Positions 1 to 64,000 of a stretch of 64,000 nucleotides of DNA are shown here, piece after piece; position 1 is the stretch's first letter; every line of letters begins with the position of its first letter. The translations under genes and the position numbers were made by a program. The stretch covers positions 8,184,001 through 8,248,000 of the forward strand of contig NC_058382.1 of NCBI RefSeq assembly GCF_018350175.1, in the 5' to 3' direction. A model generated the notes under the pieces. The model worked only from the letters and a program-made list of their open reading frames with translations. It was not told the origin of the DNA and did no database searches. The stretch comes from Felis catus. Its lineage: Eukaryota.

Positions 1-120
1 GAGCCTGGAGCCTGTTTCAGATTCTGTGTCTCCCTCTCTCTGACCCTCCCCCGTTCATGCTCTGTCTCTCTCTGTCTCAAAAATGAATAAACGTTAAAAA
101 AAATAATAAAAAAAAAAGAA
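1..120 (+). mobile_element. CAN-SINE (SINEC) 3' half
   Basis: gagcctggagcctgtttcagattctgtgtctccctctctct followed by an A-rich tail. Confidence 0.9.
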
Positions 121-174
121 AATGGGATGTAGTTAGGGATATGGGGTTGAAACTGAGGTACCTGCAGTTTGCAT

Positions 175-660
175 AACTTTTCTACTGCTGTCTATTAAAA
201 CAACAACAACAACAACAAAACATGACAGCCGAAAACAGCAAACATTTATTATCTCGCAGTTTCTGAAAGTCAGGAACTCTGCAAGGCAGGAGTCTGGCTC
301 AGGGTCTCTCATGAGGTTACATCTAAGAGGTCAGTTGGGCCGCAGTCATCTGAAGGACTGAATGGGGCGGGAGACTCTCCTTTAAAGATCGTTCCCTCAC
401 ATGTTCCTCCCTGGTGGTTGGCAGGAGGCCTCGGTTCTTCATGACGTGGGCCTCTCCATAGGCTGCTTGGATGTCCCCATGACACGGCAGACGGCTTCCC
501 GCAGAGCAAGTGATTCCGAGAGGGCGCAAGAAGGAAGCCAGGATATCTTTCACGTCAGTCACTTCTACCACATTCTTTTAGGAAAATGAGTCACTAAGTC
601 CAGTCTATACTCAAGGGGAGAAGGATTAAGGTCCACCTTGTGGAGGGAAGAGTGTCGACG
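175..660. mobile_element. MaLR LTR (MLT1-like) remnant
   Basis: Characteristic MLT1 phrases: acatttattatctcgcagtttctg, ctggctcagggtctctcatgaggtt, cagtcatctgaagg, agtcacttctaccacattct, gagtcactaagtccag. Confidence 0.7.
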
Positions 661-1084
661 TCTTTGTGGGGAAAAAAAAAATATTTTTAATTAAGTAAAC
701 TTGACCTCCAATATGGAGCTTGAATTCACGATCCCAAGATCAAGAGCTGCACGCTCTACTGACTGAGCGGGGCAGGTGCCCCGCTTGTCGACATTTTTGA
801 AAGTACCAGAGTTAGTGGGTTGGGTCTGAAGGTTTGGGTTGGTGGCGGTTAAGCTGTGCACGGTTTTAATTTGTTGTTGGGCTTGTGTGTTGTTACGTTT
901 GCGCTGGTGGAGACCACAGGGCTTGGTGTCATGGAGTACAGGAATCATGGCACTGGTGGGCTGGATCACTGGGGTCTTGGTGTGGTCAGACGGGGTTGGT
1001 GGTGATACGGCTTGAGTTGAGCCTGGGAGATCGTAGTGGTACTGGGGGTCGAGTAGCAGTGTGATCGAGGAGTGTGGTGTTTGT

Positions 1085-1302
1085 TTTTAAATTTTTTTTT
1101 TAACGTTTATTTATTTTTGAGACAGAGAGAGACAGAGCATGAACGGGGGAGGGGCAGAGAGAGGGAGACACAGAATCAGAAGCAGGTTCCAGGATCTGAG
1201 CCATCAGCCCAGAGCCCGACGCGGGGCTCGAACTCACGGACCGCGAGATCGTGACCTGAGCCGAAGCCGGACGCTTAACCGACTGAGCCACCCAGGCGCC
1301 CC
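1085..1302 (-). mobile_element. CAN-SINE (young felid-type SINEC)
   Basis: Full-length reverse copy ending ...gactgagccacccaggcgcccc, with partial TSD gaggagtg(t/c)ggtgttt. Confidence 0.92.
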
Positions 1303-1951
1303 GAGGAGTGCGGTGTTTAAAGCATAACTCTGGGTCAAGTTTAAGTTTGGGGTATGGCGGAGATTGGATGGCAGTTTTGGTCGGGTGATGGAGGTTGGAG
1401 TTGGATGTTTTTGCGCCGTTTGTATGCTTCCGGTTGTGGTTGTGTTGTCGGGGGTAGTGGGGTGTGGCGTTGCGGAGTCATTGGTTTTGGAATCGCGACA
1501 ACGGTCAGGCGGAACATTAGGCAGAGCCTTTCCCAGTTGTGGGTGTGGCATCCGTCACCGAGGAGGAGGTTGGAATGGCTGGGGTTGGGCTGAGGAATAA
1601 GAATTTTGGGGGGTTCATCGGAGGTCTCAACAAGGGTGGCTGGAATGGCGTCGATCTTGATGTTTGGGGTGGGCAGTGGTGTTGGGGCAGCAGGAACTGG
1701 GCTAATGAGAATTTGTGGGGTTATTTGACTGAGACTGGCCTCGGATGGTTGGGTCTGGTGTGACTGGAGCCGGGAATTCAGTAGGAGTAGGCAGGGTTGG
1801 GGGGTGTGCCTGAAATTGATCGTAATGGAGAATTCACGGCTGGGCCTGGGGATGGAGGGGAACTTTTCTTCTCCTCCACCTTGATCCTCACCCCTCCCAC
1901 CCCCTGTGAGCCCAACAGCACAGCGAACACCACACACCCAGCTTACACGTC

Positions 1952-1957
1952 TTTATT
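1952..1957 (-). terminator. CPT1C polyadenylation signal AATAAA
   Basis: tttatt on the plus strand, about 115 nt after the CPT1C stop codon. Confidence 0.8.
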
Positions 1958-2070
1958 GGACCAGATGCGGGATTTCCAAACCCAAACAGGCTGCCTCTTG
2001 TCCTGCACCAACCCAGTTGTCGAGACCCTCTCCCTAGTTCTTGGGGAGGCCAGCTCCCTGCTGGAAGGGG

Positions 2071-19918
<17,848 letters not shown>

Positions 19919-20036
19919 CTAGAGCCCTGGGAGTTGGGACAGAGGGTCATTTTCCAGGCCCCCAGCCTCAGACCCAGGAATCCAGGCTCCCAACCCCCTC
20001 CTCCTGCAGACCCAGGAATCTAGGCCGACGGCTCAC

Positions 20037-20760
20037 CCTTCCCTAACCACCTGAGGGGTCTCGAAGGACTTTGTCAGAGACTCGGGTGTTGGGGGGATGT
20101 CAGTCGGGGGCCTCTGTGAACGCATAGAGAGGCAGGAGGGATAACTCGCGTGAACCCCTTTCGCGACTCTGCTGAGAAGGAAGTGCAAGGCCGTGCGCCC
20201 CTCCCCACGAAAGACTTTCAAGATTCGGGGTTGGGGACGCGAAACCAGCCCAGGGTCGGGTTGCGGGGTCTGGAGAAAAACATTAGTCCGAGACCCATTG
20301 AAATGAACACCTGCCGGACGTTGGCACCGTCCGCCTGGTTTCCGCTTCCCATGCCAAGGCGGGGGAGGGGGGGATGGGACGGGTGGGGAGTGGCGGGGGA
20401 GGAGCAGGGGGAATGTCTATAAATTCTTCCGCTCCAGGATGGCCCAGCGTCCCCTCCCCCCTCCGGGGGCTGGAAGAGGTGGGGGAGGGAGCACCCTACT
20501 GCGCATGCCTCACAGCCAGGGATGCTGAGACTGTGAGCCGATGCGAGCTTCGAGGACAAGTGATGGAGAAGCCCGCACGCCCAACCCAAGACACAGGCCT
20601 CCCGGCCCCGCGGGAGCTCGGGTCCCTCCGGTGCGATACTTACCACGCTGAGTCAGACGTCCGCCGAGCCGATCCTGGAACCCAAGCCCGAGCCCACCCC
20701 CCACCCCCGGTTCAGAGCGCCAGACCCAAGTCTCCCACTTGCATATGTCCAATCCCAGTG
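20037..20760 (-). other. CPT1C: CPT1C 5'UTR exons (20037-20113 and 20644 to about 20760) in a CpG-rich promoter region
   Basis: Donors AAGG|GTGAGC at 20037 and CGTG|GTAAGT at 20644; acceptor TTCACAG at 20114; acceptor of the first coding exon at 19927-19928. The TSS is approximate. Confidence 0.7.
20712..20744 (-). promoter_or_regulatory. uORF (MQVGDLGLAL*) in CPT1C 5'UTR exon 1
   Basis: ATG at 20744-20742 in frame with TGA at 20714-20712. A repressive uORF in the CPT1C 5'UTR is known in other mammals. Confidence 0.65.
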
Positions 20761-21440
20761 CGACGAGTCCACGACTTGGTCGTCGGGCCTCCGGAGCTCC
20801 TGGCCGCTCCCAGTTATCCAACATCCAGGAACCCCGATTTCTGCCTCGCGTGTGCCTTCGCCGGGTAGGCAAGTCCCTGGTTTTGTCCCCGCCCCCTTCC
20901 AACCCTCTGCGTTCTATCCCCGCCCCCTCGAATCGCAGCGTCCAATCCTCTCCCTCCGTTCGCTCCCCAGCCTTCAGTCTTTTTCTACCCGGCCTGATTT
21001 CTCTACCATTGGCTTCCCGGGTTCTAAGCAGCTCCTCTCCTCTGAACCCCAGGTTCTTGAGCTTCCCACTCCGCTTTGTCTCACTCTCCCTCTTTGAAAA
21101 ACGAGGCTCAGCTTGGTACTCATAGCCCACCTTTGGGTACGTGTAAAGTCACGCGCGTGGGTATCGAGCCGGAGCGAATCAAAGTTCTACCATCCCGAGG
21201 AGGGAGGGCTACTTTGGGGAGTTGGGCCCGCCCACCGAAACCGCCCACGGAAAAAGCAGCTGCGCGGATTGAGTGGTGCGAAAGGGAAGCTACAGCAGAT
21301 TGGATTCAAGTGAGCCAGGCAGAGGGACTTCCGTGTGGGAAAAGGTGCACGGATAAAGGGGGAGAATATGTCACAGGCTGAGCTCAGACTGGGAGGCCGG
21401 AATGGGCACAGACAAGCAGAGGCTGAAACGTGAAACTCGT

Positions 21441-21446
21441 TTTATT
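21441..21446 (-). terminator. ADM5 polyadenylation signal AATAAA
   Basis: tttatt about 190 nt after the ADM5 stop codon. Confidence 0.7.
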
Positions 21447-21635
21447 AGGCTCTGGACGATAGTATTCTTTGTACATGCTAGGTCCGGTGTGCACCGAGTC
21501 CAGCCCAGTCACAGCCGGGGGGAGACAGTTTCTGAGTGAGCCCAGGAGATGGAGGGCAAAAGAAACTTGGGATCGTGGCCCCAATACACAGGTAGGTAAG
21601 CTGAGGCCAGAGGAGGAACAGGGACGTGCCCGACG

Positions 21636-22168
21636 TCACCCAGCCAGCCGGGCACTGCGCTGGCCTCTTTTCTTCGGGCCAGGGTCATAGAGACGCAGCA
21701 GGACTCTGGCGTCGCGTTTACGGCGGCGCCCGTAGCTGTGGGGGTCCTGGGGCTCGCGGCCGGCCTTCCCTGAGAGCTCTTTGGTGGAGGCAGAGCTGAG
21801 CCAGTATATAATCTCTGGCAGGCGGTGCGTCTGGCATGTGCCCAGGGAACAGAGGCGCCTGCGGTTCTGGGCGACCTGATGCAGGGGCCGTCTGGGGAAG
21901 GAGCATGGGAGAAGACCGGGTTCAAACAGAATCCTCTCGAGAAAGGGGTCTCGGTGGGGTCGGGGCACCCAGAGCTCCGCCACAGGGCAGGCGCGTGTAC
22001 AGATGACCATTCCACCGACGCGGAAAACCGTGGCCTGAAGAGGGCGCACGCTCCTCGCGGTCTCCTTCCCGCCCGGTCCCCGCCGCCACCCGCTTCTCAC
22101 CTGCCCGCAGAGTCCGGGTCCCCCAGGATGGAGGAGGCGAGAAGCAACAGGAGGACGTGGGAAGTCAT
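21636..22168 (-). CDS. ADM5: Adrenomedullin-5 precursor (calcitonin/CGRP family), 2 coding exons, 107 aa
   Basis: Exon 22101-22168 encodes the signal peptide [22 protein letters not shown] (donor CAG|GTGAGA). Exon 21636-21891 (acceptor CCCCAG) continues in frame [60 protein letters not shown]..., giving a 6-residue Cys ring and a Tyr-Gly-multibasic amidation site. Total 324 nt, syntenic between PRMT1 and CPT1C. Confidence 0.95.
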
Positions 22169-22431
22169 CGTGGGGTGGGGCCGGGAGTGGTCCTTGAAAC
22201 CCCTGGGCGAAGCGGCCCGTCTGGAGTGCGGCCCCGCCCCCTCCCGACTCCCGCTTCAGCGCCGGTCCCCTCCCCCGGGGGGGAAAACCGAGGCCGAGTC
22301 CAGGCCACACCACGCCAGAAGGGAAGACAGAACCCGGATCCCCACGTCCTGTCCTTGGCGTCGGAGCCCCACACGGGTGTGCTGGTCGCACAGCGGCGCT
22401 CTGACCCTGGGAGGCCTCTGGAGAGCGACCC

Positions 22432-22460
22432 TTTTAAGGAGGGAAGAGGGGCGGGGCAGC
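22432..22460 (-). promoter_or_regulatory. Candidate ADM5 core promoter (TTAAAA TATA-like box plus GC box)
   Basis: TTAAAA at 22432-22437 with GGGGCGGGGC just upstream, about 265 nt before the ATG. Confidence 0.4.
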
Positions 22461-23463
22461 TGACACCTGCTAGTGGTGACACAGCTTAGGGCTTCCAGGA
22501 AAGGGGTGGGGGCAGGGAGGCGCTGGGCTTCTGGGACTTCAACCTCAACCCATCAGGGACCCTGCCTTCGAATGGCCAGGCTCCTTCGTGGGCAGGACAA
22601 TGCGGGGCATGTTGCAGAGCCACCTGGGGAGCCACCCGGGGACAAAGGGAGTCTGGGCCCCAGAATAACCGGCGGACACCATCCTGGAAGGGGAAGAGGT
22701 GTAGACAGGTGCGAAGAGCCACAGGGCCTAGGGCTTCAGCTGTACTGAAGCAGGTGTCAGCAGGGCCATGAAAAGGAAAATTCTGGTGGCTCAGGTGGTC
22801 CAGGTCCTGGGACACCATCCTGGGGGACGAGGGGCTCTGTACACAAGGTCGTGGGAAGGGTCGGGTGTGGATCCCATGCCTGCAGCAGAGGCTGAACAGA
22901 GGGTCCCTGGGGAGCTGAGGTTGGGATAGCCTCTGGGGAGGTGGGAGGCCCTGTGGCCCTAGGAGGGGACCCTTCCCTAGTCCCCCAACTCCAAGTTCCA
23001 AGCAAGGCTGGGGAGAGAAGCAGACACCCCCTCCCCACAAGTTCTAGCCCCTAACACCCCCCCCCCATGACTCAGTTTCCCCAGCAGCAGCAGCAGGCAG
23101 GGCAGCAGTCACTGCCAGTCAGCCCTGGCCTGGCCTTGGAGGGTCCCAGACAGGAAAAAACAGCCAGAGGAACAATGTGTGTGCTGGGGGGGGCGGCGGG
23201 GGGAAGATGGCTTTCTGGGAAACCTAAGGGCCCAGCTGTGCTGGGAACCCACACCCCAACCCTCCCCCAGCCCGGCAGGGCAGTGGAGCAGGAGCCCTGC
23301 CCAATGGGGACAAGTGGGAACGGGGCCTCAGGGGGCATGAGTGAGGGGGTTGGGGGAGGACACAGGCCCGGAGAGGCGGACGGGGGAAGTGACCCTGGTG
23401 GAGGGTGTGGAAGGAAGAGACCCCACTCCGCCCCCCAGGAAGCTGAGCCGTCCCAGCTGAGGA

Positions 23464-23469
23464 TTTATT
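23464..23469 (-). terminator. PRMT1 polyadenylation signal AATAAA
   Basis: tttatt about 200 nt after the stop codon. Confidence 0.8.
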
Positions 23470-23670
23470 GGCGTAAATGCAACCATATAAAAACATAAGT
23501 TATGAAAAACACAGTCACGATGTGCCCCCCCTCCCAGCCCAGGCCCCTAAAACCCCCTTCTGAGGGAGGGAAGGAGAGGAAGGGGGAGCCCCCAAACTGC
23601 CTAAGGATGCCGCAGCCCCTGGGCCCGTGCAGGGCCGGCCCGGCCGGGGTGGGAGAAGCCGGGCGCCGCC

Positions 23671-32943
<9,273 letters not shown>

Positions 32944-33894
32944 CTTCACCCGCACCTACTCCTCCTCCTGCCGCCGAGACCCCCCCCTTTCTCCGCACTC
33001 CCCCGGGACCGCCTTATACCGGAGGGTCCACGGCCCGCCCACCACGACCCCGCCAGGAGATCTCATTGGCAATGGAGGCGGCCCGTCTGAGAATATCGCT
33101 TAGCGACTGGGCAACGAAGACGCCCATCAAAGTTGACGGGCCCGCCCAGTCTGGTGTGCGGAGCCCCGCCCCCTTAAGTCGACGGGATGGGAAAGACCGT
33201 CCGTCTATCGCAAGAACTGCGACTATGATTGGGCAAAGTCTACCAGAAGTTCCCGCCCCTGCTCCGCCAAGCACCGCCTCAAAATTTCCCGGTGGGCCCC
33301 GCGCTAAGCAGACATCTTGAAAGAGAGCTGTCCATCACCTAAACAACCCGCCTCTTAATAGCTGCTATTGGTTTATCTGGAATGTGACGTCATGAATACG
33401 TTGGACAAGCCCTGTCAAGCTGCTGGTCTCAAGGAGAATGCGGCGATTGGCCCACGAGGAGTGAGGGAGGGCGGTCTTTGGGCTCCAGCTATTGGCTCAA
33501 AGGAACTGTCACTCCTCCTCCCTTGGAGGAGGCTTCTCCAAGGAGCATTGGGTGGCTTCTCCCAGCCCTATGGGCGTTCAGAAGAAACAAGGGAGTTTGT
33601 GCCCACTTACCTGAGGGACAGTGAGAGGCTCAAAGAAAAGGAGGGCTTGTCTGGGTCCGAAACAAGTCAGCTATAGGACTCAGGCCTCACGACATATAGC
33701 CACCTAGTCCTCTACCTGACTGTCCCGAGTTTTCTAAATACAACCCCGCTCAAGCCACTTGGCCTTCGCCGGGTCCCCGCCCCCGCTGGAATACTCACCT
33801 CCCTTTGCCTGTCAACTCTTGTACATCTTTCTGGGCACACCTGAGATGCCACCTCTTCTGGGAAGCTTTTCTCCTCTTGCAGAAAAAATTACTA

Positions 33895-34328
33895 CAGACC
33901 TTCCTGACTTATGATGGGGTTACGTCCCCGCCCCCAATAAACTGATAGTAAGTTAAAAATAACGGAACTTGAAAATGCATTTAATCCACCTAACCAGCCG
34001 AAAATCATAGCTCAGCAATGTTTGGAATACTTACATTAGCCTACACTTGGGCGACATCATCCAACACAGAGAGTATTTTATACTTAAATGTTGAATATCT
34101 CATATAATTAATTCATCGAATGCTGTTAGCATGGTTGTATGGGTGCAGAGTGGTTGTATGTGCATTGGTTGTTTACCCTCGTGATTGCTTGGCTGTGAGC
34201 TGTGGCCTAACATTAGAGATCACGAGCTCAGAGAAAGATCCAAATTCAAACTCATAGTTTCTAACGCAGGGTGTACCCCTTTCACATCAAAAATTGCAAG
34301 TTGAACCATCATGAGTGGAGGACATCTG
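33895..34328. mobile_element. TcMar-Tigger non-autonomous DNA transposon (MER47/Tigger5-like)
   Basis: Starts TA|CAGACCTTCCTGACTTATGATGGGGTTACG and ends GAACCATCATGAGTGGAGGACATCTG, forming degenerate terminal inverted repeats. Confidence 0.7.
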
Positions 34329-34339
34329 CAGTTGAATGA

Positions 34340-35260
34340 AGGTGAATGCAACCCGAAGAATATATCCATCACCCCACAAATTTCCTTCATGAGTCTTTTG
34401 TAGTCAGTACCTCTCCCACCCACCCCACCCCAGAAGCGATCACTTTCTGTTTTCTGTGGCTTCAATGTAGCTTTTTCTTTTCTAAAATTTCAAATGAATG
34501 GAATTATACAGTATGTTTTCTTTTGTGTTAGTCCTCTTTCACTCAACATAATGCTTTTGAGAGTCATTCCAAGTTGTTCCATGTAACGTTTCTGCAAACT
34601 TTTTTATTGCTGAGGAGAATTCCATTGTACGGATGTATCACAGTTTATCCATTTCCCTGTTGATGGACATTGTATACTTTGGGGGGCTATGAAGATAAAG
34701 TGGCTATCCCTGTTCGTGCATGAGTCTTTCTGTGGACTCACTGTCTTTTATTTCTCTTGGGTAAACCTAGGAGCAGATGGCTAAGCTGTATGCTAGGCGT
34801 ATCTTTATCTATAAGACATTGCCAAAAAGTTTTCCAGTGCCTTCTACCACTTTGCCTTCCCATCAGTGATGCATGAGGAGCCCCTGTTGCTCCACATCCT
34901 CACCAGCACTTATGAAGATCAGTGTTTAAGGGTGTCTGGGTGGCTCAGTCAGTTAAGCCTCCGACTTCCTCTCGGGTCATGATCTCACAGTTGGTGAGTT
35001 CGAGCCCCACCTCGGGCTCTGTGCTGACAGCTCAGATTCTAGAGCCTGCTTCAGATTCTGTGTCTCCCTCTCTCCGCCCCTCCCCTACCCATGCTCTGTC
35101 TCTCACTCTCGCTCTCAAAAATAAATACACATTTAAAAAAATCGGTATTTAATTGTAACCATTCTGGTGGAAATGAAGAGGTGTGTCATTTTGGTTGTCC
35201 TTGGCATTGTCCTGACCATTAACGTTGAACGTTTTCTCATGTGCTATTGGCCACCGGTAG
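34340..35260 (-). mobile_element. Old L1 fragment with an inserted CAN-SINE (34929-35140)
   Basis: ttttattgctgaggagaattccattgtacggatgtatcacagtttatccatt ... gttgctccacatcctcaccagcactt. Confidence 0.75.
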
Positions 35261-35309
35261 AATTCCTTTTTTGTTTGTTTCTTCATTTATCTATTTTTGA
35301 GAGAGAACA

Positions 35310-35865
35310 CGAGTGCTACTCTTGGGGTCATTTTAAACAACGAAATCACCATAAAAAGTACAAATATGCAGGGGCGCCTGGGTGGCTCAGTTGGTTAAGT
35401 GTCCGACTTCAGCTCAGGTCATGATCTCGCGGTATGTGAATTCAAGCCCCGCGTTGGGCTCTTGTGTTGACAGCTCGGAGCCTGGAGCCTGCTCCGGATT
35501 CTGTGTCTCCCTCCCTCTCTCTCTGCTTCTCCCCCATTCGCACTCTGCCTCTCTGGCTCTCTCTCTCAAAAATAAATAAACATTTTTGTAAAAAAAAAAA
35601 AAAAGTACAAATATGCAAAAAAATGTAGCACTAAACAGATTGAGGAAAGGATACTCATTTGCAGCATGACAGCTGAAACAAGAAGGCAGGGTGCCATCTG
35701 GCTCAACCTTAGCCAAAAAGGTGCACAGTGGGTGTCAAATCTTTTGCTGCCCTGGACGTATGCATGCCTACCAACAACCACCGTGTTAATTTGGGGATTA
35801 CAAATGAATTTTAGCGAGTAGGCAAAATTCACAAATCTGCCGTCTGTGAATGAGATTCAACTGTA
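35310..35865. mobile_element. Tigger2-like DNA transposon fragment with an inserted CAN-SINE (35371-35600)
   Basis: Ends ...ttttagcgagtaggcaaaattcacaaatc...gattcaactgta; the SINE is flanked by TSD aaaaagtacaaatatgca. Confidence 0.65.
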
Positions 35866-36005
35866 ACTGGCTTCCTGTGTCACCTTGTACAGACCGTTTT
35901 GTATATTTACAAAGAGAATTTTGTGAAGGGGGCTATAGCCCTAAAAAGGTGACAACCCCCTGGTCTATAGGTAGATGAGTAACTGGCCAAAAAGACTCAG
36001 AAGGA

Positions 36006-36267
36006 GGGGCACCTGCGTGGCTCAGTCAGTTGAGCATCCGACTTCTAATTTCAGCTCAGGTCATGATCCCAGGGTTGTGGGATCGAGCCCCACCTTGGGC
36101 TCTGAGCTGAGCATGGGGCCTGCTTAAGATCCACTCTCTCTTGGCACGCCTGGGTGGCACAGTTGGTTGAGCGTCCGACTTTGGCTCAGGTCATGAGCCC
36201 CCACGTCAGGCTCTGTGCTGACAGCTCAGAGCCTGGAGCCTGCTGTCTGTGTCTCCCTCTCTCTCTC

Positions 36268-36302
<35 letters not shown>

Positions 36303-36893
36303 CTCTCTCTCTCTCCCCGGCTCACACACTCTACCTCTAAAAATAAAATAAATCTTCAAAAAAAAGGGTGGTGTTCCGGGTGCCCCGTGTAGGAAGATCA
36401 TAGCTTTCGTTTGGAAATAGCTGGAGAGACTTCATGGCCATCAACACAGGAGTAACTGGAATGCATAAATCATGCAACAGGAAAACAAAATGTAATTAGC
36501 TGGAATCATATCTGTAGATATCCTCAAGTCTGCAAGTATGATCAGGTGACAGACACTTGTAGGTACTCCAAAGAAATATTTCTGAAAAGAATGAATTGGC
36601 TCTTTCCTCAAGTTATGAGCCAGACAGAGAGAGAGAGAGAGAGAGAGATCTGAGCCAAATCTCCTACTTATTTATTTTTTGAAAGTTTATTTATTTATTT
36701 TGAGAGAAGAGAGAGACACACACAGCGCGAGTGGGGAAGGGGCAGGGAGAGAGGGAGAGAGAGAGAATCCCAAGCAGGCTCTGCACTGTCAGCACAGAGC
36801 CCGATGAGGGGCTCAAAGTCACAAACCACGAGATCTCATATGACCTGAGCCCACATCGAGATGCTCAACCGCCTGAGCCACCCAGGCGCCCCC
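36006..36893. mobile_element. CAN-SINEs (36006-36140 +, 36144-36365 +, 36670-36893 -)
   Basis: SINEC consensus; TSD aaatctcctactta around the last copy. Confidence 0.85.
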
Positions 36894-37111
36894 AAATCTC
36901 CTACTTACAACTCTAGTTCTCAAGATAAAGGACAAACCATTGAATACTTGAAAAAGTCTTTAATGTGAAAAAATTTAAAACAATTTCTTTTTGGCAGAAA
37001 CAGGCAGGGCAACCCACCCCACAACCCTGAGTGGAACAGGAAGGTTTGGCAAAGCACAGGAAGAGCATAGAGACATGAGGTCTAATCTGGTAGCAGCTTC
37101 TGAGGAAGATC

Positions 37112-40100
37112 TCAGTCCAGGGGTAAGTTCAAGTCCACAGGTGAAATGGCCAGGATGCCCTCCTGGAGGGGAAAAGTGGAAGAACCCGTGAGCATTCACG
37201 CGAAGAGCCTGCCCTCCATTCACCATGGCATCTACGTCAGCCCAGCGGGAGCAGAGACAGGGAAGGCAAGGAACCAGATAGGGCGGGTGGACAGGGATCC
37301 AAAGAAAGGATCAGAGACCCCTGGGTGGATGGGGACGGAGTCCTAGAAAAAGGGAAGGAAAACAAAGCCCCAGGGTGGAGAGTAGACAGAGAGACAGGGA
37401 ACAGAGACTCAGAGAAGGGGAACAGTCCTGGGGTTTTAACAATTAAGAGCCTTGGCTTTGTGTCAAAGTCCTAATTCCCATCCTCTGCATGAGGGACTTT
37501 CCCTGAGTCTCCATAAAAGCAGGAAAAAATCCAAATCCCATGAGGTGGTTGTGGGGATTAAGTGGAATCATTCCACTAAAGTCCTTGGCGGTGCACGCGG
37601 CCAAAAAATAAAAACAATTTCGCATAACAAACAAGCTTCGGCACCGAGCTCTAGACACAGGTATCCACTGTCCCCTCCACCCTCATCTCCTCCCTGAGCC
37701 AGCTCAGTCACCTACCTCCTCCGAATTCCCTAGAACTCCCTACTTCCGGCTCGCCCTCTACAGTATTCCCCCAGGCGGCCGCCAGAGGGCGCAGGTTAAC
37801 ACCTAAGTGAGCTCGCGTCCCTCTGCCCGGAGGGCTCTAGGGGGCCCCAAGCTCACAAGGCCCCCGCAGGATCTGGTCGCCCCTTCTGTTGTCATCCCTT
37901 CGCTCACCCTCCTGAAGCGCTACTGGCCTCCTCTCTCTACTGGCTCCTCAAACACATCTGGCCAGCTCCTGCCACTCTGTGAGGCAATGGTTACATTCTG
38001 AGAGCAGGGCACACACACATCGTTCTGTCACTGAATCCCCACAGCCAAGAGGTAGGTAAGTGAACGGTGCCCGTTGGGCAGGGGCGGGGGGGGGGAGACT
38101 GATGCTCAGGTAGCTGGGGACAGTTGCCAAGGTCACACTGCCAGTACACTGGAGCCCAATCCAGCTCTGAGCCTGACACTGGATTTAAAGCAGTGAGTAA
38201 GGTTGCTAAGATTCCCGGGTCTTGTGAAGCTGATACGTCAGGGGCAAGAGAAAACAACAAATAAAAGGAAATAATAAGTCAAACAAGTGACTTCTGCCAT
38301 CTGGAAGCAGCTGTCCTATAGAAGGAGGTAAAGCAACACAGAAGGAAAGGAAGTGGGTGGGAGGGTATGGAGGTGGCCACAGCTTTAAATGAGGACCCAG
38401 GGAGGCCTCACTGCGGGGAACCCCCGAAGGGAGCAGAGGAAACGAGGCAGGGGACTATCCAGGCAAGTGCATTCTGGCAGGCAGTGTCAGAGAAGCAGTC
38501 ACCAGGTAATCAAGCAAATGCCTACAGGGTGCCAAAGATGATCCCATTTTAGTCTTGACGATAACCCTCTGGGACAGGTGCTTCTACTCTCCCCGTTTGA
38601 CAGATGAGGAAACCAAGGCCCAGGAAGGGGCCTTACTTGCTTCCCACTCATAACTGTTAACGTTTGCCAGCATGGTTTAAGCTAGGCATGGGGTCTGCAC
38701 GGATCACCTACTACTGGTGTACAGAAGGCGCGCAATGGACACAGAACGGATGAATAGTAAGGGCTCCGAGAACACGCGTGAGGTCTGAAAAGAAGGCGAA
38801 GAAGCCACCCCCCTACCACACAGACACAAGTTACAAGTGGGTAAAGGGAGGCCAAGAGAAGNNNNNNNNNNNNNNNNNNNNNNNNNNNNNNNNNNNNNNN
38901 NNNNNNNNNNNNNNNNNNNNNNNNNNNNNNNNNNNNNNNNNNNNNNNNNNNNNNNNNNNNNNNNNNNNNNNNNNNNNNNNNNNNNNNNNNNNNNNNNNNN
39001 NNNNNNNNNNNNNNNNNNNNNNNNNCCCAGGGCAGGGCAAGGAGGGGCGTGCGCGACCGGGCAGAGGGCTGCTCTCCCGGCAGGAGAATAGCTCCACTAG
39101 GCGGGCGAAGGAGCCCGCGGAGAGGCGGGCCAGCTTTCCGCGCAGGGCGGGGTCCAAGGCCAGCTGTGGGGTGGGGAAGAGAAGAGGCCGGGTCTGCCTC
39201 GGTTGTGCCCCCGTGGCCAGCCAATAGGAGGATAGGAGGCGTGGCTTCTTGAAACGAGTGCGTTTGCTACTAATAATGTGAGCCACGCCCCATCCATCAC
39301 ACCAGCCAATCATAAACCAGCCTCTGATCTCTGCCAAACCACTCCTAGGAAAGTGGACGAGAAGTTAAGGCAAGGCCTGGACAGCCAATGAGGGCCAAGC
39401 CCCTCTTAGCCGAGTTCTAGAATGTTAATCTTATAGCCACGCCCCCTTAGGGGTTCCCTGAGAGCACCTGAGGCCAGGCTAGTGCCTGCAACCTTGCCTT
39501 CCACCATACAATATTACAGGATTATGCACTGCCCAAGTGCCTGAGCCAATCAAGGTCCGTGACAGTCATAAGCCAGACCTCCTCCGCAGTCATTTCCCTT
39601 CACATTCTAAGTCATGCCCCTCTACAGTTAACAAGGGCTTCAGATTTTTTAAGTTTTATTTTTAAGTAGTCTCTACACCCAAAATGCGGCTCAAACTCAC
39701 AATCCCGAGATCAAGAGACGCATGCTCTTCCGACTGAGCCAGTCAGGCGCCCCCAGGGTTTCAGATTTCAGACAGCCCTCTCCAAACCAACCCCCCCTCC
39801 CACCACCATACAGTCCCTAACTCCTTAACTGGTCTCAGTCAGTTTCAGAGATCTAGTTTGGAATGGCCACACCTCTTCTCTCTAGGCCACGCCCCTCTGG
39901 CGATGAATGCAAACCAGTTTAAAACACTATCCTGACCCTAACTAACTGTCGCTCAACACGTAGTGGAGAAACTTAGCACGTCTGACTCCATATTGCTTCT
40001 ATTTCCCTTACTGCTGTGACCTTTAATTTAGAAACTTCTGCTTAGCCCTGCACGTAGGCACGTTGCAGCTAAGATTTGCAAAGACCATATTTTACCTGAA

Positions 40101-42648
40101 ATCTGCCTCACCATAGGAGATAAGGAAGGTACCTATAGGGGTCCCTGGGTAGCTCAGTCAGTTAAGCATCTGACTCTTGATTTTGGCTCAGGTCATGATC
40201 TCACAGTTCATGGGTTCGAGCCCCGTGTNNNNNNNNNNNNNNNNNNNNNNNNNNNNNNNNNNNNNNNNNNNNNNNNNNNNNNNNNNNNNNNNNNNNNNNN
40301 NNNNNNNNNNNNNNNNNNNNNNNNNNNNNNNNNNNNNNNNNNNNNNNNNNNNNNNNNNNNNNTTTTTTAACATTTATTCGATTTTGAGAAAGAGAGACAG
40401 AGCATGAGTAGGGGAGGGGCAGAGAGAGAGGGGAACACAGAATCCGAAGCAGGCTCCAGGCTCTACGCTGTCAGCACACAGCCCGACGTGGGGCTCAAAC
40501 TCACGAACTGTGAAATCATGACCTGATTTAACCAACTGACCCACCCAGGCACCCTCAACTTTTTTTCAAAAGGAAGGTACCTACAGAAATGACCATGCTA
40601 TGTATGAGATTTACAGGAATGACATGACCAGTTTCCTGTACACAAAGATCAACTGACCAAGGACAAAAAACAGTTACACAACCTCCCTCCGTTATCTACA
40701 GATGTCAGTCACCCTTTGACTCCCAACCCCCTCCTGCTTCCCCCCCCAATCCCAACATAAAAGAGGCCCAATCTCATGCTGAGGGAGATTGCTGTTTGGG
40801 TGGGTAGTCTGCCCGGTTTGCTCCTTTTCCAAATAAAGTCACTTTCCTTACCCCATATCTTGCCTCTCGACTTACTGGCCTGTGGTGCTGTGAGCAGAAT
40901 GAGTGTGGACTTGATTGCAAACCCTACACTGAAGGCTAGTCCCACCCTCTCCTCACTTGACCATCTAAAGAGAATACAGATCCAGCTTTGGATCCCAGGG
41001 CCCAACCATCCCGCGATTCCTATCTTAGCTAAGGGTGGAAGAGACCGCCCATCACCTTCTGGTTGATGACGTCTGCCTCTTCCTCCAGCAGGGCCACCAG
41101 CTTCCGCAGCAGGGCTTCCTTCTCTGTGGGTGGGGGACCCTGTAACTCTGGGGGGACAGAAGAGAATTCGGCTGGGAGCAGAACTCTGCCAACCCTTCCA
41201 CCCTCCTCCTTCTCCAGGGCCCCTGTGTACCTCACCTGGGCTAGGTGGGGATCTCAGTTGCTCTTGGACCAGCTGTTCTAGCCGCTGGGCCACCAGAGCA
41301 TAGAAATCCGGAGTAGCTGGGCCTGGGGTGAAAAGAGCCAATGATGGATCTCTGGGACATGGGGAAGTTATGGATTCTCTCCGTGTCCCCACCGCCTTGC
41401 CAGGTAGCAACGATTTCCATTCCACAATGGGGTAAACTGAGGCCCAGTGAGCACACTTGGCAAAAGACCTTTGTACTTTCCATTTTATGGTGTCCCCCCC
41501 CCCCAACTGGACTGAGAATGTTAGAGCTGAACTAGACTTTGAAGATTATCCCAACCAAGGAAAGCAAACACAGGGTGCTCCAGCTATTATCACTCTAGCC
41601 CTTGCTGGTTTCAAGTGTCATCAGCTGGTCACAGGACTCTTCTCCCCAGCTGCGAAATCCTTTTCAAGCTAGCTCTCCCAGTAGCCATTACTAGTCTAAC
41701 CAGGCTCACATACGAGAGGAAAGAAACCTTCTGGTTACTCTTGATCAAGTCCAATGACACCTCCCCCCACTCCCCTCATTCCTACTTTGCTAGTGGAGAA
41801 AAATAGAAGCAAGGAAGAAAAGGAATTTCTCAGAGACCTGTAACTAAATATCCAGGGAATTGTGTTTGAATGCCAGGTCTCCTGCCTCCCTACTGGGGAT
41901 ACTGGTGGGCTACAAAGTCCTAGGGAGAGGGAAGCATGCATGGAAGGAGAGAGATAACAGATAGAAAGGGACCAAAAGTTCTCCTGAAGCCAGCTCACAG
42001 AATGGACAGACAGCAATGTAACTGGGGGCAGGGGGAGCACAGAATGGTGAGGGTAGTCCCCACTCAGCTCCCCCTCTGAGCTGAGTGATCTTGGACTAGC
42101 TCATCTTTTCCATGCTTTCCAGCTTTAAGAATCAAAGCTCCTGGCCCTGCCAGTTCATGGATGATCTAAGGAAAATCTCTTACCAGGTTCTGAAACATAG
42201 CATGGGCGGAGGGGCAGGGAGCAAGGCCGAGGGGACTCAGGGGGAACTGCTCCTCGCCCCAGGGGGCAGGGAAGACATCTTCGAAGACGGCTCAGGAAAT
42301 CTGTTGGCTCCTCCTGGGCAGGACTCCTGGGGAAGGGGACCTCAGAGAGTGACCCTGGAGGCTCCTTGCAAGCAGTCCCTTTTTCCTCCCACTGAAGGCC
42401 TCTCACTGCAACCCCAGGGACAAGAAATAGAGCCAGATATAAAGAGAGGGGAGTGCAGGCAGGCTGAGACCAGGCGCAAGAGTCAGAGGGGGCCCCCGCC
42501 CCAAATGCAGGCCCCTGAGGGAGGAGGGCAGCTCCTCTTACCTGGGTGGGGTTGGAATGGGGGACCCGGCGGCCTCACCTCGCCTAAAGAAGGCCGCTAG
42601 GACTCTCAGCGTGTCCTCCCGGAGCCCCAGCTCTTCCGAGCCTGCCAT
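37112..42648 (-). CDS. BCL2L12: Bcl-2-like protein 12 (about 250 aa; exon 6 partly in an N-gap)
   Basis: Coding exons 42542-42648 (MAGSEELGLREDTLRVLAAF), 42184-42326, 41236-41322, 41056-41147, 39163 running into gap 38862-39025 (LALDPALRGKLARLS...), and 37112-37162 (EGILAISPVDLNLPLD*). The upstream exon ends at donor 43298. ATTAAA signal at 36959-36964. Confidence 0.95.
37777..37792 (+). promoter_or_regulatory. Strong CTCF consensus site in the last BCL2L12 intron
   Basis: GGCCGCCAGAGGGCGC matches the CTCF core CC(A/G)CCAG(G/A)GGGCGC. Confidence 0.65.
39959..40918 (+). mobile_element. Probable ERV solo LTR in BCL2L12 intron 5 (antisense), split by nested CAN-SINEs (40138-40565)
   Basis: U3-R-U5 layout: CATAAAAG at about 40756, AATAAA at about 40832, terminal ...TTGCA. 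The SINE block is flanked by TSD aaggaaggtaccta. Confidence 0.6.
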
Positions 42649-42669
42649 GGGGGCACCTGTGAAAGAGGG

Positions 42670-43045
42670 AGCTGGGGGATGGACTCCAGGGTTGCACTGC
42701 ATTGGAGGATTGGGGCCCAAACGCCTAATCCCTGAATAAGGAGAGGATCAGGACTCGTGAGTCCCCAAGGGAGGAAGGGGCCGAGAGTCCGAATTTCTAA
42801 GTCCTTTAGGGGAGTTAGGGCCTGGGGACCCAGATTCTTGAGTCCTCGGAGAGAGAAAAGGGATGAGGAGGAAGACTCCTTGATGCTTGGAGAGGAAGAG
42901 GCTGGGGACCCGGATTCGTGGGTCTAAGGGAGGAAGGGACTGGGAGCTGGACTCTTGAGTTTTCGGAGAAGGGGGATGGGGAATCTGGATTCTTCAGTCT
43001 GAGAGAGACGAGAACTTGGGGCTCCGACTTCTGGGTTCTGAAGGC
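42670..43045 (+). repeat. Degenerate minisatellite of about 37-40 bp period (MSR1-like) in BCL2L12 intron 1
   Basis: About 9 units resembling GGACTCCTGGGTCTGAGGGAGGAGGGGCTGGGG, e.g. ggattcgtgggtctaagggaggaagggactgggagct. Confidence 0.65.
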
Positions 43046-43079
43046 AGATACCAAGCTTCTCAAGCCTTTAGAGAATCGG

Positions 43080-43800
43080 GAACTACGAATCCCAGCAGGC
43101 TTCATGGCAAACCTTCCCCTCGTTCCGCGCTAGCTCGCCGCGCAGCCGGCCTGGGAAGTGTAGTTCCACTATCTGACTGAGGCTGGCATCTTGGGGACCC
43201 GGGACGCGTGGATGTCGGGGAAGCGGGACTGAGGTGCCCGCTCCTAGATCCCGGCCTCTCCCCTCCTCACCCCAGCCCCCGCGAACGTCCGGCTTACCTG
43301 GTGCCGGGAGCCACCTCCCCCTCCTCCTTCAGTGGACTTGCGTAAACTTTTAGAAGTTCAACTTTCCCGCGCCTGCGCAGTGGGTCGGGTTGGCGCCGGC
43401 CCTGTCGCCCAAGGGGCGGTGCGCGGGATGCCCACCTAATTTGCATGTGACGTTCCCAGCATTCCCTTGGCCGGAAGACCTTAAAAGGTATGGTTGGGAA
43501 GGGGGGGGGGGGGGGGAACGTCCGGGCTCTTGGTGCCGCCTCTGGCTCAGGAGTCTGTCAACCATCTGAAGGTAAAGTTTTTATTTCGTGAAATCGATAC
43601 AAAAAGAAAGGGCCACTGCTCTGAAGCTCAGCTGACGAGAAGGAGGGTGTGCAGCTGCAAGTTCGAGAGCTATCGGACCCCAAAAGCAGGGGTGGGTCCT
43701 AGCACTCTGCGCGCCGAGACCCTCTGCGTAGGTAGCAGGGCGGGGGGGGGGGGCGGGGGGGGGGCGGGTAGCTGGGGAATTGGTGACGTCCGGAGTGAGA
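43080..43800. promoter_or_regulatory. Bidirectional CpG-island promoter shared by BCL2L12 (-) and IRF3 (+)
   Basis: Head-to-head first exons; octamer ATTTGCAT at 43439-43446 next to a TGACG half-CRE; ETS-like CCGGAAG at about 43471; ZNF143-type motifs at about 43082 and 43153-43165; G-runs. Confidence 0.85.
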
Positions 43801-44054
43801 AATGGGTGAAAGGATGGGTCTACCCTGATAGCACAGAGGGGCGCTGTGTACTCCAGGGAAAGTGAAGCAAAGAGGAGAAAAAGTGAAGCAACCCGGTGCT
43901 GGAGGTCGGCTGTAAAAACAAAACAAAACAAAACAAACAAAGAAAAGAAAAGAAAAAAGTAGCGGGGCGCGAGGAGGTTGCGGAGATCGGAGGCGTCTGC
44001 ACTAGGGGATGAAAGGAAGAGTGGACCCTGAAAATGAAGGCAGTCCACTCTATG

Positions 44055-44056
<2 letters not shown>

Positions 44057-44108
<52 letters not shown>
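44057..44108 (+). repeat. (GT)n microsatellite in IRF3 intron 1
   Basis: About 26 uninterrupted GT units. Confidence 0.95.
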
Positions 44109-44109
<1 letters not shown>

Positions 44110-44621
44110 GGGGGGGGTGCCCTAGAGGAGGGAGGCTGTTGGGGGGGGGATGTGGATGGAGGATCTACGATGGAAATGGGGGAGGGGCTCTTCTGTGGGG
44201 GAATTGTAGGAGGGGTCAACAACAGGGATAAATACGGGAGGTAGAGATCTACAAGTGAATAGCGTCTGCACTGAAATAACTAGGGGAGGCTCTACCTTGG
44301 AAGTGGAGGTGACTGCGTTGGGTGATGTGGGGGAGGGGAGAGGAGAAAAGGGTTTATAACGGAAGAGGGAAGGTTCTACGCTGGCGGAATTGAGGAGGTA
44401 GAGGGCCCGGACAGAAGCAGCTAGAGAAAGGAGGGGGGGGGTGTCTCGAATTGGGGAGCCTCTCCGGAGGATGAAAAAGAAGGGCTCTTATGTTGTACCC
44501 AGGAAAATATACGTGAGGGACCCTGCACCGCGGTCCCGTGAGAGAGAGAGGTCTGGGTGTGGCACCCTCAGGCCACATGGGCCCCCAGCCCACGAACTGC
44601 TCTCTAAGCGCAGGCCGAACC

Positions 44622-47600
44622 ATGGGTACCCAAAAGCCGCGGATCCTGCCCTGGCTGAAGTTGCAGCTGGACTTGGGGCGGCTGGAGGGGGTGGCCTGGC
44701 TGGACGAGAGTCGCACGCGCTTCCGCATCCCGTGGAAGCACGGCTTGCGCCAGGATGCCCAGCAGGAGGACTTCGGCATCTTCCAGGTGAGTGAGCTTCC
44801 CGGACGCCCGAAACCCTGAGCTGCCAGCCAGGCGGGATGGACTCCCAGGGGGTGGAGCCGGGAAAGCGGGGTTAGCACGCCTGTGATCGGCCCGAGCTGA
44901 CGCTGGCAGTTGGAGGTGGGTGGAGTTAGGACAGGACCCGGCCGGGTTATCGGTGCCGGGGTTATCGCAGGCAATGTTGGAGCGGCCAGTTTCCGGGAAA
45001 AGAACCGGAAAAGCGGGGTAATTTCTCGAAGGAAATGCATCCTGGGGGATTCAGAGCTCGCAGAGGGCGGGGGGCTTGGTCATAGAATTCTGGGGGCGGG
45101 GCTTGGAACCTTAGAGGCGAGACTTGGCCCCCAAGCTGAGGTGATGCCCCACCAAGTTAGAATATACCAGTGGTGCGGTACCCCGGGTTAGAGTGTGAGG
45201 GGGCGGGGTTATTACAGGGTATCCTGGGGCAGGTTGGTGGCAGAGTTAGACACCCAGTAGGACTGGAAGTTTGGCTTAGAAAGCAAAGGTTTTCAAGGCG
45301 CCTGAGTGGCTCAGTGGGTTGAGCATCAGACTTCAGCTCAGGTCATGATCTCGAGGTTGGGGAGTTCGAGCCTCACATTGGGCTTACTGCTGTCAGCACA
45401 CAGCCTGCTCTCCCCTTCCGGGTTTACACTGTCTCTCAAAAAACAAAACAAAAAAGTAAAACATTAAAAATTAAAAAAAAAAAAAAAAAAGAAAGAAAGC
45501 AAAGGTTTTCAAGAAGTGAAGATAGGGGACCTTGGGGTGCAGAGAATCCAAGGGTTTAGGGATGGAACCTTGCCAGGTTAGAACGTGCCAGGTTAGAACG
45601 TTGGGGCAGGGGGTCTTAGTCACCCTCACCATCCTGGTCAACTGGATCCCCAGGCCTGGGCCGAGGCCAGCGGCGCCTACACTCCTGGAAAGGATAAACC
45701 TGATCTGCCCACCTGGAAGAGGAATTTCCGATCGGCCCTGAACCGGAAGGAGGTGTTGCGTTTAGCCGAGGACCGGAGCAAGGACCCCCACGACCCCCAC
45801 AAGGTCTATGAGTTTGTGAACTCAGGTGTGCCAGAAGTGGGGCTTCACGTGGAGGGGTGGGATTTTGAGTGTCCCCGACACCCTTCTCCACTTACCACCT
45901 TCCTTGACAGGAGCTGGGGACTTTCCTGAGTTGGACACCTCTCCAGATGCCAATAGCAGATGCAGTCCCTCTGACACCCAGGTCAGAACGCATCCCGACC
46001 CTCCTGCCCTCCTGGCTCTGGCCCGTCTTTCTCTCTGTCCCCATGGCCTTGTTCAGGCTTCCTTTTCTCCCCCTGGACCTTCGCCTCCGTCTTCCTCCTG
46101 AGCCTCCCTTCTCTCCCCTGCGGTCCAGCCCCAAACTGAGCTAAAGCTGACCCTGTCCCTCCCCTGCTCATAGCCCTGCCATGGTTTCCTGGCATCCTCA
46201 GGAGAAAATCCGTTTTCACCAGGCATTTAAGGCCCTAATATACCTTCCCAGAGTTTCATAGCTTCCCTTGCTATTTAGGGTACCCTCAGCCTCCCGGGAA
46301 CCCAGAACCACCCTCCCCTTGGTCTTGCTGATGTCTGCGTTGGGGCAGGTCCCCCTCTGAAGTCATGTCCAGCCTTCTCTGCCCAGGTCTCGCTGGCACA
46401 GGGCCAGATCCTGGGGCCAGATTTAGCCACTCCCCTTGGGCCGGCAGTAGACCCAGCATATAGCAGAGCATGTATTTTGCCATTCTGTGCCCACGGTGGT
46501 CTCCCACCCCCACCCCCAGCTGGAAGCCCCTTGAGGGCAAAGCTCAGCTGGGACTCCTCTCTGGGTCCCTACACTGCTGGGCACAAAGGCCTGGTCTATA
46601 CGGCGTCTCCAGAAAAGGCTGTGGAAATGCCTGGGTGCTTTTCTTTTTTTCCTTCTCTCCAGGAAGACATACTGGAGGAGTTACTGAGTGACATGGCCTT
46701 GGCCCCATTCCCAGGTGGGGGGCCCTCGAGCCTGCCTGTGGTCCCTGAGGAGACCCCTCCATTCTTGCTGAGCCCCAGCGTAGACATCCCTGCCCCCTGC
46801 CCAAACCTGCAGCCCCCGGAAAATCCACTGAGGCGGCTGTTGGTGCCCGAGGAAGGTGAGCGCCGACTGTAGGGTGGGAGGGGCTGGGGCGATGGACCCC
46901 CTTATGCTCACTCAATCCCCCTCCCCCTTCATGTCGCTGCTGCCGCTGCTCAGAGTGGGAGTTCGAGCTGACTGCCTTCTACCGGGGCCGCCAAGTCTTC
47001 CAGCAGACTGCCCTCTGCCCGGGAGGCCTGCGGCTGGTGGCGTCAGATGCAGACCAGACGCTGCCTGGACAGCCAATAATCCTGCCAGACCCCGGGGTGT
47101 CGCTGACGGACAGGGGCGTGATGGGCTACGTGAGGCGTGTGCTGAGCTGCCTCGGTGGGGGGCTAGCTCTGTGGAGGGCGGGACAGCGGCTCTGCGCCCG
47201 GCGGCTGGGGCACTGTCACACGTACTGGGCCTTGGGCGAGGAGCTCCTCCCTGACAGTGGCCACGGGCCCAGCGGCGAGGTCCCCAAGGATGAGGAAGGA
47301 GACGTGTTCGACCTGAAGCCCTTCGTGGCAGGTGAGTGAGGCAGGGCCTTAGCTCTGCTGTGGAAAGAGCGTACCCCAATGGTTCAGAACTCTGACGTCC
47401 GGAATGGAATTCAGAGGACTGAACTTCGGCCTGGGGCAAAAAGACTGGATTGCTCTGAGTCTGTCGGAGATGGGTCTCCTCTGCCTGGAGCCGGTAGGCG
47501 GCCAGGGGTGCGGTGTGCGGAAGTGCTCAAGGAATTACCTGCCACAGTCATCACGATCACCAGTTATTACCACTTACCAGGATAGGGGGCCAGAGAGATG

Positions 47601-48956
47601 CAGGAGAGAGAGGTCCTTCAGAGCTTTGCTGTCCGATAGATAATGTCTGCAGTGCTGGAAACAACGCTGTGTGTGTGCGCTGTTGGGCGTGGTACCCGCT
47701 AGCCGTGTGTGGCTACTAAGTACTTCGAGGAGGCCAACGCAACGGAGGAAGGGACTTTTAAATGTTGACTTTAATCAGTCACAACTTAAATGTGAATGGC
47801 CACAGGGGCTACTGGCTCCTATCAGGAGAGGGTGGCCTTGGGGGGTTGAAGAGCAGTTAAAACTGCCAACCACCTGGGCCTCCAGAATCCTGGAACGTCC
47901 CTGCGGGAGCGCGCTCCTGTGGGTGGGGGGGGGGGGGGGTGCACATCTTCCAGCCCCACCCCATGGGAGGAGGAATGTTTAAGATTGTGCCACCACTGTG
48001 GGGACTTGGCCCAGATCAGCGGCCATCTGGTCATGGTGGTGTAGGGATGTTGGGCTTCAGGTCAGGGATGAAGGTGAGGCTGTTTGTTACTCAGGTCTGG
48101 GGGGCAGGGAGGGGGAAGGGGAGGGTCTTCTTCCCATGCCTCACTAAGCTCTCGGGCCTCCAGAACTGATTGCCTTCATTGAAGGAAGCGGACACTCACC
48201 ACGCTACACCCTCTGGTTCTGCGTTGGGGAGCCATGGCCCCAGGACCAGCCGTGGATCAAGAAGCTCGTGATGGTCAAGGTGCTGCGGGCCTGGGCTCCT
48301 GGAGCTAAAGGGGGGGGATCTTAACAAAGGGCAGAGGAACTACAAGTCCCAGAAGCCCCTCTGAAAAACTACAACTTCCAAGAGTCTCTGCAACCACCAG
48401 ATTCTCATCCAGAGGAGCTTCTGGGTGTCCCTCTCTTCTCCTCACCCCTACAACCTGTTTTGAACTCTCAAAACCATGTGGAAGTCGGTGGACTACGAGT
48501 CCTCACAGTCTCTGTGAGGAACCACAGCTCCTAGGAGTCCTTCTGACCACAAGCTGCTCAGCCCTAGCTTCTGGGAACCCCTCCAGCACCTCAGCCCTAG
48601 GAAACTTCTTGGACCTCTGGTGGTTGTGGTTATAGGGAAAACTACAACTTCCGGCAGCCCTGGGCCAAGTAGTTCACCCGGAGTTACAGTGTAGGGGCTG
48701 CTGGGAGTTGTAGTCCACTCAACCCTACCCCTGCCCGTGAACCAGGTGGAGTGTTTTCCCTGACCGGTCTCCCCCCCACTTCCTGCAGGTTGTTCCCACT
48801 TGTCTCAGGGCCCTGCTGGACATGGCACGGTCAGGGGGCGCCTCCTCACTGGAGACCACCGTGGACCTGCACATCTCCAACAGCTACCCACTCTCCCTCA
48901 CCTCGGACCAGTACAAGGCCTACCTCCAGGACCTGGTCGAAGACATGGATTTCTAG
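44622..48956 (+). CDS. IRF3: Interferon regulatory factor 3, 7 coding exons, 420 aa
   Basis: Exons 44622-44786, 45654-45825, 45911-45981, 46663-46855, 46954-47331, 48164-48279, 48789-48956. They sum to 1263 nt. Trp-repeat DNA-binding domain ([12 protein letters not shown]...RIPWKH...), IAD, and C-terminal phospho-cluster [23 protein letters not shown]. Confidence 0.99.
45297..45500 (+). mobile_element. CAN-SINE in IRF3 intron 2
   Basis: SINEC body with TSD agaaagcaaaggttttcaag. Confidence 0.9.
47620..47830. mobile_element. MER3-like hAT MITE remnant
   Basis: gctgtccgataga ... ctagccgtgtgtggctactaagtactt ... ggccacaggggctactggct. Confidence 0.55.
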
Positions 48957-49021
48957 GTCACTGGGGAGATCTGACCCCTCACTCCTCATGGATGATGGCC
49001 TCTTGTGCCCTCACCTTGGCC

Positions 49022-49027
49022 AATAAA
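49022..49027 (+). terminator. IRF3 polyadenylation signal AATAAA
   Basis: AATAAA 65 nt after the stop codon, followed by a GT-rich tract. Confidence 0.85.
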
Positions 49028-50389
49028 CTGTTTCTTACCACTGTCACCACTTGTGTGTCTGGTATTCAGGGTCTCCGGGCTAGCCCTGACGCAGGCCAGG
49101 CATTATTCCTTCTTAGGGCATCAGCTGACCCGTCTGTGCAACCCACAACCCAGATGCTCACTGCCCAAGGACCAGACACTGCGGGGGCAGCTGATACTGG
49201 TCACCTCCTTTCCCCTTCCCAGGGACCTGGTGAGGAGGTGTGACAGTCCCCTCCGTTTTATAGACCAAGACACTGAGGCTTGGAGAAGAGCAAAAGTCAA
49301 GACAGTAGGAAACACAGGACGGGTTAGAAACCAGGCCGGATTCCAGGGTTGCTGCTCTGCGAGGGAGGCCCCAGGGCAGAATCTAGAACCTCTGTCTCAT
49401 TTATAAACAGTTCAGGCCCCTGTCCAGTAAGCAGAGAGCCTTGTCCTGTTGGCTGGGGGCACCTTGGGTCCCCTCCCAGCTCCTGCCAGGTGACCTCTGG
49501 CCCTGGACTCCCTGCTGCGTGGGGCTGGAGCAGGCAGTTGTAAAGGAGCTCCGTGCCCCAGCCCTGAAGCCCGCCCACTCCGGTGACCCAGGCCTACTAC
49601 CTCTCCTCACCACGTCTGGGTTCTGGGTAATGTGGACTGACGAAGGCCAGTGTGGCCCGGACTCACTGTGTGGCCCTTGCCGCTCTGTGCCTCAGTTTCC
49701 CTCTACCTCAGGAGAATGGGTAATCTCACCCCAGCCTCGAAGGACTGGTAAAAAGGGAATCCAACTAAATGGGGGACAAAAGTCCTGTTGCTGAGGCAAT
49801 TCCAGGGCAGACAAATAGCACCCAGGTGCCCTTAGCCTGGAAGACACTGAACAGGTGGGACCTGGGACCCCAACCTCCCACCCGCCACCATTTTCTGTCA
49901 ACAGCAACCACTTGTTATGTAGCTGATACGGCGGTTCTAAGTACGTCACTTGCCTGGGTCTTCGTCCTTGTAACACCCACTTCAAGGATCAGGAAACTGA
50001 GGCCCAGAGAGAGAAAAGCACTTCCCCCGAGTCACACCCTGCTAACCACCCTCAGACCTGGGTCAGACCTGGGCAAGTCTCTTCCCAACCCTTTCCCAAA
50101 CTGGTCTCTGAAAAGAAAGGGCTGAAATCATGGGGCTCGGGGCTAACATTTCATGAAATCTTTAATGAAACTGGGGGAGGGGCAGAAACAGAAGGGAGGG
50201 GCGATGGGGACAGGCTTGGGGGCAAGGGGCACAGGGCTGGGCAGGGCAGGGAGGGGGCTCTCCTCTTCCCTGCAGCAACCCTCCCCCAATCATCCCACTG
50301 ACGGGGCGGGGGAGGGAAGTGGGGAGGTGGAGCCATAAATACGTCCAGAATTCCAAAGAGGCGAAGGAGGGAAGGGGTGGCCGAGGGTC

Positions 50390-53300
50390 TCAGAGAGGGG
50401 GCAAGGGCAGGCCTGGGCCACCCTTGTCAGGGGGTCCAGGCTCCTTGGGCGGCCGCGGGGGCCCTGGGGGGTCCCCCGGCTTGCGGCCATGCTTGCGGAA
50501 GTAGCGGTAGCGTTGGACGTAGGCCCGCACCAAGTTGCTCACCTTCACTGGGTTGATCTCCCCGCTTTTGCTGTGGCAGATCTAGGGGGTGAGAGGCAGC
50601 TGTGGTCACCTCCAGCCCCCCAGGGTCCCCTCCACCTGGACTGCTGACTGCTGAGCACAGCTGCGAACTGGGATGGGAGCCGCTCCCCCAGATTCCGGAC
50701 CAACACCCCTACGTGTCCCCCTGATGTCAGCGGGACAGGCCCAGGTGGGCTTGAGCAAATCCTGTCCCCTCCTCACCTTCCACACTGACCCACCATCCCC
50801 GGCTCCCCATGCATGCACATGTCTCCTTCTTGTCCTCTCCCCACTTCTGCGGATCTGTCCCCCGCTGGGCCCCACCTNNNNNNNNNNNNNNNNNNNNNNN
50901 NNNNNNNNNNNNNNNNNNNNNNNNNNNNNNNNNNNNNNNNNNNNNNNNNNNNNNNNNNNNNNNNNNNNNNNNNNNNNNNNNNNNNNNNNNNNNNNNNNNN
51001 NNNNNNNNNNNNNNNNNTGACGGGGAGGGAAGGAGGGACAGCAAAGGCCGGATGAGTTCCTGCGGAACCCCAGGCCTCCACTCACCTGCCTGCCAGCTCA
51101 GCCTCCTTGACACATCCAGCTACTCCTGGAGGTGGAGGTCCTGCTCAGGATCTGCCCTGTGTTACCCTTGCTGCGGTCACCCCAGACCACAGGCCAGGCC
51201 GGGCCTCTGAACATCACTTGAACATCACCTAGGCTGGACCTGGGGCTATCCCCGGTGGCCTTGACCAGGACACGTATGTCCACTGCCCATACAAAATTTA
51301 CATGAAGTAAAATGGGGCACTTGGGTGGCTCAGTTGGTTGAGTGTCCGACTTCGGCTCAGGTCACGATTTCACAGTTTGGTTCAAGCCCCGCATCGAGCT
51401 CTATGCTGACAGCTCAGAGCCAGGAGTCTGCTTCAGATACTGTGTCTCCCTCTCTCTCTGCCCCTCCCTCACTTGTGCTCCCTCCCTCTCTAAAATAAAT
51501 AAATAAACTGAAAAAAAAAAAATTTACACAAAGGAAGAAATAGGCGACACCATCATCTGGCAATTGGCTGTTTGACCAGAATGGCCTTTTTGGACCTGAC
51601 CGAAAGGAAAACCGGCCTGAGGCCTGTGAGTAGAAGCCAGATGTAGCTGAACGGAAACTGGTTTGTTCCCACTCGTGCATCTGAATCAAAGTTTAGTTCC
51701 TTGGGGTGCCTGGGTTCCTTCTTCAGTCGGTTAAGCATCTGGCTTCCACTCAGGCCACCATCTCACTGTTATTGAGTTTGAGCCCTGCATTGGCTCTGTC
51801 CTGACTGCTTTGGATTCTGTGTCTCCCTCTCTCTCTCCCCCTCTGCCGCTCACACTCTCTCTCTCGCTCTCTCAAAAATAAACATTGAAAAAAAATTTTA
51901 GTTCCATACAATTCAACGACTTCTGTTTTATCTGAGTTCCCACCTGTTGGCATCAGTCTGCTATTCTCCTCGGGCCCCTGCACTTCAGCATCTGCAAAAC
52001 TGTCACCATCAACCCACCTCTCCCAAACCCAGCTCACCTTGTCTGTGTCCCCACGTCCCTCGGAGCTGCTGCTGCCCTCTCGCTTGTCAGATGCTGCAGC
52101 CAGCCCAGTGGGGGTGGGAGGGGTAGAGCCGCAGCCCCCCAGGGGGAGGCTGCCAGGGAGCAGGTAGCTGGAGGGGCCAGGGGGCAGACCCAGAGAGGTG
52201 GGCACAGGAGCTGGGGTCACCCCCAGACCGGAGGGTGGCTTTCGGTGGCTGAGGATCTGTCGGAAGAGGTTGGAGAGCGGATGAATAAAGGGAGGGGGAG
52301 GGGAAGAGGGAACACGTACCCCCATCCTTCCCACCCTGACTTCCAAATTGTCCCAGAGGCAAGAGGCCCCTCCTCCTGCCGACCCCTTCCTTGTCCCAAG
52401 GTCTGCTGAGAATTGTAGTTCCTCTCCTAATCAGAGTCAGGGGACAAGAAGAGGGACTGTGGGGACTCTTCCCCAGAGGGGCCCACCTGGTTGGTGGCCT
52501 GGATCAGCTCCTGGGCCTTTGCTCGGCTCGCCAGATTGGCTTCTTCCATCTTGAAGAGAAGTGCAGTCACTGCAAGAGGCAGAGAGTCAAGGACAAGGAC
52601 ATCAGGAGCTGACACAAGAGGTCACCCAGGCACCTGCTGCCATCTTACCCCCATCTCCCCCCGGGGGAGAGACCATAGGTTTCGGGCTCAGAACTGGGAA
52701 AAGGGGACGTTGGCCAGTGAGAGAACGGCTCCGCGCCCCACATATTCTTAGGACTCAAGGTATGTGTGTGGTCCGGGGGGGAAATAGGGCCAGGTCATTC
52801 AAGGACGAGGTAGCGGCAAAGGTGAGATTCTGTCTCAAGCCCCCTGTGCCCTATTGCTATCCCTTAAGGGACAACGCTCCCTGCTCACCCTGTTCTTCCT
52901 GGTCCCTCCACCACACCCAACCTCGTCCACCTCCGGGCGGACCCCAGAACACGGCCCACTCCTCCAGCCTGTGCTGGGCTGGCCACCCCCTCTCCCCCCC
53001 ACTCACCTGCCTGCTCTCCTCCAGCACAGCCAGACATCTACCAGCCTTCTAGACAGCCCCTCATCAGCCCTCACCCACCCAAGCCCCTCGCAGTCTGGGT
53101 CACTGTGCACCTACCCCCTCCAAAGCATCCCCACTGCCTCCAAGCCTGTCCCCACAGGACCTGGTCCTCCCCGATCCTGTCTGTCCCAGCCCGCGCCCCC
53201 CACCCCAGGGCACACTCACGGGCCAGGACACCGCTGGTGGTGCAGTCCACACCAGCAGGCAGGTTCCAGGGCATGGGCGGGGGCAGCGTGGGCAGCTGGG

Positions 53301-56300
53301 AGACACGGGTAGCCGGCCCATCCTCTGCCCCTGAGTCACCGGCTGTGGACCCCGCGCTAGGGGCAGTGCTCGGGGCAGCTGCGGCCGTGCTGGTGGCCGT
53401 GGTGGTGGCAGGCTGCTGCTCTTCCTCCTCCTCCTCTTCCTCCTCCTCCTCCTCTTCCTCCTCCTCCTCCTCTGCCCCGCCTCGCACCCCAGCCTCCTCA
53501 GCGGCCTCCTCGGGAAGGAAAGAGACCTCGGGAGTCTTGCAGCTGCTGTCCACGGTCTGGGAGTCCGGTGTGAGTGCCGGGGGGGGAGGGGCTGCCTTAG
53601 GGGGCGGGGTGCTAGGGGCCTTGGCCGCCCGCTCTTCCCCGGACCAGGAAGTCTCCTCCACCCCCTTGGCCCCCGCTGCCTGGCTGCAGCTATCCGCCTT
53701 GGACTTCTTCAGCGTCGCAGGGCCGCCGCCGCTCCCACCGCTGCCCCCGCNNNNNNNNNNNNNNNNNNNNNNNNNNNNNNNNNNNNNNNNNNNNNNNNNN
53801 NNNNNNNNNNNNNNNNNNNNNNNNNNNNNNNNNNNNNNNNNNNNNNNNNNNNNNNNNNNNNNNNNNNNNNNNNNNNNNNNNNNNNNNNNNCGCTCATCGG
53901 GCTTGAGGAAAGGGGAGCGGCTCTCCCGGTCGCGGCTGAACTTGACTCCGATGGAGCCCAGGCCAGCGGATGCGGCCTCCTTGGCCGGCGTGGTGCTGCT
54001 GACGCCTTCGCGGATCAGCACCGCCACCTTAGACTGCAGCTTCACCTTCCGGGAGGAGGAGGAGCACGACGAGGAGGACGAGCCGGAGCCGCTGCTGACC
54101 GGTGGCTTTGGCGGAGGCCCCGAGGAGGGCGCTGACTCCTTGGGAGGCCGAGCCTTCTTGGATGACCTGTCCCTGTCCCTATCTCTGTCCCTGTCCCGGT
54201 CCCGATCCCCCCCATCCAGCGCTTTCCGCCGTGATCCCTTCTCCCGGGAGGAAGAGGACGACGAGGCGGCCCCGGAGCGGCGCCGGTCCTTCTCGCCGCT
54301 CTTGCCCCCCCGCTCCTCGGCGCTCAGTCCCTCTGAGTCGTACAGGACCTCGCGCTTGGGCGACGAGGCCGGGGCCGGCGACGGGCCTCGGGGGTCGGAC
54401 TTGTCCGGCCGGCCCACGGTGATGGTCCGCTTGATGGCGAAGAGATCGTGGTCCGTGAGGTCCTGGATGGAAGGTGGCACCGCCCCCCTGCGGCGGCTGT
54501 CACGCTCTCCGCCCAGGGAGCTGGAGCCGGAGGGCGGCTGGGTGGGCACCGGGGCCTTCTCGCTGTCCCCAGACCGCTTCTCGCCCCGGGACCGCGACCG
54601 CTTCTTCTTCTTCTTGCCGCCGCCGCCGTCTCGGTGCTTGCCACGGTGCCGCTCGCGCCTCGAGGACGACGACGAGGACGTGGCCGGGGGCGGGGAGGCC
54701 GAGCGCCGCCGCCGCCGCCGCTTCTCCCGGGACCGCGACCTGCGGCTGCCCCCGCGGCGGCGGTCGGTGCTGCGCGAGCGGCGGCGGGCGGAGCGGGACC
54801 GCGAGCGGCGGCGGGCGGACGACGAGGCGTGAGAGCCCGGCTTGCGGTCCCGGGAGCGGTGCTTCTTGGAGTCCCAGGGGGAGGCCGGGGCCGGCGGGGC
54901 AGGCTGCGCGCTGGACGACGACGACGCGGCCTCCTTGGCCTCGCCGCCGCTCCGCTTGCGCTCCCGCCTCGACTTCTTGCNNNNNNNNNNNNNNNNNNNN
55001 NNNNNNNNNNNNNNNNNNNNNNNNNNNNNNNNNNNNNNNNNNNNNNNNNNNNNNNNNNNNNNNNNNNNNNNNNNNNNNNNNNNNNNNNNNNNNNNNNNNN
55101 NNNNNNNNNNNNNNNNNGTCGGCGGGGCGGGCGCCGGCTCCCCCAGGTCCACCTGCAGGGCGCCCTCGCCGTCTGACTCGGCGTGCAGAGACAGGAAGTC
55201 GTCCCCCTCGGGGGCGCGGGGGGCAGGTGGCGGGGGCGGGGGCTGGGCCGCCGGGGGCGCCGAGGCTGCAGGAGGGGGTCGCGCCGCCCGGCCAGCGGCC
55301 CGGAAGAGGGAGACTGCCACCCTGGGCTCCTCCTCCGGCTGGACGATCTCGCCCTCCTCGATCTCGGAGTCTCCCGGTGGCAGCAGGGTTGGCGGGATGG
55401 CGGCTCCGCCGGCCGTCACCACCTCCACAGAGACCTTGCCTTCCCGACAGGCCTCCGCCTCCGTCCCCACCACGAAGACGCGACGGCGGGTGGCTCCGTC
55501 CACCCGGGTGGAGTCCACCTGTGGAGGCGTTCCAGGGGCCGGAGTCGGTTGTGGGGGCTGGGGGTCCGGGCGGGGGCTCTCATCACCTGGGAAGTCCTGG
55601 CTCAGACTGTTGTCATCGTAGATGCNNNNNNNNNNNNNNNNNNNNNNNNNNNNNNNNNNNNNNNNNNNNNNNNNNNNNNNNNNNNNNNNNNNNNNNNNNN
55701 NNNNNNNNNNNNNNNNNNNNNNNNNNNNNNNNNNNNNNNNNNNNNNNNNNNNNNNNNNNNNNNNNNNNNNNNNNNNNNNNNNNNNNNNNNNNNNNNAGGG
55801 GTCGTACTTCTGCTCCGGAGCAGGTGGTGGGGAATAGGCCTCGTCGGTGGGGTGGAAGGGGTCATAGATGTCGAATCGGGGGGCAGGTGGGGCTGGGGGG
55901 GCTGGAGGAGGTGGAGGCGGGGGAGGCGAAGGGGAGGAGGATGAGGGGGAAGGGGAGGGGGAGGAGGACGCAGAGGATGGGGCAGGGGGTGGGGCAGGGC
56001 CCCCGTCTCCAGTGCCCAAGGTAAGGAGGTGACGGGCACAGGACGGTCGTGAGGAGTGAGACTGCGGAGACACTGTAAAGGAAGAAAGGAGACAGAGAGC
56101 CCCAGTCAGGCACATGTCCTCCTCCCTGGGCCGTGCAGAGGGGGCCGCAGGCCAGTGCCCCGGCCACCACCCCACTCTGGCGGCACCCTGCACTTTGCAC
56201 GGGACAACTCACAGATGCTCCTAATGACTCCAAGCTGGAGGTACTGCGTCCTTTCAGGAGGAAACTGAGGCACAGAGCACTGCAGTATCTTCCCCAAGGA

Positions 56301-59300
56301 CACACAGCAGGGAGAAGGGGGGGGTGCAAACAGCCAATGTAGCCACCGAAGCCACTGAGCCTGTGCTCCCATGTCCTGAGATACACACTGGCCTGCAGCC
56401 CAAGAACCCCCTGACCAGTGTCACCACAGAAGACACAGGCTAGAGAAGGGTCGCTGGGATTTGAACCTAAGACCGCTGCTCCAGCTGCCTCTTGTGGGAA
56501 TCTATCCTGTTTCCTGAAGGGAACTGTGGGCGGCTGAGAAGGTGAATCTCCCTCTCGAGAGCCCAGGAAATGGCAGAGCCAGGGAGCCCTGACAGCCGGA
56601 GTCCACAACCCACGCACTTCATTCTGTGACGAGCCCCATCTGAGGGGCAACATCCGCTCAGGACTCAAAGACACCGCCAACGGGCGACAGGAACAAGCAG
56701 TGTTCGCCCCTCCACATGGGCCAGGCGTCGTGCTTTCCTGCCTAACTTCATCTGTCCTCCCGAGACCCTGCTTTCTGAGGACGACGCGGTCTCCATGCCA
56801 TCAGTCCCACACACGGTGACAACGGACCTGGGCTGCACCTCCGGACACACACACTGGGGTCCAGAGGCCCCACTCAACCACCTACTACAGGGACCCAGAG
56901 ATGGCAAGGGCACCAGCATGGTCATGTAGACAGTGACAGGACAGCAGGGGCTTAAGAGGGCAGTGCCAGGGGCGCCCCGAGTGGCTCAGTCGGTTAAGCG
57001 TCCGACTTCAGCTCGGGTCATGATCTCACAGTTTGTGAGTTCAAGCCCCGCCTCGGGCTCTGGGCTGACAGCTCAGAGCCTGGAGCCTGGCTTAGATTCT
57101 GTGTCTCCCTCTCTCTCTCTCTGCCCCTCCCCAGCTCATACTGTCTGTCAAAAATAAATAAATGTTGAAAAAAATAAAAAAATAAAAGAGGGCAGTCCCA
57201 GAGCCACCTCTCAATCCAATCCTAGGCTCTGGCCCTCACCCGTGACGCGACCAAGGACAAGGAACTCAACCTCTGCCTGCCGTGGTTTCTCCATGTATAC
57301 AATGGGCATGCACTCATTCATTCAGTACATTTTTGCTGATCGCCTCTCTTGTGCCAAGCTGTTTCAGGTACTAGGAACAGAACAGTGAACACAACAGACA
57401 AAAGTCCCTGCCTTCAAGAAATCTCCATGAGCCACGCAGTAAAGTCTGCCAACTGCTGAGGGCTGTGGAAGAAAATAAAGCAGGGAGGACGGTGATGAGA
57501 GCATTCACACATCGCAGGGATGAGGGGACTAGGTGGGCAGCTGTGTGGAACAAACCAGACTGCGTCCGGCCGCACAAGGACTCGGTGAGCACGAGCTATT
57601 CCTACCCTGCTTACGAATTATTACCACCACCGGAAGTGTAAAACACAGACTAGAGCGGTCTGGAAATGCAAGACGGCCCCTCCTTTATGTAATCTTTATA
57701 CGATATGGAATCAGGGATGAGGTTTTTTTCCTAAACTTCTTAATAACTTCCAAATGAAGAAAACCACTTCTAGTAAGAAAATAAAACATACCCCCAGCAT
57801 CTCCCACCAAACAGCTCTTACAGTCCAGATACAACTATATCACCGAAGACCTGGCACCAAATTCCCAACGCCTTCTGTTCTTGTAAATAAAGTTTTATCA
57901 GGACACTGCCACGTCCATTTGTTTATTTATCCTGTAGGCCTTCTAATTTTAAAAGAAATGAAGAGTTTTGGGGGGGTTCCCCAAGGGCGTGGTGGGCCCT
58001 GAGTACAATGCCCCCTGAGCCGAATGGACAAGACATTTCGCAGCTATAAAAAAAGGACAAGGGAAACCGAAACGGGCACAGCGTGTGTGAGCCACGGTCG
58101 GCTCCGAAACAGTCACTTCTGGCTGACCGCGCCGACCTCTCCTCTCCATCCCTCCCAACTGTGGATGCACATGAAGGGGGGGGGGGGGGGGTAGTCTAAA
58201 CCAGGGATTCCCACCAGGGTCCTGGGGGCCAGAAACCTCACCGAGGAACTGGTTAGAAATGCAAATTCCCGGGCCCCACCCCAGACCCACTGAATCAGAG
58301 ATCCTAGGAGTAGGCCCAGGGACCTGTGTATCGACAAAGTCCTCCTCCTCGTGACTCTGATACCCGCCCAAGTCTGAGAAGCTCTACGCTGCTCACAGGG
58401 CTTAACACTCAAAGAGACCTGGGCTACAGGCTCAGGGCCCAGGAGCACCACTCATCTACTGGCTGTGCCACCTTAAACAAGGGACTTCCCTTTTTCAGAT
58501 TCGTCTCCTCTGGAAGACAGAGATGCTAAGAGCCTCCCCCCACCCCACCCCCAATCCCAGGGAGACGAATTCCCAGTGCAGTTACACTGCCACGTAGCGC
58601 CCTGGACACGGAGTGCCTCACACGTGCCGGCCAGGACATCAGCGTTTGCTGTAGGTACGTCTGTAGGTACATAAAGCCTTGCAGTCTAACAGGCAGAGGC
58701 TTAAAGATTTTGTCTAAGTGACAGGATCGCCACTGTCACTACCAACAACAGCTGACTCGTGCAGGACTCCGAGGCCGCCTGCTCAGCTCTGCCCTGGCCC
58801 CACATACCCGTTTTGCCTGTCCTCCAGGCCCTGAGACGGGGCAGCAGGCTAGGCACCGGCAGAGGGATGGGATCCCTGTCCCCGATTCGGACCTCGGCCA
58901 CCAGCTCCAGCATGTCCTCGCTTCTGCAGGGCAGAAGGGGGTGAGTGAGCCTGAAGGAAGCTGCCAGCTCCCCCGCTAAAGGCCTCTCCCACTCCAGCTG
59001 CCCAACTACTCACTCGCCAGGCCGAAGGTCCAGGTGGCTGGGAACCCAGGTATCTGGGGGATCCAGAACGCTCACCAGCCCCGCGAGGAAGCTGTCTGCG
59101 GCCATGTCCAACACCTGGAATAGGCCCATCCCTCTCACGTGAGGGCCCACAAATCGCACTTCCCCAGCCCCTAAACCTTCAGGAACCCAGGCATCTGAGA
59201 ACCCGAGAAAACGCAGAGATCCAACCAATTCCCTCATCCTGACTTGCCCCCAGGACCCAAGGGCCCGGCCCCAGGGATGATGCCCCCAACCCCTCCAACA

Positions 59301-60610
59301 CTGCAGCTGATCAGCACCCCAACCCCAAGAGTCTGGGCCCCCAGCCCCCTGCTCTTACTCACAGTAGCCGTGTCGGTCCCCCCTGACTCCTGGGAACGGG
59401 GCTCTGACCGTGGGCTCCGGCAGCCCCTCCATCGAAGGCCGTGACACCGGGAGCCATCTGGAGAGAGATTTGCATGGGAGATTGGACACAGGGGACGAGA
59501 CACAGAGACTCTGTGGAGTCAGAGGAAAGAGGAGCCTGCTCGGGCTCTTGAGGAGGGAGCCAAACTCCTGCCTGCTCTCCCTGCCTCCACCCCTCAGCTC
59601 CCACCTTGGGGCCCAGAAAGACTTCCCCAGCGCCGTTCTGAGGCACTCTCACCCACCTGACCTCCTAGCTGCCCTCAGGATGGATTCCAGACAAGCCAGC
59701 CTGGCACGAGAGCCTTGTGGTGACACAGGTCCCATGGAGCTCTCCTGCCTCACCTCCTGCTCACACCCCAGGACTGCCAGCCCCAAAGAACCACAGCTCG
59801 GTCCTGCAACACGCCCCTGTGCTGTGTGCCTGCTGGGTGCCTCTGCCTACCAGGCTTTCCTCTTTACCAGACAACAACTTCAGTACATCCTTGGAGACCC
59901 AATTCACCGGTCTGCCCCTCTAGGAAGCCTCCCCAGACCCCATCTCCTCCACACTAGCTTAACTGAGCCTCCTGCGCTCTCCTAGTGCCTCGGGGCCACC
60001 TCTGCGCTGTGACTGTATCTCCCCTCCACCAGACCGTGAGCCCCTCCAAGGCAGCCATGGGGTCCGACCCATCTTTGGCTCCCCGAGCCAGCACAAGGGT
60101 GGTACCCGGGAGGCCTCAAAAGTTTTTAGGAATGCAATTAGGATAAAGAATACGGAGAGATGGGACGGAGGCTAAGAGGAACCAGAACCCATCGTACCTT
60201 TATCATTTGGCAGATCCCCCTGCAGGGAACTTCCCACAGCCTGCTGAATGGCCCGCTAGAGAAAAGGTGGAGGGTGGAGGGGGTGGAAAGAAAGGGCAGT
60301 CAGGGGACCCGTGCAAATGGTCACAAGCTCTGCTCCTGGGAGACAGCCACTCCAGACACCCCTATAACGAAACTCGAACCCTTCAGAGGAGCCAAGTGTC
60401 CAGGCCCCCAGCCCCTCCTCCCCCCAGGGCCCAGGAGCTGGGCCCTGACATCTGCATTTCCAGCCCATCCCTCCCTTGGCCCCAGACATCTAGCAGCCTT
60501 ACCAGGATGAAGGCAGAAGGAGAAAGCGTGGGGTCTCTGTCCGGCGGACCATCGCCCAGATCCTCGCCCGACTCCTCTGTCTTCCCTCGAGACTCATCTT
60601 CTTCCTCCAT
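50390..60610 (-). CDS. SCAF1: SR-related CTD-associated factor 1 (partly masked by N-gaps)
   Basis: Coding exons 60503-60610 ([17 protein letters not shown]), 60198-60255, 59363-59457, 59014-59114, 58808-58923, 53220-56072 (large Pro/RS/acidic exon containing 3 gaps), 52487-52569, 52038-52256, about 50876-51016 (almost entirely inside a gap; donor and acceptor flanks visible), and 50390-50581 ([27 protein letters not shown]...PPL*). ATTAAA at 50161-50166. Confidence 0.96.
51314..51900 (+). mobile_element. Two CAN-SINEs (51314-51520, 51703-51900)
   Basis: SINEC heads, (ct)n tracts, A tails. Confidence 0.88.
56968..57185 (+). mobile_element. CAN-SINE
   Basis: Full-length copy with TSD aagagggcagt(g/c)ccag. 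Confidence 0.9.
58195..58395. mobile_element. MER5A-like hAT-Charlie MITE
   Basis: gttagaaatgcaaattcccgggccccaccccagacccactgaatcaga ... aagtctgagaagc. Confidence 0.7.
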
Positions 60611-63099
60611 GGTCACCTGGTGGTTGAGGGGGTGAGAGTTTGGAGTGGAGGCAGGGGTGGGGGGTGGTGGAAGGGGCTGGAAGCAGAGGATGGACGCAAG
60701 GATCTCCAGGGCCTCCGCCACGGCTTTGACCAAGCGTCCTCCTCAGCATCCTTCTGCCCTCTACCACCACACGCCAGTCCTTGGGCGAGTCCCAGGCCCT
60801 GAGCAGACGTCGCAGAGACCAGAATGGCTCTCCTCCCTTGCCTAGATTTCTACTGCTTCCTTTCTTGCAGGGAGGCCTTCTGGCCTCCTATTTCAACACT
60901 CCACTCCCCAGTCTCCACTTAAAGCTTCCCCCACAACCAAGCTTTAAGACCTCCCTGCCTGCCCCCACGTTGGCTGATGTTTTTCCCGGTTGAGTTGTGA
61001 TTTCAAATACTGTGTCCTGCAGTCCCCTAAACTCTCCTCTCCCAAACTGAGATACGTGCCAGTGTACTGAGTATACCTCAGATACCATGCAGCTCCCTAA
61101 AGCGGCAACGATTCTCCTCGATGGTGAGGGGGCAAAAAAAAAAAGAAAAAATTGGTTTATACACAAAAAATGGAGCTACAAGAGTGATGTACACAACCAA
61201 CACCAGACCGAAAACACTACTTTCAGAAAGGCACGCGGAGGACATCCACCTATCACCAATCTGCCCATTGTGGGAGATCGTGGCTAAAGCCTTCATGAGG
61301 TCACAGAAATTCTCAGATCATTCGGAGGTTGAAAGATTATCCTTCAGACTGGTGGGTGTCCCCATTAGGTCTTCAGAAAGTAGGAGTACTCCAGCTGCAA
61401 GCTTCCTTAGAACCATCCAATCTGCTACTGTGAAAACACTATCCGGGTCTCCAGAGTTCCCAGAAAGCTTTAAAACCCCTGACTCTTTATGCTTCTCTGC
61501 AGACGGGCACCACAAGAGTATCTACCTCCAAGAAGGGCGGTAAGAACTGAAAGCAAAGGGACTTTCTGCTACAGAGTTAGCACAGCCCAAGCGCTCCATA
61601 CAAAATAACAAAAACTAGCTTCAAGGCCCGGGTTTATGGCACATCTACCTCCCCCATTCTCCCAGCTGCACACCTGCCAAGCAAATGCATCGGTCCTGGT
61701 CTCCTTCCTACCATAGCTTTCCAAGCTCTGCCCAAGCTCCCACTGGCAACCACCTCCCAGACAAGAGCCTGTGGCTCCTTCACTAACTCCCACTAACATG
61801 TCCCGCCTTGTTAAACCCCTGTGGACAGTTCCCAGCCCTGGAGCTGCTCTCCAGCACCTCTGGGAAAAGCGCATGTTACGCAGAACAGTGACTGCCACAT
61901 AACAGGGGCTTTAGTCAAGACCTGCTGAGGACAGACACACAGATCCCCAAGCCCTCCGCGGTGCATGAAGATGCTCCCCTGCCCATTTAGACATGCCCCA
62001 GGCTTTGCGGACACATCCACAGTTCTTTATATCTTTTTGACATGAAAAGGTTCTGCAGACATGGCTAGGTCCCTCTAGATCAGTGTTCCCCAAACTACAG
62101 TCTGAGAGCAGTACAGTGCTTTGCAATTAGCTTGTTATAAAAAAATAAAAGTAAATCGAACACAGTTGAAAATTCTTCACGGTGCATCACAAGTAGTACG
62201 TGGGAATATTAATTAATGGGACTTTGGCATTAAATACACACGTCAGTATGTCCTAGCTGTGAACACAAAAAATGCACTTCTTACTGTAGATCAAGGTCAA
62301 GAGAGTCTGAAAAGCATTGCACTAAATGAGTCTCAATGATCCTACAGACTTCCCCAGACTAATGTGGACTAATTCCAACTCTCTATAGCTCCAGGGCAAT
62401 GCAGAATTTTTATCAACATTTTTCATTTAAATTACATTATAAAGTGCAAGTACATTTGAGCTGGGCAAATTTTCCAATACTCTCCTTTGTCTTGTTCTCC
62501 ACGCGATTACCCAGCCCCAAAAGGCATTCGAATTGCTCCAGGCATAAAGACTGTACTCTTGCAGTCACACTGAAAGCCACCTAGATGGTTCCAGGTCCTT
62601 CTAAGTGCCCCCCAGCCTCCTGTCACCCATATTAGACACTCTCAGACGTTAGAGACCCATCCAGGCCTCTCAGCACCCGTCAGTATTTGCCTCCCTCCCT
62701 TGGTGGGCACATCCCACCCCCCTGGGTGGCCCTAAAAGACTTCCTAGCCCTCCAACAGTTCTTCCAGACCCGCTACATGGCCCCAGACCCAGGTAGGTGA
62801 GCCGCATCCTCAAGGCAGCCCATGTAGACACTCCCAGTCCTAACAGACATACCCCGGGCGCTATAGATGGCTCTGCAGATACTCCTCTGCTCTTGCAGAC
62901 CTCCTTCACCCTGGGACATATCTCAAGATCTCAAGATGGCCCCAGAACCCTATAAACAGACCCTAGCTTCGGGTCAGCCCGTAAAGACGATCAACAGTGT
63001 CTACAGATATGACCCAGGCCAGCTATGTGATGGAGGGCAGGCTCCAGTCTCAGTCCAGGCCCGGTGGACATCCCCAGTCCTCTCGGGGACGCCCCGTAG

Positions 63100-63780
63100 A
63101 TGCCCCCCGGAACCCACAGACGCGTCCCGGGGCCTTGAGAAGGCCCCCCGCTCGGCGCCAGGCTCCGCCGCCGCTGCCGGGCCCGAGGCCGCCCCGCTAA
63201 GTCCGCCAGGCCCCGCGGCGTGTGGGGAGGACCCCGGGACAACTAGCGACCCGACTCCGCCCCGCCCACCCCGATAGGCCCGAGCCCCGCGGCCCAGACT
63301 GCCGCCGCCATCTTACCCCGCCGCTCGGGCTGCGGCTCCGGCCCCGGCGCGGGGCGGGGCGGGCTGGGGGGGCTCGCGAGCAGAGGGAGGAGAGGGGCGG
63401 AGCTAAAACGCCGCCGAGCTTGCCGGGACTTCAAGTACCGAGCACGGTGCCGTGAAGGCTGGTGGGAAGGCTCCGGACTCAATTTCCCAGCAACCAATGG
63501 GGCACATAGGCATGAGCGCGCGCGACGGACGCCGGGAGGCGTAGTCCGCACGTCGCCTCCGTCGCGCGGGGACAGCAAGGAGGTGAGAGGTGAAGTGGGC
63601 GGGGTTGCGGCAGCCCGCGACAAGGCCCCACGGTGCCCTGCGCGCGCGCGGAAAGAGCTGCGGAACAGGAAGTGATGTAAGACCACTCAGCCCGACCGCC
63701 GCAAGGGAATTGTAGTTCCGAGGAGTGGGAAGTAGAAAAACAGCCGGACTTGCTGAGTTGCCCCGCCCACTTTCTGGGGA
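63100..63780 (-). promoter_or_regulatory. SCAF1: SCAF1 CpG-island promoter and non-coding exon 1 (donor at 63317)
   Basis: CpG island; CGGG|GTAAGATGGCGGC donor overlapping a YY1 motif; GC boxes; CCAAT at about 63495; ZNF143/THAP11 motif GGGAATTGTAGT at 63705-63716. By synteny RRAS should follow beyond the window. Confidence 0.85.
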
Positions 63781-64000
63781 TCCCAGAATCCCGATCTCCT
63801 AGTCCTCTCTAAATTTAGAACCAAGGAGCCTGATGTACAACCTCCTCCTCATTTAGGACGGAAAAGTCCAAATTCTGATTCCTCTCATTCAGCAGAGAAG
63901 CCTGGACTCCCTATTTCCCTCCTGCCTGGGACTTGGGAGTCCGACCACTTCTTCCTTCCAACCAGGAGTCTGGCCCTCAGGCCCTTCCTTCCTCAGACCA

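Follow-up and report, generated by a model that had tools for sequence, protein, structure and literature searches.

Synthetic pig adrenomedullin-5 (AM5) is a peptide of about 50 residues. In sheep, pig AM5 (Swiss-Prot A5LHG2; PMC3499383) lowers pressure and resistance and raises cardiac output and natriuresis, the pressure response being transient (PMC3259696). According to PMC3259696, Takei 2008 reported for AM5 a cAMP potency much lower than that of adrenomedullin (AM) at any CLR-RAMP pair. Pufferfish AM5 is recognised by CLR1-RAMP3 (PMC6283891). The latter review describes AM5 as present in Artiodactyla and Carnivora, as absent in rodents, and as carrying in human and chimpanzee a 2-bp deletion that shifts its frame. 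The precursor of the paralogue AM2 (intermedin) is cut two residues before the ring, yielding a 40-mer, and is also reported to be cut at Arg56-Pro57 (PMC10511904). Peptides of the CGRP family place their C-terminus on the receptor ectodomain and their ring and helix in the transmembrane pocket, and the long action of AM2 has been attributed to its Arg23-Arg33 segment (PMC10248883). The window analysed here, a stretch of 64,000 nucleotides of Felis catus DNA, contains the cat-family orthologue of the AM5 gene (ADM5), which is intact, comprises two coding exons and is already annotated.

The ADM5 gene of the cat

The features of the locus are collected in Table 1.

Table 1. Features of the cat ADM5 locus and of its neighbours, in window positions.
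Feature	Position	Strand	Remarks
IRF3 domains	45597-47336		Farther upstream than PRMT1
PRMT1 exons	25144-26224	minus	Upstream neighbour; PDB PRMT1 E 4.9e-20 against PRMT8 3.7e-18; Pfam PRMT_C
Candidate promoter elements	22431-22454	minus	GC box 22454 and TATA-like octamer CTTAAAAG 22438
ADM5 first coding exon	22168-22101	minus	68 nt, starts with ATG; Met1-Gly22 and 2 nt of Arg23
ADM5 intron	22100-21892	minus	209 nt, GT-AG, phase 2
ADM5 second coding exon	21891-21636	minus	256 nt, residues 23-107, ends with TGA
Candidate convertase site Arg33-Arg34-Arg35	21855-21863	minus	One residue ahead of the ring; putative cleavage site
Predicted hormone core Leu36-Tyr76	21732-21854	minus	41 aa; Cys37-Cys42 ring at 21851-21834
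Gly77 amide donor and RRRKR cleavage site	21714-21731	minus	No change at Y76, G77 or the flanking Arg in two alignments
AATAAA poly(A) signal	21441-21446	minus	190 nt past the ADM5 stop
CPT1C first coding exon	19772-19912	minus	Downstream neighbour; 46/47 residues shared with the brain isoform of CPT1 (2M76), E 1.7e-27
Pfam Carn_acyltransf match	13037-13396		Further match supporting CPT1C

An earlier note on this DNA had proposed an AM5 gene hidden between PRMT1 and CPT1C. Its position is borne out by PDB and Pfam matches on both sides, the CPT1C exon scoring far better against the brain isoform than against the liver isoform of CPT1 (E 8.7e-11). PRMT1, ADM5 and CPT1C all lie on the minus strand, and about 1.5 kb separates the ADM5 ATG from the PRMT1 stop codon upstream. 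The gene order agrees with that of the human chromosome 19 block, IRF3-BCL2L12-PRMT1 / CPT1C (PMC5608299), and the human ADM5 locus also adjoins PRMT1, being listed as 'PRMT1;ADM5' (PMC9924914). The gene is hidden only with respect to a track of single-exon open reading frames: it is annotated in cats and in most carnivores. To note, seven runs of N (134-171 nt each, 1,034 bases in total) occur at 30288-55796 and leave ADM5 untouched.

The two exons join in frame into a precursor of 107 residues, as the note had read them, and the product agrees letter for letter (107/107) with the protein that RefSeq gives for felids as 'putative adrenomedullin-5-like protein' (record P0032), with no difference at the protein level. 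This 107-residue record stands in a cluster of 6 under the names Felis catus, Prionailurus viverrinus and 'n=5 Felidae', and its accessions include XP_004001463.2, XP_007099273.2 and XP_014936801.1. A search with exon 2 scored all 29 candidates as homologues; the 23 named ones are all ADM5-like, the best being that of the striped hyena (92%). Disabling mutations in close relatives were looked for in the clouded leopard and Geoffroy's cat records, each of which is one residue off cat ADM5 and carries no disabling change. The assignment to ADM5 follows from the RefSeq identity and the PRMT1/CPT1C synteny, the match to ADM2 reaching only E 0.066. Among 7,990 candidates for longer ADM5 forms (241-2000 aa) there were 2 matches, neither of them a relevant fusion. 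In the literature searched, which covered few subscription journals, the matches listed included no paper on cat ADM5, on rodent retention of the gene or on the carnivore RRR motif described below.

The donor site CAG/GTGAGA matches the consensus at 8 of 9 positions and the acceptor is pyrimidine-rich; without splicing, the frame meets a stop directly after exon 1. A 137-residue ORF starting within the intron (P0001) was rejected as the true product, since a signal peptide is missing from it and its source contig is unnamed. The hyena, mongoose and caniform models begin 12 residues earlier (MGFKD...); the cat is in frame and has the same residues there (22169-22204, minus strand), with AGG at the position of the Met. 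Felids would therefore use the downstream ATG.

The ring C37-S-L-G-T-C42, the Y76-G77-RRRKR amidation and cleavage signal and the AATAAA that the earlier note had listed are all present. Cys37 and Cys42 are the only cysteines of the precursor and are both invariant in the ortholog alignment, the disulfide being predicted from sequence. Frame 0 stays open through YGRRRKR, and a hominoid-type tail corresponds to a different frame of the window. The pattern Cys-x4-Cys, 28-36 residues, Tyr or Phe, Gly and a dibasic site occurs once in the six frames of the whole 64 kb. The exon 2 translation passes the cut-off of Pfam PF00214 (calcitonin/CGRP/IAPP) narrowly, with 22.7 bits against 22.3 (E 1.4e-4), while the 41-residue core by itself matches no Pfam family at E 0.01. 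The single occurrence of the ring-plus-amidation pattern, the Pfam pass and the RefSeq identity together put the observation beyond chance.

The N-terminus is hydrophobic (Kyte-Doolittle 9-mer up to 2.63), with a core at residues 4-15 that is retained in orthologues. A helix is placed at residues 3-12 in an AlphaFold model of low confidence (mean pLDDT 54, pTM 0.19), too poor for a fold search. Cleavage of a putative signal peptide is predicted near Gly16/Asp17. The same model places a helix at residues 47-57, with a hydrophobic moment of up to 0.44, a value computed without a control.

The peptide compared with its relatives

From Cys37 onwards, pig AM5 (P0022, UniRef A0A8D1ZUQ0) is identical to the cat peptide at 37 of 40 positions, the exceptions (cat/pig) being Ser55/Arg, Glu69/Lys and His74/Tyr. 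Both share the ring, the helix region, the distance from the ring to the Tyr and the YG-polybasic signal. Before the ring, in contrast, pig has RLTR-HQ and SGR-L where cat has RRPL-HQ and RRR-L, and these different basic residues suggest that the N-terminal cut may differ. The human protein (NP_001094810.1, P0137, 153 aa) aligns with that of the cat up to IIYW; it is frameshifted after the helix, its amidation signal is absent and its ring reads CYLGVC. AM2/intermedin (6UVA chain P), a paralogue, is the only PDB match (E 0.066; profile search E 0.078). It shares with cat AM5 a six-residue ring with LGTCQ and the terminal sequence PHSY, and some 15 of the 40 residues aligned are identical. Cat AM5 has Pro48 (within the predicted helix), Glu49 and Ile50 facing Ser21, His22 and Arg23 of AM2, and its hinge is two residues longer. 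The proline at the position of residue 48 is found in 26/26 carnivoran records and in 20/21 other records that are neither rodent nor simian.

The mean identity to 27 named non-felid orthologues is 0.92 over the core Leu36-Tyr76 and 0.81 at the cleavage site, and falls to 0.73 in the signal, 0.70 in the N-terminal spacer and 0.55 in the tail. The gap of 0.28 between the core and the rest was reached by none of 100,000 column shuffles, in a test made at the protein level that ignores relatedness, is not a dN/dS analysis and leaves aside models shifting into the human frame. Motifs were counted over named records, after dropping unnamed ORFs (except two simian ones), near-duplicates and non-primate models in the human frame; the latter are those of dingo, grey seal (version.1), two elephant seal species, bison, alpaca, peccary, donkey (UniRef) and sifaka. 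The ring and the YG-dibasic signal are kept in all 26 carnivoran records counted, which agrees with the earlier note's statement that AM5 is intact in carnivores, as well as in 21/21 other non-rodent, non-simian records and in 9/9 rodent records.

The last count runs against the claim, made in the note as in the review, that AM5 is not found in rodents. Intact records, which are public NCBI annotations (P0018, P0019, P0024, P0039-P0042, P0054 and P0056, all non-muroid), come from beaver, three marmot species, two ground squirrels, grey squirrel, gundi, guinea pig and degu. In the last two the peptide has diverged, with the changed helix region THLLPHRLAWVRA in common, a hint of faster change in caviomorphs. 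Mouse, rat and hamster do not occur among the named ADM5 matches, which is weak evidence of absence; nor do rabbit and bat. In the primates, the records of Human, Pan, Gorilla, Pongo and Nomascus are without the amidation signal, in agreement with the frameshift stated in the note for human and chimpanzee and given in the review (PMC6283891). The ring of Pongo, first scored as missing through an artefact of the pattern, is CHLGVC. Both ring cysteines are lost in Sapajus, Cebus and Saimiri (P0055, P0106, P0124), the capuchins keeping YGRR; this loss in capuchins and squirrel monkeys is separate from the hominoid frameshift. Two simian-like records (P0030, P0053) are intact, with the ring changed to CYLGVC.

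Several non-primate models (P0026-P0029, P0057, P0094, P0098 and P0108) move, close to or at WLR, into the alternative frame of the human protein. They likely represent annotation projected from the broken human protein, since they mostly break where the human protein breaks and enter the same alternative frame, and since grey seal XP_035924139.1 is frameshifted whereas its version.2 is intact. The southern elephant seal has models of both kinds. True frameshifts in seals, considered as a refutation of an intact carnivore ADM5, were rejected on these annotation versions. Among the records examined, Mirounga angustirostris, bison, alpaca, Chacoan peccary and Coquerel's sifaka are represented by frameshifted models only, and the gene may really be lost in these species. 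A cluster of 15 members (P0059) contains a decayed AM5-like stretch with neither the six-residue ring nor the dibasic amidation signal, and looks like a pseudogene remnant.

Transcripts of ADM5 and alternative readings

Transcript evidence was drawn from four of 24 candidate sequencing runs, over the part of the window up to 22800: contigs of X9 and X12, both taken as RNA by guess, the single-cell run X21, and X24. In contigs of two of the four runs (X9 and X12) the two exons are joined at 21891/22101, across a gap of 209 nt bounded by GT and AG. Each of these contigs covers only 27 letters on the shorter side of the joint, fewer than the 31 asked of a bridging record. From run X21 there are 22 reads, most of them at 21416-21793 and none across the junction; their orientation is that expected of the 3' end of a minus-strand gene, assuming that the second mate reads sense. 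No ADM5 read came from X24, of which about 2 in 100 of the run was read. In contig depth the intron-retaining form exceeds the spliced one (5.8 against 2; 8.6 against 5.56), and the 'functional' signalling system of the earlier note is overstated in this respect: such a system is one that we infer.

The contigs end at 21430 (X9) and 21457 (X12), and depth is zero in the four bins covering 21200-21415. A 3' end at the AATAAA is supported in three of the four runs, and the AATAAA at 21446 is likely the poly(A) signal in use. The exon joint of the contigs may stem from a processed DNA copy; the absence of X9 and X12 depth at 21200-21415, together with ends at the poly(A) signal, argues for RNA instead. 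An X9 contig carries a T>C variant at 21717, which is synonymous (Lys81, AAA to AAG). Upstream of the ATG, X9 contigs also differ at 22269, 22374 and 22390, by one 2-nt insertion and two substitutions.

The TATA-like box that the note had put forward turns out to be weak. The octamer is the sole TATA candidate in the 632 nt upstream, it stands two mismatches away from TATAWAWR and is missing from a one-mismatch list, and the contigs continue upstream past it. The coverage of X9 and X12 upstream of the ATG is in fact unbroken and level to 22800 (at least 630 nt), and includes the spliced X12 contig of 952 nt; a long 5' UTR, a further promoter or read-through from PRMT1 are each a possible explanation. 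Under the last of these, ADM5 would be intact, but much of the RNA seen would be PRMT1 read-through or unprocessed RNA using the ADM5 intron and poly(A) site. Little precursor would then be made in most tissues, true expression being limited to a few cell types. The proximity of PRMT1 on the shared strand, the unbroken contigs, the excess of the retained intron over the spliced form, the weak TATA match and the four ATGs within 22800-22437 are consistent with this idea, which is nonetheless rather unlikely as a whole. Contigs merge overlapping RNAs and cannot reveal starts, X12 is deeper over exon 2 (13.7) than upstream (5.56), and the conserved peptide argues for production somewhere. Furthermore, PMC13063865 describes human ADM5 as specific to the endothelium of tumour venules, and in dolphins ADM5 goes up 5.4-fold during cold seasons (PMC11143283). 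Both observations fit a separate regulation of ADM5 better than passive read-through from a gene with broad expression. Read-through can, moreover, hold for these particular runs without overturning the main reading of the gene.

Another view is that cat ADM5 is decaying or dispensable and owes its intact frame to chance, apes and New World monkeys having lost the gene. The broken ape and New World monkey records, the lack of mouse, rat, hamster, rabbit and bat records among the named matches and the five species with only frameshifted models are on its side. This is very improbable in view of the contrast in identity between core and tail, of the 26 intact carnivoran records and of the sole coding variant in the contigs being synonymous; as to the non-primate frameshifts, their break at the human site points to annotation error. 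The preferred reading is that of an intact felid ADM5 whose 107-residue precursor is likely secreted, cut and amidated to a ring peptide that would lower vascular resistance through a CLR-RAMP-type receptor. It has a high probability, given the gene structure, RefSeq identity, synteny, the splice joint of the contigs, the 3' end and the conservation centred on the peptide.

Proposed processing and receptor, and significance

By analogy with the family, the precursor would enter the secretory path and be cut by signal peptidase near Gly16. A disulfide between Cys37 and Cys42 would close the six-residue ring. A convertase would cut within RRRKR, a carboxypeptidase would trim the product to Gly77, and PAM would leave a Tyr76-amide. 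The N-terminal cut would most likely fall after Arg35, giving 41 residues, or after Arg24, giving 52.

RRR one residue before the ring is present in 26/26 carnivoran records, 0/21 other and 0/9 rodent records; of 12 simian records it was scored in none of 8 and is not visible in the other 4. The carnivoran RRR is one inherited change, not 26 events. In caniforms, the upstream RR is lost, with GRQP in 21/21 records, and 7 pinniped records have five spacer residues deleted. Sloth AM5 has RR directly before the ring. The RRR of carnivores and the cut that yields the AM2 40-mer make a 41-residue carnivore AM5 plausible. Against it, cats retain RR at 23-24, and other mammals carry RGR at the RRR position and are maybe cut there too. 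The notion that Arg-Pro is uncuttable, as a firm case against the 52-mer, was rejected on the Arg56-Pro57 cut of the AM2 precursor (PMC10511904). It is with considerable doubt that a displacement of the N-terminal cut in carnivores is put forward, through gain of RRR followed by loss of RR in caniforms and deletion of the spacer in pinnipeds, with a 41-residue form in circulation.

On its receptor, the C-terminal DPHSY-amide would dock on the ectodomain, while the ring and helix would enter the transmembrane pocket. The best guess is CLR paired with RAMP3, the potency being low and the duration short, considering the use of CLR1-RAMP3 by pufferfish AM5 and the lack in AM5 of the Arg23 anchor of AM2. 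With Ile50 at this position, a weaker and shorter signal than that of AM2 can reasonably be expected, which fits the transient pressure response of sheep. Between a CLR-RAMP receptor and another, unidentified one, the chances for cat AM5 appear evenly balanced. That the peptide is made but signals mainly via a receptor outside the pairs of CLR or CTR with a RAMP is a substantial, if lesser, possibility. Takei et al. proposed unidentified receptors because the cardiovascular effects were comparable to those of AM despite a much lower cAMP potency at CLR-RAMP pairs (PMC3259696). The departures of AM5 from AM2, where Ser21, the conserved His22 and Arg23 are replaced by Pro48, Glu49 and Ile50 and the hinge is longer, point the same way. 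Conversely, a high dose of AM5 raised plasma and urine cAMP in sheep, and the same receptors are considered possible by the authors (PMC3259696). In addition, CLR1-RAMP3 responds to pufferfish AM5 (PMC6283891) and the last four residues of AM5, PHSY, are those of AM2. As to the activity of synthetic pig AM5 in rats, a lineage for which no AM5 record was found, a receptor kept for other ligands would suffice to explain it.

Human ADM5 has been proposed as an autocrine CALCRL-RAMP2/3 ligand in tumour venules, and the passages available of that paper do not mention the frameshift that removes the human amidation signal (PMC13063865). Because of this frameshift, human ADM5 cannot yield an amidated peptide, which calls for caution in regarding it as a ligand of tumour endothelium. 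Guinea pig, ground squirrels and woodchuck, which carry an intact ADM5, are usable for knock-out or receptor work. Cat ADM5 is a known gene, and the small new point is the basic motif common to carnivores before the ring, which bears on the length of AM5 to synthesise for these animals, 41 or 52 residues. If the shift of the N-terminal cut were true, the natural mammalian AM5 ligand may be a short form, not the longer synthetic pig peptide, and this short form could explain why no receptor has been matched to AM5.
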